Below, piece after piece: positions 1-64,000 of a stretch of 64,000 nt of DNA (within the stretch, counting starts at the first letter, position 1; every line of letters starts with the position of its first letter). The position numbers were made by a program, and so were the translations under genes. The notes beneath the pieces were generated by a model. It saw only the letters and a program-made list of their open reading frames with translations. It had not been told where the DNA came from and ran no database searches. The DNA is taken from IMG/VR virus record IMGVR_UViG_2711768098_000003, positions 1 to 64,000 of that record. One strand, 5' to 3'. Source of the DNA: a virus (lineage: Duplodnaviria; Caudoviricetes).

Positions 1-570
1 ATGAGCAGTAAGGACGACCAGGCGCGCGAACTTCTCGCCACCCGGATCGACCGAGACCAGACACGCGCATTCCGGCTCCTCGCCGAACATGCCGTCGACA
101 CCGCCACCGCTAATGCGCCCGTCGACGTGCACGAAGCCGACCTCACTGGCCGACACCAGGCGCAGCAGATCGGGCTACTCGACGCAGCCGCAACAGGACT
201 CGGCGGACGCCTCGCAACCCACGGCGACCGGACACTCGTATTCGGCACGGCAGGGCATTTGCACCGTGTACTGCTCGTGTTCGATGCGCTACTCCCCCAG
301 ATGGTCGACGGTGCCACCGTGTTCGACCGTCGATCCGTCGCCGCCCGCAAAGAGTGGATGCGGGCATACGCGCACCGGATCCGTGACAGTCTCATCCTCG
401 CTGGGCAAGAGGTCGAAGCGTTCGCGCCGTCCGATGTCGCGGCGACCTTGGCGGACGACAATCGCCGGGCGCATGATGCGGTCGACGACTTCGCCGCCAC
501 ACTCGGTGCGCGAGTCAAACGGGCGCGCGCATACAAACTGCACGGCGGCGTGACACAAATAGCTGTGTGA
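1..570 (+). CDS. Hypothetical protein, resembles C-terminal part of DUF2786-family proteins
   Basis: 189-aa ORF; LVFG..L.RV.L...L..Q and W..AYA.RI pattern. Confidence 0.45.
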   Translation: MSSKDDQARELLATRIDRDQTRAFRLLAEHAVDTATANAPVDVHEADLTGRHQAQQIGLLDAAATGLGGRLATHGDRTLVFGTAGHLHRVLLVFDALLPQMVDGATVFDRRSVAARKEWMRAYAHRIRDSLILAGQEVEAFAPSDVAATLADDNRRAHDAVDDFAATLGARVKRARAYKLHGGVTQIAV

Positions 571-594
571 GACAATCGCATTCATATGCAAATA

Positions 595-607
595 CATACT
601 CAGTATG
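595..607. promoter_or_regulatory. Palindromic operator CATACTCAGTATG
   Basis: Perfect 6-1-6 palindrome in intergenic gap; near-copies at 2093, 38937, 50530, 59161. Confidence 0.6.
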
Positions 608-650
608 CGATAGTGGTACTCGACCGATGCACCATGAGAGGCTGGACCGC

Positions 651-1442
651 ATGAGCCGAATCTACTTCCACACCCGAGAACGTGACGCCGAAGTCCGAGG
701 ATGGGAACGCTCCTACATGGGCGTGACGGCACGAAAGCTCGGATACAACGCCCTCGTCGGGGCGCTGGGCGCCAGTGTTCGCGACTACATCATCGACGGA
801 CATGAACTCAAGACCATGCATGACGATCCCGCAGCCTACGGAGTCAACTCGTGGTCGTGGCGGCTCGAGATGGCGATGTCAGGGTTGTTCTCAGGCGAAC
901 GTCCAGTGTTCGAATTCAACGGTCAACAGCTCGCGTCTTGGGAGTTGCTGCTGAACACTGCAATCGCAACAGGATCGGATACGTTGCGGCTCATGACCCG
1001 CATCGACGCCCAGTGTGAGATCCACGCCCGCGTCGACGGTGAAGACCGGGCATGGTTCGCTGATCTGATCGAGCAGGGGCGTGGCAACAAAATCCTGCGT
1101 CCAGAGTCGGGGTGGGAGGACGTTATCGAGTTGGCCCGTTCGATTGACGACGGCCCAATTGTTATGTCCTACAGCGTCTGCGACGGCTTCCCGGGAGCGT
1201 CTGCAACGACATGGACGCCGTCGACCGACGATGATGGCGAAGCGGATTGGGATGCATTCTACGATCTGTCCGATGATGAGCAGTGGGCTCGCGGCCTTGA
1301 CTGGCTGACTGATCATGGTCCCCGCTTGCAGCCATCCGAGTGGGAGACGTATCGCTTTTCGCATGGCGTGTCAGGGTTTGATCTTGCGGAAGATGCATGG
1401 ACGAAGCGCCTCACGGAAAGCGCAAGTAATGGCCGCGTGTGA
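651..1442 (+). CDS. Hypothetical phage protein
   Basis: Long ORF (MSRIYFHT...); GAGAGG upstream; start uncertain. Confidence 0.7.
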   Translation: MSRIYFHTRERDAEVRGWERSYMGVTARKLGYNALVGALGASVRDYIIDGHELKTMHDDPAAYGVNSWSWRLEMAMSGLFSGERPVFEFNGQQLASWELLLNTAIATGSDTLRLMTRIDAQCEIHARVDGEDRAWFADLIEQGRGNKILRPESGWEDVIELARSIDDGPIVMSYSVCDGFPGASATTWTPSTDDDGEADWDAFYDLSDDEQWARGLDWLTDHGPRLQPSEWETYRFSHGVSGFDLAEDAWTKRLTESASNGRV

Positions 1443-1654
1443 AAAGTGAGGCAAGAATGGGCGGCATGGATATGAACAACGGCATCCTGGTCGACCGATT
1501 TAAATGCCCACACGCGGGCTGCTCCTGGTCGATCGGAACCACCAGGCCCACTGTCAAGTTCTCAGACGAAGACATAGAGCATTTGAGGAGCTACGTCATG
1601 GCCGAATGGGATCGCCATGTCGCGCTAGACCACCCTGAGCAGGAAGGCAAGTAG
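1439..1654 (+). CDS. Small hypothetical protein with CxxxxC...H...H possible Zn motif
   Basis: GTGA overlap with previous stop; start may be a later ATG. Confidence 0.45.
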   Translation: MKSEARMGGMDMNNGILVDRFKCPHAGCSWSIGTTRPTVKFSDEDIEHLRSYVMAEWDRHVALDHPEQEGK

Positions 1655-1800
1655 TGGGTAAGACGCGAGATCGGCTCGAACGTTTGCTGGCGGGCGGCCC
1701 CGACACTCCGATCCGCACCAAATGGCACGACGGCGTGGAGTATTGGGAGGTTCCCGCCGACGAATTGCGAGCAGTCCTTCGTCCACAGGGAAGAGAATGA
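1654..1800 (+). CDS. Small hypothetical protein (48 aa)
   Basis: GTG overlaps upstream TAG; its TGA overlaps next ATG. Confidence 0.4.
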   Translation: MGKTRDRLERLLAGGPDTPIRTKWHDGVEYWEVPADELRAVLRPQGRE

Positions 1801-2081
1801 CGGAACCAGACTATTGGGCGCATCCGCGAGCAGTCATGCTCACCACGCGAGTAGGCAGCGCCGACCACACTTGGCAGACCGAACTGCGCGACATGTGGGG
1901 ACCGAACCACCGCAAAACCACCCTCGCGCTCATGGACGACATCCTCGCCAACGGAATCACCACCCCAATCCACATCGGAGACGACGGACGACTCTGGGAC
2001 GGCCACCACCGCATCGCAGTCGCCATAGCCCTCGGAATCGACTCCATCCCCGTCTACAGCGAAAACCTACACCCTCAGTGA
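1797..2081 (+). CDS. ParB/Srx N-terminal domain protein
   Basis: L..DI..NGI..PI.I.....L.DGHHR..VA..LG...IPV motif. Confidence 0.75.
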   Translation: MTEPDYWAHPRAVMLTTRVGSADHTWQTELRDMWGPNHRKTTLALMDDILANGITTPIHIGDDGRLWDGHHRIAVAIALGIDSIPVYSENLHPQ

Positions 2082-2092
2082 CCCCAGCAGTG

Positions 2093-2119
2093 CATACCCA
2101 GTATGTGAGAATCGACGGC
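2093..2119 (+). promoter_or_regulatory. Operator CATACCCAGTATG plus probable -10 (GAGAAT) of a leaderless promoter
   Basis: Operator 2093-2105, hexamer 2107-2112, 7 nt to ATG 2120. Confidence 0.5.
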
Positions 2120-2320
2120 ATGGCAGACACCGAATGGACCGCCGAAGAATGCGCCGAATACCTCCACATCAAACTCCGCACCTGGCACGCCTACGTCAAA
2201 CGACCAGGCAAAACCAATCCCGCACCACAACCACTCCGCCACATCGGCCGCACGCCCATCTGGGACGCCCAAGCCGTCCACGAATACGCCGCCAACCGCA
2301 CCCGCCCCACCAACACATGA
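2120..2320 (+). CDS. Small HTH DNA-binding protein (AlpA/excisionase-like)
   Basis: WTAEECAEYLHIK.RTW..Y...P.P....GRTP.W pattern. Confidence 0.75.
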   Translation: MADTEWTAEECAEYLHIKLRTWHAYVKRPGKTNPAPQPLRHIGRTPIWDAQAVHEYAANRTRPTNT

Positions 2321-2330
2321 AAGGCCCACC

Positions 2331-3041
2331 GTGAAACCAGCCAAACGGGTAGCAGTCACCGGCATCGCCATACTCCTACCCCTGGCGCTCTACCTCTCCT
2401 ACATTGCACTCGTCGACGTAGCAGCACGATCCGGTGTCGGCCACTACGAAGCCTATACATGGCCCATCATCGTCGACGGCGTCGCAATCGTCTCCACCGT
2501 CGCCGCCTACAGTCTCCGAGGCCGCAAAGACACGCCACCCCGCAGCGGCTACCGATACGCATGGACACTCCTCGCCGCAGCAGCCATCGTCTCCGCCGCA
2601 GCCAACGCCGCACACCTCCTAATGCCACCCGGACCCATGCCGCAATGGGTCATCGCAGGCGTCGCCCTCGTCCCACCCGCAGCCGTAGTCGTCGTCGCCC
2701 ACCTCGCCGTCATTCTCGCCCGCGACGCACACACGGTCGAGCCCGCCGCCGCATCCACATCAGCCGCCGCAATACTCGAGCGGGAACGCGGCAACCCGCA
2801 GGTGAACACATTCGCCGCAACCCCTGCCGCACCCGAAGAGTCCGCCGGCGTCGACGCTCAGACGGCGCCAGCAGACACCGCCGACGACATCGAAGAACGC
2901 GAAGAAGCCGACCGTGCCGCAGAAGCCGCACGACTCCGCTCCGAAGGCCTCAGCCTCCGCAAAATCGGCGCCCAACTCGGAGTCTCCGAGAAAACAATCC
3001 GCCGCGACCTCGCAGCCACCCAAAACCAGTCAGCCGCCTAA
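2331..3041 (+). CDS. DUF2637-family membrane protein with C-terminal HTH
   Basis: Four TM helices, SY.AL...A and WP..VDG motifs; C-terminal GLSLRKIGAQLGVSEKTIRRDL. Confidence 0.75.
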   Translation: MKPAKRVAVTGIAILLPLALYLSYIALVDVAARSGVGHYEAYTWPIIVDGVAIVSTVAAYSLRGRKDTPPRSGYRYAWTLLAAAAIVSAAANAAHLLMPPGPMPQWVIAGVALVPPAAVVVVAHLAVILARDAHTVEPAAASTSAAAILERERGNPQVNTFAATPAAPEESAGVDAQTAPADTADDIEEREEADRAAEAARLRSEGLSLRKIGAQLGVSEKTIRRDLAATQNQSAA

Positions 3042-3164
3042 CCAAGATCAACATTGACCAGGCAATACCCCGGGAAACATCGCAAACCGGGCGAACGGTA
3101 GCGTTCCTAACGGAGGGTCGTCGGCGAGTCCACAAAAGACTCCGGGAAGCTTCGACCCACCAAG

Positions 3165-3200
3165 GAAGACCCCTCACGCCCCCAGCGTGCAGGGGTCTTC
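3165..3200 (+). terminator. Stem-loop, probable terminator
   Basis: GAAGACCCCT...AGGGGTCTTC inverted repeat. Confidence 0.5.
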
Positions 3201-3255
3201 CCCGAACCTTGAGGTCTGCTTTACTGAACCTTCACTACACACCAGAAGGAACCCA

Positions 3256-3561
3256 GTGAAGACCATCATCGCCATCATCGCCGCACTCATGCTCGCCCTC
3301 GGAACAGCATCAGTTGCCACCGCAGAACCCGCCACCCCCAGCGTTGGCAGCAGCGCCACCACCCCCGTCGCACTCCCACCCGGAGACACCCTCGAAGCCC
3401 GCACCGGAATCGGCGCAGCAATCGGCGTCGGATTCGGAATCCTCGCAGGACTCCCATTCGCCATCGTCGGCGCAATCCCCGGAGCCATCATCGGCGGCCT
3501 CGCAGGAGCCGCAATCGGCGCAACATCCTGGAACATCGCCAACACCTACAGCAACTACTAG
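3256..3561 (+). CDS. Secreted or membrane glycine-zipper protein
   Basis: AGAAGG RBS, signal peptide, GxxxG repeats. Confidence 0.7.
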   Translation: MKTIIAIIAALMLALGTASVATAEPATPSVGSSATTPVALPPGDTLEARTGIGAAIGVGFGILAGLPFAIVGAIPGAIIGGLAGAAIGATSWNIANTYSNY

Positions 3562-3575
3562 ACCCCCAGAAACAC

Positions 3576-3614
3576 GAAAAGCGCCCCCAACCAATAAGGT
3601 TGAGGGCGCTTTTC
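3576..3614. terminator. Bidirectional intrinsic terminator
   Basis: GAAAAGCGCCC...GGGCGCTTTTC. Confidence 0.65.
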
Positions 3615-3634
3615 GCACAGAACAGGAAACACAC

Positions 3635-3748
3635 GTGAACATCAAGACCGTCGCCGCAATAGGCGCGATCATCGCAGTACTCGCCGCAGCCGCCGAAGCC
3701 TACGCGACATTCAAAACGCTACGAAACCCCATCTACCAAGGCGACTAG
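3635..3748 (+). CDS. Small membrane peptide (37 aa)
   Basis: AGGA RBS, GTG start, hydrophobic helix. Confidence 0.45.
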   Translation: MNIKTVAAIGAIIAVLAAAAEAYATFKTLRNPIYQGD

Positions 3749-3751
3749 CCG

Positions 3752-4741
3752 TCACCCCGATGTCACCACAACCTGAGCGGCAGTCAAGTTGCGATACCCG
3801 GTGGTAGTCGCCTGCACCCAAGCAGCCAACCCGATCCGCTGCCCCGCAGACACAGGACCAGTCACCGTCACACTGAACGACGTCTGACTTCCCACTGTCG
3901 TGGAATCTGTCGCGACAATCGCGCCATCCAACAAGATGTGGATGCCACGGCTATGCGACGTCGTACCAGAAGACGAAATCGTTGCCGTTGCCGTCACCGT
4001 CACAGTGCCGGCCTGGCCGATCACCAGACTGTCATCGACGATCACACTGTTCGGGTACTTCGACATGACAGTCCAGCCCCGGACGACGTTCGCGGAGGAT
4101 GACGTACTGTTCGTCGACATCACCTGCGTCGTCGACTTCTCCATGCCGCTACCTGCAGACGCGGTGACCGTAGTCGAACCTGTACCGGATGCGTTGACCG
4201 TTGTACGGACGCCCGGAACAGTCGAAGTCGTACCGGATCCTGTACCAGCGGCCACGGTTCCTGGCCGTGGCGTCACCACCTGTGTGCCTGAACCGTCTGC
4301 CGTCACCAATGCTGCGGCGGCCGCAGCAACGATAGAGGCGCCCGCGCTCGACGCCGACACCATTGATGTCGCACGAACCTGCACCACCGTCGACCCCGAA
4401 CCAGACGATACGACAGCAGCAGGGATGCCCTTCGCAGTGTCATAGCCGAGCACATCGAGAACACCCTCGCCGCCCGCCGACACCACAGTTCGGACCGTCG
4501 CCTTACCAGCCACCGTCGCACCCGAACCAGACCCTGCAGCGCCGACAACCCCTCGAGGAATCACCGACGCCACACCCGACCCCGACGCAACCACAACAGC
4601 CTCAGGATCAAAGAACGGAATGAACCCGGCAGGCAGAAGATCCACCGCCACCGCAGGCAACGGCAACTGGAGCGTCGGGGCGCTCGGCAACGGCCACACA
4701 ACCACCGCGGCAGCCGGGAGGCTCAACACAATCTCACTCAT
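3752..4741 (-). CDS. Minor tail or fibre-like protein
   Basis: G/S/T/V-rich repeats and C-terminal beta-sandwich; last gene of the virion operon. Confidence 0.65.
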   Translation of the reverse strand: MSEIVLSLPAAAVVVWPLPSAPTLQLPLPAVAVDLLPAGFIPFFDPEAVVVASGSGVASVIPRGVVGAAGSGSGATVAGKATVRTVVSAGGEGVLDVLGYDTAKGIPAAVVSSGSGSTVVQVRATSMVSASSAGASIVAAAAAALVTADGSGTQVVTPRPGTVAAGTGSGTTSTVPGVRTTVNASGTGSTTVTASAGSGMEKSTTQVMSTNSTSSSANVVRGWTVMSKYPNSVIVDDSLVIGQAGTVTVTATATISSSGTTSHSRGIHILLDGAIVATDSTTVGSQTSFSVTVTGPVSAGQRIGLAAWVQATTTGYRNLTAAQVVVTSG

Positions 4742-4757
4742 GGAGCCTCCAACCCAG

Positions 4758-5099
4758 TCAGGACTGCGTGTACGTTGCAGGCGCCGAAATCTGTGCCGCC
4801 TGCGAAATCGTCACCGTCGCAGCCAACGGCCCGCCATCAAGGAACACGTCAGACGACGACCAGAGTCCCCAATGCGAAAACGTGCCCGCAGGCGCGTCGA
4901 ACTTAACCTCAGTCGCAGTGATCGAACCGTTCGCGGGAGAACCCCACGTCAAAGTCTTCCGCGCATACCCGCCACTGCCAGCGGTCACCTCATTCGCGCC
5001 ATTCGATCCTGGCGCGCCGGTGTGCAGCGACAACTTCGCGCCCTGCGCCGCATAGGCGGAGCATAGGGTGTTCTTCATTGCATTGGTGGCCACAGCCAT
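4758..5099 (-). CDS. Minor tail protein
   Basis: LSLHT..PG..GANEV...GYAR....W motif typical of actinophage tail proteins. Confidence 0.75.
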   Translation of the reverse strand: MAVATNAMKNTLCSAYAAQGAKLSLHTGAPGSNGANEVTAGSGGYARKTLTWGSPANGSITATEVKFDAPAGTFSHWGLWSSSDVFLDGGPLAATVTISQAAQISAPATYTQS

Positions 5100-5129
5100 G
5101 TGAACCAACCTCCTTCGCGTTTGGTAGAG

Positions 5130-5399
5130 CTAAGCCTGGTAGAGGGCTCGCAACTGGACTTGCGTGGGTGCCCAAAAATAGACGTTCTGAGTGCCAACGA
5201 TTGGTATGGTGATCTGCTCGCCAGGTCGGATTGGATAGCCGTTTCCGCCGTTAAAAGTGTCCGTTCCGCTGACGTACGCCGTGACGTAAGAGTTCGGATT
5301 CACGATTGTCACACTGGGCTCGTGGCAGACCAGATAATCGACCGAAGGAAAGTTGGGGCTGGCGCTAGCCGCCGTTGCGGTAAGAGTGGACATGGGCAT
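5130..5399 (-). CDS. Hypothetical beta-rich protein
   Basis: AAGGAG RBS; lower GC than neighbours. Confidence 0.55.
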   Translation of the reverse strand: MPMSTLTATAASASPNFPSVDYLVCHEPSVTIVNPNSYVTAYVSGTDTFNGGNGYPIRPGEQITIPIVGTQNVYFWAPTQVQLRALYQA

Positions 5400-5410
5400 T
5401 CTCTCCTTAG

Positions 5411-5758
5411 TTAAGAAATCTTGGACCGTGGTTGCGCCCGAACGACATTGCCGTACGCACGACAAAAATCGATCCGCGGCGACCCCGGAAAACTGAAATA
5501 CAACAGATAAGCCGTCCCAACCTTCACCAGATCGGCAACCTCAGACTCGACTTTCCACACCGCCTGCGCCGTCGACACCGACGCCGACCACGACGCCGTC
5601 ACCGACCCCGCATCAGGATCCGTGAAAAAATCGATTCGGGCAGTCGTACCCGTCTGAAACAGACCCGACTGCGGCCTCACAATCAACTGAAAATCCTCGC
5701 CACGCGTCAACTCCAACGGGCGAACAATCTTCTTCGTATCATTCAAAGCGTCAGCCAA
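5411..5758 (-). CDS. Minor tail protein (LtfC-like beta-sandwich)
   Basis: L.LTRG.DF...W....ESE.AD.....G.V.R pattern. Confidence 0.6.
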   Translation of the reverse strand: MADALNDTKKIVRPLELTRGEDFQLIVRPQSGLFQTGTTARIDFFTDPDAGSVTASWSASVSTAQAVWKVESEVADLVKVGTAYLLYFSFPGSPRIDFCRAYGNVVRAQPRSKIS

Positions 5759-5770
5759 GACGCACCTCCA

Positions 5771-6193
5771 TCACTCGTCCGCGAACTTGCGCGTCAACAT
5801 CTCCGTGATCTGCTTGTTCGCTTCCACCAGTTCGGTACGTAGACGCTGAATTTCGCGGCGCATCTGAGCGAGCTCCTCATTGTGTCGAGCATCCGACTCC
5901 TGCCGTGCAAGCCGATCCTCCTCACGCTGACGCTTCAGATAGGCGATCTCCGCTTCCGCATCCGCGAGACGGGCATCATCGAACTCGCCCTGCGCAATCA
6001 ACTGCCGGCGTCGACGCTCAATCTTGCGTTCCTCACGCTCCCCCAACCACGCCCCGAACGGACCCAACCACTTGCGGATCCGCTCAGTCGTCGTAATCAG
6101 AAACGTCACAACAATCGAAATCGGCACCAGCCACAACAGCCACGGATACTGTGCGAGGATGCCAGGATCGACGTCAGCTAGCTCTGGCGGCAC
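5771..6193 (-). CDS. Lysis-cassette membrane protein (1 TM plus coiled coil)
   Basis: N-terminal TM, long coiled coil, position after holins. Confidence 0.65.
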   Translation of the reverse strand: MPPELADVDPGILAQYPWLLWLVPISIVVTFLITTTERIRKWLGPFGAWLGEREERKIERRRRQLIAQGEFDDARLADAEAEIAYLKRQREEDRLARQESDARHNEELAQMRREIQRLRTELVEANKQITEMLTRKFADE

Positions 6194-6620
6194 GGTCCAC
6201 TCTCCTATCCCGCATCAACACGTACGCAACAGATGCGAGAACAAGATGGACTCCACCGCCCGCCACAAACAGGCCGACGCCAGTGCGGAAACCGTCGAAG
6301 CCTTGCGTAGGGATGGTCACTGAAAGCTGTCCGATACCGATGGCCGCATAGATCGCGGCGATGACTAGATGCCCGAGGGCGACGAAACCGGTTCGGTCCA
6401 GGATGAGCGCGAACCCGACCGTCAACACGCCGAGGATCAGCAGGCCACCCCACACTGATAGTGGTGCGGCGGCCTCTACGACACCCAAGGATCGAATGTT
6501 GCGGTCACTGGGGGTGATGTAGTCGAGGCCGCGTGACAGTGCGGTGATACAGACGATGAGCTGGAGAATCCCGGTGGCCCACACCCCCATGTTCAAGGGG
6601 TGTGGGATCAGCCGAGACAA
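6174..6620 (-). CDS. Multi-TM membrane protein, holin-like accessory
   Basis: Four hydrophobic segments; lysis cassette. Confidence 0.65.
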   Translation of the reverse strand: MSRLIPHPLNMGVWATGILQLIVCITALSRGLDYITPSDRNIRSLGVVEAAAPLSVWGGLLILGVLTVGFALILDRTGFVALGHLVIAAIYAAIGIGQLSVTIPTQGFDGFRTGVGLFVAGGGVHLVLASVAYVLMRDRRVDRAARAS

Positions 6621-6623
6621 CCT

Positions 6624-6905
6624 CTATCCTCGAGGCGTAGCGGCCAGCCACGCGGTCACGCCGAAGCGCTGCAGGATGTCGTTGACGCCAGGGACGGCGA
6701 GAACGCGGGTCACTGCACCGGTAACAGCCAGCGATGCGGCTGCGAGGCCGGTAGCACCCGGTACGTTGGCGTTCTCCGCTGCTGCGAGGATTGCAGGCAG
6801 TAGTGGTGCGACACCGACGATGAACGCGACGATGGTGCGCAGGACTGCACGCCACGGGTAGTCGGACTGTGTTGCGGTGGTGGAACCAAGGGAATGTGCA
6901 CCCAT
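6624..6905 (-). CDS. Holin
   Basis: TQ..YPWRA..RT...TRVLA.PGVN motif of actinophage holins. Confidence 0.8.
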   Translation of the reverse strand: MGAHSLGSTTATQSDYPWRAVLRTIVAFIVGVAPLLPAILAAAENANVPGATGLAAASLAVTGAVTRVLAVPGVNDILQRFGVTAWLAATPRG

Positions 6906-6906
6906 G

Positions 6907-7122
6907 TCAGGCCTCACTTCTAGCGATGGCGGCATTGCCCCAAAACATCGCAGTCTCTATAGCGGTGATCGCGAGAGCCTTCTCGCGACCATTGGGAACC
7001 TTGGCATCAATGAACTCCGCCAAAGCCTTACAACCAGCCCGCACCGCCTCATGAGCGGCCACCTTCTCAGGCGTATTCGCGGGATGGAAATCAAACCGAT
7101 TGTTCAAATCGCTCATATACAT
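6907..7122 (-). CDS. Acb2/Tad1-hairpin family protein (putative cyclic-nucleotide sponge)
   Basis: RF.FH......A.HE.VR...K.LA..I....P.GREKALAIT.IE.AMFW.NAAIAR. Confidence 0.7.
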   Translation of the reverse strand: MYMSDLNNRFDFHPANTPEKVAAHEAVRAGCKALAEFIDAKVPNGREKALAITAIETAMFWGNAAIARSEA

Positions 7123-7151
7123 GCAACTTTCAGACGATTTTTGAAAAAATT

Positions 7152-8738
7152 TCAGTGAACCTGCTGGACGATCTGCTCCACCCCGACATCAAGCTTCAAG
7201 CCGAGGGTGCCGTCCGGGTTCCATGCGATTCGGCCATGTTCGAAGTTCTGGATGACGGTGCCGTCGCCGAGGTGAATCTCGTTCGATGTCGGGTAGCCGT
7301 ACGCGGACTTCTCGTAGCCTTCACGCGCCCAGCGGGCACCGATGCGGCCCGTCACGTAGAAGCCGAGCGGGGAGCCGACACGGCGGTACAGGACACCCTT
7401 TTCGAATGCCTGCACATCAGCTTCCCACTTGCCGTCCTTGTCGAACAGGCTCGTGTGGTAGGCGATCGGATATCCGAGGGGTCCGGTCTCCCACTTGTAG
7501 GTGGCATACGACTCGAGCAGGTATTTGGGGATCGGGCGGGCATCCGTCGTCGGCGTCCAATAGATGGAACCGTTCTCGAAGTGCGCGAACTTGCCGACAC
7601 CATCCGGGCAGGACTCTTCGCCCGTCAGACGCTTCCCGAGCCAGGATGCAGCCGCGGCCATCTCATCGATCTTGTTGACCACTACGACATGCGGTGCAGT
7701 GACGCCGCGAACGAACTCGTCGACGAACACGGCGAAGCGGTCCCACGGGAACCGGTCGCCAGTATCGGTGTGGTTGCCGATACGCAGGACTCGAGTCACA
7801 TAGCCGTGATCGGAGAAACCGTCGCGTCGACCCAACGGGTACGGGCGCGGATTCACTTCGATCGAGAAGCCATACTTTCTGGCGTCCTGTACGGCCAGCC
7901 ATGCTGCGATTCGGATGTCGCCTTCGCGTCGCAGCCAATCCTCACGCGACCATGCTGCGCGACTGCCCGCGAACACCAGGTTGATGGTGTACGGGTTCGC
8001 GTTCAACACCGACCAGGAAGCCCGATCGGTATCGTTGATGCACACGACAATCCCGTCGCGGACCACATAGTGGTAGCTGGCGCCGTTACCCGGGTTGTTG
8101 CAGAACGCCGCCAACCCTTCGGCACTGGCGTTGCCCTCTTCGGTGTGCAGCAGAAAATTCGAGACTCGAGCGCCGTTACGGCTCGAGGACGACGGTCCGA
8201 AACGGATGATCTCGCGGTATGCGGGCTTCAATGACGTCCCTCCAGAAGCTGGTGTAGGTGTGGGTGCAGGTTTCGGCGCTGCAGGAGTCGGGGTGGCCGC
8301 GGCGACAGGGTTGCCTGCGCCTGCCAGCCATGCCGCAGGATCCTGTGCGCGGCCACCGATGCGACCCGGCGGCGTCCACACCTCGAAATGCAGGTGTGCG
8401 CCCGTGGATTGGCCTTCATTGCCGACGAGAGCGATCAACTGCCCGGCTTTCACACGGTCGCCGGCGCGGACTTTGATGTCGGCGTGCCGCATGTGCCCGT
8501 AGATGGTGTCGACGCCGTGCGTTTTCTGGTGGTCGATCCACACCCAGTTGCCGAAGCCGTCGACTGTGTTGGCGCGGCGGTCGGATCCTTCGACGACGAC
8601 ACCATCGGCGACCGCATAGATTGGTGTGCCGAGGGGCGCTGCGAAGTCGAGGCCGTTGTGCTGACTGCCCCAGCGTGGCCCGAAACCGGAACTGATCTTG
8701 TATGTTACAGCGGCCAGCGGGTAGACGCGGTCACTCAA
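7152..8738 (-). CDS. lysA: Endolysin (lysin A): M23 peptidase, amidase_2 and LGFP repeats
   Basis: HNGLDFA and HLHFEV (M23); LHTEEG/SYHY/HTDTG (amidase); GPLGYP repeats; TTG start overlapping upstream stop. Confidence 0.9.
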   Translation of the reverse strand: MSDRVYPLAAVTYKISSGFGPRWGSQHNGLDFAAPLGTPIYAVADGVVVEGSDRRANTVDGFGNWVWIDHQKTHGVDTIYGHMRHADIKVRAGDRVKAGQLIALVGNEGQSTGAHLHFEVWTPPGRIGGRAQDPAAWLAGAGNPVAAATPTPAAPKPAPTPTPASGGTSLKPAYREIIRFGPSSSSRNGARVSNFLLHTEEGNASAEGLAAFCNNPGNGASYHYVVRDGIVVCINDTDRASWSVLNANPYTINLVFAGSRAAWSREDWLRREGDIRIAAWLAVQDARKYGFSIEVNPRPYPLGRRDGFSDHGYVTRVLRIGNHTDTGDRFPWDRFAVFVDEFVRGVTAPHVVVVNKIDEMAAAASWLGKRLTGEESCPDGVGKFAHFENGSIYWTPTTDARPIPKYLLESYATYKWETGPLGYPIAYHTSLFDKDGKWEADVQAFEKGVLYRRVGSPLGFYVTGRIGARWAREGYEKSAYGYPTSNEIHLGDGTVIQNFEHGRIAWNPDGTLGLKLDVGVEQIVQQVH

Positions 8739-9069
8739 CCGGATCACCAGCCCCCGAATCGGAGCTCGGTTCTGATGCTTCCTCCGTGACAGCAAACCCG
8801 ATGGATGCCAGCGCATCCTCGTGGGAACACAACTCCAACGGAATCGACGCGGCCATCGTGTTATCGCCAGTCGTCAACATGATCACCTCGCCATGCGACA
8901 ACTCGGCAGGAACGATGCGCGTCTCCCGCAGCCCGAACGCAGGAAGATCGATGCGCGACACAATGAGGTAATCGACACCGGAATACGGTTCAGAAAGCTT
9001 GAACCCGTACGCCTCCCCCGCTTTACCCCGCAACTTCTCTGTAACTTGAACAGCAAATGGCATGCGCAT
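8731..9069 (-). CDS. Hypothetical virion-module protein
   Basis: ORF tightly packed between minor tail gene and lysin. Confidence 0.6.
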   Translation of the reverse strand: MRMPFAVQVTEKLRGKAGEAYGFKLSEPYSGVDYLIVSRIDLPAFGLRETRIVPAELSHGEVIMLTTGDNTMAASIPLELCSHEDALASIGFAVTEEASEPSSDSGAGDPVE

Positions 9070-9071
9070 CC

Positions 9072-10070
9072 CTAACTAGGTCTTGTGTATTCGATGACGG
9101 TTACGCGGCCGTCCGCGCCGAGTCCGCCAGCGCCATCGGTTGATCCGAGGCCGTGACCGCGGCCGCCACCGCCGCCGCCAGGCCCAGCAGGAAAACCGCC
9201 GTCGCCACCGCGGCCGCCGACCGTCGCCGCGACCTGCGTTCCGCCGCCGCCACCGCCGCCGCCACCGTTTCCGCGGGCAACCGGGCTTGTCACCGCGCTC
9301 TGCCCGTTACTGCCTGCGCGAGAGCCTGCAGTCGAACCGCCAGCGCCTCCCGCGGCAAATGCGGAACTCCCACCGGCTTCACCGCCAGTCGGGCCTTCGC
9401 CTGTCGTTCCGTTGGAACCGTTCCCGCCGTGACCGCCGTCGCCAGTCGCGGAATTCGACAGAATCGCGCCCTCGACGCCGAGGATCGCCCCGATACCGGG
9501 CACTGACTGAAGATGAGGGCCGAAGCGGGAAACGCCACCGATCTGCGATGGGGTACTTCCACCTGCGCCGACGACCACCTCTACCGTGTCGGCGATATCG
9601 TTTTCGATGGCCGGAAGTTCAAACCATTGGTATCTGTAGCCGCCGGACAGTCCGCCTGTGCCGCCGGTGCCTACCGCAACCGTGCTACCTGTGCGGCCTG
9701 CTGATCCGCCGCCTTCGACTGCGACTCCGAGTCGGATCAGTCCGGGCGGCTTCGTCCATGTGCTGTTGAATGCGAAAGTGCGGACAGTGACTGCGCCGCC
9801 CTCGAGTAGTTCGACGCGGTTTTCGAGGTCGGTGAGACCGTCCGTGATCTCGCCTGCTTGCGTGACTTGCTCGTCGACGACTGCATTCAGGTTGGTCAGC
9901 CAACTGTTGATTGCGTTGAAGATTCCCGCGAACCCGGTCTGGGCACGCTCGAAGCCTTTAAGCTTGTCGCCACGCATAGTTGCGCGGGCGGAGGCTTCGG
10001 TAATGTCCTGCCCGAATCGGCCGCCCAACACGAACGCGCCATCAGGACTGCTACCACCAGGAGTAGTCAC
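9072..10070 (-). CDS. Glycine-rich minor tail protein
   Basis: MTTPGG start, coiled coil, WTKP.G and GGGGGGG repeats. Confidence 0.8.
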   Translation of the reverse strand: MTTPGGSSPDGAFVLGGRFGQDITEASARATMRGDKLKGFERAQTGFAGIFNAINSWLTNLNAVVDEQVTQAGEITDGLTDLENRVELLEGGAVTVRTFAFNSTWTKPPGLIRLGVAVEGGGSAGRTGSTVAVGTGGTGGLSGGYRYQWFELPAIENDIADTVEVVVGAGGSTPSQIGGVSRFGPHLQSVPGIGAILGVEGAILSNSATGDGGHGGNGSNGTTGEGPTGGEAGGSSAFAAGGAGGSTAGSRAGSNGQSAVTSPVARGNGGGGGGGGGTQVAATVGGRGGDGGFPAGPGGGGGGRGHGLGSTDGAGGLGADGRVTVIEYTRPS

Positions 10071-10071
10071 G

Positions 10072-10668
10072 TCACATCCCCCGGAACTTCTTCAACAACG
10101 TCTGACGAGGCTTCTTCGAAGACATCTCCAACGCCATCACCCGGCGAATCTCCTTCGCCGGCTTCCCGAACAAGTAGCCTTCAACGAACGTGGCCGTATG
10201 CTGAGACGGATCGAACTGAGGACCCGCCTCAATCTCCGCCATATCCGCCTCTTCCTGCGGATCCGGGATCTTCCCCAGATAGCGGTAGCGTTCCAACTGG
10301 ATCGCCTGCTCATGCTCCGTCAGCGTCGCCGGATCCTGAATCATCACCGGCTCCGGTTCCGGCTCGTCCATCCCCACCCAAGACATCGACCCGTTCAATG
10401 CATGCTGTTGACCGCGATACGGATTCAGCATTTTGATCTGCTGCTTCGGTAGCTGGTCGACGTGCACGAACCCGTCTTCGTTCGCCAGTGCGGCGACGCG
10501 GTCGACGTGAATGAACCCTGCATCGTCGATGTGCTTCGACCATGGGCGCGCGAAATGCTCTGGCACCATGAACGGTGAATCGCCGAGGCCGGGGAGTCCC
10601 ATGAACACCCACAGGTTGCGTTCTTCGGGGTCGTTTTGGTCGCAGTTGTCTTGGGTGGGTAGACGCAT
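10072..10668 (-). CDS. DUF2744-family minor tail protein
   Basis: PTQ..CD..DPEE..LW....LP...WS.H....G motif. Confidence 0.75.
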   Translation of the reverse strand: MRLPTQDNCDQNDPEERNLWVFMGLPGLGDSPFMVPEHFARPWSKHIDDAGFIHVDRVAALANEDGFVHVDQLPKQQIKMLNPYRGQQHALNGSMSWVGMDEPEPEPVMIQDPATLTEHEQAIQLERYRYLGKIPDPQEEADMAEIEAGPQFDPSQHTATFVEGYLFGKPAKEIRRVMALEMSSKKPRQTLLKKFRGM

Positions 10669-10709
10669 CTCATCCTCTTTGGAATTGTGTTGTGCCAGTG
10701 CGGGTTTGA

Positions 10710-12407
10710 CTACCCCACACCGAGGTCTTTCAGCATCCCGAAGAAGTCTTGGATCTCTTCGAGTGCCTTCATCACCGGGTCTTCCGGCTCCCGCTGCCCG
10801 ATCGTGATCTGCCACGACGGCGACGACTCGCGGTCCCACGCCAACTGCAGTTCAGACACGCGGTCAACGAAAACCAGACCTTCCTCAGGCATCCCGAGGA
10901 CCGTCGAACCGACACGATCACCCAGAAAGAAGTGACCGTGGCCCTTCTGCCCGATGCGATACGGTGCACCATCCGCCACCACCAGCGTGTGACGTGTGTA
11001 CTCGCGGGTCTGCCAGAAACCGGTGCGGAGCGCCAGCAACGCCGACAGCGTGTAGGCTCGGTCAGCGCCGTCACCCCACTTCTCGTGATAGTGAGACCAG
11101 CCGAGGCGTTGAGCCCGAGAAGGACTGCCCCACTTCATAAAAGCGGCTACCACGTCGGTGTATAGCGGCTTCAGCAGGGTGTCAGCGACACCGCCGAGAG
11201 GTGGAACGCCCGGGATCATCGCCGACAAATCGCCGATCATCTGAATGGCCGCCCCGATAGCCTCATTCACGCCCGGGGCACTATGGCCACCAACCACCAC
11301 GCCGACATCCGTCGCCGGCTTCCACGAAAACTCCGACGACTGAATGCCCGTCAGATCGCCTTCACGGAAAATCACCCACGGCGCAGCCGGAACAGTCCCC
11401 AAAAAGCCGGGCTGCTTGTACACGTCCGGAGTGTTCGGGTCGATGCCGACCTTCGTCTCATCCAAACCGTTCGAACCGAACTGCAAAACCTCATGCAGCA
11501 AACCCGTGAACAAGTTGCCGCCGAACGACGTACCCGTGTTACGGGCCGACTTGTCGACGATCTCCCACACCAGGCAGCCATGCCGAAGATTCGCGCCCTC
11601 CCACGGAGGAGGATCGCCAGCCAGGAATCGGCGGCATTCAATCGACAGTTCCGCATCCTCAACGATGCGTTTTGCCATGTCATGGAAGTTTTTGAACCGT
11701 GAATGCACGATCGCCAGCGACGACGTATCCCGTGTAGCCTTCGACGGCTTGACCACCATCGACCACGTCGACTGGTTGAAGTTGAACCACTGCGACGGAT
11801 CCATCGGATCATCGGGCAGCATCCATAGGCTCGACTCGAGCCGCATAATGTTCGCGAGGAGCGTGGTTTCCAACGCCCACTTCGCTTTACCGAACAGAAT
11901 CCACAGCCGCGGGAACTGAAATTCAGCGGGCAACCACGGATTCGACCAGCACAGGATGTGCTTGAGTTCCTCGTAGTCATGCTTGAAGAAGACCCGCATG
12001 ATCTTCTGTCCGGTGTCGGTTTTGATGATCTTGAATTCGTCCATGCGGCCGGACCAGCGGGCACCGTCCTTGTCGACGGTGATGTGAATGTTGGTTGTGC
12101 CGCGGCCTTTGACGTCGGCGATCCACCTGGACATGTAGTAGTCCAGTGGCATGTCCAGCGATCCGGTGCCGGTCTCGTTGTCGGCGTATTGGAAGTTCGC
12201 TGCGATTTCTTGGCGGACGATGCCCCGCAGGTTCCAATCGCCGTCGTGGATTCGAACCAGCGGCGGTGCGAGGCGTTCTTCCTTCTCCTTGCGGAGCCGA
12301 TCGGTAATCTCGTTGAAGATGCCGTCGAAGTCGATACCAGGATCGATGCTCGACTGCCCCGGATGGACAGTGTCAGACGGATACAGGTCGGTAGCAGGCG
12401 CGGTCAA
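10710..12407 (-). CDS. Minor tail protein (tail-tip/hub, mycobacteriophage type)
   Basis: PLVRIHDGDW, DK.GARWSG, NPWLPAEFQFP, HFFLGDRVG motifs. Confidence 0.85.
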   Translation of the reverse strand: MTAPATDLYPSDTVHPGQSSIDPGIDFDGIFNEITDRLRKEKEERLAPPLVRIHDGDWNLRGIVRQEIAANFQYADNETGTGSLDMPLDYYMSRWIADVKGRGTTNIHITVDKDGARWSGRMDEFKIIKTDTGQKIMRVFFKHDYEELKHILCWSNPWLPAEFQFPRLWILFGKAKWALETTLLANIMRLESSLWMLPDDPMDPSQWFNFNQSTWSMVVKPSKATRDTSSLAIVHSRFKNFHDMAKRIVEDAELSIECRRFLAGDPPPWEGANLRHGCLVWEIVDKSARNTGTSFGGNLFTGLLHEVLQFGSNGLDETKVGIDPNTPDVYKQPGFLGTVPAAPWVIFREGDLTGIQSSEFSWKPATDVGVVVGGHSAPGVNEAIGAAIQMIGDLSAMIPGVPPLGGVADTLLKPLYTDVVAAFMKWGSPSRAQRLGWSHYHEKWGDGADRAYTLSALLALRTGFWQTREYTRHTLVVADGAPYRIGQKGHGHFFLGDRVGSTVLGMPEEGLVFVDRVSELQLAWDRESSPSWQITIGQREPEDPVMKALEEIQDFFGMLKDLGVG

Positions 12408-13279
12408 TGGAGCCCCCATGGTCTGGACCACGGGCGAGGACACCGCAACTGAATGCCAGTGCCCACCGCAGCACCAGTCACAGTGACCGGCAACGTAGTC
12501 GGCTTCGTATACGGAGGAACCGGAAACAGAAAACTGACACCATTCATCCGCGCCCAAAACGGGGCACCATTCAGCGCCACCGCCTGGTCCTGCATCGGAT
12601 CGGTGTTGATGACAACGTCTTCACCCGCAAGCTGCGTCGGCAACAAGATTCGGCGCGCAGCCCACTCATCACCCAGCCACGAATAATCAGGGACCGTCCA
12701 CCGGCCAGGGGCCTTCAACACCCACTTCAACCAGATTTGCAGGTCAGTCGGATTCGATACCGTCACCGTCCCCGACTGCGAACCCCCATTGCGGGTGTCG
12801 ATCGTCGACGCCCACGACGACACAACATCGTCCTCATACCAGTACGGGTCACCAGCAGTGCACGTCATCGTCACCACAGAGATTTCGTTGATGTGAGGGT
12901 CACGCCGCGTCTTGATGTCCGGCTGCTCCGACATCCGCAGTTTCAGACGACGCGAACCGAACTCAGTGGTTATGATCAACGTCGAATCACGGTCGTATGC
13001 CCACGCTTTACGCCACGCAGAGTCGGCGTCCTCCCAGGAAACACCAGACACCGCGAAAACGTTCACTTGGAATACGACGTCGCGTTTGTTTGTTCGATAA
13101 CCGCCAGGTGAAGCACCGATCTGAAACGCAGTAGAGTTCCAAATCGTCTTCACGGGCGCGTCATATAGGCCGATAGGATTGGTCGCCAGCTCGACGCCCT
13201 CAGACCCCTGACCGGGGCCTGAGAGCGTCCACCTGGAACCGTCCACGCCTATCAGCTCGATAGTTGCGGGCGATGCCAC
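12404..13279 (-). CDS. Minor tail protein (distal tail, Dit-like)
   Basis: Directly after tape measure; IELIGVDGSRW...WSRPWG. Confidence 0.85.
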   Translation of the reverse strand: MASPATIELIGVDGSRWTLSGPGQGSEGVELATNPIGLYDAPVKTIWNSTAFQIGASPGGYRTNKRDVVFQVNVFAVSGVSWEDADSAWRKAWAYDRDSTLIITTEFGSRRLKLRMSEQPDIKTRRDPHINEISVVTMTCTAGDPYWYEDDVVSSWASTIDTRNGGSQSGTVTVSNPTDLQIWLKWVLKAPGRWTVPDYSWLGDEWAARRILLPTQLAGEDVVINTDPMQDQAVALNGAPFWARMNGVSFLFPVPPYTKPTTLPVTVTGAAVGTGIQLRCPRPWSRPWGLH

Positions 13280-13283
13280 GCTG

Positions 13284-16200
13284 TTACCTCCTGATGTACA
13301 TGAGCGAGCGCTGCGCCTCCAACGTCTTCGCCTTCTGGAAGGCCGAATCGACATCGGGAGTGCTGAGGTTGACGACCATTGAGTTATCGACGTTCGACGT
13401 CGAACCCGCTGCGCCACCGCGAATCCCGCGGAACACCTGTGCGCCCATCTTGTTGACGACGTTGGCGTCGCGGTTCATTGCTTCGAGTAGCGGCCGGTTC
13501 GCATCCGCAGACTTCGCGTTCATCACGAACTCGCGATCCGACAACCACGCAGGAATCGAATCCGACGTGGAAGTACCGGGACCCCACACCGAACCGCCGT
13601 TGGCGTAACCGCCTACAGTCGGCCAGACTTCGTGGACTCCACGACCACCGAACTTCGGATCCGTCTCCACATAGTTGACGGCCGCGAAAATGTTGTTCGC
13701 CGGATCGAAAATGTCGTCGAGCAGGTCAGGAGACTTGAACGCGTCATAGGTGCCCTGAATGGTCTGCATCAGACCCTTCGATGGCGTACCAGCAGCAGCA
13801 TTCGAATCCCAACCGTTGACGGCCATAGGGTCGCCACCGGACTCGATCTTCATCTGCGCCAACGTCTTACTCGCATACGATGCAGGCCAGCCACCGAAGT
13901 CGAGGACAGCGTTGACGACATTCGCCCACTGATCGACACCCGCACTCGGGTCATAGACGTGAACGAACGGATTCGGTGCCGCAGGAGCAGTCGGTGCAGG
14001 TGTAGACCCCGGCGCCGTGATACCGGTCGTCGGATCAGTACCGACACCCGCACCCAACCCTGCAGGAGAATCAGCTACATTCGAGTCGCCCCCGAACTGG
14101 CCGTCCTTCTGCATGTCCCACAACATTTGCCCGGCCTTCACCGCGCCCGGCATCTCATCGGAGATACCGAACACGCCGAGCGCATCGCCGACCATCCCGG
14201 ACACGAAGGCATCCGCGACACCGCCAGCGAGACCAGACCACGTCGACTCCGACGAACTCGAACTGTCACCGGACAGGTCGCCCATCCCGGTGATCGCATC
14301 CGTACTCGAATTCAACGACCAGTCGGCTGCCGCAACATCAGAAGGAACCGACGTCGCGCCCGCAGCCGCACCCGACGCGCTGCCGTTCACGGCAGGCACA
14401 TCAGTCACCGTCACCGGTGCAGGCATCGCCCAATGCACATGATCTTCATGCTGCGCGTTTGTGGATGCACCGAAGTCGAACGGTTGACCGCCATCGAGAT
14501 TCGACCAACCCGACAACGGCCAGTGGATGAGCTCTTCGACGGGTTGCGTCGAGTTCAAGCCGTAAATCCAGCGGGCATAGTCGGGCATGTTCGGGCCATC
14601 CAAATCGATGGCTGTGCCGCCCATGTGGTGGTCGAACCCGGATCCGACATCGGCGTAGCGGGTGCCGGATGTGAGGATGACATCTGGGAATGCGGTGCGG
14701 ATTGCATCCCACATCGACTGTTGGATAGCGGTTGTGAGGCTGGCGCCGTTGGCAATGGTTCCGCCGTTGCCGCCGAGCTGCACTGTGCTGGGTGTTGCAT
14801 TCGGTGCGGGTGCGGCGGGGGCACTGCCTCCGCCTTTACCGGCCGCCGGTGCATCGTAGGTGTTCGTGGATGCACCGCCACCGTCACCGGGTACACCACG
14901 TCCAGCGGACTGTCCGCGTTCGACGGCTTCCTTCGTACGGCCAACCTTGCCGCCATCCTTGAATGCGGGGATCCGGTCTTCGTTGATCGCCTCGACGAGG
15001 TCACCGTGCTTGGCAGTCATGGCTGCGTTGACGACGTATTCACCGTTCGACAGCCACGCAGGAACCAGATCATCGGTGGGTCCGCCAGGGCCGGTGATGT
15101 GACCGCCCATAGCGAACTTGTTGGCCTCAGCCCACTTGACCATCGAATCGCCGAGGGCGCGTGTGCCGTTGCCGCCGATCTTCGGAACCCACGACGGGAT
15201 TTCGACCTTCTGGAGGAGTTTGCCGATCTGTTCGACAGCGATTGCGATCGTGCCGACGATGCCCTTCCAGATGATGGCGACGGAATCGCCGAGGTCGGTG
15301 AAGAACTCGCGCATACCGTCTGTCGCGTCACCGATGAAATCGCGTGCACCGTCGATGACGTTGCGGACGTCGGTGAACTTTTCGCTCCAGTAGTTGGCGA
15401 ACTGGCGTACACCCTCGATGACCAGCGGTAGTGCATAGGTCGCGAGGAATTCGATGCCCTCCGTCAACGGAGGTAGCACCGACTCCACCAGGATCATCAG
15501 GACGTCGATCAAGATCGGTGCGAGATCGGTGCCGATGTCGATGAGCTGCGGGATGAACGGTGCCAGCGCGAGAACGATCCGCGAGAACGAGTCGATCAGC
15601 GTCGGCAGGAGCGGCGCGATCTGCTTCAAGGCCTCGGCGAATGCTTCACCGAGTTGCATCGCGACGTCAGCGAGAATTGGCGCCAAGTCTTCGAGGACTG
15701 GCATCATCGCGTCCATCCACTGTTCGATCAGTGGTCCTGCAGCCTCGAAAACAGTTGTGAGGGCGGGTGCTAGTGCTTCGATGAGGGTTGCGATGACCTC
15801 GGCGGCCATCGGTAGGAACGGTGCGATCGCCTCGAGGAGTGCTGCGAACGCTTCCCCCAGTGGGGCCATGGCAGGCTCGAGGGCTGCGAACGTGTCGATC
15901 AAGGTTTCGCCGACTATGACGATGATGTCCGACAGTGAAGGGATCAACGGTTCGATCGCATCGAACAGTGCGCCAAGCAGATTCGCGACAACCGGGAGAA
16001 CCGGCCCCATACCGTCTGCGATAGCACCGATGAAGTCGCCGAGCATCGGCATCAGATCAGTCAGCGAATCCGTGAAGATTGCACCGAACTCGCCCAGCGA
16101 CGGTCCGAGCTCACGGAACATGTCGCCGATGGAGGCGAACAACGGCCCGAGAGAAGGTCCGACTTCGGCGCCCATCGTGATGAACGCATCCGTCAACCCG

Positions 16201-17897
16201 CCGACCAGAGGTGCGAGCCCTTGCATGGCCTGCCCGACGCCAGCAGTGAACTGGTCCATCGTGCCCGAATCAACGAGACTGGTCAGCGTCGAATCCAGTT
16301 CGGCGAACGTCGACTTCAAGCCTTCGTTGATGCCGCCCGCGATGGTGACCATGCCCGCTTTGAGACCAGGCATCTGATTCGTCGCCAACGTGGAGAACGA
16401 GTCGCCGAGGCCGTCGAACATCGTGTTCTGGACTTCGAGCCGCAAGTCCTTCCATGCCGGCCCGAGGGCACGCACCTTCTCGAAGAAGTCACGTGCATTC
16501 GGCGACAGTTTCGCCAACGCCTCAGCCAGCTTGTCCTGCCCCGCGCCAGCAGACTCCCCCGCCTCAGCAAGCTCACGCTGCGCCTTAGCGAGATCCCGGA
16601 CCGCAGCCTCGACATTCTTGTTGGCGTCGATGACACCCTGCTGCGAATCCGCGACAGCCTGCTTCGCATTCTGGACGCGATCCGAGTTTTCGATGCCCGT
16701 CGAATTCGCTGCCGACGTATCGGCACGCAGATCCGAGGTCGTGTTCTTCGACTCCGCATACCGTTGTTCCGCGGTACGGACCGCCAGATCGGCTTCCTGC
16801 AAGTCCAGTTTCGACGACTTCGGATCCTTACGGACCCGCGCCAAGTTTTCGCGTGCACGAGCAACCGAGATCGCGGCACCCTCCTGGGAGAGTTCCGCCG
16901 ACTTCAATTGGTCGTTCATGTCGCGGAGTTCGCGGTTTGCGTCCCGGTAGGCGTCGTTCAACGCCTTCTGCGCGGTGATCGCATTACGTTCCGCCGATTC
17001 GACACCGCGTTGCGCGGCATCAATGCCGTCGATAGCGTCTGCGACACCCTGCAGTGCGTCCGCCTGCCGTTCAGCAGCATCCGTGGCATCCTCGGCAGCC
17101 GTAGCTGTCGCATCGGATGCAGCGGAGAATGCGTCACCCAAGCCCTTGGAGCCGATGAAGCCGACAGCACCGATCGCACCCAACGCTGCGACCGCACCGC
17201 CAGCGGCGCCGATCAAACCGACAACCTCAGCGGCCAATGCGCCCACGCCTGCAGTGATGGCAGTGAACTTGACTGCGGACATCAGCTTCAGGCTGCGTGT
17301 GGCCTTGTCTGCACTGTCGGACACCGAGTTGAGTCCGCCAGCGTTCGGTGTGGGGACGGGTCCGGTGTTGGCGTCGACGTCGATGGTGCGGCGTCGTGGG
17401 ATCGCGGCGAGGAACGCTGCAAGTTCTGCTGCAGCGATGCGGGTATCCAAGCCCAGGTTGATGGAGACACTGGAGGGGATGGAGGTGAGGAATGCGTCGA
17501 GTTCTGCTGCGGCGACTCGGGTGTCGAGGTCGAGGTTGACGGTTGCGCTACCACCGGCGGTGCGTTGCGCGGCATCGAGTTGTGCTTGGAAGGATGCGAA
17601 GTTGGCGTTGAGGTCGACGTCGACGGTGAATCCGGCGGACTGCGAGATTTGGTCGAGTCGGGCTTGGAAGCCGGTGGTGTCGAGGTTGAGTCCGACGTCG
17701 AGTGTGTGTCCGCGGGCTGCGGCGAGGGCGGTGTCGACTTCGCGGCTGAAGTTGGTTGTGTCGGCGACAAGTGGGACGTGTAGTTCTGGGTTGATGCGCG
17801 CTAGATCGCGTTCCACATCTGCGCGAAACGTGTCAGATAGGCGCGGAGCCACCGCGAGCCACGCGGTACCCGCGTCAAACGACGTGTAATCTGCCAC
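13284..17897 (-). CDS. Tape measure protein with M15-like peptidase and SLT transglycosylase domains
   Basis: 1537 aa, helical repeats; TSG.R...H..G.AID...H.DHVH; ESGGDP...SKGLMQ. Confidence 0.92.
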   Translation of the reverse strand: MADYTSFDAGTAWLAVAPRLSDTFRADVERDLARINPELHVPLVADTTNFSREVDTALAAARGHTLDVGLNLDTTGFQARLDQISQSAGFTVDVDLNANFASFQAQLDAAQRTAGGSATVNLDLDTRVAAAELDAFLTSIPSSVSINLGLDTRIAAAELAAFLAAIPRRRTIDVDANTGPVPTPNAGGLNSVSDSADKATRSLKLMSAVKFTAITAGVGALAAEVVGLIGAAGGAVAALGAIGAVGFIGSKGLGDAFSAASDATATAAEDATDAAERQADALQGVADAIDGIDAAQRGVESAERNAITAQKALNDAYRDANRELRDMNDQLKSAELSQEGAAISVARARENLARVRKDPKSSKLDLQEADLAVRTAEQRYAESKNTTSDLRADTSAANSTGIENSDRVQNAKQAVADSQQGVIDANKNVEAAVRDLAKAQRELAEAGESAGAGQDKLAEALAKLSPNARDFFEKVRALGPAWKDLRLEVQNTMFDGLGDSFSTLATNQMPGLKAGMVTIAGGINEGLKSTFAELDSTLTSLVDSGTMDQFTAGVGQAMQGLAPLVGGLTDAFITMGAEVGPSLGPLFASIGDMFRELGPSLGEFGAIFTDSLTDLMPMLGDFIGAIADGMGPVLPVVANLLGALFDAIEPLIPSLSDIIVIVGETLIDTFAALEPAMAPLGEAFAALLEAIAPFLPMAAEVIATLIEALAPALTTVFEAAGPLIEQWMDAMMPVLEDLAPILADVAMQLGEAFAEALKQIAPLLPTLIDSFSRIVLALAPFIPQLIDIGTDLAPILIDVLMILVESVLPPLTEGIEFLATYALPLVIEGVRQFANYWSEKFTDVRNVIDGARDFIGDATDGMREFFTDLGDSVAIIWKGIVGTIAIAVEQIGKLLQKVEIPSWVPKIGGNGTRALGDSMVKWAEANKFAMGGHITGPGGPTDDLVPAWLSNGEYVVNAAMTAKHGDLVEAINEDRIPAFKDGGKVGRTKEAVERGQSAGRGVPGDGGGASTNTYDAPAAGKGGGSAPAAPAPNATPSTVQLGGNGGTIANGASLTTAIQQSMWDAIRTAFPDVILTSGTRYADVGSGFDHHMGGTAIDLDGPNMPDYARWIYGLNSTQPVEELIHWPLSGWSNLDGGQPFDFGASTNAQHEDHVHWAMPAPVTVTDVPAVNGSASGAAAGATSVPSDVAAADWSLNSSTDAITGMGDLSGDSSSSSESTWSGLAGGVADAFVSGMVGDALGVFGISDEMPGAVKAGQMLWDMQKDGQFGGDSNVADSPAGLGAGVGTDPTTGITAPGSTPAPTAPAAPNPFVHVYDPSAGVDQWANVVNAVLDFGGWPASYASKTLAQMKIESGGDPMAVNGWDSNAAAGTPSKGLMQTIQGTYDAFKSPDLLDDIFDPANNIFAAVNYVETDPKFGGRGVHEVWPTVGGYANGGSVWGPGTSTSDSIPAWLSDREFVMNAKSADANRPLLEAMNRDANVVNKMGAQVFRGIRGGAAGSTSNVDNSMVVNLSTPDVDSAFQKAKTLEAQRSLMYIRR

Positions 17898-17910
17898 GTT
17901 GACCTCTGAT

Positions 17911-18378
17911 TCAGTTGTCGCTCAACACATTTTCTGGTGCGGTGAACTTGTCAAACAGGTTTTGAATACGCGCCCGATGCTGCTCATCCTTGACAGAATC
18001 AAGAGCCGTCCACGGCCGCGTCATAGGTTCGAAACTCGGCGGATCCGCGCCAGCAGACGCAATAACCGCGCCCTGCAACGACCGCAACTGGTCGATGACC
18101 GCAAGAAGCAGATACGCTTCCAAGTTGTATTCGAGAGGTGTTGGGGGCTCGTTCGATTCAGGGAGCTTCGCGATTTCCTCGGCGATATCACGATCCAACT
18201 GCAGAGCAGTCTTGTAATGCGAACCGCGAGGCAGCTTGTCCTTCAACCGCCACAGCTCACGCCAATCACGCAGCCCCGAAAGATAGTCGTGAACGTCTAT
18301 CCCCAGGACTGCGTGAAAGTCGTACTCGAGGGCTTCACCGAAGTGATCCCAAAAATCTAGGAGCCCGTCGACCCCCCC
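17911..18378 (-). CDS. Tail assembly chaperone T segment (via -1 frameshift)
   Basis: No good own start; -1 frame relative to upstream gene; precedes tape measure. Confidence 0.75.
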   Translation of the reverse strand, partial: GGVDGLLDFWDHFGEALEYDFHAVLGIDVHDYLSGLRDWRELWRLKDKLPRGSHYKTALQLDRDIAEEIAKLPESNEPPTPLEYNLEAYLLLAVIDQLRSLQGAVIASAGADPPSFEPMTRPWTALDSVKDEQHRARIQNLFDKFTAPENVLSDN

Positions 18379-18692
18379 GGCACCTCCGTGGCACCGCGAC
18401 CGTAGAAGTGCTCGTTCAGATCCTTGTTGAACTCGATCCACTCATCGAGGGGCAGCTCGTCGTAGATGGCGTTGACGGCATCGAAGTGCTCGCCGAGGAT
18501 GATCTTGAGCTGCGCATCTTCGTCGCCCCTGGCTTCGCGGAGCTTGCGTGCCTGGCCGCGAGTGAGGGGCTGAATGTGGATGTCGCTGGTGAGGATGTAC
18601 GGGCCGCGACGCTTCTTGTCGAGCTCCTCGCGGATCTCGTAGAGGCGTCCTTCGTCGCTGAGTCCTGCAGTCTTGGTGCGGGCGGTTGCCAT
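18357..18692 (-). CDS. Tail assembly chaperone G
   Basis: Position; ends in G7 run before stop. Confidence 0.8.
   Translation of the reverse strand: MATARTKTAGLSDEGRLYEIREELDKKRRGPYILTSDIHIQPLTRGQARKLREARGDEDAQLKIILGEHFDAVNAIYDELPLDEWIEFNKDLNEHFYGRGATEVPGGSTGS
18372..18378 (-). other. Slippery site G GGG GGG for -1 frameshift
   Basis: CCG GGG GGG TCG; -1 shift reads GTC GAC GGG CTC CTA GAT into T frame. Confidence 0.7.
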
Positions 18693-18744
18693 GGGGGTCT
18701 CCGGTTTCTGGGGTGCGTTTTCGAAAAAAAATTTGGGGGTGTGG

Positions 18745-18903
18745 CTAGAAGCTGGTGTGTCGCTTCTGGGGTTTAGGTAGTCCGGTTGCGCTGCCGCCCT
18801 TGGGGAAGTTGCCTGCAGGCTTGGGGACGGGCTTCGGTGTCACGGTGGGGCCGATCTTGGTGCGGGACAGGCCGGGTTCGGTCAGTGGCGTGTTCTTGCT
18901 CAT
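18745..18903 (-). CDS. Small basic proline-rich protein
   Basis: ATGA overlap, GAGGAG RBS. Confidence 0.45.
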   Translation of the reverse strand: MSKNTPLTEPGLSRTKIGPTVTPKPVPKPAGNFPKGGSATGLPKPQKRHTSF

Positions 18904-19142
18904 GCGGTCTCCTCGGTGGTGGCTGTGCGGCGTCGGCGTGTGCCGGCGGTTTTGTCGCCTGCGGTGTCGACTGGTGCGGCGTCGAGGATCGGGGTGTCGG
19001 TGACCTCGGTTTCGGCGGGTGCGGTCGCGGCTGGTTTGCGTTTGAATCCGCCGCCGTAGAGGGCGTTGCACAGTTGCGTGGGTGTGTGGGCGGTGAATTC
19101 GATGTCGCCCTTGACGAGCTCGACGGGTGTGAAGTCAGACAT
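18900..19142 (-). CDS. Small tail-module hypothetical protein
   Basis: GGAG/AGGA upstream; resembles the small gene that usually follows the major tail gene. Confidence 0.6.
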   Translation of the reverse strand: MSDFTPVELVKGDIEFTAHTPTQLCNALYGGGFKRKPAATAPAETEVTDTPILDAAPVDTAGDKTAGTRRRRTATTEETA

Positions 19143-19241
19143 GGGTGTCGTCCTGCCTTCTCCGGTGTGGTTTGGGTGCGCCCTCGTGTCGCGACCGGAG
19201 ATGCGCGGCACGAGGGCGGGTTGGTGTTCGAACAGGCGTAT

Positions 19242-19270
19242 TCGCACATACGTTCGAAAGGTGTTAAGTT
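19242..19270 (+). promoter_or_regulatory. LexA (SOS) box TCGCAC-ATAC-GTTCGA plus extended -10 TGT-TAAGTT
   Basis: One mismatch to actinobacterial consensus TCGAAC-N4-GTTCGA. Confidence 0.65.
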
Positions 19271-19329
19271 GATCTAGGTTGGGCAGCGGAGGGAAGCCGC
19301 CGCCCAGCCATCAACGACAGGAGTGCGGA

Positions 19330-19542
19330 ATGCGTGAGCGGGCCGGGAATACGCAACTGCCCAGAGTGTTCGCGGAGGTGCCTGCCATCAATGGCGATGT
19401 GGTTTCACTCGAGTCCGGCGACGTTCACGCCACGTACTGGCTGAGCATCGAAGCTGCAGACACTCGAGGGATCACAGCCCACATGACCGTGCAGCAACTC
19501 CGGCATCTCTACGTTGAGATCGGTCACGCACTGTCCATGTGA
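19330..19542 (+). CDS. Small hypothetical protein
   Basis: AGGAG RBS; downstream of SOS promoter. Confidence 0.5.
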   Translation: MRERAGNTQLPRVFAEVPAINGDVVSLESGDVHATYWLSIEAADTRGITAHMTVQQLRHLYVEIGHALSM

Positions 19543-19568
19543 ACACGGCGTGCAGGTATAAGTGACCT

Positions 19569-19997
19569 GTGAAACTCCGTCATGCCGGTGTAGGTGTCGT
19601 GTTGGCTGCGCTTGCTGTGTGCGGGTCGTGCAGTAGCCGGGAGCCGGTTGCGGTTGCAACGTTCGATCCGTCGACTGCAACGTCCACCACCACTGCTGCA
19701 GCGACTGCGACTGGTGAGCCGTCGACTGTGACACGCCCCGCCGAGAAGCGGACCGTCGACTCCGAGACGATGAGCACACCGCAGACGGAACCCGTTTTGA
19801 GTGGTGACGTCGACCGCGACACGATGTGCCGGGATATCGAGACGTTCCGCTCAGGATGGGAAGAATTCACGGGCGAAAAGATGTCGACAGCAGAGGCTGC
19901 AGCCGCGATCTTGGGGCAATACGAGGAGCCACTCAAGCGCGGTGAAACGTCACTCGCCGAGTTCCAAGCCGTGCAGGCCGCTCTCGCCACCTGCTAA
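19569..19997 (+). CDS. Putative lipoprotein
   Basis: Basic N-terminus, hydrophobic stretch, Cys, Thr/Ala linker. Confidence 0.6.
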   Translation: MKLRHAGVGVVLAALAVCGSCSSREPVAVATFDPSTATSTTTAAATATGEPSTVTRPAEKRTVDSETMSTPQTEPVLSGDVDRDTMCRDIETFRSGWEEFTGEKMSTAEAAAAILGQYEEPLKRGETSLAEFQAVQAALATC

Positions 19998-19999
19998 CT

Positions 20000-20028
20000 T
20001 CGCACACCTGTTCGATCAGTGTTAGGTT
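20000..20028 (+). promoter_or_regulatory. LexA (SOS) box TCGCAC-ACCT-GTTCGA plus extended -10 TGT-TAGGTT, leaderless
   Basis: Same geometry as the 19242 site; ATG 6 nt after -10. Confidence 0.65.
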
Positions 20029-20034
20029 TCGGGG

Positions 20035-20265
20035 ATGGAACCGCTCTACCGCCGCGGAGACCGTTGGATCGAACTCGCACCCACACACTGCCCAATCGGA
20101 CACAACCTGGTCGGCGGCAACGTCCTCGTCGGCTCACACGTCTGTAGCTGCGACATCCACCACCATCGGACACATCGCTGTCGAGAATGCGAAGCCATCA
20201 CCTACACCCCACCACTTACCGAGCACTGCAGGGATGCCGCATTCGACGGGCGAGGCCGATCGTAA
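20035..20265 (+). CDS. Small Cys/His zinc-binding protein
   Basis: P..CP.GH.L.....LVG...C.C...H....C..C. Confidence 0.7.
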   Translation: MEPLYRRGDRWIELAPTHCPIGHNLVGGNVLVGSHVCSCDIHHHRTHRCRECEAITYTPPLTEHCRDAAFDGRGRS

Positions 20266-20275
20266 AGTGACTGGC

Positions 20276-20416
20276 ATGACGTTCACGCCTAAACCGGATG
20301 AGGGGCAAGCGGGCCTCGTTCTACTCCCCGATGGCCGCTACGGCTTCCGCTACCCGGAATCCGATGACGTGATCATCATGAAGAAGCCTGAGGAGTACGT
20401 TCCGCCTGAGGATTAG
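20276..20416 (+). CDS. Small hypothetical protein
   Basis: 46-aa ORF converging on recombinase. Confidence 0.35.
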   Translation: MTFTPKPDEGQAGLVLLPDGRYGFRYPESDDVIIMKKPEEYVPPED

Positions 20417-21333
20417 GCGACGGCGCCGAGGTATGCGGCAACCGAATGTGATGCGTGCGTGTCCAGGTTGCGTCGGCCCCGGTCATAGATTCGTATGGTC
20501 GTGGATATGTCTGCGTGGCGCATCGCCAACTGCACTTCACGCAGTGGGACGCCAGCGTCGATCGCATTGACGCAGAAACTGTGCCGGAACGTGTGCGGTG
20601 ACACGTTCATTTGAATGCCGGTTTTGCGGACGATGCGTTTCGCGACGCGGTCGGCGGAGTGGCGGGTCATGCGTGTGCCGTCGCGGCGTAGCAGTAGAGC
20701 ACCGGTTTTGCGGTCGCCGATTGCACGGTCGATAGCGCGCATGACGACGGGTGGCTGCGGTGCAACTGCGATCTCGCCGCCCTTCTGCACGAACTGCATG
20801 ATGCGGTGGCCTTGCGAGTAGGACGTCACGTTTTCGACGTCCAGGCTGCACGCCTCCGACACGCGTAGCCCGGTGTAGCCCATGATGACCAGCAGCGCGT
20901 AGTCGGTTGCCGAGGATTCGTAGGCTTGATGGCAGACGGCCTGCATCTCGTTGCGGTCGAGGTGGATCTTCTCCCCTACGACTTGCCGGATCTTCGGCAT
21001 TTTGAGGAGTCTCGCCGGGTTTTTGGTGATGCAGTCGTCGTCGAGTGCGATCTCGTAGAACAGTCGGAGTGTGCCGATACGGTGCGAGATGGTGGATGGG
21101 CTGTTGCGGCGCTCGTCGGCGAGGTAACGCATGTACACCTCGATGTGTTGGCGACGGGCGTCGAACACGTGGAGTCCGTGTCCGTCGCACCACCGCCGAT
21201 ACATCTTGAGGTCGTCGCGGTATGAGATTTGGGTGTTGCCGTCCCATCGCATGAGGAATGCTTCGCAGAACAGGTCGAGGGAGAGTGCGTCTCGTCCGGT
21301 GTGCGGGATGGTGATGTCCAGTGCTGCGGTCAC
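20413..21333 (-). CDS. Tyrosine recombinase, XerC/D-like (no arm-binding domain)
   Basis: TGLRVSE, KGG, HTFRH, RHADISTT..Y catalytic set; 306 aa. Confidence 0.9.
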   Translation of the reverse strand: MTAALDITIPHTGRDALSLDLFCEAFLMRWDGNTQISYRDDLKMYRRWCDGHGLHVFDARRQHIEVYMRYLADERRNSPSTISHRIGTLRLFYEIALDDDCITKNPARLLKMPKIRQVVGEKIHLDRNEMQAVCHQAYESSATDYALLVIMGYTGLRVSEACSLDVENVTSYSQGHRIMQFVQKGGEIAVAPQPPVVMRAIDRAIGDRKTGALLLRRDGTRMTRHSADRVAKRIVRKTGIQMNVSPHTFRHSFCVNAIDAGVPLREVQLAMRHADISTTIRIYDRGRRNLDTHASHSVAAYLGAVA

Positions 21334-21419
21334 GGTTGGAGAAGCTAGCAGCGTTTGCGTGTTGGCTTCCTAGTCAAATCTCAGATACCCACTTGGTGTT
21401 ATGTGCCGCTTCGATCGCC

Positions 21420-21465
21420 TGACAGAAACGTGACAATCGCCTGTTAACTGTCACGTTCTCTGTCA
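21420..21465. repeat. Inverted repeat upstream of recombinase
   Basis: TGACAGAAACGTGACA-N13-TGTCACGTTCTCTGTCA. Confidence 0.7.
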
Positions 21466-21475
21466 TGCTGACCGG

Positions 21476-21688
21476 ATGCTCTACTGGATTCTCGGCGGTG
21501 TCGCCGTTTGGGTCGTCATCGCCGTGATCGCGGTGTACTGGCTTGGGCGGACCATCTCGCACACCGACCTCGAAGAATCCGCCGCCGAGCTTCGACGAGC
21601 CGAGCGAACCGACCAGGCGCACGGTGCTACGCGGCCACTACGACCTTCAGATCATCGAGCACAAGGGAGTCGGAAGACGCTGAGTTGA
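21476..21688 (+). CDS. Small membrane protein
   Basis: N-terminal TM helix. Confidence 0.5.
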   Translation: MLYWILGGVAVWVVIAVIAVYWLGRTISHTDLEESAAELRRAERTDQAHGATRPLRPSDHRAQGSRKTLS

Positions 21689-24600
21689 ATCCCGCGATTC
21701 CGACGAGTGCGCCAGTGAGCACGTCGGTGTCTGTGGCGGAGTAGACAACGGTCCCGTTCTTCAGCAGTTGCAGCGCAGACCCAACCACCCGCACACCTAC
21801 CGTGTCGCCGTCCGCCAACGGGAAAGACGATCCCGAGAAGGTCGTGGTCGTGGACCCGACCCGCTTGCGTAGATCGAACGCAGCCGACCCGATCCGAAGG
21901 CGGATGGAGGTGGAGTTCCCGGCCTGCCGCCTGACATCGAGGTACACCGACGTTCCAGTCGAAGCGGGGCGGGTGACGACCTTGACCGATGCTTCGACGT
22001 CCGAAGACGGCATCGGCGCTGTGGCGGACGGGGCCTCCCCTGCCACCAGTGACAGCGTGAGCGCACCGTTGACGGTGTATCGACCGAGAGGCGTGGCCGT
22101 CCACGAGGCCGCGGTGCCGCCTGCGTTCGAGTCCGTCGATCGACCGTTGAGTTCTCCCGTACCGGAGAATCCATCACTGAGCACCGTGGTGCCTATGGCC
22201 GGATTGCCGAGCACGTCGACCCATCCGAGTTCGAGCAGCTTCGCACCGACGAGCTTGGCGACTGCGTTGTACCCGGTGTACGACAGGTGCGCATCGTCGT
22301 CCGCCAACGACGGGGGCATGACGCCGTTGGCCTGAGCGGCGAGGTCCGCGGACGTGGGTGTGATACCGGTGTCGGTCCACACCTTCGATCCGGTGATGTA
22401 CGCGCCGACGTCGAGGTACTTGTCCCCGTACGTCTGCCGGTACACCTCGTTCACGCGGGCAGTCTGCGCGACACGATCGGCTGCCCAGTTCTGATTGCAG
22501 AAGTGACCCAGGACCAGCCGGCGTTTGGCGAAAGCGCCGACCTGCTTCCAATGCTTCGCGGTGTAGTCGACGACCCTCTTCTCCTCCTCGGCGCTGAGCG
22601 TTCCGAGGTTGTTCTTACCGACCCACAGCAGGGCCGCATTGTCGCGGCGAGTGACTCCGACCGACGAGAGGAACGGAGCCGGTGCTGCGACCGCGACAGC
22701 GCTCCCCGACGTCGTGCGGGTGAAGGTGTACCCCGGCGTCGGGGTGGCGGTGTACGCCAGGGTTCCCGCGATACCTGCCAGGGTGCCGTCGATGGTGACG
22801 GTGGAGTACACCGGAAAACTGTTGGCGATGGTGACCGCTACCGACCCCGACGCGGGAATCGATCCACCGACCGGCTGCACGAGAACGGGAACCGCGTTGG
22901 CCTTGGCTGCCGAGTGTTGGATCTCCTCGCCGCCGATGCCCTGCGAGTAGACCGGGATGCCGAGTACCGACTGCAGTGCACCCTGAGACACGAGACGCTG
23001 AGCGCTCGACGAACCCCACACCGCGACACCAGGGGCAGGTTGCACCGGCGAGACGTACCCAGTCGTGAGGTCGATGCACAGCCATGTCCCGGCCGTGTTG
23101 TGAAACAGCGCGAAATCGCCGATGACTGCGGGGGTGTCGGTGATGTCGAGGCCGGTGGCGATCTGCTTTTCCGCTGCACCGTTGGCGAAGTTGGTCGCGT
23201 AGAGGGTCGACCCGTCCCGCCTGACGATGAAACGGTTGGCATCGACGGGCACTGCGGGGGTCTGCCATGCGACACCGGTGCCGGTCTTGGCGAGTACCTG
23301 CCCAGTCGCACCGCCCGCGGGAGTCGTCAGCTTCGAGTCGACGTCGATCGGCCCGGACATGATCTCGGAGGACGTCGCGACTGCGATTCCCTTCGACGCG
23401 ATGTAGTCGATGAGAGCCGTGAAGTCGGCGACGGACCAGGAGTTGACACTGCCGGTGCTGTCGAGGGTGTGGAAGACGAGGTTGATCCAGCACTTTTCGG
23501 TGGTCGCGGAGTCGACGAGTGCTTTCGCCGAGGCGAGGTCACGGCTACTTCCCAACGCGGCCGCGGGTACCGCCCAGCGTGCAGCGGCAGGTAGCTGCGA
23601 GTGTCGTCCGTCGTTGGTGCGGGCGAATCCGTAGTACTGCGAGACCAGGCGTTGCAACGGTGCGTCGAAGTTGCCTACCGGGTAGGCGAACGCGGACGAC
23701 TCCACGCCGAGGCTGCGCTGCCACTGCCGCAACTGCGTGAGCATCGTACGGACCTCGGCCTCGGGTATGCCGACTCGGGACGCGTGTTCACCGGCTGTCA
23801 TGCAGTGTCCGCCGACGTCCCATCCGTGAGCGTCATGGAGCGTGCGCACCTGCGCCTCGGTGAGGTAACTCGGACCCGATCCCACACGTGAGACCACCGG
23901 GTACAGGGTGGCGCGGTAGCCGTACTTTCCGAGAACCTGGCGGGCGACCGTCCACGCTTCGATGTAACTGTCGTCGAAGTCGATGCTGACCACGCCGTTC
24001 GGGAATCGTGAGTCCCCCTCGACGTAGGTCGCGACCCCGCCCAGCTTGAGTCCGACTGTATTGCCGGATCCGATGTCTCGGACGCTCACCTGGGCGGTGG
24101 TCAGACCGACGCGGAGGGGCGCTCCTGAGCTGACGGAGAAGTTCGCCCAGGGGATGATGAGCGGTACCCACTCGTTCTCGCGGAGGGACGACTTGCCGCC
24201 CGAGGGTACCGAGACGGTCGCGCGCCACGAATCGGTCATGGCCGACGTCGTCGCGAGGTAGACGTCGAAGGTCGACAGGTTTTGCATGTTGACGGCTTTG
24301 ACCCAGAGCACGAGGCCGCGGCCGTTCATGTCCAGGTTCAGGCTGACGTTCTTCAATCCAGCGGTGGCCCCGTCTCCGAGGGTGACCGTGGAGATGCAGC
24401 GAGTTCCGATTGCGAAGTCTGTGGTGTCCGATGGTGTGGGGGTCTGCGCGCCCACTCCGCCCCAGCCGTGGGCTGCGGCCTGGAACGGACTGATGATGGT
24501 GGTGCGCGGCCAGAAGCGGGGCGAAGGCGCGGGTGGGGAGACGATCGAAGTCGACGCATAACGGGTATTACTGAGTTCACGTTCCTGATCGAGGATCACG

Positions 24601-24719
24601 TTCAACTCAGCAACGTCAACCGCATCCTCAATACCCGCCTCAATACGATTGAGCTCCTCCGCAGTAATCGGAGTCGACGTATCAGGCTTGTTCTTCCATA
24701 GCTTTCGAATGAATGCCAA
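21627..24719 (-). CDS. Multidomain virion-associated enzyme: NodB polysaccharide deacetylase, SGNH hydrolase and beta-sandwich domains
   Basis: W.N.PD.STPITAE.LNRIE.GI N-terminus; FDD, GGH...H, FAYPVG, LVFH; GSS, G.GG, GKNN, DDAH. Confidence 0.8.
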   Translation of the reverse strand: MAFIRKLWKNKPDTSTPITAEELNRIEAGIEDAVDVAELNVILDQERELSNTRYASTSIVSPPAPSPRFWPRTTIISPFQAAAHGWGGVGAQTPTPSDTTDFAIGTRCISTVTLGDGATAGLKNVSLNLDMNGRGLVLWVKAVNMQNLSTFDVYLATTSAMTDSWRATVSVPSGGKSSLRENEWVPLIIPWANFSVSSGAPLRVGLTTAQVSVRDIGSGNTVGLKLGGVATYVEGDSRFPNGVVSIDFDDSYIEAWTVARQVLGKYGYRATLYPVVSRVGSGPSYLTEAQVRTLHDAHGWDVGGHCMTAGEHASRVGIPEAEVRTMLTQLRQWQRSLGVESSAFAYPVGNFDAPLQRLVSQYYGFARTNDGRHSQLPAAARWAVPAAALGSSRDLASAKALVDSATTEKCWINLVFHTLDSTGSVNSWSVADFTALIDYIASKGIAVATSSEIMSGPIDVDSKLTTPAGGATGQVLAKTGTGVAWQTPAVPVDANRFIVRRDGSTLYATNFANGAAEKQIATGLDITDTPAVIGDFALFHNTAGTWLCIDLTTGYVSPVQPAPGVAVWGSSSAQRLVSQGALQSVLGIPVYSQGIGGEEIQHSAAKANAVPVLVQPVGGSIPASGSVAVTIANSFPVYSTVTIDGTLAGIAGTLAYTATPTPGYTFTRTTSGSAVAVAAPAPFLSSVGVTRRDNAALLWVGKNNLGTLSAEEEKRVVDYTAKHWKQVGAFAKRRLVLGHFCNQNWAADRVAQTARVNEVYRQTYGDKYLDVGAYITGSKVWTDTGITPTSADLAAQANGVMPPSLADDDAHLSYTGYNAVAKLVGAKLLELGWVDVLGNPAIGTTVLSDGFSGTGELNGRSTDSNAGGTAASWTATPLGRYTVNGALTLSLVAGEAPSATAPMPSSDVEASVKVVTRPASTGTSVYLDVRRQAGNSTSIRLRIGSAAFDLRKRVGSTTTTFSGSSFPLADGDTVGVRVVGSALQLLKNGTVVYSATDTDVLTGALVGIAGFNSASSDSLVLDDLKVVVAA

Positions 24720-24806
24720 AACGATGTCCTATCAATAAGATCGAGTGGCAGCTATGGGCTGCCCCACGCCTAACCCACGCTGCAACTACTACGGGTAGAC
24801 GTCGGA

Positions 24807-24831
24807 GCCGGGGAGAACGCTGCTCCCCGGC
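24807..24831 (-). terminator. Hairpin after major tail gene
   Basis: GCCGGGGAG-N7-CTCCCCGGC. Confidence 0.55.
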
Positions 24832-24841
24832 ACCAAGGGCA

Positions 24842-25507
24842 TTAAGGGGTTGCAAGCTCGAAACCGAACTTTTCGATCTTGTTCTTCCAACCCAGACCAC
24901 CGAAGCCATGACCGACCGCGAAACCAGCCGTGTCATCCTTGAACGCAGTCAACGTCAACTTCTGGCCGAGCGACGTCGACGGAGTCCAGTTCTCGCCATC
25001 GAAGTTCGACACAGCGACCTTCGGCAAAACCTTGAACACGTAGATCGGCTCCTCATCGGAACCGTCCTGGCCGATGACGATCGCACTGTAGTAGCGGATG
25101 CTCGGCGCGGTCGGCTGCGCGAAAAACACTTCACCGGACTCGGCGTCGCCCTTCACCGCATCCAAATCAGCGGCAGTCGTCAACTCGAGAACCAGCTTGT
25201 TGGTTTCCTGCGGCGTGAACGCGAACGTCGTCGAATCCGCGGTGATGTCCATGCGAGTCGGCTGCATCTCACCGTACGACTCCAGGTTCGACGTTTCCGT
25301 CGACCGGGCGAACGCGATACCGTCAGCCTTCGCGAAATGCCCGACCGGAACATACGCGGCCGGCAACGTCTGCAACGCCGAATTCGAGGACGTGAACGCA
25401 GTCGGATGCGGCGTGTAATGCGGGGCCAGCCAAATGCCCGCGTCGAGCGGCTTCAGCAGGACTTCAGACTTGGCTGCCTTCAACAGAGACAGGGAGGTGT
25501 CCACCAT
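24842..25507 (-). CDS. Major tail protein
   Basis: G....DG..F......ESYG...PTR.DI pattern; AAGGAG RBS. Confidence 0.85.
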   Translation of the reverse strand: MVDTSLSLLKAAKSEVLLKPLDAGIWLAPHYTPHPTAFTSSNSALQTLPAAYVPVGHFAKADGIAFARSTETSNLESYGEMQPTRMDITADSTTFAFTPQETNKLVLELTTAADLDAVKGDAESGEVFFAQPTAPSIRYYSAIVIGQDGSDEEPIYVFKVLPKVAVSNFDGENWTPSTSLGQKLTLTAFKDDTAGFAVGHGFGGLGWKNKIEKFGFELATP

Positions 25508-25591
25508 GGTGGCTCCTTCAGGTTTTAGGGTCGGCGAAACACACCCGGCGTCGCGGGTGGCGAGGAATGCCGAAAAGTGATGCGAGAGGGG

Positions 25592-26014
25592 TTAGAACTG
25601 CCGCCGGAACGACATGACGAAGGCGACCTGTACGGTGCGGTTCATCGGATCCAAGTCCGGGATTTCCAACGGTGCAGCCATTTCGCCGACGTCGTCGACG
25701 AGGACACCGTTGACGCGGGTGCGTGCAGCCGCCATCGCGGCTTTGCGGGCGAGGCGGGCATACTGTTGCGCTTCACGGCGAGTGTCGGCGAACACCGTGA
25801 ACTGGACCATCGCGTTGTCGGTGATTTCGCTGCCGTCGAGGGCGCCACCGGTGCGGCGCGCCCAAATCAGCGGCATCAACTCATGCAACTGCTCTTCTTT
25901 TACGGGCAGGACTGTGACGGTGCGGATGATCGGCGACAGCAAGTCGACGAGAACCTCTTCGACGTCAGGGAATTCGCCGTACTCCGGATACTCTTGGTCG
26001 GGATGCCCCATCAC
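25592..26014 (-). CDS. Tail terminator
   Basis: FPDVE.V....L, P......R.GG, D...VQ. Confidence 0.7.
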   Translation of the reverse strand: MMGHPDQEYPEYGEFPDVEEVLVDLLSPIIRTVTVLPVKEEQLHELMPLIWARRTGGALDGSEITDNAMVQFTVFADTRREAQQYARLARKAAMAAARTRVNGVLVDDVGEMAAPLEIPDLDPMNRTVQVAFVMSFRRQF

Positions 26015-26319
26015 GCCTCCTTGATTGCGGCTGTGGAACGCCGCAGGACACGTTCGGGTGCGTTGTATCGGGTGCCGATTTCACGCCATTTCGCGTAGTA
26101 GCCGTGCGTGTAGATGATGGCGACGTCGCGGCCGGTGTGACGGCCTGCCCCTTCGCCTTCAAGGACGCGGACACTGGAAGCGTTGAATCCGGTGCGGATG
26201 CGTGAGTTCATCGTCCAAAACGTTGCCCCGGCTTGCGCTTTGCGCCGCAGAATCGTTTTCAGGCGGTCGTTGCCGCGTAAGGCTCGTTCAAAGTTGGAGC
26301 CTGCAGGGTTGTAGCGCAC
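26011..26319 (-). CDS. Neck protein (HK97 gp10-like)
   Basis: RTG....S, YA...E.GT....P..VLR. Confidence 0.65.
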   Translation of the reverse strand: MRYNPAGSNFERALRGNDRLKTILRRKAQAGATFWTMNSRIRTGFNASSVRVLEGEGAGRHTGRDVAIIYTHGYYAKWREIGTRYNAPERVLRRSTAAIKEA

Positions 26320-26675
26320 TACACCACCACCTTCAGTGTGAAGTGGATGAATGGCGCCCAGTTGGTGAACGGGTTGACGGGCCGTTCGATGTCGGAGGTG
26401 ATCGTCGCGACCATGCCGTTCGGGAGTTTCACCCGATCGGTTTTGCGGATGTCGGAGTCGGCGGGCGCATTGACGTTGACTGTGTCGGTTGCCCGTCCGT
26501 CGCCGAGCGCACTGCTGCGCGTCGACGAGGTCGGGATATCGCATGGCCCGATCGGATGTGAATCCGCCCAACCACCAGCACCGCCGCCGATAGGGTCACC
26601 GTGCGCATCGAGTTCCGGTTGACGCTGCACAATAAGCATCGCGCCCGCAGGGAAACGCATGTCACCCACAGTCAT
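26319..26675 (-). CDS. Head-to-tail stopper
   Basis: D.HGDP, DI..TDRV, NPFT.W.P; ATGA overlap. Confidence 0.7.
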   Translation of the reverse strand: MTVGDMRFPAGAMLIVQRQPELDAHGDPIGGGAGGWADSHPIGPCDIPTSSTRSSALGDGRATDTVNVNAPADSDIRKTDRVKLPNGMVATITSDIERPVNPFTNWAPFIHFTLKVVV

Positions 26676-27091
26676 CCCACCCACGGCATGTGAGAGATGA
26701 GGCCCGCATTCTTCAACACGCGCCGGGCACCCGGGCACACTGTGTCGACGGCAGCTTTCACTTCCTGCTGCGTAATCCCCGTCGCATACGAGACAGAGCC
26801 TCCGCCCGCAGACTGCGACGTGATGATCGGCTCCTGCCCGACAGTGCCGGCCTCGGGATCGATTTTCGCTTTCGCCCACAACACGACCTGGCGTAGTGTG
26901 GCGCGTTTGAACGCTTTCCGCACTTTCGGATCCGTGGGCATACCATCGTCGTCGACGGCATACCGGGCGAGAGTGGTTTCCTCGGTGATCATTTCGGAGG
27001 CGTAGCGGATCAACGCGGCCGCATTGGAGGGCACGGACGGAAGCCACTCTTCGGTCAGATCGGATGGTTCTGCGTAGATGGGTTCATCCAC
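26672..27091 (-). CDS. Head-to-tail adaptor
   Basis: YA...DL, L...AS..I, AT..QV, S.G..SVSY, A...L..AGL. Confidence 0.75.
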   Translation of the reverse strand: MDEPIYAEPSDLTEEWLPSVPSNAAALIRYASEMITEETTLARYAVDDDGMPTDPKVRKAFKRATLRQVVLWAKAKIDPEAGTVGQEPIITSQSAGGGSVSYATGITQQEVKAAVDTVCPGARRVLKNAGLISHMPWVG

Positions 27092-27113
27092 CGTCCGTGC
27101 ACCTCATTTTCAG

Positions 27114-27545
27114 TTATGCGAACCAGGCTGCGATCGTCTTGGTTTTGACGCCTTTGAGCTCGTCGGCGGTTTTGCCGTTGGCGAGGGCGTAGGCGATCCA
27201 TTCGTCGCGGTCGTCCTGCCCAGTGCCGGTAGGCTTCGGATGCAGAATTTCAGCGAGTTCGCTGTTCAACGTTTCGACAGCCTGCGGAGTCTTGTCTTCC
27301 GCTGCGAGTTCGCTTTTCAGTTCAGCGAGTGTTTCGGCGGCTTCGACGTGCGCATCGGCTAGTCCAGTGGCAGCACTGTCCACGGTTTCGGTGGCGCGAA
27401 CCACGACCGCGTCAGCATCCACGGTTTCTGCGGGAGCGCTCAGCTCCACCACGGTGCGGGTCCAGCGGGCCAAGCCCTCGAGATGCTCGAGCTGATGCTC
27501 GGACTCGACGACCTGGCCGCTGACATTCTCGTAGCGGTAAGGCAT
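27114..27545 (-). CDS. Hypothetical capsid-associated protein
   Basis: Follows capsid gene; C-terminal W.AYA...G....EL...TK motif. Confidence 0.6.
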   Translation of the reverse strand: MPYRYENVSGQVVESEHQLEHLEGLARWTRTVVELSAPAETVDADAVVVRATETVDSAATGLADAHVEAAETLAELKSELAAEDKTPQAVETLNSELAEILHPKPTGTGQDDRDEWIAYALANGKTADELKGVKTKTIAAWFA

Positions 27546-27614
27546 ACGTCAGTTCCCAGAGGGGAAGACATCGTTTCCGGGCATCAAACTGTCACCCGGA
27601 AACGACCCTTCTCC

Positions 27615-28538
27615 TCAAGCCTTGTCGTTGCCCTTGAGCAGGACCGCGCGGTTCGGATCCAACGTCTTCACACCGAACAGGGTGTCCAGCGAGACGATGG
27701 TCTCCTTGGTGTGAATGTCGTACTGGTAGGCGACGCGGATGGTGAGGCCCTTGTATGCCTGCACCGATGCGAACGAGCCGGGTGCGACGGACAGTGGCGC
27801 GGACGCGAAGCAGAACGCGGTCTCGTGGAATGCGACACCAACCTCGGTGGTCGGATCGCCGGCGAGCTGAGAGCCAACGAGCTTCGGCTGCCCGACATTC
27901 TGCGTCTGGTAGGCGTCGAAGCCGAACAGGTCATCACCGATGGATGCCTTACGGAGGGCGTCGGTGCTGTCGGAGCGGTTCGCGAACTTCAGCATATCGC
28001 TGTTGAGCCACTGCGCCTTCGTGGTCGGGCCGGTGACCGCGTTACGGCCATCGGTCGGCACGTTGCGGATGTCGAGCTGGCGGCCCGCCTCGATGAGAAC
28101 CTCAGGCTTGTTCCATTCGAAACCGGTCTGCGTGGACAGGCCTGCTTCCTGCGTGACATCGTCGCGGAGACCGAGGATCGCGCGGTCGATGTCCTGCGCG
28201 ATCGCGACCATGGCGGGGCTGAGGAGCTGCGAGTCGAAGTCCTCGATGTCGAGGGTGAGCTGCTCGGAGGTGACGGCGAACGACACATCCGAGATCTCGT
28301 CGAGCTTGACGGGGATGGACGACTCGGTTGCATTCTGCAACTCGATTCCGTTGGCCCGGTTGAAGCGCTTCGCCGTGAACACGGCGGGCTTGCGGACGTT
28401 GATCGTGTCACCGATCTTCTGCGACGTGAACTCAGTCGACAGGTCGGTGTAGACGAGGGGAACCATGACCAGCGACTCGTAGAGGGTCGCGAGTGCCTGC
28501 TTGGCGATGAGGTCAGGGGTCAGGAGAACGTTAGCCAT
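27615..28538 (-). CDS. Major capsid protein (P22 coat-like family)
   Basis: MAN.LLTP..IA..AL, GDTINVRKP, D.LFGVK.LDP. Confidence 0.88.
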   Translation of the reverse strand: MANVLLTPDLIAKQALATLYESLVMVPLVYTDLSTEFTSQKIGDTINVRKPAVFTAKRFNRANGIELQNATESSIPVKLDEISDVSFAVTSEQLTLDIEDFDSQLLSPAMVAIAQDIDRAILGLRDDVTQEAGLSTQTGFEWNKPEVLIEAGRQLDIRNVPTDGRNAVTGPTTKAQWLNSDMLKFANRSDSTDALRKASIGDDLFGFDAYQTQNVGQPKLVGSQLAGDPTTEVGVAFHETAFCFASAPLSVAPGSFASVQAYKGLTIRVAYQYDIHTKETIVSLDTLFGVKTLDPNRAVLLKGNDKA

Positions 28539-28560
28539 GTAGGGCTCCTAAAGAAGTGGG

Positions 28561-29328
28561 TTACTTGCGTCCGCGGCCGCGTCGTTCGCGGCGGGACTTG
28601 ATGAGCTCGTCGATCGACGAGTCGTCGCCGAGTGGCTTGCTAGCTCCGTTACCTGCGGACAGGTCGGCGCCGGATCGTCCGGCGGCGGGGCGGGGCTGTT
28701 CCTTACGGAACTTCGGGTTTGCCTGCAGCGCAGCGGAGACCGCGGCGTCGACTTGTGCCGTGTAGTCGGCGGCGGAATGGTCGAGGGCTGCGAGAGTCTT
28801 CGACAGTTCCTTCGAGTCGGAGAGACTGTTGAAGTCGCCGTCGTTCGCTACTGCGGCGTCACGGAGTGCGTTGTGCTCGGTGAGTTCGCGGAGGCGGCGG
28901 GCGGTTTCGGTTTCCCGTTGGGCGACGGCATCACGGTCAGCGGTGAGCTGGGCGATGATGTCTTCAGGCTTGGGTGCTTCGTCGTTGTCTTTGATGAGGC
29001 CGAGTTCGCGGCCCCACTTTTCGACGAGGCCCTGCTGTGTTTCGGCGGCAGCTTTTTCAGCGGCTTCCTTCGCAGCTTTTTCGGCCTTCTCGTTGCCTTT
29101 GACCCGTGCGGCAGCGTTTTCGCGGCGTAGCTTTTCGATTTCCTTGCGGAGGATCGCGGGGTCGTCGATGGGTTCGCTGGCGGCTGCGGCGTCCGGTTCT
29201 ACCGTTGCGGCATCGTCTGCGGCGGGTTCGACTGCGGGTTCCGGTTCCACCGTCACTGCGGGTTCGACGGCTGGTGTGGCCGCCGTTTCCGGGGTGATGT
29301 CGGTGGGGGTGACTGTGCTGTCAGACAT
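28561..29328 (-). CDS. Capsid scaffolding protein
   Basis: Acidic disordered N-terminus, I.KLR.ENA..R, coiled coil. Confidence 0.8.
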   Translation of the reverse strand: MSDSTVTPTDITPETAATPAVEPAVTVEPEPAVEPAADDAATVEPDAAAASEPIDDPAILRKEIEKLRRENAAARVKGNEKAEKAAKEAAEKAAAETQQGLVEKWGRELGLIKDNDEAPKPEDIIAQLTADRDAVAQRETETARRLRELTEHNALRDAAVANDGDFNSLSDSKELSKTLAALDHSAADYTAQVDAAVSAALQANPKFRKEQPRPAAGRSGADLSAGNGASKPLGDDSSIDELIKSRRERRGRGRK

Positions 29329-29493
29329 GTGGTGTTGCCCTTCTGCCGCGCCTGGCGGACATGAAGAAGCCCCCGGCCACTTGTGGGTGTTCGGGGGCTG
29401 CGGAAATTTGTGTGGGAGCCCTGCGTCAGGCAGGGTTTGGTGCACCGCTGCTACGGCGGCTCCAGGCCGTGTAGTGCGGAAATTTGTGGGGTG

Positions 29494-31815
29494 TTATCGG
29501 GCGGTGTTCGCTTGTTCGCGGCGTCTCGCGCGCGGCACGGTGGGGTGTGCGGCGACGTGTTCGCGGATGCGTGCTTGGAGTGCGCGGGTGCGGGCGTTCG
29601 CTTTCGTTTTCGCGGCCGGGGTGAGTGCTGCGGCGTGGCGGCGTTTGCTGGCGCGGACTTGCCGTTCCAGGTAGCGGAGTTGCTGCGACGCTTTGTAGTC
29701 GGCGGGGTCGACTGAGGGGGCGTGAGGTAAATCATCCCCAGGCGTCCATATCGACAGGCTATGCCTGCAGTTATGGGTGATAATGGAATTGGCTATATAC
29801 CAACCCTCCCCTGACTCAAGGTTGTAGACGTGACCCGAATAGTTCTGCCGCTCGACACTGACGATCTTGTCGCTCGATATCAGGCCGGGGAGAGCGCTAA
29901 AACTCTCTCCGAGATCTGCAAATGCAGCCCCGGCGCCATCTACCAACGACTCCGCAAAGCCGGTGTGCTGCGCTCTGTTTCGGATGCTGCGCAGGAACGC
30001 GCCAGCCGAGCCGCTGGGCCCGAGTGGCTGCCCGATGCTGTCCGGCTCTACAAGTCCGGGAAGTCTCAGATTGATATCGAACGCGAACTCGGCATCAAGC
30101 AATCCCTTATCAGTGCCGCTTTCAAGCGGCACGGAATAACCGTGCGGCCCGCCGACGAGAGAAACAGGATGAGATGGGCTAAGGAGACTCCCGAGGGCCG
30201 GGCTTTTCTGGTCGAATCTGCCCATAATGCCGTCCGTGGAATGGTCCGCACCGAGGCTGACTTGGCTAAACGCGCCGAGGGAAAGCAGCGCACCAAGGCG
30301 CACGCCACCGATGAAGAGACTGCCATCCTGGATGCTCTCGCCGAACGAGGAGTCGAGGGCATCGCCCAGAAGGCTGTCGGCCGTTACAACATCGACATCG
30401 CCTGTGGACCCGTCGCCGTGGAACTGTGCGGCGGCGGCTGGCACGGTCATGGGCGGCACCTCAGCCGACTGCCGCAGCGCGTCAAATACATCGCCGATGC
30501 GGGCTTCAATCAGATCTACATTTGGGCCCTTGCTGGCAGTCGAGACCTTAACGTCTCCGCTGTGGCGGATGACATCGCCGCCTACCATGAGTTCTCCTGC
30601 AGCCACCCATCCGCTCGACGTCAATATCGGGTGGTTTGGGGTAGCAGTGAGTTTGTTTCCGCTGGTTGTGTTGATGACGACTACCTCGCCGTCATACCAG
30701 CGCCGATCCGCGGCCTTAACGCCACTAGGTACTGACACTGGAGTATCGCCAGGAAAGCAGTTGGGGTGGTGCAATCCCCGGGCGCGCGCTTTCGCCACCG
30801 ACGTGACCACACGGCCACGCCACGGCTCAGTACCGCCATACGACGTCGTCGCACCCGTCACCGACAACAGATTCCCTTGAAACGGGGCGCACAAGTTCGA
30901 ACAGTTCGGGTGAATCGACACCTTCACCAAGTCGTAGCCGTAACTGGCAATCAACGTGATGTGCGCGTCGATCGCGGCCTGCGCTGTCGCAGTGCGCGTC
31001 GCCATCTCCATGTAGCTCGTCATCGACCAGTTGCGTCCGCGGGAGTCGACGAAACCGGTGATGCCGCGTTCGGCGTACCGGTCGATCAACTTTTGTGCGA
31101 GGCGAAGCCGGTCGGCTTCACTGGAGAGCGGGTTGGCGAGGACTTCGGCCATCACTTGCTGGTACATGCCTTCGGCTGCGGCGACCATGTGCGGCGCCAT
31201 CGACTCCAACTGCGGCAAGAGTGGGTTTGGTGGGCGGACGGTGACGCCTCGCGGGGTTTGCGGTGCGATTGGGGCGGTGGCGCGGAGGTCGTCGAGTGTC
31301 ATGTCGGCGGGTGCATCGGGTGCGCGGTGCCGGGGTTCTCGTGCGCGATGCCTACCGTTCGTAGGGGGTGCGTCGAGGTCGACGGGCGGCAGGGTTGATG
31401 CTGTTCGGCCACTGCGGCTACCCGGCGACGCTATTTCGGATGTATTCGGCGAACCATTCCGATCGGGCTGTGACCTGCCGCGACCTTTAGGGGATGTATC
31501 TGCGGCTCCACGGGTGCGGCGCAGCGACTCCGACGCGGTATCCACACCGACATCGGCGGCATCATCCATCGCGGCATCCGCTGCGGCACGCGTACGACGC
31601 AACATGCCACCGACATACGTGCGAACCCGTTTACGGAACGCCGCCAACCGTGTGAACTTCCCTGCCGCCGCACCCGTGATCTCAGCGAACACAGCGCCCG
31701 CAACGATGCCGATCAAAGCGAGCTCGCCCGCCGACACTTCCTCGACGACAGGATCCTCGAGGCCCTCAGTGTCATCCGACGAGACCGGTACAGCATCCTC
31801 CTCGGATGACATCAA
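29494..31815 (-). CDS. Phage minor capsid (MuF-like) protein containing an intein
   Basis: FVDSRGR.W....Y.EMA.RT, C...C.P.QG, GL.HPN|CRH split by intein, R.LER.VR..KR. Confidence 0.9.
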   Translation of the reverse strand: MMSSEEDAVPVSSDDTEGLEDPVVEEVSAGELALIGIVAGAVFAEITGAAAGKFTRLAAFRKRVRTYVGGMLRRTRAAADAAMDDAADVGVDTASESLRRTRGAADTSPKGRGRSQPDRNGSPNTSEIASPGSRSGRTASTLPPVDLDAPPTNGRHRAREPRHRAPDAPADMTLDDLRATAPIAPQTPRGVTVRPPNPLLPQLESMAPHMVAAAEGMYQQVMAEVLANPLSSEADRLRLAQKLIDRYAERGITGFVDSRGRNWSMTSYMEMATRTATAQAAIDAHITLIASYGYDLVKVSIHPNCSNLCAPFQGNLLSVTGATTSYGGTEPWRGRVVTSVAKARARGLHHPNCFPGDTPVSVPSGVKAADRRWYDGEVVVINTTSGNKLTATPNHPILTSSGWVAAGELMVGGDVIRHSGDVKVSTASKGPNVDLIEARIGDVFDALRQSAEVPPMTVPAAAAQFHGDGSTGDVDVVTADSLLGDALDSSFGESIQDGSLFIGGVRLGALLSLGAFSQVSLGADHSTDGIMGRFDQKSPALGSLLSPSHPVSLVGGPHGYSVPLESGTDKGLLDAEFAFDINLRLPGLVEPDSIGQPLGPSGSAGAFLRSIRNRAQHTGFAESLVDGAGAAFADLGESFSALPGLISSDKIVSVERQNYSGHVYNLESGEGWYIANSIITHNCRHSLSIWTPGDDLPHAPSVDPADYKASQQLRYLERQVRASKRRHAAALTPAAKTKANARTRALQARIREHVAAHPTVPRARRREQANTAR
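29770..30759 (-). other. Intein (330 aa) inserted at HPN/CRH
   Basis: Block A CFPGDTPV, block B TPNHPI...GW..A.EL..G, block F VYNL, block G THN followed by Cys+1. Confidence 0.92.
29830..30735 (+). CDS. Antisense, intein-nested HTH-HTH plus DUF559/Vsr-like endonuclease
   Basis: Y..GES...L......S...I..RLRKAGV; LY.SG.S...I..ELGI....I...F.RHGI; T.EE..I...L...G....Q..VGRY.IDIA....AVE..GG.WH...R......GF..I.IW. Confidence 0.8.
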   Translation: MTRIVLPLDTDDLVARYQAGESAKTLSEICKCSPGAIYQRLRKAGVLRSVSDAAQERASRAAGPEWLPDAVRLYKSGKSQIDIERELGIKQSLISAAFKRHGITVRPADERNRMRWAKETPEGRAFLVESAHNAVRGMVRTEADLAKRAEGKQRTKAHATDEETAILDALAERGVEGIAQKAVGRYNIDIACGPVAVELCGGGWHGHGRHLSRLPQRVKYIADAGFNQIYIWALAGSRDLNVSAVADDIAAYHEFSCSHPSARRQYRVVWGSSEFVSAGCVDDDYLAVIPAPIRGLNATRY

Positions 31816-31830
31816 AGGGCCTCTTTCCAG

Positions 31831-33399
31831 TTAGGCGGCCGTCTCGAACTCGGTGTCGTCAGTGCCCCCGAAGTCGCCGCCGGAAGAGAACGAGTTTTCG
31901 TCCTTCATCTCCTGCTTGATGCGGGCCACTTCATCGTCCTGTTCATCCGTCGACCAGTTCGGGTTGCGCTCCTTCACGGCCTGTTCGATAGACATGGCGT
32001 TCGCAGTCCGCAACGTGGCGATAGACGCCGACAGTTCGGCAGGCGACTGCGTCGAGCGAGTCGGGAACTTCAACTCAGGGAGCTCCGACAATGCGATGCC
32101 AGTGCCGAACAGTTCGGCATCGATGTCCATCGCAGTCTTCGCGAGCGGCCGCAACCCGGCCTTCCAATAGTTGATTTTCTTGTCGCGGGTGCGTTCGGAC
32201 AGCTTGTCTTTTGAGTTCACTTCGGTGGCGGTGGGAACGCCCACGGTGAGGCTCGAGTCGGAGAAGTTGTTCGACGACAGGCCGGCGCCACGCAGGATCG
32301 CGTTGAGTATTTCCGCGCACGTCTGCGAATGCTCTTGCCAGCGGATCGCGAACTGGTTTGCTTGCACCGATGATGCGGCGCCACCGGATGCGTCACCGAG
32401 CTGCTCGCGCAGCGGCGTGAAGATCGCCTGGTCGGAGTCGAACATGCCGCCCTTGCCGGGGCCACTGTTGATGAGGAGGCCTTCGTCGACGAACAAACGT
32501 GCTTTGCCGAGGTCCAGGTCACGCATCCACGACGTGTATGCCTCATCCAATGCGTCGAACAGTTGCTCGAGGCCGTCGAAGTCGGAGCGCCCCAACTGGG
32601 TGAGACCTGGTTTGGTGCGCCACCGCCGGTTCGGGCGGACGTTCGGCACATACGATGCCGTTAACTCGTCGACACCGGTCAGGATGGCGCCGTCCTGGTC
32701 GACTGCATTCGCGGCCCATTCGGTGGCATCAACCTCGGTTAACGGCACCTTCCGGCCCAGATGGCCTTGGTCGCCTTGGTAGAGGCCGTGGATGATCCGT
32801 CCGGATTCGTGACGCTCCAAATGGCGTAGCACGATACCGTTGTCATCCAGCACGGTTGTCCAGAACGTGACTGCTGTCAGATGGTTGTACGTCCACGTTG
32901 GGATCGCGGCATCCGCGGCGACCGCGCCGATCATCACATGGTCGGCGATACGGTCATCCCACCACAAACGGTTGTAGGTGCCGCCGAGCGCCGAACAGAT
33001 TTCCGCGGACTCCAGGAATGTGGAGGCAGCCTCATCTGAGTTGAACATCAAGTCGAGGCGCTTAGTTGCAGCATCACCTGCAGCGGTGTCGTCTTCGGCG
33101 ATCGCGAACTTCGGTGGCTGCGAAAACAGGAGGTCTGCGCTCGACCGGGCGAGGTCAGCGGCGGCGGGGATGTGCAGTTTCGACGATGACTGCAGGTTGG
33201 GGCGGCCCCAAAAGAATTTGGCGAGGCGGCCCATGATGCCGCCGGGCATGACGGTTTGCCGCATCATGTTATTGCTGGCGTAGATGGTTTCGAGGTCTGC
33301 GGGGCTGCCGGTGTACCAGGCGTTCCATGTTTTGAAGTCTTTTTGTGCTTCGTCGAATGGTTTGGGCGGGAATTGGCCCCCGGCATCTGGTAGCGCCAC
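31831..33399 (-). CDS. Portal protein
   Basis: W.AWY.G, LHIP.A.D.A..SADLLF, LGRSDF, TATEV. Confidence 0.9.
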   Translation of the reverse strand: MALPDAGGQFPPKPFDEAQKDFKTWNAWYTGSPADLETIYASNNMMRQTVMPGGIMGRLAKFFWGRPNLQSSSKLHIPAAADLARSSADLLFSQPPKFAIAEDDTAAGDAATKRLDLMFNSDEAASTFLESAEICSALGGTYNRLWWDDRIADHVMIGAVAADAAIPTWTYNHLTAVTFWTTVLDDNGIVLRHLERHESGRIIHGLYQGDQGHLGRKVPLTEVDATEWAANAVDQDGAILTGVDELTASYVPNVRPNRRWRTKPGLTQLGRSDFDGLEQLFDALDEAYTSWMRDLDLGKARLFVDEGLLINSGPGKGGMFDSDQAIFTPLREQLGDASGGAASSVQANQFAIRWQEHSQTCAEILNAILRGAGLSSNNFSDSSLTVGVPTATEVNSKDKLSERTRDKKINYWKAGLRPLAKTAMDIDAELFGTGIALSELPELKFPTRSTQSPAELSASIATLRTANAMSIEQAVKERNPNWSTDEQDDEVARIKQEMKDENSFSSGGDFGGTDDTEFETAA

Positions 33400-33410
33400 T
33401 GGGGCCTCCT

Positions 33411-33632
33411 CTATTCGTCTTTGCGTTGCCCTGGCCAGAGCCCAAACACAGCTCGAAAATATTTAGCTGCAAGGCCATTGATGTATTTCTCTGGGATCTT
33501 TTTCAAGCGAAGTTGGTTCACCAACGTGGTGTACGGGTGCGGGGACAGTGCCCATAGGGCGAGGCCATCGCCTTTGGTCCACCATTTGGTGGGGCCGTGC
33601 ATCTTGGCTTCGCCGACTTTGCCTTCATCCAT
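33411..33632 (-). CDS. Small hypothetical protein between terminase and portal
   Basis: WW.KG.G...W....P...L...L.....GLAA......G.WPG pattern seen in actinophages. Confidence 0.55.
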   Translation of the reverse strand: MDEGKVGEAKMHGPTKWWTKGDGLALWALSPHPYTTLVNQLRLKKIPEKYINGLAAKYFRAVFGLWPGQRKDE

Positions 33633-33786
33633 GTAGCCGCCTATGAGAGTCGGTGCACGCGTGCGACTTGCCGCACCTGCGGCACAGTCATCGACGTGCG
33701 GGCAGGCAGAACTTGCACGGGGGACGTCGCGGTCATTGGTGCGAGCCAGTCGACGATCCGTTGCAGACGCCGGGCGATCCGAAACC

Positions 33787-34029
33787 TTATTCGTTGCAGC
33801 CGCATCCTGGACCGCCTTTCGGGCAGGATCTCGCGACGATCCGCGGATCCTCTTCGTATTCGTCGATCCAGTTGCGTCGCCAGCCGCGGTCTTCGCGCCG
33901 ACGCTGAGTGGCATTGTCGGGTGCGCAGTATCCGCAGCCATCCCAACAGCCGTGGCACTTCTTCATCCGTCCGGTGCCGATTCCGTAGACGGTTGGCCGG
34001 TCACTGGACCGACCGATCATGCGGGCCAT
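33787..34029 (-). CDS. Small Cys-rich hypothetical protein
   Basis: GGGAGG RBS; CxxC pairs. Confidence 0.45.
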   Translation of the reverse strand: MARMIGRSSDRPTVYGIGTGRMKKCHGCWDGCGYCAPDNATQRRREDRGWRRNWIDEYEEDPRIVARSCPKGGPGCGCNE

Positions 34030-34117
34030 ATCGCCTCCCGATGTCGTTGGACCGTTGCCGCGCAGCAATGGGTGTAGTCACCTGCTGCGCGGCACGCGGC
34101 TATTCAGTTGTCGGTCT

Positions 34118-35458
34118 CTACGCGGCATTCAAGCCAGCGAGTTGAGCATCGGATACAGCGTCGGACGTCAGGTCAACCTTTCGGCGCCAACGCTTCTCCG
34201 TCGTAGAACACACGTACCGGAGGCTGTCGAGGCCGTGGTCATCCTTCGTGATCGGATAATCCTTACCGTTGTCTGTCTGCTTCGGATCCCACGAGTAACC
34301 AGGGAACTCCTGGATCAGACCGCGGCACTTCGACGACACCTTCAACTTGCCTTTTTCCAGCAAGTTCGCGAGCAAACGGATGCCGTACAAGACTTCATTC
34401 GACGCCGGATAGGTGTGTACCCCGTCCGCTTTCATCTGCACACGAAACGATGCAGCGGCCGGGTCGACGATGACCGGGCCGATGTCAGGGTTGCCGTGCG
34501 GTGCAGGTAGATGCGGTTTCGTCAGCCATTCGCGGATGCCCTCCGACAGTTGCGAGTCGGTTTTGCGGGATTCCGACGATGATGCCGCGTACCGCCATTC
34601 ATCTACGGCGTACAGGACCCCGTCTTGGCCGAGGCCGAGGAGGATCGCGGATGTGGCGTTCGTGGTTCCGTAGTCGATTCCGACGCCGAAGTATTCGGTC
34701 ATCGCGGGGAGTTTCTCCCACGGTACGACGTGGCGTTCTTGATCCCACATGTCGTAGACGGCGCCTTCGGCTGCCACCCAGTGTCCGAGGATGAATCGCC
34801 GATACCAGAGTCCCGTGTATTCGGCGTAGAGAGAAGCTTTGTACTCTTCTTCCAGTGACGGGTTGTCTTCGATGTTGAAGTGGAAGCGTCGCCAGTTGGT
34901 GAGTTGCAGTTTCCCTTGGTCATCGGGTACGCCGATGCGATCCAGGTAGTCCTTCTTCAAAAAGTGGGCTGGCGTGTCGGGGTTGGTAGTCCCGAACATC
35001 TGCGCACCGGGTATCGACATGCGGCCGAGTGCCTGTTTGAAGAACGACTGGTCGAGGACTGTGATTTCGTCCAGGTACACTTGTTGCACCGACATTCCGC
35101 GAATCCGGTTCTCGGATTTGGCGTCGTTGGCGCCGATGCAGTGCACTTTGCGGCCATAGATGATTGCGGTTGCTGCGCCTTGCCGGTAGTGCACTTCCTT
35201 CGCGAACTCGGCGAACGCTGGGATCGATTCGATCGGTTCGAAAACGTTACGGTAGATCGCATCCCGGTTTTTGCCGACGATGATGATCGACCCCTCGGGA
35301 CCTGCATTCTTGATCTTGTCGAGCATGATCATCAGCCACGAGAACGTTTTGCCGGCGCGGATGGAACCTTCGAAGATGTTGACGCGGCCTGTTGCAGCGA
35401 TGATCGCGTACTGCTGCTTCGGTGACATTGCGGCCGGTTTGCGTGCGGGCGCGGTCAT
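34118..35458 (-). CDS. Terminase large subunit (PBSX family)
   Basis: EGSIRAGKT, YLDE, TTNPD, GIDYG.TN, VDPAAASF, DDH..D..RY. Confidence 0.95.
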   Translation of the reverse strand: MTAPARKPAAMSPKQQYAIIAATGRVNIFEGSIRAGKTFSWLMIMLDKIKNAGPEGSIIIVGKNRDAIYRNVFEPIESIPAFAEFAKEVHYRQGAATAIIYGRKVHCIGANDAKSENRIRGMSVQQVYLDEITVLDQSFFKQALGRMSIPGAQMFGTTNPDTPAHFLKKDYLDRIGVPDDQGKLQLTNWRRFHFNIEDNPSLEEEYKASLYAEYTGLWYRRFILGHWVAAEGAVYDMWDQERHVVPWEKLPAMTEYFGVGIDYGTTNATSAILLGLGQDGVLYAVDEWRYAASSSESRKTDSQLSEGIREWLTKPHLPAPHGNPDIGPVIVDPAAASFRVQMKADGVHTYPASNEVLYGIRLLANLLEKGKLKVSSKCRGLIQEFPGYSWDPKQTDNGKDYPITKDDHGLDSLRYVCSTTEKRWRRKVDLTSDAVSDAQLAGLNAA

Positions 35459-35943
35459 ACGTCAGGAACCACATCGCCAATGCCCGCAGACATTGGTGTC
35501 GCACCAGGTGCAACGGCGGACTGTGCGATAGCGGCCATGTCGAAGCTGCTGGCCCGGATCGACGCCATCAGTTCATCGAGCGCTGCACGGGATTCGCCGG
35601 AATTATCGGGTTCGACGATGAGGTCGAGGCCCTGATATTTGGCGCGGCGTTCCATGATTTTCAGTGCGGCGGCGATGGCTTTCGTGTCGCCGGTCGCTGC
35701 ACCCTTCCATACGCCGAGGAGCATGACGTCGAGTCGTTGGAGTTCCATGTCGACGACTTGTTGTGCGGGTTCGCGTTTGATCTCGGCGATTGCTTCGGCG
35801 ACGAGTCGTTGCGCTGTCGACTTGGAGATGTCGAGTTGCGCTGCGATGGTGCGCACGGTTGCGCCTGCTAGGCGTAGTTGGAGGGCCTTTTCCTGACGTT
35901 GAGCGCGTTCGATTGCTGCTGCGTCGGTTTTCGACTTCGCCAA
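35455..35943 (-). CDS. Terminase small subunit (HTH)
   Basis: AL.LR.AG.T...IA.QL, EL.RLD, KI.ERRAK..GLD; AAGGAGG RBS. Confidence 0.8.
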   Translation of the reverse strand: MAKSKTDAAAIERAQRQEKALQLRLAGATVRTIAAQLDISKSTAQRLVAEAIAEIKREPAQQVVDMELQRLDVMLLGVWKGAATGDTKAIAAALKIMERRAKYQGLDLIVEPDNSGESRAALDELMASIRASSFDMAAIAQSAVAPGATPMSAGIGDVVPDV

Positions 35944-35959
35944 CGGGGCCTCCTTTCGC

Positions 35960-36587
35960 TTGGGGATAGGCGCTCCTGGCGTCCTTGTCCGCTGCGTTCA
36001 GGGGGTGCCGTTTCTGGGGCATGTGTTGCTGGTCCGCACTGGCCGACTGTTTCCGCGTGTTGTGCTCGTGTGTGGGGTGTGTGGGAGCTTGTTGCGGTGT
36101 TGGTTGGTGTGGTGCGGGGGTTTGGGCGCCCCGACTCGACCGGCGGGCTTCGCGACGGGTAGCGGCGTCGGCCTTGGGGCTCGGGAGTCGGGGCGATTTG
36201 TTGCGGCAGGCTGATCCGGCGGTTGTCGTGTGTGAGTGTCCGGTGGCGTGCCGCTGCTTTGGGTTGAGGCTTTTGTCGACGCAGTGCCTCACGATCGCGT
36301 CTGCGGTGCTCCCGGTTTCTGGTCCGGGTCTTTTCAGTTGATGCCTGCACGGGGCAAGTTGTGGCCCTATGTCGGGGGCTGGCCGGTGCGCCTTGGTCGT
36401 ACGCCACGGACAGGCGCGGCAACCCCGCAGTTCCTGTGCGCTCACATGCCGAGAGCCCGCAGCTAAACCCACAGCCCTAACTGGATGCGGGGAAAGCGTT
36501 CACGTCCCAGCTTGCCCGTCGAGTGCTCGAGTTCGGCGGGCCTACTACTACGCGACGTCGATGTCCGGTCAAGGTGAAAGACGTCGC
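35960..36587 (-). ncRNA. Candidate long structured non-coding RNA
   Basis: No credible ORF; several GC stems (36127-36195, 36423-36492, 36514-36541, 36552-36587). Confidence 0.35.
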
Positions 36588-36660
36588 TGGCTGACCCGCC
36601 ACGAATCGAACGTGGGTCTCCCATGCCTAGGATGCTCTATGCCAGTTGAGCTACGGGTCA
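36588..36660 (-). ncRNA. tRNA-like RNA lacking a canonical anticodon loop
   Basis: Acceptor TGACCCG/CGGGTCA, D arm GCTC/GAGC, T arm CCACG-TTCGATT-CGTGG, G73 plus CCA; anticodon arm TCCTA-GGCA-TGGGA. Confidence 0.8.
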
Positions 36661-36691
36661 AGACTGGATATCCGCGTCCAGTCAGCGCGAG

Positions 36692-37210
36692 CTACTTGCG
36701 GCGCCGCGGCCGCGCAAACGGATCCGTGTCCGTCCGATACGCCTTATCGCGCATGTTCGCCTGCGTCTGCGCATTGATACGAGCCGCCATGCCCTTATTC
36801 GACGGCGAACCAGCGCCGTTCAGCTTCTCGTTCAGGCGACGCGTCTTCTCGGCGCGGGCACTACGCTCAGCAGCCCGCTTCTCATTCCAGGAGTCCACGG
36901 TGGCTGCCGTCGTCTTCCGGTCGGCAGCGATCTCCGCCGCCGTTTTATCCGACTTGACGGGGCCACGCTTCGGGGCAGGCTGGACGCCGAACTTCTTTTG
37001 CGCTGCGAGATGCTGTTTCGACCCGGTGCCGTACATGGCTTCAGCAGCCTTAGTCTTGTCGGCGCCGGACATGCTGCGGGAGTCCCGCCCGTTCAAACCG
37101 GAAGGCTTCGAAGGGGCTTTCCGGTTTGTACTTTTCTTCCCGGATGCGTTGCGGGCTTTCAGCGCGGCACTGATCTTCGCCTTATGCTCGGCGGACAGTG
37201 GCCTACCCAT
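36692..37210 (-). CDS. Basic protein with NUMOD3-like N-terminus
   Basis: MGRPLSAEHKAKISAALK; K/R/A-rich. Confidence 0.7.
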   Translation of the reverse strand: MGRPLSAEHKAKISAALKARNASGKKSTNRKAPSKPSGLNGRDSRSMSGADKTKAAEAMYGTGSKQHLAAQKKFGVQPAPKRGPVKSDKTAAEIAADRKTTAATVDSWNEKRAAERSARAEKTRRLNEKLNGAGSPSNKGMAARINAQTQANMRDKAYRTDTDPFARPRRRK

Positions 37211-37632
37211 CAGCGGCCTGTATTCCGTGCCGCACGCGCCGCGCGACGAGTCCGCGTATTCGCTGCACGACCCTCACGAGCCCAGTCAGTCGTCGCATCA
37301 TCCTTACTTGCCGCAGCATGCTTCGCGACGAACCGGTAGCGGGAGTTGCTGGTGCCGTCCTTGCGCTGCTCCAGTTTGCCCATCTCGCCGCGGGCGCGAC
37401 GGTCAGACTTGATTTTGTCGATGCTGCGGCGCGTTGCCGCGATACCGTCAGCTTCACTCGATTTCGGCTTTGCAGTCGATCCGGGTGCGCCCTTGATTGT
37501 GGATGCGGCAAGAGCTCCGGGTCTGCGGGCAGGCGCGTCCGGCTTGGCCTTGCTGGACTTGTTCGCGGCGTTGCGTTTCTTCAGTGCCGCCGAGATCTTC
37601 GCTTTGTGTTCAGCGGAGAGTGGTTTACCCAT
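37210..37632 (-). CDS. Basic protein with NUMOD3-like N-terminus
   Basis: MGKPLSAEHKAKISAALK; TGATG coupling. Confidence 0.7.
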   Translation of the reverse strand: MGKPLSAEHKAKISAALKKRNAANKSSKAKPDAPARRPGALAASTIKGAPGSTAKPKSSEADGIAATRRSIDKIKSDRRARGEMGKLEQRKDGTSNSRYRFVAKHAAASKDDATTDWAREGRAANTRTRRAARAARNTGR

Positions 37633-37829
37633 CAGCGGCCTGCTTTCTTCGGTGCAGCCTTCGGTGCGGCAGCTTTCTTCGGGGCTGCCTTCTTGCCTGC
37701 GATCTTCGCGGCCAGGAACGGCGGCAGATCAGACTTGCCACCCGCCGGCTTCTTACCCGCAGCAGCCTTCTTCGCAGCAGCATTCTTCGCGAACGCTGGG
37801 GGCATGACGCCCTTCTTCGGTGCAGCCAT
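37632..37829 (-). CDS. Histone H1-like Lys/Ala/Pro-rich protein
   Basis: AAPKK/KKAA repeats, PP(A)F twice; GGAG RBS. Confidence 0.65.
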   Translation of the reverse strand: MAAPKKGVMPPAFAKNAAAKKAAAGKKPAGGKSDLPPFLAAKIAGKKAAPKKAAAPKAAPKKAGR

Positions 37830-37857
37830 CAGCAGCACTCCAATCATGTCGATTCGA

Positions 37858-38646
37858 TCAAGTGGCGGCGTTCTGGTAGATGCGATCAAACGCCGCATGG
37901 ATGTCGCTTCTAACGTCTTCGTCGAGACCTGAACCGGGGAGACCCCCGCGAATGTTCAGACCTGCCCTCAACGCATCGTTCAGTAGGTATCCGTCAGATT
38001 CATCGTCGCCCAGTGACTCGTAGCCGAGGGTGTCCCGCAGCTCTTCCATGTCAGCCATGGTCTGCACAAGGTCGCGGTTCGACAGGTTCCCTTTGACGAT
38101 TGGCGGGCCGGTGACGAAGTTGTCGGCTGGCGGCCGCGTCTGGACTCGACGGTTGGCGTCGAGTATTTTCCAGAGGTCGGAGCCCATGTCAGCCCATTCG
38201 TCGTCGGTGATTTCGTAGTTGCCGCCGTCGAGGCCGCGGGAGAAGAAATCGACGTTGAGGCCGGATTGGATGACTGCGGTTTCAACGGCGGCCAGGTCGA
38301 AGTCGTTGATCGTCGCGCCGCCGGAAATTTTGCTTTGGCCGCTCCATTCGGAGTTTTCGGCGTCAAGCCACCGTTTGATGCCTCCGTAAACTTTCTTGGC
38401 GGTTTTCGGTGTGACTGAGTCGATGTCGGTTCCGCGGTATTTGGTGGTGTGTCCGCGAAATCGGGACTCGATGGGTTTGGTTGCGGGGAGTTCGTGTTGC
38501 CGGAACCCGGAGAGTCCTGCGTGTGTGGATGGTGTTGCGGCGCCGCGTCGGCTTCGGGGTTCGTCGGCGTGTCCGAGTCCGGCATAGAATGCGCGGAGGC
38601 CTTCGGAGATGTTTTCGCGATGCTCGGGGGTGAGGTGTCGAGTCAT
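37858..38646 (-). CDS. Hypothetical protein with NUMOD3-like N-terminus and acidic C-terminus
   Basis: MTRHLTPEHRENISEGLR; AGGAG RBS. Confidence 0.7.
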   Translation of the reverse strand: MTRHLTPEHRENISEGLRAFYAGLGHADEPRSRRGAATPSTHAGLSGFRQHELPATKPIESRFRGHTTKYRGTDIDSVTPKTAKKVYGGIKRWLDAENSEWSGQSKISGGATINDFDLAAVETAVIQSGLNVDFFSRGLDGGNYEITDDEWADMGSDLWKILDANRRVQTRPPADNFVTGPPIVKGNLSNRDLVQTMADMEELRDTLGYESLGDDESDGYLLNDALRAGLNIRGGLPGSGLDEDVRSDIHAAFDRIYQNAAT

Positions 38647-38670
38647 GGCGGAGTTCTCCTGCTGTTCAGT

Positions 38671-38746
38671 TGGTGGCGGGAGCGGGGTTTGAACCCGCGG
38701 CTTCCTGCGTATGAGACAGGCGCTCTACCGGCTGAGCTATCCCGCT
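38671..38746 (-). tRNA. tRNA-Met (CAU; Ile2 not excluded), encoded CCA
   Basis: Full cloverleaf; loop CTCATAC; A1:C72 mismatch. Confidence 0.9.
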
Positions 38747-38926
38747 GTGAAGGCGATCGTGGTGTCGTCAAGTCTCTTGCCGGAGGTGCAGGACGATGGC
38801 TGATCGAAGTGTTTCGGCGATGGACGCAACTAGATGATGTTGGTCAGACTCTCGCCTACGGTCGGGAGCCTATCACCAATGATGTGACAGCCCTGCATAT
38901 CCAACCAACACTGCTGGTCGTTGCCC

Positions 38927-38955
38927 TTGCTTATTGCATACTCGGTATGTAATGT
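38927..38955 (+). promoter_or_regulatory. SigA-type promoter TTGCTT-N17-TAATGT with operator CATACTCGGTATG in the spacer; leaderless
   Basis: ATG 7 nt after -10. Confidence 0.65.
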
Positions 38956-38962
38956 TCGCGGC

Positions 38963-39283
38963 ATGAGCAGACGGAAACCCTCCACCGCAGCAAGTGTCAT
39001 CTACGCACTCTTCGCCATCGGCGTCATCAACATCGTCGCGCAATGGATCGCCGCGAACCTCACACTCGTCCTGATCATCGCCGGAAGTGTGGGCGCAATC
39101 ATGTTGGCGCGGCACATCAACCACCGCATCCACGCGAACACACTCCAACAGCAACGCGAAGACGATGCAACCGCTCTACGAGCCGATATCCAAAACTATC
39201 TCGCCCTCAACGATGACCCTGCAGGCATCTACGGATACATTCACGCGAATGAACCCGCGGTGCGCGAAACATACCGCCGCTGA
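38963..39283 (+). CDS. Two-TM membrane protein (counter-oriented accessory gene)
   Basis: Hydrophobic hairpin, RAD.QN...L..D..GIYG tail. Confidence 0.65.
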   Translation: MSRRKPSTAASVIYALFAIGVINIVAQWIAANLTLVLIIAGSVGAIMLARHINHRIHANTLQQQREDDATALRADIQNYLALNDDPAGIYGYIHANEPAVRETYRR

Positions 39284-39487
39284 GGTAAAATCAGCGTCGA
39301 CGGATTCCAGGCAGCACGCCTGATCCACGGTTTTCCGAAAGGGATCGTCCACCTTCATGCACCGGAAAACCTTCCCTGTTTCTTCTGCTCACTTCAAGCC
39401 CGCCCGGCTCTGGCACCGACCCCTTCCTATGGGTGTCAGGCCGTGGACGGGATCGGCCGAGTCGTAGGTTTGGCTCGGGTTCACCGA

Positions 39488-39526
39488 CAGTCAAGACCCC
39501 CGGCGCGCAACCGGGGGTCTTGACTG
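39488..39526. terminator. 16-bp perfect hairpin
   Basis: CAGTCAAGACCCCCGG-N7-CCGGGGGTCTTGACTG. Confidence 0.65.
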
Positions 39527-39538
39527 CGTTGTGGGGGT

Positions 39539-40306
39539 TTATGCTGCGGCAGTGTCGGGTTCGGGGATGCTGGCTTGATGCAGTTTGATGACGTCGCCGA
39601 TGCGGTACATGGTGTGGCCGTCCATGATGACGGGTTTCAGTTTGCCGCGTTCCGCCCATTTGGTGATGGTGTTGGCTTTGATGGGTTTGCCGGCGAACCA
39701 TGGTAGGAAGCGGGCCATTTCGGCTGGTGTGGCGACGTGGTTTTTGGCGGATTCGAGTAGTGCGTTGCGTCGTTCGGTGACGGCGTGTTTGAGTCCGCAG
39801 GTGCGGCAGGTGACGGTGTCACTGTTGGAGTCTTTGATGGCGTAGAGGCTGGTGCCACAGTGGTCGCATGCGCCGGTGTAGATGCGTTCTCGGGGTGAGT
39901 CGATGGTGCGGCGTGCTTTGTCGGCGGTGTTGACGATGGCGGTGTAGATGCCTTCGATGGATGGTGCGTCGTCGGGGATGCCGGGGAGGTGTTTCTTCAG
40001 GTAGGTGATGCGGCCTTGTGCGGTGTGGGGTGCGTCTTCGCTGGTGACGATTTGGATGCGGAGCGCATACACGCGGAGTGCTTTTTCGAAGGCGATGCGT
40101 GCGTCGGATGCGGCTTGGTTGAAGGGGACGACGCGGATTTTGTGGCCGGTGGAGCCGAGGCGCATGGGTGCCATGCTGTCGGTTCGGGTGATGGTGATTT
40201 CGAGGTCTTCGAGGAGTTCGGCGGCGTTGTCGAGGATTTTCATCAAGGTGCGGCGTTGGAGTTTGTCGAGGACGCCTGCCTGCGGTGTGTCCATCGTCCG
40301 GGTCAC
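39539..40306 (-). CDS. Zn-ribbon plus HTH protein, probable late-gene regulator
   Basis: G.C..CG..LYA.......V.C..CG and C-terminal TI.KW..RGKL...YR.GDV. Confidence 0.7.
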   Translation of the reverse strand: MTRTMDTPQAGVLDKLQRRTLMKILDNAAELLEDLEITITRTDSMAPMRLGSTGHKIRVVPFNQAASDARIAFEKALRVYALRIQIVTSEDAPHTAQGRITYLKKHLPGIPDDAPSIEGIYTAIVNTADKARRTIDSPRERIYTGACDHCGTSLYAIKDSNSDTVTCRTCGLKHAVTERRNALLESAKNHVATPAEMARFLPWFAGKPIKANTITKWAERGKLKPVIMDGHTMYRIGDVIKLHQASIPEPDTAAA

Positions 40307-41004
40307 GATGCGGCTTCTTCCTGGGTTTCGATGAGGCGGATCAGGGTGTCGGCGTTCGATGCCGTATCCCACAGGTCGCCGAGGGCGGCGAGACGTGCAG
40401 TCACCCAGGAGTACTGCTCGAGCGGGTAGGAGAGGATGACACTGTGACTGCGGGGCTGCCCTGCAACGTTCACACGGCCATCGTCGCTGGCGTCGTCGCC
40501 ATCGTCTCGCGGCTGGGGTGCCGGTTTCGGATCGACAGTCGGCGGCACCACAGGCGTAGCCGCAGCAACCGCGTCCTCCGCAGCATCCCGCGCATCCGCC
40601 AACAATCCATCCAAATCCGCCGCCGTATAACCAGTACCATCCAAATCCGGTAGATCGACAAGCAGGTTTGCTAGGAGTCCTTCGTCGAAGTCGCCGAGCT
40701 GCCCGGTCTTATTGTCGGCGAGCATGATGCGGGTCGCAGCCTCATCGTCGACATCGACGTGTACGGCTTTGATTGTCGGCCACTTCAACTTTTTCGCAGC
40801 CAAGGCGGTGTGGTTGCCGCGCAGGATTTCGTTGTAGCGGCCAGTCTGGGTGCCTTTGTTGACGACGATGGGCACGAATTGGCCGTTGGTTTTGAGTGAT
40901 TCGGCGATGGCTGCGATGTCGCCTTTGCGGGGGTTGTCTTCGTAGGGGCGGAGTGCGGCGATTTTGACGTCGGTGACTTCGAGGTCGTGGATGGTGGCAG
41001 GCAT
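40303..41004 (-). CDS. ParB N-terminal domain protein
   Basis: L.PY..NPR.GD...IAESL..NG...PIVV, GNHT..AA..L, LADN. Confidence 0.8.
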   Translation of the reverse strand: MPATIHDLEVTDVKIAALRPYEDNPRKGDIAAIAESLKTNGQFVPIVVNKGTQTGRYNEILRGNHTALAAKKLKWPTIKAVHVDVDDEAATRIMLADNKTGQLGDFDEGLLANLLVDLPDLDGTGYTAADLDGLLADARDAAEDAVAAATPVVPPTVDPKPAPQPRDDGDDASDDGRVNVAGQPRSHSVILSYPLEQYSWVTARLAALGDLWDTASNADTLIRLIETQEEAAS

Positions 41005-41381
41005 CAGGCGTCGTCTCCGGGTAGGGCTGCGTCAGGGTATGCGGGGAGGATTTCGGCGAGCAATGCTGTGATGTCGCCGGCCTCGTAGATCATGTATTTG
41101 GCGTTGGCGTCGAAGAGTCCGTCGCGGGCGTGAACCATGTCGACGCGGTAGCTTGCGCCGTTGGTGAGCATGTCGTCTTCGCGTTCCCACATTTCGACGC
41201 TGTCTTCGTGTTCTGGGCTGCGGATGCCGTGGGTGAAGAAGTCGCCGTTGTGTCCGTTGTCGAAGGATTCGCCGAGGATGCACAGGTCGATGGGGTTGTA
41301 GCCGTGTGTGGTGAGGTTGAGTTCCCAGTAGAGGGTTCCTGGGGGTTGCTGCATGAGTTCGGCGCGGCTGATGATCTTCAC
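41004..41381 (-). CDS. Hypothetical protein
   Basis: GTGA overlap; fills gap. Confidence 0.55.
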   Translation of the reverse strand: MKIISRAELMQQPPGTLYWELNLTTHGYNPIDLCILGESFDNGHNGDFFTHGIRSPEHEDSVEMWEREDDMLTNGASYRVDMVHARDGLFDANAKYMIYEAGDITALLAEILPAYPDAALPGDDA

Positions 41382-41671
41382 GCGGCCGCGTCCTTCCATA
41401 CCTCGACGTCGAACAGGTTGTCGGGGACCTGCCACACACCGAGGGTGCCGACTCGCCCGAAAGCGCTCTCGGGTACGGGCTGTCCGGTGTCGGCGTAGCG
41501 GAGTGCATCCACGGGGACGGTGATGTCCATGCCGCGGCGTCGGATGACTGCGAGGCCTTCGCCTAGGTGTCGGGGTGTGGGCTGTAGCTGTCCGACGACG
41601 ACAGGCAGTTTGCCGTCTTCGGGCTGATAGAAGACACGATCAGAACGGTTCTCGGTCGCTGCGCGGTTCAT
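41378..41671 (-). CDS. Hypothetical protein
   Basis: ATGA overlap, GAGG RBS. Confidence 0.55.
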   Translation of the reverse strand: MNRAATENRSDRVFYQPEDGKLPVVVGQLQPTPRHLGEGLAVIRRRGMDITVPVDALRYADTGQPVPESAFGRVGTLGVWQVPDNLFDVEVWKDAAA

Positions 41672-42045
41672 GCCTTCACCTCGCGGTCCGCTACGGGGTG
41701 CGGTTCACGTGCCGCTAGCGCGTGGTCGAACTCGGGAACGACGATCTGGATGACCCTTCTGCCCTTGTCGTTCTCCATCACTGTCAGCCTGTCCAGCCAT
41801 CCACGGAATCGGCCGTTCTCGCCGTCGTCGATGACGATGAATGTCGACCGGTCGGGGCCGTCGAGAATGGACTTCGAGAAGTCAACTTCGAGCGGGAGTG
41901 TCGCGGTCGCGGATGTGCCGTCGCCGCTGTAAACGATGTTGTCGCGAGCGTATCCGTTGCCAAGTCGCACAGATGCATGATGCGCCAACGACCCGAAGTC
42001 GCCGTACTGCCACGCAGAAATGATGGTGTCGGTCTTTTCGATCAT
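41668..42045 (-). CDS. Hypothetical protein
   Basis: GAGGT RBS. Confidence 0.55.
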   Translation of the reverse strand: MIEKTDTIISAWQYGDFGSLAHHASVRLGNGYARDNIVYSGDGTSATATLPLEVDFSKSILDGPDRSTFIVIDDGENGRFRGWLDRLTVMENDKGRRVIQIVVPEFDHALAAREPHPVADREVKA

Positions 42046-42049
42046 GGGT

Positions 42050-42799
42050 CTACCTCTTTCGGCCGAGTTCGGCGATGACATTGTGTAGATGCTTCGTGTA
42101 CGTGACATTCGAGCCAGGCATGTTCTCCACCGCATACTTGATGTGGCGGCCACCATGCAGGTAGTTGTTGGCCCAGAAGATGGCGCCCGACCAGGTGCGC
42201 CACGACCGCAGATCCCACCAGCGCTGCCACTGCCGGGCGGTCGCAACCTTCACCAGTTCACGAAGCCACCGGTCGATATCGGGTCCCCAGTATTCGGTGA
42301 GGTCTGCGAGACTGCGGAGCGGGTTGCCCTCAGGTAGTTCGGAGATGGGGTCGCCGGGTGCGGTGTAGCTGTAGACCGGGAAGTCCTTCGGGTCGATCCA
42401 GCGGCCACCGGTGATGCCGTAACCGCCGCGGTCTTCGCCTACGAACTGTGTGTGATGCCGTGCAGGGTCGGCGATGACACCGACGAGAAGCACGTGCAGT
42501 CGCGGGTGCATGCCACTCGCGATCTCGGCAGCAACATCCCCCACCAGTTTGGCGCCGGCGGAGAAGCCTACAAGAATGACCGGGTACGGGTCTTCGTCAA
42601 TCATCCGCAACAGGGCTGCACGGCCGCGTTCCTGCGAAACCCCGAACGCCTCGTTACCGCCAACCCAACCATACGAAGCGCTGAATGCTTCCAGTTCGCG
42701 GACACGGAACCGGGTGGGATCAAGGCCGCGGGTGACAGCGGTGATCATGTTGCGTCCGATAGCCTCTGAGACGCCTCGGGCGGTGATGATGGTGATCAT
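42050..42799 (-). CDS. lysB: Cutinase-like serine esterase (lysin B-type)
   Basis: GFSAGA nucleophile elbow, IADP.R, GDPI, H..Y. Confidence 0.7.
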   Translation of the reverse strand: MITIITARGVSEAIGRNMITAVTRGLDPTRFRVRELEAFSASYGWVGGNEAFGVSQERGRAALLRMIDEDPYPVILVGFSAGAKLVGDVAAEIASGMHPRLHVLLVGVIADPARHHTQFVGEDRGGYGITGGRWIDPKDFPVYSYTAPGDPISELPEGNPLRSLADLTEYWGPDIDRWLRELVKVATARQWQRWWDLRSWRTWSGAIFWANNYLHGGRHIKYAVENMPGSNVTYTKHLHNVIAELGRKR

Positions 42800-43340
42800 G
42801 CGTGGCCCCTATCGGGGATTGTGTGGTGGCAGATGAAGACGCCCGCGACGATGAGGGCGATGACGAAACTGAAGGTCAGCATGGTTGAATCTCCAAGACG
42901 GTTCCAGGGTGCGCCCACTCGTAGGCTTCAGCCCACACGTCGGCACGCCACCGGTCAGCGGCCGTGTACAAGACAGTTCCGTCGACGGCGACCGTGAATC
43001 GCGGGATAGGCTGCGAAAAGTCGATGCTCATGCGAAGCGGGTGAGCCAGCGGAATGCGAGAAACTCGGCCACATACCCTGCAACAACATCGAAGACGATG
43101 CGCGGGATGGTTTTACGCTGCGACCTCAGCATTCGACAGACTCCCACCTGTGCCCTGACGGATCCGTGTGCAGTACTGGATGCCCGGCTTTCAGTGAGCA
43201 GTCGATCCGCCACTCCACCGGCTGCCCGTTACCACCCAACTCGTCGACGATCGGCTTGTTGATGCGCCGGAATGCTGGGCATTCTTCACCTGGCGCGCCG
43301 CGGCCGTCGTTGGCGGGGTGCCGGGGGGTGTTGATGGCGC

Positions 43341-43613
43341 TCACGCTGGCATCTTGTCTGATGCGACACCGAGGAATTGGAGGAGTGCGCGGCGTACATC
43401 GGTGGGGAGGTCTGCGGGCCGGGGTCGTACGGGGCTGGATGTGGTTTGGTTGTCGCGGGCGAGTTCGATGGTCCAGCCGTCTTCGATGTCGAATGCCAGG
43501 TGTGTGACATGGTATTCGGTGAGGTAGCCGCCGGTCGCAAACGTCGGGGCTGCAGTGCGGAGGGTGTCGGCGGACGACAGTGGCCGTTTAAACGGGAGCA
43601 CGTTCGAGGTCAT
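43341..43613 (-). CDS. Hypothetical protein
   Basis: NVLPFKRP motif. Confidence 0.45.
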   Translation of the reverse strand: MTSNVLPFKRPLSSADTLRTAAPTFATGGYLTEYHVTHLAFDIEDGWTIELARDNQTTSSPVRPRPADLPTDVRRALLQFLGVASDKMPA

Positions 43614-43676
43614 GCCATGATTGTTGCGCCGCCCCTGTCGTTTTGGATATGGCAACCAACACGCCTGTCCCGAGCG

Positions 43677-44462
43677 TCAATGTCCCGCAGTTCGTCCCGC
43701 CCTCAAAGCGAATTCGTACCCGCGTTGCTGCGCAGTGATCGGCGTAAACACCGGAGTGTCGAGGTCAAACGTCGAAGCCGGCACCGTCATTGCGGGGGAA
43801 CTAGAAGCGGGGCCGAACACTGGCGGCGGCATCATGACCATCCGCGCAGCCTGTTCCGCGACATCCGCCGCGTGTGCATTCATCAAGTGCCCGATCAGCG
43901 TGTCTGCGCCAATATCGGCGAACCTACCAAGTCCGCGCCTCATGTACGCGCGTGCAGCATCTTCGGTGAGTTCTTGCCCGTAGTTCGCGCGGTTCTCGGC
44001 GGCGATACGAGATGCGATCCGCTCATGCGTTTCCGTGCGATGCGCCTTCGCGGCTTCCTCACGCTCTCGGCGCTGCATGTACTGCAACCAAGACTCTCCA
44101 GGGCGCACCGGCACATCCTTATCGCCGGTTTGTAGATACTTGACTGCGGTCGCGCACTCCCCGACCGTCGCCGACTTCTTGCTGAGGATGCTGATGGCGT
44201 GGTCTATTGCATCCTCGGTTGGCTTCTCAGTGTTGGCGATGGCGTCGAACAGGCGGATGCGTGCGTCTGCGATGGCGTTGCCTGTGAAGCCTTCACCGTT
44301 GAGGTAGGCGTCGTTTTCTTGGTCGGCGATGGCGGCGAGTGGTCGTGTGGTGATGATGCGGGGGCGCATGAGGTGTGCGACCCTGAGCTTCGGCGCGATC
44401 GTGGCGGTCAAGGTCACGATGAAGACGATGGGTGCCAGCCAGATGAGATGCTCAGGGGTCAC
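43677..44462 (-). CDS. Hypothetical membrane-anchored protein
   Basis: N-terminal TM, 261 aa. Confidence 0.55.
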   Translation of the reverse strand: MTPEHLIWLAPIVFIVTLTATIAPKLRVAHLMRPRIITTRPLAAIADQENDAYLNGEGFTGNAIADARIRLFDAIANTEKPTEDAIDHAISILSKKSATVGECATAVKYLQTGDKDVPVRPGESWLQYMQRREREEAAKAHRTETHERIASRIAAENRANYGQELTEDAARAYMRRGLGRFADIGADTLIGHLMNAHAADVAEQAARMVMMPPPVFGPASSSPAMTVPASTFDLDTPVFTPITAQQRGYEFALRAGRTAGH

Positions 44463-44638
44463 GGTGGGCTACCTTGCGAGGAGTGGTGTCGCGATGACGA
44501 TGGCACCCGCGAACGGTATCGACAGGACGATGGTGATGCGTTCACCTTCGCAGGTGGACAGCCACGGCCAGAAGCGGACTGGGGTTTCTCGCGGCACATA
44601 CCAGGCGTCGAACGGATACCGGACATTCTGCAACGACC

Positions 44639-44947
44639 TCACTTCACCACACCCCCGAGCCTCTCAATTTCGTCCCGCAAGTACCAGCGCGCCTTGTTCA
44701 AGTCTTCGACCTGCTTCGCGGGATCGGCGGAATCCTTCAACCCTGCACGCCACAGGTATTTGATCGCGTTGCCGATGTTGAAGTTTCGCCATCGGGTGAC
44801 CTGGATGCATTCCACGCCGCTAGGGTCGCTCGTGTAGTGCGATGGATGGTTGACGGGATCGTTGCCGGGCAGTACCTGCGCATCAGCTTTGGCGAGCTCC
44901 GCTTCCGCCGCCTTCACAGCCAAGTTCACCCTGTCGTCGTAGCTCAT
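44639..44947 (-). CDS. DUF3310 protein (putative nucleotide kinase)
   Basis: DPVNHPSHY, ECI, F..GNAIKYLWRAG.K, EDL.KA.WYL. Confidence 0.85.
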   Translation of the reverse strand: MSYDDRVNLAVKAAEAELAKADAQVLPGNDPVNHPSHYTSDPSGVECIQVTRWRNFNIGNAIKYLWRAGLKDSADPAKQVEDLNKARWYLRDEIERLGGVVK

Positions 44948-45184
44948 CGTCGTGGCCTTTTCTGTTTCGTCGGATTGTGTGCCCAAAACGGGGGTTGATG
45001 CGCCCAAAGCTCACGTTGTGTCGCGGTCAATGCAATCCCCTCCACACGATCCGGTAGCCGCGCCGCCACTCAAAGCTGATGCCGCATATAGGGCCGGACG
45101 GCGCGCCATACAAGGTGATCTCAGGAATCCTGCGCGGATACGGATCCACTGTCCGGTACCAAATTGGCCAGTGCCATCTCAAGC

Positions 45185-46342
45185 TCATGCTGCGGGGAGC
45201 CTGACAGGCATCAACAAGTACAGGAAATCCGTTTCCGACGCGGTGTACTCCCCCGCATCCTCGCGGCCGTCAGTATCGACACCAGGCCGCAGCACGGCAG
45301 GGCGTGCAGGGACAGTGAACCCGAACGTCACTTGCTCCGAACGCAATGCTGCCAACCCGTCCAGCAGGTAGCCGGGGTTGAAGGCGATGTCGATGGGTGC
45401 ACCGACCAGGACGGCAGGCAGGGTTTCTTCGGCTTCACCTGCATCCGCGCCACCAGCCGACAACGTCAACCCATCCGCCGTGAAGGACAGGCGGACCTGT
45501 GCGCCACGATCCGCCATCAACGCGACACGCTTGATCGCACCCGACAACTCCGCGACATTCACCGACGCCAACGCTGTATGTGATGCGGGAATCAACTGCC
45601 GGAACTTCGGGAACTCGGAATCGATCAGCCGTGTCGTGGTTTGCTTTCCGCCTGCGGTGACACCGAGGATCCCCAACGTGCCGATGCCTGAGGCGTTTCC
45701 GAGGGCGACGTCGACGGATCCCGTACCCGCATTCTTGGCGGTCTCTGCGAATGCTTTCGCCGGTACGAGGACGCCGGTCGGCTCTGCGATGTCGGCATCC
45801 CATCGGATGGTGCGAACCGCCAGCCGGAAACGATCGGTGGATGCCAGGGTGATGGTGTCGCCAGCAAGGTCGATGCGTACACCCGTCAACATCGGCAGCG
45901 TGTCATCCTTCGACGCTGCGACAGTGACCTGTGCGGCAGCCTCAGTGAACAAGTCTGCGGGGATGCTTCCGGTGACGGCGGGTGTCGCCGGGAGGGCCGG
46001 GTATTCGCCATCGGGCATGGTGGGGAGTGAAAACTTTGCGGCACCGCAGGTGATGCGTACCTGGTTGCCGTCGACGCGGATATCGACGGGCTTGTTGGGT
46101 AGTGATTTGGTGATGTCGGCGAGGAGTTTGCCGGAGACGAGGACGCGGCCGGGTGTGGCGTGGTCGACGGGGATGGTTTGTTCGGCGGATGTTTCGTAGT
46201 CGAAGACTGCGACTGTGAGGTGTGTGTCGGTGGCGGTGAGTAGGATGCCGCCGAGGATGGGGGTGACTGCGCGTCCGGGGAGTGTGCGTGCAACCCATGT
46301 GATGGTGTTTGCGAAGTCGGTGCGGTCTGCGGTGATGTGCAT
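45185..46342 (-). CDS. dnaN: DNA polymerase III beta sliding clamp
   Basis: FDYE.S, DDTLPMLTG, TDRFRLA, IAFNP.YLLDGL, YLLMPVR. Confidence 0.92.
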   Translation of the reverse strand: MHITADRTDFANTITWVARTLPGRAVTPILGGILLTATDTHLTVAVFDYETSAEQTIPVDHATPGRVLVSGKLLADITKSLPNKPVDIRVDGNQVRITCGAAKFSLPTMPDGEYPALPATPAVTGSIPADLFTEAAAQVTVAASKDDTLPMLTGVRIDLAGDTITLASTDRFRLAVRTIRWDADIAEPTGVLVPAKAFAETAKNAGTGSVDVALGNASGIGTLGILGVTAGGKQTTTRLIDSEFPKFRQLIPASHTALASVNVAELSGAIKRVALMADRGAQVRLSFTADGLTLSAGGADAGEAEETLPAVLVGAPIDIAFNPGYLLDGLAALRSEQVTFGFTVPARPAVLRPGVDTDGREDAGEYTASETDFLYLLMPVRLPAA

Positions 46343-46432
46343 GTGGTGGGGGTTCTTTCGGTGTGGGTGTTGGTGGGAAAGTAGATGCCGTGTGGGGGTT
46401 TTGCATGCGGCAACCAACAGTGCTGATGGCAG

Positions 46433-46798
46433 TCAGCGTGAGTTACGGGGTTCCCATGTTCGGATGACAGTGTCGGGTCCGGTGCCCCAGAAGTTGCAGC
46501 CATATCCGCGAAGCACGCCGGCGGGGGCGTTAGCCCGGATGAACCCGAGCATCGCCTCTTCACCGTCTTCGTTTGCAGTGTGGATGTACAGTTCTTTCGG
46601 CCAGAATTCGTTGTCGCGCATCCAAATGAGGAGCGGCATGATTGTGTCGCTGTAGCCGAGGTCGTGATCCAGTGACAGCGCTGCGACTGGGTCACGCAGG
46701 AGTATCTGCCCGGCGATTACGAGCTTGGCGTCGTCGACGTCCACCGCCAAAGCCCATCCATCGGGGGCGGGTCGTTCGTCGTCCACGAAAAGCATCAC
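46433..46798 (-). CDS. Cyclic-phosphate-processing receiver domain protein
   Basis: LFVDDERPAP.GW, SLDHDLG, IHTAN. Confidence 0.8.
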   Translation of the reverse strand: MMLFVDDERPAPDGWALAVDVDDAKLVIAGQILLRDPVAALSLDHDLGYSDTIMPLLIWMRDNEFWPKELYIHTANEDGEEAMLGFIRANAPAGVLRGYGCNFWGTGPDTVIRTWEPRNSR

Positions 46799-47093
46799 GA
46801 TGTCTCCTCAGGTTCAGCAGCAGGGGCGGCGCGGTGTGATGCGTACAGTGCGATTCCGATGTGCAGGGCCGTGCTTCGTGCGTGCAGTGCAGTCGACGCG
46901 TTCATGCGGCGCAGCGCGAGAGCGTGCTCGTACGGCGACACGCCCCATGGGTCAGGCTCTCTCATCACTCAGCAGCTCCCATCGCACGTGCAGGCGTAGC
47001 ATTCTTCGCACTTCTCGCCAGACCCGCCAGGGCAGTCCCCGAGCGTCAGACCGTCGTCGCCTACAGGCTCGAGACATTCGATGCACTCGCCCA

Positions 47094-47336
47094 TCACTCA
47101 CCGACCTTCGCAGCAGAAGCGGGAGTGCGGAGTCGTAGGTCCCTCGCCCGGAATGGCCCCTGTCCGCCGTCGAGGTCACGCCACCGCACCTCGATGTAGT
47201 CGATGCCGTGAAGGGATTCGATGACGGTGCCCCAGTGTTCGGGCAGCAGGTACCAGTCGTCGCCGTTTCGGACTGCACGTTCGTCGTGGTACGACACGAT
47301 GTCGCCCACCTGGAACTTAGTTTCAGTGTCAGCCAT
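47094..47336 (-). CDS. Hypothetical SH3-like protein
   Basis: FQVGDIV...GTV......VRW. Confidence 0.45.
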   Translation of the reverse strand: MADTETKFQVGDIVSYHDERAVRNGDDWYLLPEHWGTVIESLHGIDYIEVRWRDLDGGQGPFRARDLRLRTPASAAKVGE

Positions 47337-47649
47337 TGTCGGCCTCCTTCGTGGTTGCCGAAGCATCAGCGGCAAGCAGTGTTTTCGCATCATGCACCGG
47401 GCACGTCTGACCCGGTTGGAGGCTGATGTAGCCGTGCGCCTGGCAGCCGCCGTGGTGATCGAACCAGCAGTCGTCTGGGTCGACTAGCTCCGACAGCAAC
47501 GTTGTGGGCACGATAATCTGCCCGGCCTGCACCAATCGGGACGCCACATGCTCGGCGACCTCGCGTGCCTCATGCCCATACATGCGATGGCCGATCACCG
47601 CCGCCACATCATCTTCAATCGCATCCGCGATGACGTCGATAGCGCTCAC
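47329..47649 (-). CDS. Hypothetical protein with Cys/His motif
   Basis: D.D.C.FDHHG.CQAHG......CP. Confidence 0.55.
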   Translation of the reverse strand: MSAIDVIADAIEDDVAAVIGHRMYGHEAREVAEHVASRLVQAGQIIVPTTLLSELVDPDDCWFDHHGGCQAHGYISLQPGQTCPVHDAKTLLAADASATTKEADNG

Positions 47650-48425
47650 GGTTTGACCTCGCGTGCGGGTTCCTGCGCAGCCGAATCGTCCCACACCGCA
47701 CGCGCCTCCACATCGAACACGTTCGGGGCGTGTACAGCCAACTGTGCACCGATCTCACGTGCCAATCGCTGGATTTCGGCGTCTGCGGCGGGATTGTCGC
47801 GTTTCACCAGGAATTCGATCCACGCCCGATAGTTGCCGGTCACGACCAGTCGGGTTTCAGTCGAGTTCGGCAACGAGTGGCGTGCGGCCTCGCGGATCTG
47901 TTTCTTGCTCAGACCTTTCGATTCGAGTCGCGCCACATCTTCGTCGTAGGCGGAGACGGCGAGGATGAAGTCGCATGCGGCGGCGCTGGTGAGGTCTGCA
48001 TCGCCTTCGAATGCGGGCGGCATGACCATCTTCGCGGTCGCCGAGTCCACGTACCGCTGCGAGAGCTGCGAGAAACTGAAGTGCCTGTGCCGCACCAGCT
48101 CGTGCGTGAGTGAACGCGAGACACCGGCCAGGTAGAACGACACCGATGCATGCTCGAGCACTGACCCGTGTCTTTGGCGCAAGATGTTGAGGAGATAGTC
48201 GGCGTTCGTGGCGGTCTTCGCGTTCGGGCGGTCAAACGACCAGTAGCACAGCCTGCCCCCGAATTCTGCCAACGCTTGCCCATCGAACCGCAGATCATGC
48301 TCATCAAGGTTCGCATCATCCGGCTCGAACAATGGGCGGCGAGCGCCATCCTCCCCCGCGGCCGATGGCGGTGTGAACACTGTGTGCCCAATCAACTGCA
48401 CATCCAACATCGCAACCCGACTCAT
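47646..48425 (-). CDS. thyX: FAD-dependent thymidylate synthase
   Basis: GR.CY.S, H.SVLEH, RHRHFSFSQLSQRY, N.RAW. Confidence 0.93.
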   Translation of the reverse strand: MSRVAMLDVQLIGHTVFTPPSAAGEDGARRPLFEPDDANLDEHDLRFDGQALAEFGGRLCYWSFDRPNAKTATNADYLLNILRQRHGSVLEHASVSFYLAGVSRSLTHELVRHRHFSFSQLSQRYVDSATAKMVMPPAFEGDADLTSAAACDFILAVSAYDEDVARLESKGLSKKQIREAARHSLPNSTETRLVVTGNYRAWIEFLVKRDNPAADAEIQRLAREIGAQLAVHAPNVFDVEARAVWDDSAAQEPAREVKP

Positions 48426-48820
48426 ACCGAACCGCCTTCCGTAACACCCTGCCAAACACCAAGACTGCTGCCATTCACACGCCGAGACCCCACCTTCACA
48501 ATCCGACCCAAACGATTCGCAGCCGCAACAATGCTCTGCGCCGACTTGTTGTCGTCACCGAATGGAAGTGCATCCGCAGTGAACGGCACACCCGATGCGA
48601 TCAGGCGGTCCAGGACTGCATGCTGATGCCGTGCGGTGGGTGTGCGAGTGTCGAGTTCAATGTTGGCGCGACGCAAACGCAGCGTGAACGCTTCCCAAGT
48701 CGTGCCGAGACGTTCAGCGATCTCATGGTTGGCGAGGCCGTAGGAACGGAGGTGCTGGTATTCGATGATTTGCGCATCAAGTTCATCAGTCAGGACGCGT
48801 GGCCGTTCAATGGTGGTCAT
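48422..48820 (-). CDS. HTH-containing hypothetical protein
   Basis: G....EIAERLG.T pattern. Confidence 0.5.
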   Translation of the reverse strand: MTTIERPRVLTDELDAQIIEYQHLRSYGLANHEIAERLGTTWEAFTLRLRRANIELDTRTPTARHQHAVLDRLIASGVPFTADALPFGDDNKSAQSIVAAANRLGRIVKVGSRRVNGSSLGVWQGVTEGGSV

Positions 48821-49338
48821 GCCGCATCGACCTTCCAACCGGCTTCGGTGAGTGCACCGACAACATCCGGCCCCTGCCAGCCGGCAGGCTTGAGGACCTT
48901 CGACTTGAACGGTTCCCCATGCCACTGCGTCGGACCGTGTTTGCCGTTGACTTTGTCGTCGTTGGCGCGCGTCACCTCGGCTTGCGTGAGGCGTGCGCCT
49001 TTGATGCCGGCGGTTTCGAGGGTGCCGCCGTGGGAGACGACGATGATGTCGTTGTAGGCGTCGGTGACGTCGGGGACGTCGAAGATGTTGGTGTCGATGA
49101 AGCCTTGGATGCGGTCCTCGAGAAGTTCACGCGGGGTGTCTTGCACGGCGAGGGTGGCGTCGACGATACCGGAGAAGCCGATGCCTTTGGCGAGTTCGTC
49201 GACTTCTTCTAGCAGCATGGCGAGGCGGTTGGCGACGGTTTTGGCGGGTGGGATGCCGGGGGTGTCGGGGATAGGTTGTGCTGCAGCAGTCATGAATCGG
49301 GCTGTGCCGTCGAGAAGATTCGGGATCTGGACAGTCAT
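48817..49338 (-). CDS. MazG-like NTP pyrophosphohydrolase
   Basis: EE..EL, D...D...V..G, EV.RAN..K, KVLKP.GW..PD. Confidence 0.75.
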   Translation of the reverse strand: MTVQIPNLLDGTARFMTAAAQPIPDTPGIPPAKTVANRLAMLLEEVDELAKGIGFSGIVDATLAVQDTPRELLEDRIQGFIDTNIFDVPDVTDAYNDIIVVSHGGTLETAGIKGARLTQAEVTRANDDKVNGKHGPTQWHGEPFKSKVLKPAGWQGPDVVGALTEAGWKVDAA

Positions 49339-49625
49339 TGGAAACCTCTATTGGTCACATACTCGGCGAGAGTGAGATATTGGGTGGAGATCTCGTCGGA
49401 CTGGTTGCCGACGTGACCTTCGGACGGTGTGACTACGTGGAATAGTTCGTTCGCGACTTGCAGGTAAAGCCTGTCGTTCTCGGCTTTTATGTGCCTGTCG
49501 ATCCCGGTTTCAGCGTCCGACCATTTCGAACCGAAATATTCTTGGCCGCAGTTGCACTGGGCTTGATGGTCGGTGTTTCCGCCGCGATAGGTGCGTTTGA
49601 TGAACCGTCTACCGTGCGGGGTCAT
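49335..49625 (-). CDS. Hypothetical protein
   Basis: ATGA overlaps. Confidence 0.45.
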   Translation of the reverse strand: MTPHGRRFIKRTYRGGNTDHQAQCNCGQEYFGSKWSDAETGIDRHIKAENDRLYLQVANELFHVVTPSEGHVGNQSDEISTQYLTLAEYVTNRGFQ

Positions 49626-50050
49626 GTGGGATCCTGTTCGCTGGGTAGCGGATTTGTGGTGATGAGTTCGATGATGCGTTCGCCGATGTCCTGCACGCCG
49701 GCGTCGTAGCCGCTGTCTGCGAGGTAATGGGCGTACTGTCCGACGCGGTCGATGGCGTCGTGGAGGCGGACACGTTCCATGCCGAGGGTCGTGTTCTTCG
49801 CTTCCAGTTCGCGGATGCGGGCAGCCATGGCGGGAATGTCTTCGCGGGCATGAGCGATCAGCTCGGCGTCATAGGATGCACTGTTCGTGGACACCATGTC
49901 GATGAAGTTCAGGGCAGATCCTGATGCTTCTCCTGGCGCTGCGACGTTGTATACGTAGCCGTATTGGGTCTCGCGGCGAATGGTTTCCCAATGTCCTGGG
50001 GTGGCTGCGTTGGCGCGGGCTTCGATGGCATCCAAGTCGAGATCGATCAC
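49622..50050 (-). CDS. Ead/Ea22-like hypothetical protein
   Basis: LDAIEARA.AATPG.W, DAE.IAHAR.DIP. Confidence 0.6.
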   Translation of the reverse strand: MIDLDLDAIEARANAATPGHWETIRRETQYGYVYNVAAPGEASGSALNFIDMVSTNSASYDAELIAHAREDIPAMAARIRELEAKNTTLGMERVRLHDAIDRVGQYAHYLADSGYDAGVQDIGERIIELITTNPLPSEQDPT

Positions 50051-51171
50051 GCTGCGACCTCCTCGATGTCATCCATGTCGGCTTCCCAGGTTCCCACTGG
50101 CATATACCTGTTGTCGCCGTCTATGAGGAAGAGCGGACCCTTGGCTTCTGCTAGATCGGCCGCGTGGTCCAGGTCGTCCGCTTCTACATCCACGGACGTG
50201 GTCACCGTGGCTTGAATGAAAACTCGGTACCGGGTCATGCGGCGAGGGTTTCCGTGCGGGCAATCTCGGCCTCAGCGGCAGCGGCATCCAAGGCGCGCTG
50301 CATCCGTGCAGCCACAGCCTGCAACTGCTGATGCGGCGACGGCACCAAACTACGATCCAAATAATCAGGTCGATCCAACATGGCGGGTTCCTTTGACGTT
50401 TGGCAGAACGCTTCGTACCCGCGTAACTGTATGCGCAACCGGCGCGTAACTCAACTCTGGGGTGTCAAAGGTTGCGCGGATGGTTCATTCGTTGCACGTA
50501 TTGCAGCCAGTCTTCGCCGGGCCAGGGTCCATGCTGGGTATGGAGGTCGCGTTGCAATTGAGTGTTGCGGCGTTGGGTGTGGATGTTGTAGCGGCGGGTG
50601 CGGTGTCGCCATTGCCAGTGCCGCCACAGTGTGCGCAACCAAGTCACAGGCTGCGCTTCCGGTACGTGTTGGAGTCGCCCCAAACGAACAATGCGATGAG
50701 CGCACTGTTAATGGTGAAGCCGAGTAGTCCGAGGTTGATCGATCCGTTGCCGATGCGCCATAACGCTAGGGCGGCGAAGATGAGAGGTACCGCGTAGAAC
50801 GTGGCGACCATGAACCGTTCGAACTTCCAGTCGAGGTGGCGGTTGTGCAGCCAGGCTTCGATGATGCGCTGTTGGATGCGGGTTTCAATCCGCTGCGGCG
50901 CCGTCACGGCAGCTCCGTCACTGGGCCGAGCATCGTCAACGGCCATATCCGAGATCCCAATCTTTGTGAGTGAGCAGTTCGTGTACGCGGGCAGCGCCGG
51001 CGTCGTCACGGACTGTCAGGTTCACTTCCTTGGCGACGTTGACGTTCGATGTCAGTGCATCGGCGATGCGTTTCACCTGATCGCCCAGATAGATGAGCGC
51101 GTGAATGTTGGCGCTGAGCGGATTGGTTTCCGCGTTACGGAGCGCGGTCGCGCGATGGTCGACGTTGCTCA

Positions 51172-51513
51172 TCACGGGCCTTCAATCGGGCCGTCAACAC
51201 CGATGATGTTCGGGAACATCGACAGAAACCCCACCCGGAAATCGCCAGTCCGCAGGTTGTAGACCTTGCCCTCCTCCAGCCTGTTGAAGGTGTCCTGCGA
51301 GCCGAAACCGCCTGCAATGGAATCGTTCGCAACGAAGGATCCGCATGACGTGTAGACGCGCTTCTCGCCAGATGAGCCGTCACGGATGAGGCGTTCTTTC
51401 GACTGGATGGTGCAGTTACTGTGGTCCTGCTGGTTCATGCTGGAGCAGCCGGCGAGGCCGATCGTTGCGACAGCGATTGCGGTAGCGGCGACGGTCTTCT
51501 TGAAACGGTTCAC
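51172..51513 (-). CDS. Putative lipoprotein
   Basis: Lipobox LAGC; G.R...LS.FPNI. Confidence 0.65.
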   Translation of the reverse strand: MNRFKKTVAATAIAVATIGLAGCSSMNQQDHSNCTIQSKERLIRDGSSGEKRVYTSCGSFVANDSIAGGFGSQDTFNRLEEGKVYNLRTGDFRVGFLSMFPNIIGVDGPIEGP

Positions 51514-51797
51514 AGGGTGTTTCCTTCGGGTTCGTGTTTCGCGGGTGTCGTGTACGCGGCCAACGCCATAGCGGGCACAGAGCAGGGGTCGATGCCGAGT
51601 TTGTGGACGTTGGTTTCGCCTGCGAGTGCGGCGATGACATTGTTGAGTGCTGCGATGGCGAGGTCGGCGCGGATGTGTACGGGTCGGCCGGGGTAGGCGG
51701 TGTGGATGTCGCGGGTGGTGCGTGCGATTTCTTCGCGGTAGTGGCTTGCGGTGATGCCTGCTATGCGGTTTCGTCGCAGCGCGTTGTCGACGGTCAT
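51510..51797 (-). CDS. Hypothetical protein
   Basis: ORF coupled to next gene. Confidence 0.45.
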   Translation of the reverse strand: MTVDNALRRNRIAGITASHYREEIARTTRDIHTAYPGRPVHIRADLAIAALNNVIAALAGETNVHKLGIDPCSVPAMALAAYTTPAKHEPEGNTL

Positions 51798-51931
51798 GCC
51801 CGTTAGTGTGCGGGCTATCCTGTGTTGGTTGGATATTCAGCGCACAGGCTTGGGTATGCGTGAACCCCAGGCCCCGCCTAGACGGGTAATCCTGGGGTTC
51901 ACTTCCGGCCACACCTCAATGCGCCGGCAAA

Positions 51932-52279
51932 CTAGGCGGGCCTCTCTGCGGGTCCGTCTGCGAGCGTGACGATCTGGTCGAATCGTCGGGTAATGTTGCG
52001 GCCTTGCTGGCCACGGATGAGCAGTTCACCGCCGCCAGGAAACTCGGCACGGACAGTGGAGACGGTATGACGCACGGCGCCTCGGAACATGTCTGCTACT
52101 GCATCGACTGCACTGAACAGTTCCCGTGATTCACGGAAGTCGTGGAGGATGAGCATGGTCTTGAACCCGAGGGCGGCGCTGACGGTTGCCCAGATCGGCC
52201 CTTGGTGGCGCGGGAGTTGGTAGCGGGGCGTGTGAGGGTGGTGGATGTCGAGGTACTGGCTAATCTCGTCGGGCGTCAC
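51932..52279 (-). CDS. Hypothetical protein
   Basis: GTGA overlap with rusA. Confidence 0.5.
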   Translation of the reverse strand: MTPDEISQYLDIHHPHTPRYQLPRHQGPIWATVSAALGFKTMLILHDFRESRELFSAVDAVADMFRGAVRHTVSTVRAEFPGGGELLIRGQQGRNITRRFDQIVTLADGPAERPA

Positions 52280-52713
52280 GCTGCTACTACCTGTTCTGCA
52301 AAGATCTCCGTGTAGGTGATGTGGACGCCCGGCAACTCCCCCACTTCTGCATACCGTTTCCGCGCCCGCAGATCCGTCACCTGCGCATCATCGACGTAGA
52401 GCGCGCCCTCGAGTGCATCCAGGACGCCGCGCGCGAGTTTGTCGGTGTCTCCGATGCGTTTCACGGCTGGCGGAGTCGGCTTGCCCTTAGGCATAGATGC
52501 CGGGCGGGGCATCACAAACATGAGGTTGAGTGCGACTGGACCGGTCATGAGCGGTTGCTTCCGGTAGTGCACGTGAGCCTCCGCTGTCACGACTGCACGC
52601 CACGGCTTTAACGCCTTCGAGGACTCCACCAGCACAGGCTTGCCCTTGCGCATCCCCTTGTAGGATTTCGATCCTTGCGGAGCTGGTCTGCCGTGGACGA
52701 AGAAGCTACTCAC
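52276..52713 (-). CDS. rusA: RusA-family Holliday junction resolvase
   Basis: G.PAPQGSK, F..PRP, D.DKL.R.VLDAL, DD.QV. Confidence 0.9.
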   Translation of the reverse strand: MSSFFVHGRPAPQGSKSYKGMRKGKPVLVESSKALKPWRAVVTAEAHVHYRKQPLMTGPVALNLMFVMPRPASMPKGKPTPPAVKRIGDTDKLARGVLDALEGALYVDDAQVTDLRARKRYAEVGELPGVHITYTEIFAEQVVAA

Positions 52714-52854
52714 TGGGGCATTCCTGATGTCGGTAGAGGGTGTGTTCGATGGGCATGGTGCGGCCGCCGACAACGGTGGTTTGGGTGATGATGACGGGGC
52801 TGCGGCGTTCCGTTTTCAGGATGAGTTGGCGGCAGTCGATGCATGTGGACGCCA

Positions 52855-53076
52855 TCAGCATTCCTCCCTCGCGGGCAGCCAAGACTTCTGCGTCCGCACC
52901 ACCGTGCCGCCGCCGAAACCTGCGGGTTGATCCCACTCGGTGACGTTGACTTCCATGATGATCCAGCACTGTTGGCAATCGTCACAACTCCAGATGCTGC
53001 CGATTGCTGCATCGTTCAGATCTGGTGTCGGGCAGACGTGACCGCGGAGGTCGAAGTTGTGTTTGATCCAGCCCAT
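52855..53076 (-). CDS. Small Zn-ribbon protein
   Basis: H.C..P...GS.W.C.DC...W. Confidence 0.45.
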   Translation of the reverse strand: MGWIKHNFDLRGHVCPTPDLNDAAIGSIWSCDDCQQCWIIMEVNVTEWDQPAGFGGGTVVRTQKSWLPAREEC

Positions 53077-53531
53077 CAGGATGCGTGCCGGTAGCCGTGG
53101 ATCACGAACGGGTAGACGGGCGTGAACACCCACACCTGGGACGCCGCCCACAGCGCCTCATCCTCAACCCATTCCGGGTCGAAACCGTGCTGCCAGCCGT
53201 TCGCGGCGCATTCATCACCGGTGTGCCCGGCGAGATCCTTCTGCACCGCGAATCCGAAGTAACGGCCGTCTTCCCGCCTGCGGATGACTCGCATCGTCTC
53301 GAGCCATTCATCATACGATTCGGAGGCGAGGTTGATGCCGACGTCGTTGATGATCTCATAGTCGACGAGGAATGCGTCTAGGTCGGCGCGCGCTTGTTCC
53401 GCGTTGGCGATCCATTGGAGTGCGTCTGTGGTGGTGCCGTGTTTGCCTGCGATGATTTCGCCGAGGGTGCCGCGGAGGATGACGCGGTTGGTTTCGGCGA
53501 CGTAGGGCGCGGGGGTGAGGGTGGCGGTCAT
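53076..53531 (-). CDS. Hypothetical protein
   Basis: 151-aa ORF. Confidence 0.55.
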   Translation of the reverse strand: MTATLTPAPYVAETNRVILRGTLGEIIAGKHGTTTDALQWIANAEQARADLDAFLVDYEIINDVGINLASESYDEWLETMRVIRRREDGRYFGFAVQKDLAGHTGDECAANGWQHGFDPEWVEDEALWAASQVWVFTPVYPFVIHGYRHAS

Positions 53532-53579
53532 GGCTGTGACGGTACGACTTTCACCGTGTTGGCCGTATTTGCAAACCCC

Positions 53580-54479
53580 CTAGAACGCCCCCGGTGCAAC
53601 CTGGAAACACGGCAACCCCATCGAACGCCACATCTCCACCACCTGATCCCGGTCATCCCACACCGCACGCACGTTGTACTGCCGCCGCACAAACCGATCA
53701 AACAATTCCGCTTTCACCACCGAATCCTTACGGATATCCCCCGTCGCACGCATCAACAATCGTTCCGGGTGGATACCGTTAGCGGTCAACCACTTCGCAG
53801 TCTCCTGCGCGCACGAGGCCTCCCGCCCCGACATCACAATCAGCGCGCCGGGTAGCAGGTCGATGACCTCGGCGACATGCTCCACCAGCTCGTCTTCACC
53901 GACACGGCGGTAGTCGTAGGGGCTGCGGTCCCCCATCTTCGCGAGAGTGCCATCGATGTCGACGATGTAGGCGAGCGGCTTCGACTCATCCGGGACGTAC
54001 ACATCCGGTTTGACAGTCACGTCGGGACGCACTTCGATCGGCTTCCACGAACGGATCGGGAACCGTGCAGCCATGTCACGGATCACCGTCTCGCCCACGA
54101 CACGGCCGCCAGCATCCCCGCGAGCCTTGTCACGCCGCAAACACTCTTCCAACGGTGTCGGCACATCCTGGGTGACGAATTCGGCGCCCACCTGCTTCGC
54201 CAACGATGCAACCTCGCGGGCATACTTCATCCGCAGGTTCGTGTCATCGAAGATGACGGATACACCGTTGCCGAGGAGGTGTTTCGCGGCAGTGTGTTGG
54301 GCGATCGTGACGGCCCGTTCCTGCTCGTATGTGCCGACGCCTTCGATGTTGAACATGCCGGCGCGGAGGTCGTCACGGTTGATGCGTGCACGATGGTTGG
54401 GGTCTTCGGCGACCCATTGGCGTGCCCAGGTCGTTTTCCCTGACGCCGGGTATCCGCGTGTGGCTACAACAGTCGTCAT
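53580..54479 (-). CDS. Polynucleotide 5'-kinase/3'-phosphatase (T4 Pnkp-like)
   Basis: GYPASGKT, NRDDLR, DDTN; HAD DIDGT, SGR, DDR.QV. Confidence 0.92.
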   Translation of the reverse strand: MTTVVATRGYPASGKTTWARQWVAEDPNHRARINRDDLRAGMFNIEGVGTYEQERAVTIAQHTAAKHLLGNGVSVIFDDTNLRMKYAREVASLAKQVGAEFVTQDVPTPLEECLRRDKARGDAGGRVVGETVIRDMAARFPIRSWKPIEVRPDVTVKPDVYVPDESKPLAYIVDIDGTLAKMGDRSPYDYRRVGEDELVEHVAEVIDLLPGALIVMSGREASCAQETAKWLTANGIHPERLLMRATGDIRKDSVVKAELFDRFVRRQYNVRAVWDDRDQVVEMWRSMGLPCFQVAPGAF

Positions 54480-55564
54480 GCGACAGCCTCCGAATGGTCG
54501 AGCATGAACGAATCGCCGCGCGGTTTCAACTGCTTCCAGATGGCATCGTTCATGCGGTCGTGTTGCCCGTCTGCGAGGCAGAACAGCAGGGACCGGTTGT
54601 CGTGTTTGACGGCGTGTGCCGCGAACCCTTTCCTGTCGCCGCTTGTGACCATCTGGTCGAGGATTTCACCGTAGGTGGCGACTGCGCGCGCCCCGATTGT
54701 CTTCCGCTTCTGCTGTAGCGCATTCCATGTTGTGGTCAGCCAGTCGTGGAATTCGTCGGGCAGGTCGGCGATGAGGTCTTCGAACGGCTGCCCGGATGCG
54801 GCATGTTCCCACACTGTTTTCTCGGACATGCCGGTGACGATTTTGTGGAGCTGCACGTATCGTTCCAGTTTCAGTTTCACCATTGTGCCGTCGCGGTATT
54901 GGACGACGAATCCTTCGGCGTTGTCACGTACGGGCGCGCGGAGGGCATCTGCGAGGGTGTCGTATGGGAACGTTCGAGACTTGCGGCCCGGCCAACCCCA
55001 TCCGAAGGGTGCCAACACTTCACCGCTCGTGTTGTCCACGACGCCGAGGAGCACTAGGTCTTCGAAGTCGTAGTCGACGACGATGCGGTTTGCTTTGTAG
55101 ATGATCTCGACTAGGTATGTGAACCCTGGCGCGGGCGTGTAGTCGTCGGCGTAGTTTGCCTGCCAGTAGTCGGTTGCCCAGCGTGCTTGTTCGGACTCGA
55201 ATGATCCGCGTGTCGCGATCTCGTAGAGTCCGTCCCTTGTCGGGTAGAGGATGCCTAGTGAGCCGTCGAGTTTGTCGGACACTCTGACGGGGGCGTCGAG
55301 GTCCAACTGCGGGTGGCGCTCTCCATCGTGTTCAGCGTCGTTGAAGAATTTGGGGAACGGTCGGGCTATCACTTCACCGGAGTCGTCGACGATGAGGCCG
55401 CGGCATTGCAAGGTCACTTCATCCCATGCCTGCGAGTATGCGGTGAGCTCGGAGTAGTTGTAGATCCGGTATGGCAGGCGCGGGTGGGATCGTACTTTGA
55501 CGAGGCCGGCGTCGATGCGATCCTGCAGGACGGTTGGGTTCATCAGGTCGTCGATGTTCACCAT
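54476..55564 (-). CDS. RNA ligase (T4 Rnl1 family)
   Basis: CRGLI, RPF.KFFN, KLDGSLG, EII, EGFVV, VKLK...Y..LH. Confidence 0.92.
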   Translation of the reverse strand: MVNIDDLMNPTVLQDRIDAGLVKVRSHPRLPYRIYNYSELTAYSQAWDEVTLQCRGLIVDDSGEVIARPFPKFFNDAEHDGERHPQLDLDAPVRVSDKLDGSLGILYPTRDGLYEIATRGSFESEQARWATDYWQANYADDYTPAPGFTYLVEIIYKANRIVVDYDFEDLVLLGVVDNTSGEVLAPFGWGWPGRKSRTFPYDTLADALRAPVRDNAEGFVVQYRDGTMVKLKLERYVQLHKIVTGMSEKTVWEHAASGQPFEDLIADLPDEFHDWLTTTWNALQQKRKTIGARAVATYGEILDQMVTSGDRKGFAAHAVKHDNRSLLFCLADGQHDRMNDAIWKQLKPRGDSFMLDHSEAVA

Positions 55565-56322
55565 GCGATGTCCTCGAGGTAGTGGCGGCGTACGCGTTGC
55601 ATGAAGTCTTCGATGGGCGCTTCGTCGGGATGCTCAGGCAGCGGCGACACGGCGGCATCGAACTTCTGCGAGTATTCGACGATCAAACTGTTGGCGGCTT
55701 TCGCCTCCGGATCAGCCTTGATGGATGCCCCGAAGTCGAAGAACGGTTGCGGATCCGGGACGCGGATGGGTAGGTGCCCGGTGGTGTACAGCTCGTAGCC
55801 TTGCCAGAGGAGTCGCATCGTGTGGCGGGCATGTTTTTCGCGGCGGGTTTCGAGGCTGCCGGCGAACCTGCCACGGGAGAGTAGCCGTTTGAACTGGCTG
55901 GTGGCGAAGCCGAAGTATGCGTCGCGGACACGCTTCCGGCACAGGAATGCCGTCCGCAGCCCGATCAGTTCTTCACCGAACGCATTCTTGCGTTGATGGT
56001 GGTCGAGCCACAGTATTTCGGATGCTGTGGGGTTGCAGGACAGCATGAGTCCCATGGCTTTGCCGACTTCATGGAAGGTGGTGTCGGGGTCGTCGCGTTT
56101 CCATGTGGCGCGTTCGCGGGCGGGCGGGTGTAGGCCGAGGAATGCACTGGTGGGTTCGGCGTAGATGCCGGTGTAGTCGATGTCACTGTCAGGTGTGTTG
56201 AGTCCGTAGGCGACTGATCCGACGATGCCTTCCAACAGGATGTGGGTGGTGCGGGTTTCGGGGTTGAATTTGGGGTGTGGTCGGATGATGCTGCGTGGCG
56301 GGTTGCCGGTGGTTGCGCTCAT
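55558..56322 (-). CDS. RlaP/YcgL-like Pol-beta nucleotidyltransferase
   Basis: GS.AYGL.TP.SD.D..G, NP...E.L, K.A.H..RL. Confidence 0.85.
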   Translation of the reverse strand: MSATTGNPPRSIIRPHPKFNPETRTTHILLEGIVGSVAYGLNTPDSDIDYTGIYAEPTSAFLGLHPPARERATWKRDDPDTTFHEVGKAMGLMLSCNPTASEILWLDHHQRKNAFGEELIGLRTAFLCRKRVRDAYFGFATSQFKRLLSRGRFAGSLETRREKHARHTMRLLWQGYELYTTGHLPIRVPDPQPFFDFGASIKADPEAKAANSLIVEYSQKFDAAVSPLPEHPDEAPIEDFMQRVRRHYLEDIAW

Positions 56323-56330
56323 GGTGGCCC

Positions 56331-56834
56331 CTATCCGCAGTCTTCGCAGCAGTAGTAGTCACTGACGGGCGCGGTTTCCCGGCCCGGCAGCTCGGTCTCG
56401 CCGGGCTTCAAAGATCGCCCCTGCTCCTGTTTCAGCGACAGGACGACCGTCTCCAACTGGGGTACACCCAGCACGGCGCGGGTGAATGCCGCGTATCGGC
56501 ATCGCAGTGACGGCGCGAGGTCCATGTAGTCGTCGACGCCATCCAAGCCGGGCGCGAGTGTCTTCATGGCTTTCCATCCACGGATGGTTGCGTCGTTGAG
56601 CGGGTCGGCTTCCCATTCGGCTAACGCTGCAGCCTGCGCGGCCTGTTTGGCCTCGTATTCGGCTTGCCGCTTCTGTTCTGCGAGGCGGCGGAATTCTTGC
56701 CGCTCAGCGATGACGCGGTCGATGCGGGCTCGCAGCATGTCGACGAGCGTGAGGTTGGCGTCGTTGGGGAACTGCTGCAGTGTCTTGATGTGTTGGTAGC
56801 AGTCGTATTCGCTGAGTTGGTCGATGTCGGTCAC
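56331..56834 (-). CDS. Hypothetical protein
   Basis: GTGA overlap. Confidence 0.5.
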   Translation of the reverse strand: MTDIDQLSEYDCYQHIKTLQQFPNDANLTLVDMLRARIDRVIAERQEFRRLAEQKRQAEYEAKQAAQAAALAEWEADPLNDATIRGWKAMKTLAPGLDGVDDYMDLAPSLRCRYAAFTRAVLGVPQLETVVLSLKQEQGRSLKPGETELPGRETAPVSDYYCCEDCG

Positions 56835-57021
56835 GGCTGTCCTGCCTTGTCGTTGTTGTGGAGGATGCGGGTTGCTTCACGCGCATAGCCTCGGGCTGTC
56901 GCATGGTCGGGGAAGCGGCGGGTGTTGTCGCCGATGGTGACGGTCCAGTCCCAGCCGGTTCCGAGGGCGAACGGTTGGCGTGCGATGTTGATCCGGTCGT
57001 CGATACCGATGTCCGGGTCAA

Positions 57022-57264
57022 TCAAGACTTCTCCTTGGCGTTGTCGAGTTCACGTTGGCGGCGCCTGTTGTGGCGGTCGTTTGCGACACACGAGCCGTCG
57101 AAGTGTCCGCGGGCGTAGATGCGTGCGGCGAGGCGGTGCAGTTCGGCGATGCCACCTTCGTCGAGCAGTGACCTGTTGTCGTACTTGGCGGCTAATGAAC
57201 GTTCGTCTTCGACGTACGCCTCCACAAGTTGACCGACTTCGAGCGGTTCGACCGGTTGATTCAC
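57022..57264 (-). CDS. Hypothetical protein
   Basis: GAGGAGG RBS, GTGA overlap. Confidence 0.5.
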   Translation of the reverse strand: MNQPVEPLEVGQLVEAYVEDERSLAAKYDNRSLLDEGGIAELHRLAARIYARGHFDGSCVANDRHNRRRQRELDNAKEKS

Positions 57265-57521
57265 TGGTCCTCCTCAGCGGCAGCAGCAGCGAGGAGGTCG
57301 CGCAGCTCGTCGACGACATCACCGGATACGAAGTTGTCGACAATGGAGCGAAGGCTGTCCAGCAGGTCGTCACGCTCCACTGTGGGCACGATGCTGTATC
57401 CGGCGTCCGACAACCGCTCCGCTAACACCTCTGCCGCATCCTCAAAGAATGCTTCCCATCCATCAGGGCGGTTTGCGATCTTGCGTAGCTCCAGCGCGAG
57501 GACTTCCATTTTTCTGCTCAT
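57261..57521 (-). CDS. Hypothetical protein
   Basis: ATGA overlap. Confidence 0.5.
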   Translation of the reverse strand: MSRKMEVLALELRKIANRPDGWEAFFEDAAEVLAERLSDAGYSIVPTVERDDLLDSLRSIVDNFVSGDVVDELRDLLAAAAAEEDQ

Positions 57522-58330
57522 GCTGCGATGGCCTCTCGTAAAGGTGCAGTGATGTTCGCGATAATCCGGGACCGGGCTTCAACATCCACACGCGCTTCAT
57601 GCAACCTGCGTGCCGCTACCGCCAACCGGTGCGCCGTCTCATTCAAGGCGTGCCCGGAATGCCCTGGCACCCATTCGATAGTCACATCGCGGTCGCGCAT
57701 CAACCGGTGAATGTCGGTGACTGTGGGCGCGGCTTTCGCGTGTCGGGTGATGGAGTTGCCGAAGCGGATTGCGGAGACGGCGGCTTTGGAGTCGGTGAGG
57801 ATGTGGAGGCGTCGGTGTTTGTGTTCTGCGAGGGCGAGTCGGATACCGAGGAGTTCGCCGACGAGGATGCTGCGGATGTCGGGGTGGTATCCGCGGTGGG
57901 CTTTGCCGGTTTCGGTGACGCATGCGTATCCGACGCCGCGGCGGTGGCCTTTGGAAGCATCGGTGGCGATCGTCAACACAGGCATATTGTTGAGGCGGTT
58001 CGCTTCGACACTGGGGAGTTCGGGAGCGGGTGCCCGTTGCAGGTCGTCCAGGACGGATGCGGCGTGGTCGAGGAGGGTGAGTAACTGTCCGCGCGGTGTG
58101 GTGACGAATGTGATGTTCGGGAATGATGCGGCGACAGCAAGGATTTCGCGGCGTGTGGTGCCATCGGATACGTATACGCAGGCGGGGGCTTGTGCGAGTT
58201 GTTCGACGAGGGTGGTGAGGGCGTCGAGGGTGGCGGCGTGTGGGTGTGGGTTTTCGTGGATGGTGGTGGTGTCGTGGGTGGTGAGTGCGGCGCGGGTGTC
58301 GCGGGTGTGAATCACCGCCAACACCGTCAC
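57518..58330 (-). CDS. RNase H (HI-type) domain protein
   Basis: TDAS, GEL, TDS, WVPGHSG..LNE.AH.LA. Confidence 0.8.
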   Translation of the reverse strand: MTVLAVIHTRDTRAALTTHDTTTIHENPHPHAATLDALTTLVEQLAQAPACVYVSDGTTRREILAVAASFPNITFVTTPRGQLLTLLDHAASVLDDLQRAPAPELPSVEANRLNNMPVLTIATDASKGHRRGVGYACVTETGKAHRGYHPDIRSILVGELLGIRLALAEHKHRRLHILTDSKAAVSAIRFGNSITRHAKAAPTVTDIHRLMRDRDVTIEWVPGHSGHALNETAHRLAVAARRLHEARVDVEARSRIIANITAPLREAIAA

Positions 58331-58505
58331 TCGTCGGCCCACACAATCTCGAAGAGTTTGATCTCGCCAGGCAGCCATGGACCGCGAACAACCTTCACGC
58401 TGGTGCGGCGATGCCACAACTGGGCTACCAGGCGCGCCTGCTCCATCGCGGTCGCAAGATCGCCGTACATGCTGGTCAGCTCGAACGGGGCGAAGTGATA
58501 GTCGA

Positions 58506-59117
58506 TCATGCGGCTTCCCTGTCAGCGCGACGATTCGCCCGCACACACGCCACACAAAACCCACCAGCCTCATGCAACGCAGTCGGACGCAAAGGATCCA
58601 CACCCTGCGAACGACGCCGCAACGGACGATCACACCCACGGCAATTCACCGGCAACAACGACCGAACCGCCGGCGTCAACACACCCGCCCGCTTCTGCCG
58701 CGAATAACATCCACGGCACAATGCGTGCACCATCGTCGCCCGGTGAGCCGTATTCTCCCCCAACACGATCTGCTCATCATCCGCAATGAAAATGCGGTCG
58801 CAGTCACTGCACGCGCCGCCTTCATCCGCATACGGTTCCGGTGTCACATCCGGGTGCACGATCTGATGCAGTTGAAAGTAGGTGGCGGCGTCGCCTCGGC
58901 AGACGACACCGGCCATGATGCAGCCGTCTGCGACTCGTTCCCGTTTCTGGCCTTCGCAGGTTCCGATGGCGAGGGCTTCGGTGGCGCATTCGAGGAAGCG
59001 GGTGCAGGCGTTTCGGCATTGTGCTTGTGCGAAACGGGTTTCCGTTTTGTGGTGCCAAAGCTCATCTTCTCCTGGCTGGAGGAATGAGTTGGGGTTGGTG
59101 CGGCAGGGAACGGTCAC
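58506..59117 (-). CDS. WhiB-family regulator with extra C-terminal Zn fingers
   Basis: PC...W......AQ..C...C.....C...AL...IMAGV; further CxxC pairs. Confidence 0.7.
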   Translation of the reverse strand: MTVPCRTNPNSFLQPGEDELWHHKTETRFAQAQCRNACTRFLECATEALAIGTCEGQKRERVADGCIMAGVVCRGDAATYFQLHQIVHPDVTPEPYADEGGACSDCDRIFIADDEQIVLGENTAHRATMVHALCRGCYSRQKRAGVLTPAVRSLLPVNCRGCDRPLRRRSQGVDPLRPTALHEAGGFCVACVRANRRADREAA

Positions 59118-59167
59118 AGGTGGGTGCGGCTTTCTGCGAGGCGGTGTTCTGCGGGGTGTGCATGTCG

Positions 59168-59197
59168 AGTATGCAGTTACGCAGGGTTGCGCGTCAA
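59168..59197 (-). promoter_or_regulatory. SigA-type promoter TTGACG-N18-CATACT
   Basis: Upstream of WhiB-like gene; overlaps GCGYAAC repeats and an operator-like site. Confidence 0.5.
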
Positions 59198-59466
59198 GCT
59201 GCGCAGAATATCCGTTCCGGGTTTCATTCAAACATGCGGTTGTGCAGGTGTTTCATGTTGCGGTGGTGTCTGATGCGGTATGGGGTGGTGTTGCGCAACC
59301 AACTTTGGTTGCGCGCCACTTGTGTCACACACGTCCCGCATTCACGGGTTCACGTGTTGTCCCGCAGCTCACTCGTCATCCTCGTCGTCGGTTTCCCCGC
59401 ACACGTGGCATGGGTAGCTGCAGATGCGGCCGTCGTCGAAGTCGTAGTAACCGTCTTCGTCGACGC

Positions 59467-60336
59467 TCATGCCGCGTCCTGTTCGTCGCCGTCGAGGGCG
59501 GGCTGCAGGGGCGGCAGGGATTCGAGTTCACGCACGACGGCGTCCAATGCGGTCTGTGCTTCTGCGACGAGTACTCGGTCTGCGCTTGCGCTGTCAGTGA
59601 AGGGGTACGGCGAGAGCGCGTCAACACGGGCCTTGAACACGTTCTTGAGTCGCTCGAGTGCCGTGTGTGCGAGTGCGGCAGGATCAGCCGCAGGCTCCAC
59701 TGCTGCAGCCGCGGCCTTCGCCTTACGCTTCGCAACGAACTCCTTGTATGCCTTCCGGCGATCCTCCGACGCGACATCCTTGTACGGCTGGAACGGATCG
59801 CCTGTGGCAGCTATGAACGCGGCCGCAGCATCCGAGATACCTGATTCGCCGATGATCTTCTTGATGGCGCCCGGCTCGAGGTCGAAGTCGATGCCGAACA
59901 GGGTTCCCATGTATTCGAGGGTTTCCTCAATCTGCTTTACGGCAGCTTCTTTGACGGCTTCACTGAGGTCGCCGACTGACTGGATGCCCTCGGAGACGGC
60001 TTCGTCCACGGTGGGCATGGGGTCGCCAGTCAGCCAACGCTTGGCCGTGAACGCCGTGTCCGCATCCTCCAACAGCTTCTTCGCGGCATCCGCGGCACGC
60101 TTCTTCGCGGCATGTTCTTCGAAGGAAACCTCACCGTCCGCAGCATGCTTGCCGGTCTCCACCTTCACCTCAGTAGGCGGCTTGAACCAGCGCTCCCCCG
60201 AAACATCGTTGCCGAAGCGGTCCCGCGTAACAAACCGGGCCATGTACGAGAGCGGCGTGGTAGCGAGAAGTTCGCGGACGGTCTTCGAGTCCTCGGTGGT
60301 GATGTCAGAGAATTCGAGGGTGAGGCTGTTGGTCAT
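59467..60336 (-). CDS. Hypothetical Ala/Glu-rich protein
   Basis: GAAAG upstream; long ORF. Confidence 0.6.
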   Translation of the reverse strand: MTNSLTLEFSDITTEDSKTVRELLATTPLSYMARFVTRDRFGNDVSGERWFKPPTEVKVETGKHAADGEVSFEEHAAKKRAADAAKKLLEDADTAFTAKRWLTGDPMPTVDEAVSEGIQSVGDLSEAVKEAAVKQIEETLEYMGTLFGIDFDLEPGAIKKIIGESGISDAAAAFIAATGDPFQPYKDVASEDRRKAYKEFVAKRKAKAAAAAVEPAADPAALAHTALERLKNVFKARVDALSPYPFTDSASADRVLVAEAQTALDAVVRELESLPPLQPALDGDEQDAA

Positions 60337-60425
60337 GTCTTCTTTCGGGGTTGCAGGTTTGGTTCGCCAACCGGGGCCGGCGGTGAGAATGGCGTAGGCG
60401 GTAGCCTCAAGACCGTAGGAATAGG

Positions 60426-60803
60426 TCACGCGGCGGCGGGCTTCGACAGCAGCGGTGCAAGCGCATCCACGACGGCACGGAACAGGGAATCCTTCACCTT
60501 CTGCCCGGCAGGGAGCTCGACGTACGGCACCATGCACGGATGCTGCTTCAGTGCTTCGTTTTTGATCGGCCCGTACGTCCAACCGTCCGCGAGCTTGAAC
60601 CGCAGCCAGTTTTCGTGGGATTGCGCGGGTGTCGGATTCTCGGTGAGGGCATGGACAACTCCGTCGACCGCTGAATCCTCCTGAGATTGAGGAGCTAGAG
60701 ACCACGGCGGCGAGATGCTCGGCTCCCGAAGAACAATCTGAAGTTGCCGATTTGCTTCATGCACCACGGATGCGATGTCGTAGACGTCGAGAGTGTCAGT
60801 CAC
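60426..60803 (-). CDS. RyR (ryanodine receptor repeat) domain protein
   Basis: HENW...K..DGW.YG..K....K.HPC.VPY.ELP..QK.KD. Confidence 0.85.
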   Translation of the reverse strand: MTDTLDVYDIASVVHEANRQLQIVLREPSISPPWSLAPQSQEDSAVDGVVHALTENPTPAQSHENWLRFKLADGWTYGPIKNEALKQHPCMVPYVELPAGQKVKDSLFRAVVDALAPLLSKPAAA

Positions 60804-61014
60804 AGTTGTTCTCCTGGGTTTCATGGATGCGGTGACGGCGGATGAAATCCTGTTTCGCGACCTCCAACATCGCGAGACCGTCGTAATACGGAATCAACTC
60901 ACTGTCAGTGCCGGCGACAACGAACTTGCAGGCGACGGATGGGCGGGCGTCGTCGTCGAGACCACCGGTGATGCGGATGCAATGTTCTTCGATGGCGAGG
61001 CTGGATCCGTTCAC
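60796..61014 (-). CDS. Hypothetical protein
   Basis: GTGA overlap. Confidence 0.45.
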   Translation of the reverse strand: MNGSSLAIEEHCIRITGGLDDDARPSVACKFVVAGTDSELIPYYDGLAMLEVAKQDFIRRHRIHETQENNCD

Positions 61015-61308
61015 GCTGCCACCGGCTTCTTGAACAGGTCGGGGAAGATGTTGATGAATCCGTCGATGATGTTGCCTTCGTATCGCGGTGCGGTGAGGTG
61101 TGCGCGGGCGGATGTTTCGAGTAGTCGCCGCTTCTCCGGTGAGCGCCGTAGTTCCCAGCCTGGCGCCCAATGCAGCTCGGAGATTGACAGGCCGCGTAGC
61201 GCGTTGCCGTCGACGATGACGAGGGTATTCACGGGCACACTCGGGGTCTCGGCAATGTACTTTTTGCCTTCGCCGATGGTTCGGGCGATGACAACCGGTC
61301 GTGCACTA

Positions 61309-61632
61309 TCACGCTGCATGGAGACTCCAATCGATGTCATCACGGGTCGGGAAGTACATTGCTGAGACTCGCTGCCCACCGGCGGCCGTACGCGTCACCG
61401 TGACCGCCTCAAGCCGCCCATAGAACTTCCCCGATAGCGGCTTGTCGTCGATCAATAGCCACGGATGGTTCTCAAGGCTGCGGATCTCGTCACCCGACAT
61501 GGCAGGTGACACGTCGATGGCGGCATGCAAACCGTCTGGGGTGCGCGTGATCGTCCAGTAGTGGCCGCGCACGGCGAACCTGGTTTCGGTGGTGAAGTCC
61601 TCGTTCCACAGGTCTATCCATGGAAGCTTCAT
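61309..61632 (-). CDS. Hypothetical protein
   Basis: ATGA overlap. Confidence 0.45.
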   Translation of the reverse strand: MKLPWIDLWNEDFTTETRFAVRGHYWTITRTPDGLHAAIDVSPAMSGDEIRSLENHPWLLIDDKPLSGKFYGRLEAVTVTRTAAGGQRVSAMYFPTRDDIDWSLHAA

Positions 61633-62087
61633 GCTGCGAGCTCCAATCGGGGTGTCTCGAGTAGTACTTCGATGAGATGGTCCGCAAGCGGCGCCGCGAT
61701 GTACGCGATGATTTCCTCGCGCGTCCGGTCATCCACCGACAGCCGTAGTGGCCGATACTTGCGCGACCCGAAATGCAGTTGCGCCACATACACGCCCACA
61801 TGCACTGCTTCATGGATGATCTGGTCGCGGTCAATGTTTTCGCGGTCAAACCACAACTCGCCGACATAACCGTCTACGAGTTCCTCGTGTTCGGCGTGGA
61901 AGAAGCATGCCCCTACGGTGGCGCCGGTACCTTCGGGTTCGACGTCGGCGCAGGCTTCGTCGTAGGCGGTGTTGAATTCGGCTTCGGTGTCGAAGATTTT
62001 GATGTTGACGTGGTTGTCTGCGACGGGCTTTTTGAGTCCGGGGACGTAGACGTCTTGTGTTTGGGCGCGGAGTTCGGTTACGGCCAC
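61629..62087 (-). CDS. Hypothetical protein with HExxH motif
   Basis: IIHEAVH...EE.IAY. Confidence 0.55.
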   Translation of the reverse strand: MAVTELRAQTQDVYVPGLKKPVADNHVNIKIFDTEAEFNTAYDEACADVEPEGTGATVGACFFHAEHEELVDGYVGELWFDRENIDRDQIIHEAVHVGVYVAQLHFGSRKYRPLRLSVDDRTREEIIAYIAAPLADHLIEVLLETPRLELAA

Positions 62088-62353
62088 TGGTCAACTCCTG
62101 TGCCTTGATTTTGGCCAGTCAAGGCTGCAGCCTCGTCGAGCTCCAACGCTTCGAGTGCTTTGCGGACGAGCACCCATGCACCGTCTGCCTCCCGGTGGTC
62201 TACGAGCACCTCCCGATAGGTCAGCGGTTCGGGGTAGTCGTAGACGCGGACCTGATACATGTTGATGTCACGCGGGTTTTCGATGCCGGTCATACGTCGG
62301 GCTTCGAAGTGGCCGATGGTGTCGCGGTTGACGGCGAGGGCGAATCCGAGCAT
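62078..62353 (-). CDS. Hypothetical protein
   Basis: H...DGA..LV..AL pattern; coupled to upstream stop. Confidence 0.5.
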   Translation of the reverse strand: MLGFALAVNRDTIGHFEARRMTGIENPRDINMYQVRVYDYPEPLTYREVLVDHREADGAWVLVRKALEALELDEAAALTGQNQGTGVDQWP

Positions 62354-62739
62354 CAGAATCCTCCGCCGCCGGAGTCGCAGGACGATGAGCTGGAGCCACT
62401 GTCATAGCTGCTGGAGTACGACGTGGAGGCGATGATCGACGGTGTCGGGTCATATGTGCTCGACGCGGACGGATTCGACGGCCGCGGAGTACGTGCCGGT
62501 GCCGTTCGCGGCTTCACCGATGGCTGACGGGCGCTCCGAAGCAAGGCTGCCTGCCGAACCAGGAACTGGCGCTCCTGCTCCGCCTGCAACAACGCAATGA
62601 CGTCGAGCGGTTCAGCGTCGAGGTCGGACTGCCGCACCTCCACATGCGGCACATGCACGGCAGCGATCGACGTGTCATCCGCTGTCACGTCGATGCGGCC
62701 GGTCTTCCTGCGGCGGAACAGATCAAAGAAACCCATCAC
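62353..62739 (-). CDS. Hypothetical protein with Ser/Asp/Gly-rich tail
   Basis: SSYDSGSSSSSCDSGGG. Confidence 0.5.
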   Translation of the reverse strand: MMGFFDLFRRRKTGRIDVTADDTSIAAVHVPHVEVRQSDLDAEPLDVIALLQAEQERQFLVRQAALLRSARQPSVKPRTAPARTPRPSNPSASSTYDPTPSIIASTSYSSSYDSGSSSSSCDSGGGGF

Positions 62740-63125
62740 TTACCTCCATTAAGGGTGAATTGGACTGCAGCGGCCCACGAAGCGAACTGCTTCGGAAGGC
62801 CTGGCATCGAGCCGTTCGGCTGGTCTACATACCAGCGACGGTCTCCGGCGTGGCTAGTTGACCAGATACGCCAGTCGGAACTCCTACGCCGGACGGATTC
62901 TCGGCGCCACTGTCGGATGCCTTTGATGATGGCGATCGTGTTGACTGCCCCGTAGGCGAGAGCCGACAGAATGAACCCGTACTGCATGGTGACCAGTGCG
63001 TAGGCGATCCACAGGAACTGCACCAACAGTCCGACGCCGTAGCCCGCCCACCGTGTGCCACCTTCGCGGGTCGTCAGATACAAGCCCGTGACACCGATCG
63101 CCGCAAGAACAAACGACCACCACAT
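62736..63125 (-). CDS. Three-TM membrane protein (PnuC-like fragment)
   Basis: WS.VLA.IG..G, Q.LWI.YA....QYGFI. Confidence 0.6.
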   Translation of the reverse strand: MWWSFVLAAIGVTGLYLTTREGGTRWAGYGVGLLVQFLWIAYALVTMQYGFILSALAYGAVNTIAIIKGIRQWRRESVRRRSSDWRIWSTSHAGDRRWYVDQPNGSMPGLPKQFASWAAAVQFTLNGGK

Positions 63126-64000
63126 CAGACGAGACTGATATCAGAAGGCAGGCCAGCCTGCGTCACATACACGAGCGCACCCTGACGCGACTCCGCACCC
63201 GTACGCTCCCGGTAATAGTTCGAACCGCCATCCAACGTCGACGACTGAATTCGCGTCCGAGACTTCGTCGTCTCCAACTCGAACGTGTGATAATGCCCGT
63301 GCACCAGAAGATGCGCGCCACCCGGATTCTGGCCGTGGAACGACTGATCCGCCCACCAATCCATAGCTTTGCCGCGCCTCCACTGATGGCCGTGCGCAAT
63401 CGTGAAGATCGTGTCGCCGGCGGGAACCGTCATGTAGCCCTGTTCGGGGTCGGGTACGCGCACCTGGACGTGCCCGTAGGCGGACGTGTTCCGCTCGAGG
63501 CCTTTCGCTACCGAGTTTGCGGCGTGTGTTGCCCAACCGTCACCAGGGCGTGTTGTCTGAAACCTCTGCGCTTCATCATGGTTGCCGTTGACAACATCCA
63601 GCAGCAGTTCATCCGTGTCGTCGACGAATGCGTCGATGGTGGCGTACAGCAGCCGTTCGAACACGGCGATCTGTTCGGTGAGTGTGAGGTCGGTGCGCCA
63701 CATGTTGCGACCAGACTGGGACTGGTTGCCTTCGATGCAGTCGCCGGGGAACATGAGATGCACTCCGCCGATACGCTGGCGTTTACGGAGATCGAGGTAT
63801 TCGCAGCGAGCTCGCTCGAGGCTGTCGAGGTAGCGGGTGATGATGCCGTCCGTACCGCCGTTATCCGATTTTCCGAGTTGGGTGTCGCTGGCCTGCATGT
63901 TGAAGAATGCGGGACCGCCCTGCACAGGCGTGTGCGGCTTATGGTTCTCGATCAGCTTGATGAGCGCGTCACCAGTCGTCCGACCCGACCGCTTACGGAT
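63125..64000 (-). CDS. Calcineurin-like metallophosphoesterase (5'-truncated by window)
   Basis: D.QLGK, GD.IEG, GNHDE, HGH, GHYH; frame open to window edge. Confidence 0.85.
   Translation of the reverse strand: MRKRSGRTTGDALIKLIENHKPHTPVQGGPAFFNMQASDTQLGKSDNGGTDGIITRYLDSLERARCEYLDLRKRQRIGGVHLMFPGDCIEGNQSQSGRNMWRTDLTLTEQIAVFERLLYATIDAFVDDTDELLLDVVNGNHDEAQRFQTTRPGDGWATHAANSVAKGLERNTSAYGHVQVRVPDPEQGYMTVPAGDTIFTIAHGHQWRRGKAMDWWADQSFHGQNPGGAHLLVHGHYHTFELETTKSRTRIQSSTLDGGSNYYRERTGAESRQGALVYVTQAGLPSDISLV

What the first reader, a model, noticed from the sequence alone, without database searches (positions are those of the whole stretch)
29770..30759. Intein whose putative homing endonuclease is encoded antisense, nested inside the intein
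Seen: the minor capsid gene has a 330-aa intein with intact splicing blocks (CFPGDT, TPNH, VYNL, HN/C). Its roughly 230-aa centre has no LAGLIDADG or HNH motif and reads like the antisense shadow of another gene. The opposite strand carries a 301-codon ORF (29830-30735) wholly within the intein and codon-in-register. It encodes two tandem HTH-like repeats and a DUF559/Vsr-like nuclease (TDEE...Q..VGRYNIDIA...AVELCGGGWH...R...GF..IYIW), and it overlaps both splicing halves, so both strands are stop-free over about 900 bp. Known: canonical inteins carry the endonuclease in frame between the Hint halves, and Vsr-like (EDxHD) enzymes can act as homing endonucleases. Inference: this is a bidirectionally coded selfish element. 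Splicing protects the host gene, while the nuclease is made from its own antisense transcript, uncoupled from late capsid expression and possibly available during replication. Caveat: the usual ExDG and RD acids are ELCG and RL here, so activity is unproven. I do not recall this architecture being described, but I cannot check the literature.
Basis: partly seen in the sequence, partly recalled or inferred. Interest (0 to 1): 0.92.

Follow-up and report, generated by a model that had tools for sequence, protein, structure and literature searches.

The report
Intein with backwards-encoded homing endonuclease
A self-splicing insert (intein) in a phage head-assembly gene carries its DNA-cutting mobility enzyme as a separate gene on the opposite strand; the layout is real and widespread, but a 2025 preprint has already described it.

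Summary
The MuF/minor-capsid gene (29494-31815, minus strand) holds a 330-codon class-1 intein (29770-30759). A 301-codon plus-strand ORF (29830-30735) lies inside it, codon-in-register.

The plus-strand ORF is a real gene, not a high-GC shadow:
- 82 of 83 related loci (GC 40-73%) keep the same nested, in-register layout.
- Selection favours the nuclease frame in the centre and the Hint frame at both ends.
- The sense-frame centre is predicted disordered.

The nuclease gene appears to carry its own expression signals inside Hint blocks F/G. These are an ATG/GTG start opposite a His codon, a Shine-Dalgarno opposite Asn-Leu-Gln/Glu codons, and often a TATAAT opposite Ile-Ile/Val codons. All three are held by strongly biased synonymous codons. 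No RNA evidence was available.

The architecture is not new. bioRxiv 10.1101/2025.01.02.630785 describes "anti-sense VSR-like" endonucleases in actinophage inteins, including minor capsid genes. This scan has also flagged the same kind on other DNA (e1-3440232, e1-3444396).

I did not find three things in the parts of that preprint I read: the embedded signals, the spread into phages of Proteobacteria, and two free-standing derivatives.

The parts
29494..31815 (-). MuF-like minor capsid (head morphogenesis) gene, one continuous 773-codon ORF that includes the intein
   Evidence: Listed as an ORF. Matches Pfam PF06152 at 2e-35 and PHROG 581 at 6.9e-56. The intein-less homologues in Gordonia phages Cafasso and VanLee align on both sides of the insert.
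29770..30759 (-). Class-1 intein of 330 codons, inserted between Asn and Cys of the MuF motif HHPN|CRH
30550..30759 (-). Hint N-lobe (intein residues 1-70), with Cys1 and block B TPNH (30631-30642). The same DNA encodes nuclease residues 241-301 on the plus strand.
   Evidence: pLDDT 89-98. C1, T40 and H43 are invariant in 53 inteins. In this stretch the sense frame is the more constrained one.
29920..30375 (-). Sense-frame linker (intein residues 129-280), predicted disordered. It is the shadow of the nuclease gene.
   Evidence: pLDDT 29-42. Sense-frame column identity is 0.13-0.23, against 0.22-0.47 for the nuclease frame. Omega is higher for the sense frame than for the nuclease frame in 7 of 7 pairs.
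29770..29892 (-). Hint C-lobe (intein residues 290-330; blocks F and G, ending THN). It carries the plus-strand expression signals.
   Evidence: pLDDT 90-98. G309, H310, V311, Y312 and L314 are nearly invariant and N330 is invariant.
29830..30735 (+). Homing endonuclease gene: 301 codons, GTG start, antisense to the intein and codon-in-register with it
   Evidence: Listed. 37 database homologues with E down to 1.8e-71. tblastn finds 120 phage records. AF2 mean pLDDT 85.8.
29857..30129 (+). Two tandem helix-turn-helix units (nuclease residues about 10-43 and 67-100)
   Evidence: A profile of the family matches PDB 2lvs (tandem HTH, a CRISPR repeat binding protein) at E 5.6e-10 over positions 11-93. 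Pfam gives HTH_7 at residues 11-43 and HTH_28 at 70-95. Helices appear in the model.
30298..30669 (+). Vsr-like (PD-(D/E)xK superfamily) nuclease domain, residues 157-280. Conserved D189 (30394-30396), E198 (30421-30423) and H205 (30442-30444).
29830..29832 (+). GTG start codon, the reverse complement of the His codon in block F (GHVYNL)
   Evidence: 59 of 64 relatives have ATG or GTG at the aligned codon. The sense His codon is CAT in 51 of 59, against a 25% background.
29818..29821 (+). Shine-Dalgarno-like AAGG, 8 nt before the start. It is made by the sense Asn-Leu codons of block F.
   Evidence: GGAGG, GAGG, GGAG or AAGG lies at -12/-13 in most relatives. The sense Leu codon is CTC or CTT in 56 of 59, against a 39% background. 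An SD is present in 19 of 20 sequence clusters.
29779..29784 (+). Candidate -10 promoter hexamer GATAAT (5 of 6 to TATAAT), opposite the Ile-Ile codons of block G
   Evidence: At the aligned place, 36 of 63 relatives match TATAAT at 5 of 6 or better, 16 match perfectly, and 22 have TGn upstream. The sense codons there are the rare NTA or ATT. Function is inferred. The window has no -35, and the consensus scan found no full sigma-70 site.

Best explanation
This is a mobile intein made of two genes written on the two strands of one 990-bp insert.

On the minus strand, the insert is translated as part of the MuF head-morphogenesis protein. Its two ends (intein residues 1-70 and 290-330) fold into a Hint domain. 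That domain splices the insert out and rejoins HHPN to CRH. The roughly 150 residues between them are a disordered tether with no function of their own.

On the plus strand, the same codon triplets read backwards encode a 301-residue homing endonuclease. It has two HTH DNA-binding units, a helical linker and a Vsr-like nuclease.

The endonuclease is made from its own message. The start codon, the Shine-Dalgarno and, in many relatives, a -10 promoter box lie opposite the codons for Hint blocks F and G. Its expression therefore does not depend on the late head operon that runs the other way.

By analogy with I-Bth0305I and other homing endonucleases, it should cut the empty HPNC|R(C/H) site of a co-infecting intein-less phage. 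Repair from the intein-bearing copy then spreads the whole insert.

Shown here: gene structure, folds, family-wide conservation, strand-specific selection, synonymous-site constraint on the signals, and empty alleles in the nearest relatives. Inferred: transcription, nuclease activity, target site, and splicing.
For: Architecture:
- There is one continuous host ORF with a clean 330-codon insertion at HPN|C, compared with intein-less Cafasso and VanLee MuF.

Hint fold:

Nuclease:
- A family profile hits 3hrl and 3r3p at 1.2e-4 and the tandem HTH of 2lvs at 5.6e-10.
- Y186, N187, D189, E198 and R217 are present in 66 of 66 sequences and H205 in 60 of 66. All are present in the window.
- D189 aligns with D196 and H205 with H213 of I-Bth0305I, two of its named active-site residues.

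Conservation of the layout:
- 82 of 83 loci examined have the nuclease match nested in a long opposite-strand ORF, always in register, at GC 39.7-73.3%. These were 80 IMG/VR loci plus 3 GenBank loci, giving 65 distinct sequences after one free-standing locus and exact duplicates were removed.
- In the 15 loci at 39.7-56.5% GC, the chance of an open frame is 7e-3 to 9e-10.
- Pseudomonas, Klebsiella and Aggregatibacter phage records are also nested antisense.

Selection in 7 independent pairs:
- In the centre, omega is 0.14-0.66 for the nuclease frame and 0.50-1.05 for the sense frame. The nuclease value is lower in 7 of 7 pairs. Differences at nuclease codon positions 1/2/3 are 269/183/355.
- In the Hint overlaps the pattern reverses: 76/24/52 and 38/4/18.

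Signals:
- ATG or GTG at the aligned site in 59 of 64 sequences. Sense His is CAT in 51 of 59 (background 25%). Sense Leu is CTC in 50 of 59 (background 30%).
- TATAAT matched at 5 of 6 or better in 36 of 63. The sense Ile/Val codon ends in A in 32 of 52 (background 8.7%).
- Per cluster: start in 18 of 20, SD in 19 of 20, -10 in 12 of 19.

Literature:
Against: There is no direct evidence of transcription, translation, cleavage or splicing.

Promoter:
- The window's own -10 candidate is only 5 of 6 (GATAAT, lacking T1) and has no TGn and no -35.
- The consensus scan found 0 promoter-like sites in 28500-31900.
- Only 12 of 19 clusters keep a good -10 at the fixed place.

Catalytic residues:
- The family lacks a conserved acid where I-Bth0305I has D222 (Vsr D97). 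The window has L214 there and the column is variable.
- Window residue 200 is Cys, where 48 of 66 sequences have Phe. No other sequence has Cys there.

Thresholds and statistics:
- The Pfam nuclease hit is below the curated cut-off (20.9 against 38.2 bits).
- The closest relative of the window's nuclease is about 50% identical, so selection was measured on relatives and not on this copy.
- The sequences are related, so the binomial p-values overstate independence.
- In the window alone, antisense openness has a chance probability of about 0.03, which is not negligible.
Confidence: 0.85

Rival explanations
1. In this particular phage the plus-strand ORF is a dead relic. It is open only because a 61% GC genome rarely produces stops in that antisense frame. 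The intein persists by vertical descent without homing.
For: The chance of openness in the window is about 0.03, not tiny. Another long antisense ORF (372 aa) overlies the capsid gene. The window has a unique Cys at position 200, a 5-of-6 -10 box and a GTG start. The preprint notes that some VSR-like cases look vertically inherited.
Against: The window keeps every residue that is invariant in the family, plus H205. It also keeps the SD and a start codon at the conserved place. The model folds with pLDDT 85.8. The nearest related phages carry empty sites, which suggests recent gain or loss.
Confidence: 0.07
2. The antisense protein is expressed but is not, or not only, a homing enzyme. It could be a site-specific nuclease or DNA binder used in competition between phages (marker exclusion). 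Alternatively, its antisense RNA could regulate MuF.
For: Free-standing relatives survive without any intein, next to an intact MuF gene (L058; Acinetobacter phage BUCT629). They sit inside clades of nested forms. So the nuclease gene has a life of its own. The antisense message would be fully complementary to the MuF mRNA.
Against: Being free-standing next to the target gene is itself typical of homing endonuclease genes (my own knowledge of T4 seg/mob genes). In 82 of 83 loci the gene is tied to an intein at one and the same MuF site. This is the signature of homing.
Confidence: 0.06
3. The similarity of the plus-frame translations is only a shadow of conservation in the sense (intein) frame. 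On this reading the sense-frame FHGDG...VDVV segment is the functional one.
For: The sense frame shows nearly invariant H114, G115, D116 and G117. Intein residues 83-128 reach pLDDT 66-87.
Against: Central omega is lower for the plus frame in 7 of 7 pairs, and substitutions peak at plus-frame third positions. The plus frame hits HTH and nuclease families and solved structures, while the sense centre is disordered. In free-standing L058 the plus-frame protein is kept while the opposite frame is full of stops.
Confidence: 0.02

Closest known systems
Inteins with an 'anti-sense VSR-like HEN' in actinobacteriophages (Gosselin, Arsenault and Gogarten, bioRxiv 10.1101/2025.01.02.630785). I read the abstract and sections 8, 15 and 28, plus found passages. 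The supplements are closed.
   Different: In the text I read they say the second ORFs typically lie outside the splicing domain. Here the ORF overlaps about 20 codons of the C-lobe and about 60 of the N-lobe. The words promoter, ribosom-, start codon and Salmonella do not occur in their main text. The embedded signals and the spread beyond actinophages may therefore be additions. I could not check whether this very phage is in their Supplemental Table 1.
I-Bth0305I and the EDxHD family of homing endonucleases (Taylor et al. 2011, PMC3239194; found passages read)
   Same: Two N-terminal HTH-like DNA-binding repeats followed by a C-terminal Vsr-like nuclease. Equivalents of D196 (window D189) and H213 (window H205) are conserved. 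It is a phage-borne mobile element.
   Different: I-Bth0305I sits in a group I intron and is read on the same strand as its host gene. The equivalent of its D222 is not conserved here (L214). This family has a conserved Glu (E198), as DUF559 proteins do. Sequence similarity is marginal (E 1.2e-4 with a profile).
Fractured genes: split inteins with a free-standing Vsr-like or GIY-YIG endonuclease gene between the halves (Dassa et al. 2009, PMC2677866; found passages read)
   Same: A separate Vsr-like endonuclease gene with its own signals occupies the endonuclease slot of an intein in phage genes. Its coding sequence overlaps intein coding sequence.
   Different: There the host gene is broken into two ORFs and the endonuclease lies on the same strand. 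Here the host ORF is unbroken, because the endonuclease lies antisense and in register. In 2009 that paper stated that Vsr-like endonucleases were not known in inteins.
Antisense or out-of-frame LAGLIDADG endonuclease in the cyanobacterial dnaX intein (cited as Gorbalenya 1998 in the 2025 preprint; also bioRxiv 10.64898/2026.09.14.751524, abstract and outline only)
   Same: The endonuclease is a second ORF inside the intein rather than an in-frame domain.
   Different: It belongs to a different nuclease family (LAGLIDADG), a different host gene and a cellular genome.

Membership tests
Class-1 intein (Hint domain) | Cys/Ser at position 1, block B T-x-x-H, penultimate His and terminal Asn, and a Cys/Ser/Thr as the first C-extein residue | tested here: met
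   C1, T40 and H43, H329-N330, and +1 Cys are all present. C1, T40, H43 and N330 are invariant in 53 related inteins.
Class-1 intein (Hint domain) | [quoted passage not shown] | tested here: met
Class-1 intein (Hint domain) | In-frame insertion at a conserved host site, with intein-less alleles in relatives | tested here: met
   There is a clean 330-residue insertion at HPN|C relative to Cafasso and VanLee MuF. In 60 of the 66 non-redundant sequences (window included) the aligned intein begins with Cys, and in 63 of 66 it ends in Asn followed by Cys; R-C or R-H follows that Cys in most.
Class-1 intein (Hint domain) | Protein splicing activity | not testable with these tools
   This needs expression of the precursor.
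Vsr-like / PD-(D/E)xK nuclease fold (Vsr, DUF559) | Core alpha-beta fold superposable on Vsr | tested here: met
Vsr-like / PD-(D/E)xK nuclease fold (Vsr, DUF559) | Metal-binding Asp on the first core strand (Vsr D51) | tested here: met
   D189 is present in 66 of 66 sequences. It aligns with residue 196 of 3r3p, which is Asp in the wild-type enzyme and equals Vsr D51 according to PMC3239194.
EDxHD homing endonucleases (I-Bth0305I) | The five motif residues E170, D196, N208 (the x position), H213 and D222 | tested here: not met
   The D196 and H213 equivalents are conserved (D189 in 66 of 66; H205 in 60 of 66). The D222 equivalent is L214 in a variable column. The E170 equivalent is aligned but poorly conserved in my alignment. 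The protein works like this family, but I do not file it as a member.
EDxHD homing endonucleases (I-Bth0305I) | Two N-terminal HTH/NUMOD-like repeats ahead of the nuclease | tested here: met
   Tandem HTH units: 2lvs at E 5.6e-10 over positions 11-93, Pfam HTH hits at residues 11-43 and 70-95, and helices in the model.
Pfam REase_MTES_1575 (PF18741) / DUF559 (PF04480) | Score at or above Pfam's gathering threshold | tested here: not met
   The window protein scores 20.9 bits against a cut-off of 38.2. Precomputed PF18741 hits are listed for 19 of the 37 homologues and PF04480 for 2, but their scores were not shown.
Anti-sense VSR-like HEN inteins (2025 preprint) | A contiguous intein, a Vsr-like endonuclease ORF on the opposite strand within it, and a host frame that stays open | tested here: met
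   Described.
Fractured gene with split intein (Dassa 2009) | Host gene split into two ORFs, each ending or starting with an intein half | tested here: not met
   There is a single 773-codon ORF with no stop.
Homing endonuclease (functional class) | Site-specific cleavage of the element-free allele, and unidirectional gene conversion | not testable with these tools
   Only indirect support was found: empty alleles in the nearest relatives and the same insertion site across distant phages.

The most novel reading that the evidence does not exclude
About 60 nt of the intein's most conserved splicing blocks (F and G) carry several layers of information at once. On one strand they encode the residues that finish protein splicing. 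On the other strand they encode the -10 promoter box, the Shine-Dalgarno and the start codon of the endonuclease gene. Further in, the nuclease's C-terminal helix and hairpin are co-encoded with Hint block B.

This compact two-strand design would let one element colonise the MuF genes of phages from Actinobacteria to Gammaproteobacteria. It would also allow the endonuclease gene to escape, at least twice, as a free-standing gene beside an intein-less MuF.

I did not find the embedded-signal layer in the parts of the 2025 preprint that I read.
Probability: 0.55. Interest if true: 0.6.

Novelty: new member of a known kind. Interest (0 to 1): 0.42.

Why it matters
The finding shows in detail how a selfish element can pack two genes and their control signals into one stretch of DNA without breaking an important phage gene.

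Annotation pipelines mostly miss the second gene. Only 1 of the 6 nested GenBank records I opened annotates it.

The family is large: 425 IMG/VR loci and 120 GenBank phage records. It spans very different hosts, so it offers many natural variants of a little-studied class of site-specific nuclease, all aimed at one conserved site.

The predicted sigma-70-type extended -10 promoters in coliphage and Salmonella phage copies make the expression hypothesis easy to test in standard laboratory strains.

Tried and rejected
- Megablast of the MuF gene against GenBank phages found nothing.
- The consensus promoter scan found no two-hexamer sigma-70 site in 28500-31900. It cannot see -10-only promoters.
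- The look-up of sequencing runs listed no RNA holder. Read laying was therefore not used, and expression stays untested.
- GC by codon position did not discriminate between the strands.
- PMC8966425 held nothing relevant: its 'opposite strand' refers to a cleavage site.
- Dassa 2009 has no antisense case.
- Jerseyvirus paper PMC8425127 mentions the intein-containing capsid morphogenesis protein. In the 3 passages shown for my search on the word 'intein', it does not mention an antisense gene.
- A second IMG/VR scan with the free-standing L058 protein returned only itself.
- There is no second copy of the nuclease in the 84.5-kb genome (best other tblastn E 0.98).
- I first took the conserved nuclease motif RQYRVVWG to be a mere shadow of Hint block B. 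The free-standing L058 keeps the motif (EYKVIWG) while its opposite frame is full of stops, so it belongs to the nuclease as well.
- I could not decide from these data whether intein residues 83-128 (pLDDT 66-87) are part of the Hint fold. Only 107 residues aligned to mini-inteins.
- Alignment A1 used 35 of the 37 homologues; P0006 and P0009 were left out.
- L058 was left out of the codon alignment. Exact duplicates were collapsed, giving 66 sequences from 84.
- For the fold of the sense intein I used 53 of 66 sequences. I dropped GenBank-derived loci and those with unclear ends or an internal stop.
- The preprint's supplements (the list of phages and predicted structures) are closed. I cannot say whether this phage is among their 63 non-canonical inteins.
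Full report
WHAT IS THERE

The window belongs to an 84,516-bp single-contig genome of 61.5% GC. Its portal protein is 55-58% identical to those of 84-87-kb Gordonia phages such as Cafasso and VanLee, so this is an actinobacteriophage.

The minus-strand ORF 29494..31815 (773 aa) is a MuF-like minor capsid gene (Pfam PF06152 at 2e-35, PHROG 581 at 6.9e-56). Aligned with the intein-less MuF proteins of Cafasso and VanLee, it shows a clean 330-residue insertion between Asn and Cys of the motif HPNC|RH.

The insert (29770..30759) has all the class-1 intein residues: Cys1, TPNH at 40-43, THN at the end and Cys at +1.

The plus-strand ORF 29830..30735 (301 codons, GTG start) lies wholly inside the insert and uses the same codon triplets in reverse.

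IS THE PLUS-STRAND ORF MORE THAN A HIGH-GC ARTEFACT?

Openness alone is weak evidence. In this antisense frame a stop arises only from the sense codons TTA, CTA and TCA, which are rare here. From the extein codon usage, the chance of 301 open codons is about 0.03. A 372-aa antisense ORF overlies the capsid gene next door.

Four other lines of evidence are decisive.

1. Homology.
- 37 database proteins match with E down to 1.8e-71. Many carry precomputed HTH and PF18741 or PF04480 nuclease hits.
- tblastn finds 120 GenBank phage records.
- A pattern scan finds 425 IMG/VR loci, of which the best 80 were kept.

2. Layout.
- In 82 of 83 loci examined, the match lies inside a long opposite-strand ORF, always in the same register, at GC from 39.7% to 73.3%.
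- For the 15 loci at 39.7-56.5% GC, the chance of an open frame is 7e-3 to 9e-10.
- Of 10 of these host ORFs scanned with Pfam, 8 hit a MuF-type family (one of them, L083, 0.5 bits below the curated cut-off) and 8 hit the intein splicing domain.
- In 60 of the 66 non-redundant sequences the aligned intein begins with Cys, and in 63 of 66 it ends in Asn followed by Cys; R-C or R-H follows that Cys in most. This is one and the same insertion site.
- GenBank records from Gordonia, Escherichia, Salmonella, Pseudomonas, Klebsiella and Aggregatibacter phages have the match antisense to the annotated head gene.

3. Fold.
- With a 36-sequence alignment, AlphaFold2 gives mean pLDDT 85.8.
- A family profile hits 3hrl and 3r3p at 1.2e-4. 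It hits the tandem HTH protein 2lvs at 5.6e-10 over positions 11-93.

4. Selection.
- On a codon alignment of 66 distinct sequences, the nuclease frame is the better conserved frame in the centre. The sense frame is the better conserved frame at both ends.
- In 7 independent pairs of 70-95% nucleotide identity, central omega is 0.14-0.66 for the nuclease frame against 0.50-1.05 for the sense frame (lower in 7 of 7). Substitutions peak at nuclease third positions (269/183/355).
- Over the Hint overlaps the pattern reverses (76/24/52 and 38/4/18), and omega is lower for the sense frame in 5 of 6 and 4 of 5 informative pairs; one further pair in the C-lobe overlap gave equal values.
- Selection therefore changes strand along the insert.

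CATALYTIC RESIDUES

In the 66 sequences, Y186, N187, D189, E198 and R217 are invariant. W204 is present in 63 of 65 and H205 in 60 of 66. The window has all of them.

The family motif is YNIDIA...AVE-x-(F/Y/L)-GGGWH.

The 3R3P crystal is a D196A/H213A mutant. In the profile alignment, D189 falls on position 196 and H205 on position 213. These equal Vsr D51 and H69 according to that paper.

The fifth EDxHD residue (D222, Vsr D97) aligns with L214 in a variable column. I therefore say the protein works like an EDxHD/Vsr-like enzyme, but I do not file it in that family. Whether E198, or D223 (Asp in 45 and Asn in 17 of 66), supplies the missing acid is untested.

EXPRESSION SIGNALS INSIDE THE SPLICING BLOCKS

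An earlier first-reader note on this genome (e1-6222248) pointed to GATAAT and AAGG ahead of the GTG. I tested that idea on the relatives.

Start codon:
- The start is the reverse complement of the His codon in block F (G-H-V-Y-N-L).
- 59 of 64 sequences have ATG (51) or GTG (8) at that aligned codon.
- The sense His codon is CAT in 51 of 59, against 25% in the exteins of the same loci.

Shine-Dalgarno:
- Twelve to thirteen nt upstream, most sequences have GGAGG, GAGG, GGAG or AAGG, made by the sense codons Asn/Asp-Leu-Gln/Glu.
- The Leu codon is CTC in 50 and CTT in 6 of 59, against 30% and 9% background.

Promoter:
- Opposite the two residues before (T/V)-H-N in block G, 36 of 63 sequences match TATAAT at 5 of 6 or better. 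16 match perfectly, 52 keep A2 and T6, and 22 have TGn in front.
- The sense codons there are the rare ATA or GTA in 32 of 52 (background 8.7%) and ATT in 34 of 52 (background 17%).
- GC content drops to 0.29-0.42 in two islands upstream of the start, against a locus mean of 0.62.
- In five low-GC or divergent loci (L046, L051, L074, L080, L083), I read TTGACA, a 17-nt spacer and a TATAAT-like hexamer (perfect in three) shifted one island downstream. I read this by eye from the sequences printed.

Counted per cluster at 50% amino-acid identity, the start is present in 18 of 20, the SD in 19 of 20 and the -10 in 12 of 19.

The window has GTG (29830), AAGG (29818-29821) and GATAAT (29779-29784). 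This is a weaker version, and the two-hexamer scan found nothing.

These are sequence inferences. No RNA run was listed. The binomial p-values ignore relatedness, although synonymous sites should be saturated at 30-50% protein identity.

TRUE DOUBLE CODING

With h + s = 311 linking nuclease residue h and intein residue s, the nuclease ORF overlaps the confident Hint C-lobe by about 20 codons and the N-lobe by about 60.

The Vsr superposition runs to residue 280. It therefore includes a helix (242-258) and a hairpin (265-280) that are encoded opposite intein residues 31-70, block B included. RQYRVVWG on one strand is TPNHPILT on the other.

The free-standing relative L058 keeps EYKVIWG although its opposite frame has many stops. 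The hairpin therefore belongs to the nuclease and is not just a shadow.

The preprint text I read says the second ORFs typically lie outside the splicing domain. Here they do not.

FREE-STANDING RELATIVES

L058 and Acinetobacter phage BUCT629 (L090) carry a homologous gene that is not nested. In each it converges on, and slightly overlaps, the 3' end of a short intein-less MuF-like gene. Those genes end just after HPNCRC (L058) or LPMCKC (L090).

In a quick maximum-likelihood tree (71 rows, central columns only, midpoint root), each sits inside a well-supported clade of nested forms (SH-aLRT 99 and 97). This suggests two escapes from inteins.

The sample is biased towards relatives of a nested query and the tree is unrooted, so the direction remains open.

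LITERATURE

A 2026 preprint treats the dnaX case (10.64898/2026.09.14.751524; abstract and outline only).

Dassa et al. 2009 described same-strand Vsr-like genes between split-intein halves. They stated that Vsr-like endonucleases were then unknown in inteins.

My searches found no paper on the embedded promoter, SD and start, or on the antisense gene in Jerseyvirus or Kagunavirus inteins. Subscription journals and supplements are not covered.

This scan has also reported the same kind on other DNA (e1-3440232 in a phage head gene, e1-3444396 in TerL). I did not test those reports.

VERDICT

The mechanism is that of a homing intein whose endonuclease is a separately expressed antisense gene. 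The kind is already described, so this is a new member of a known kind.

I rate interest as moderate. What may be additional is the evidence that the splicing blocks double as the nuclease gene's promoter, ribosome-binding site and start, the reversal of selection along the insert, the spread far beyond actinophages, and the free-standing derivatives.

Noticed in passing
L058:2875-4354 (IMG/VR locus) and L090:1621-3221 (Acinetobacter phage BUCT629): These are free-standing homologues of the nuclease gene. Each converges on, and overlaps by a few bases, the 3' end of a short intein-less MuF-like gene. In a quick tree both sit inside clades of intein-nested forms.
   Followed up: partly
window 27483-28601 (+) over 27615-28538 (-): A 372-aa antisense ORF covers the putative major capsid gene. 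It looks like an ordinary high-GC shadow ORF and shows that long antisense ORFs occur by chance in this window. I did not test it for homology.
   Followed up: no
L046, L051, L074, L080, L083 (about 30-70 nt upstream of the nuclease start): These loci have TTGACA, a 17-nt spacer and a TATAAT-like hexamer (perfect in three) on the nuclease strand within block G codons. The element is shifted by one AT-rich island relative to the -10 of the main group. In three of the five (L046, L051, L083) the start lies two codons further down.
   Followed up: partly
L023:1549-2355: The sense frame has an internal stop near the intein N-terminus, and the nuclease match breaks off at residue 206. This may be a decaying copy or an assembly error.
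   Followed up: no
L022:2887-6837 and L060:1918-4494: The host ORFs differ in build. In L022 one open stop-to-stop stretch shows portal, NUDIX and MuF domains ahead of the intein. L060 has a VG15-like N-terminus and a C-terminal ADP-ribosyltransferase-type domain after the intein.
   Followed up: no
GenBank records opened: Only 1 of 6 records with the nested layout annotates the antisense gene (Salmonella phage PK2, XRA40007.1, as a hypothetical protein). The Snoke record annotates the intein but not the nuclease.
   Followed up: yes
Gordonia phages Affeca and Angelicage, MuF genes (H3-H5): My tblastn finds Vsr-like antisense matches in these MuF genes. The preprint's discussion names Affeca and 'Angelicase' in a sentence about endonuclease VII-like inteins. 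They may carry more than one intein, or the wording may be loose. This is not resolved.
   Followed up: no
window 36588-36660, 19150-24830, 6907-7122 and others: Other first-reader notes on this genome were shown: a tRNA-like element, a recombinase island and an Acb2/Tad1-like ORF. I did not examine them.
   Followed up: no
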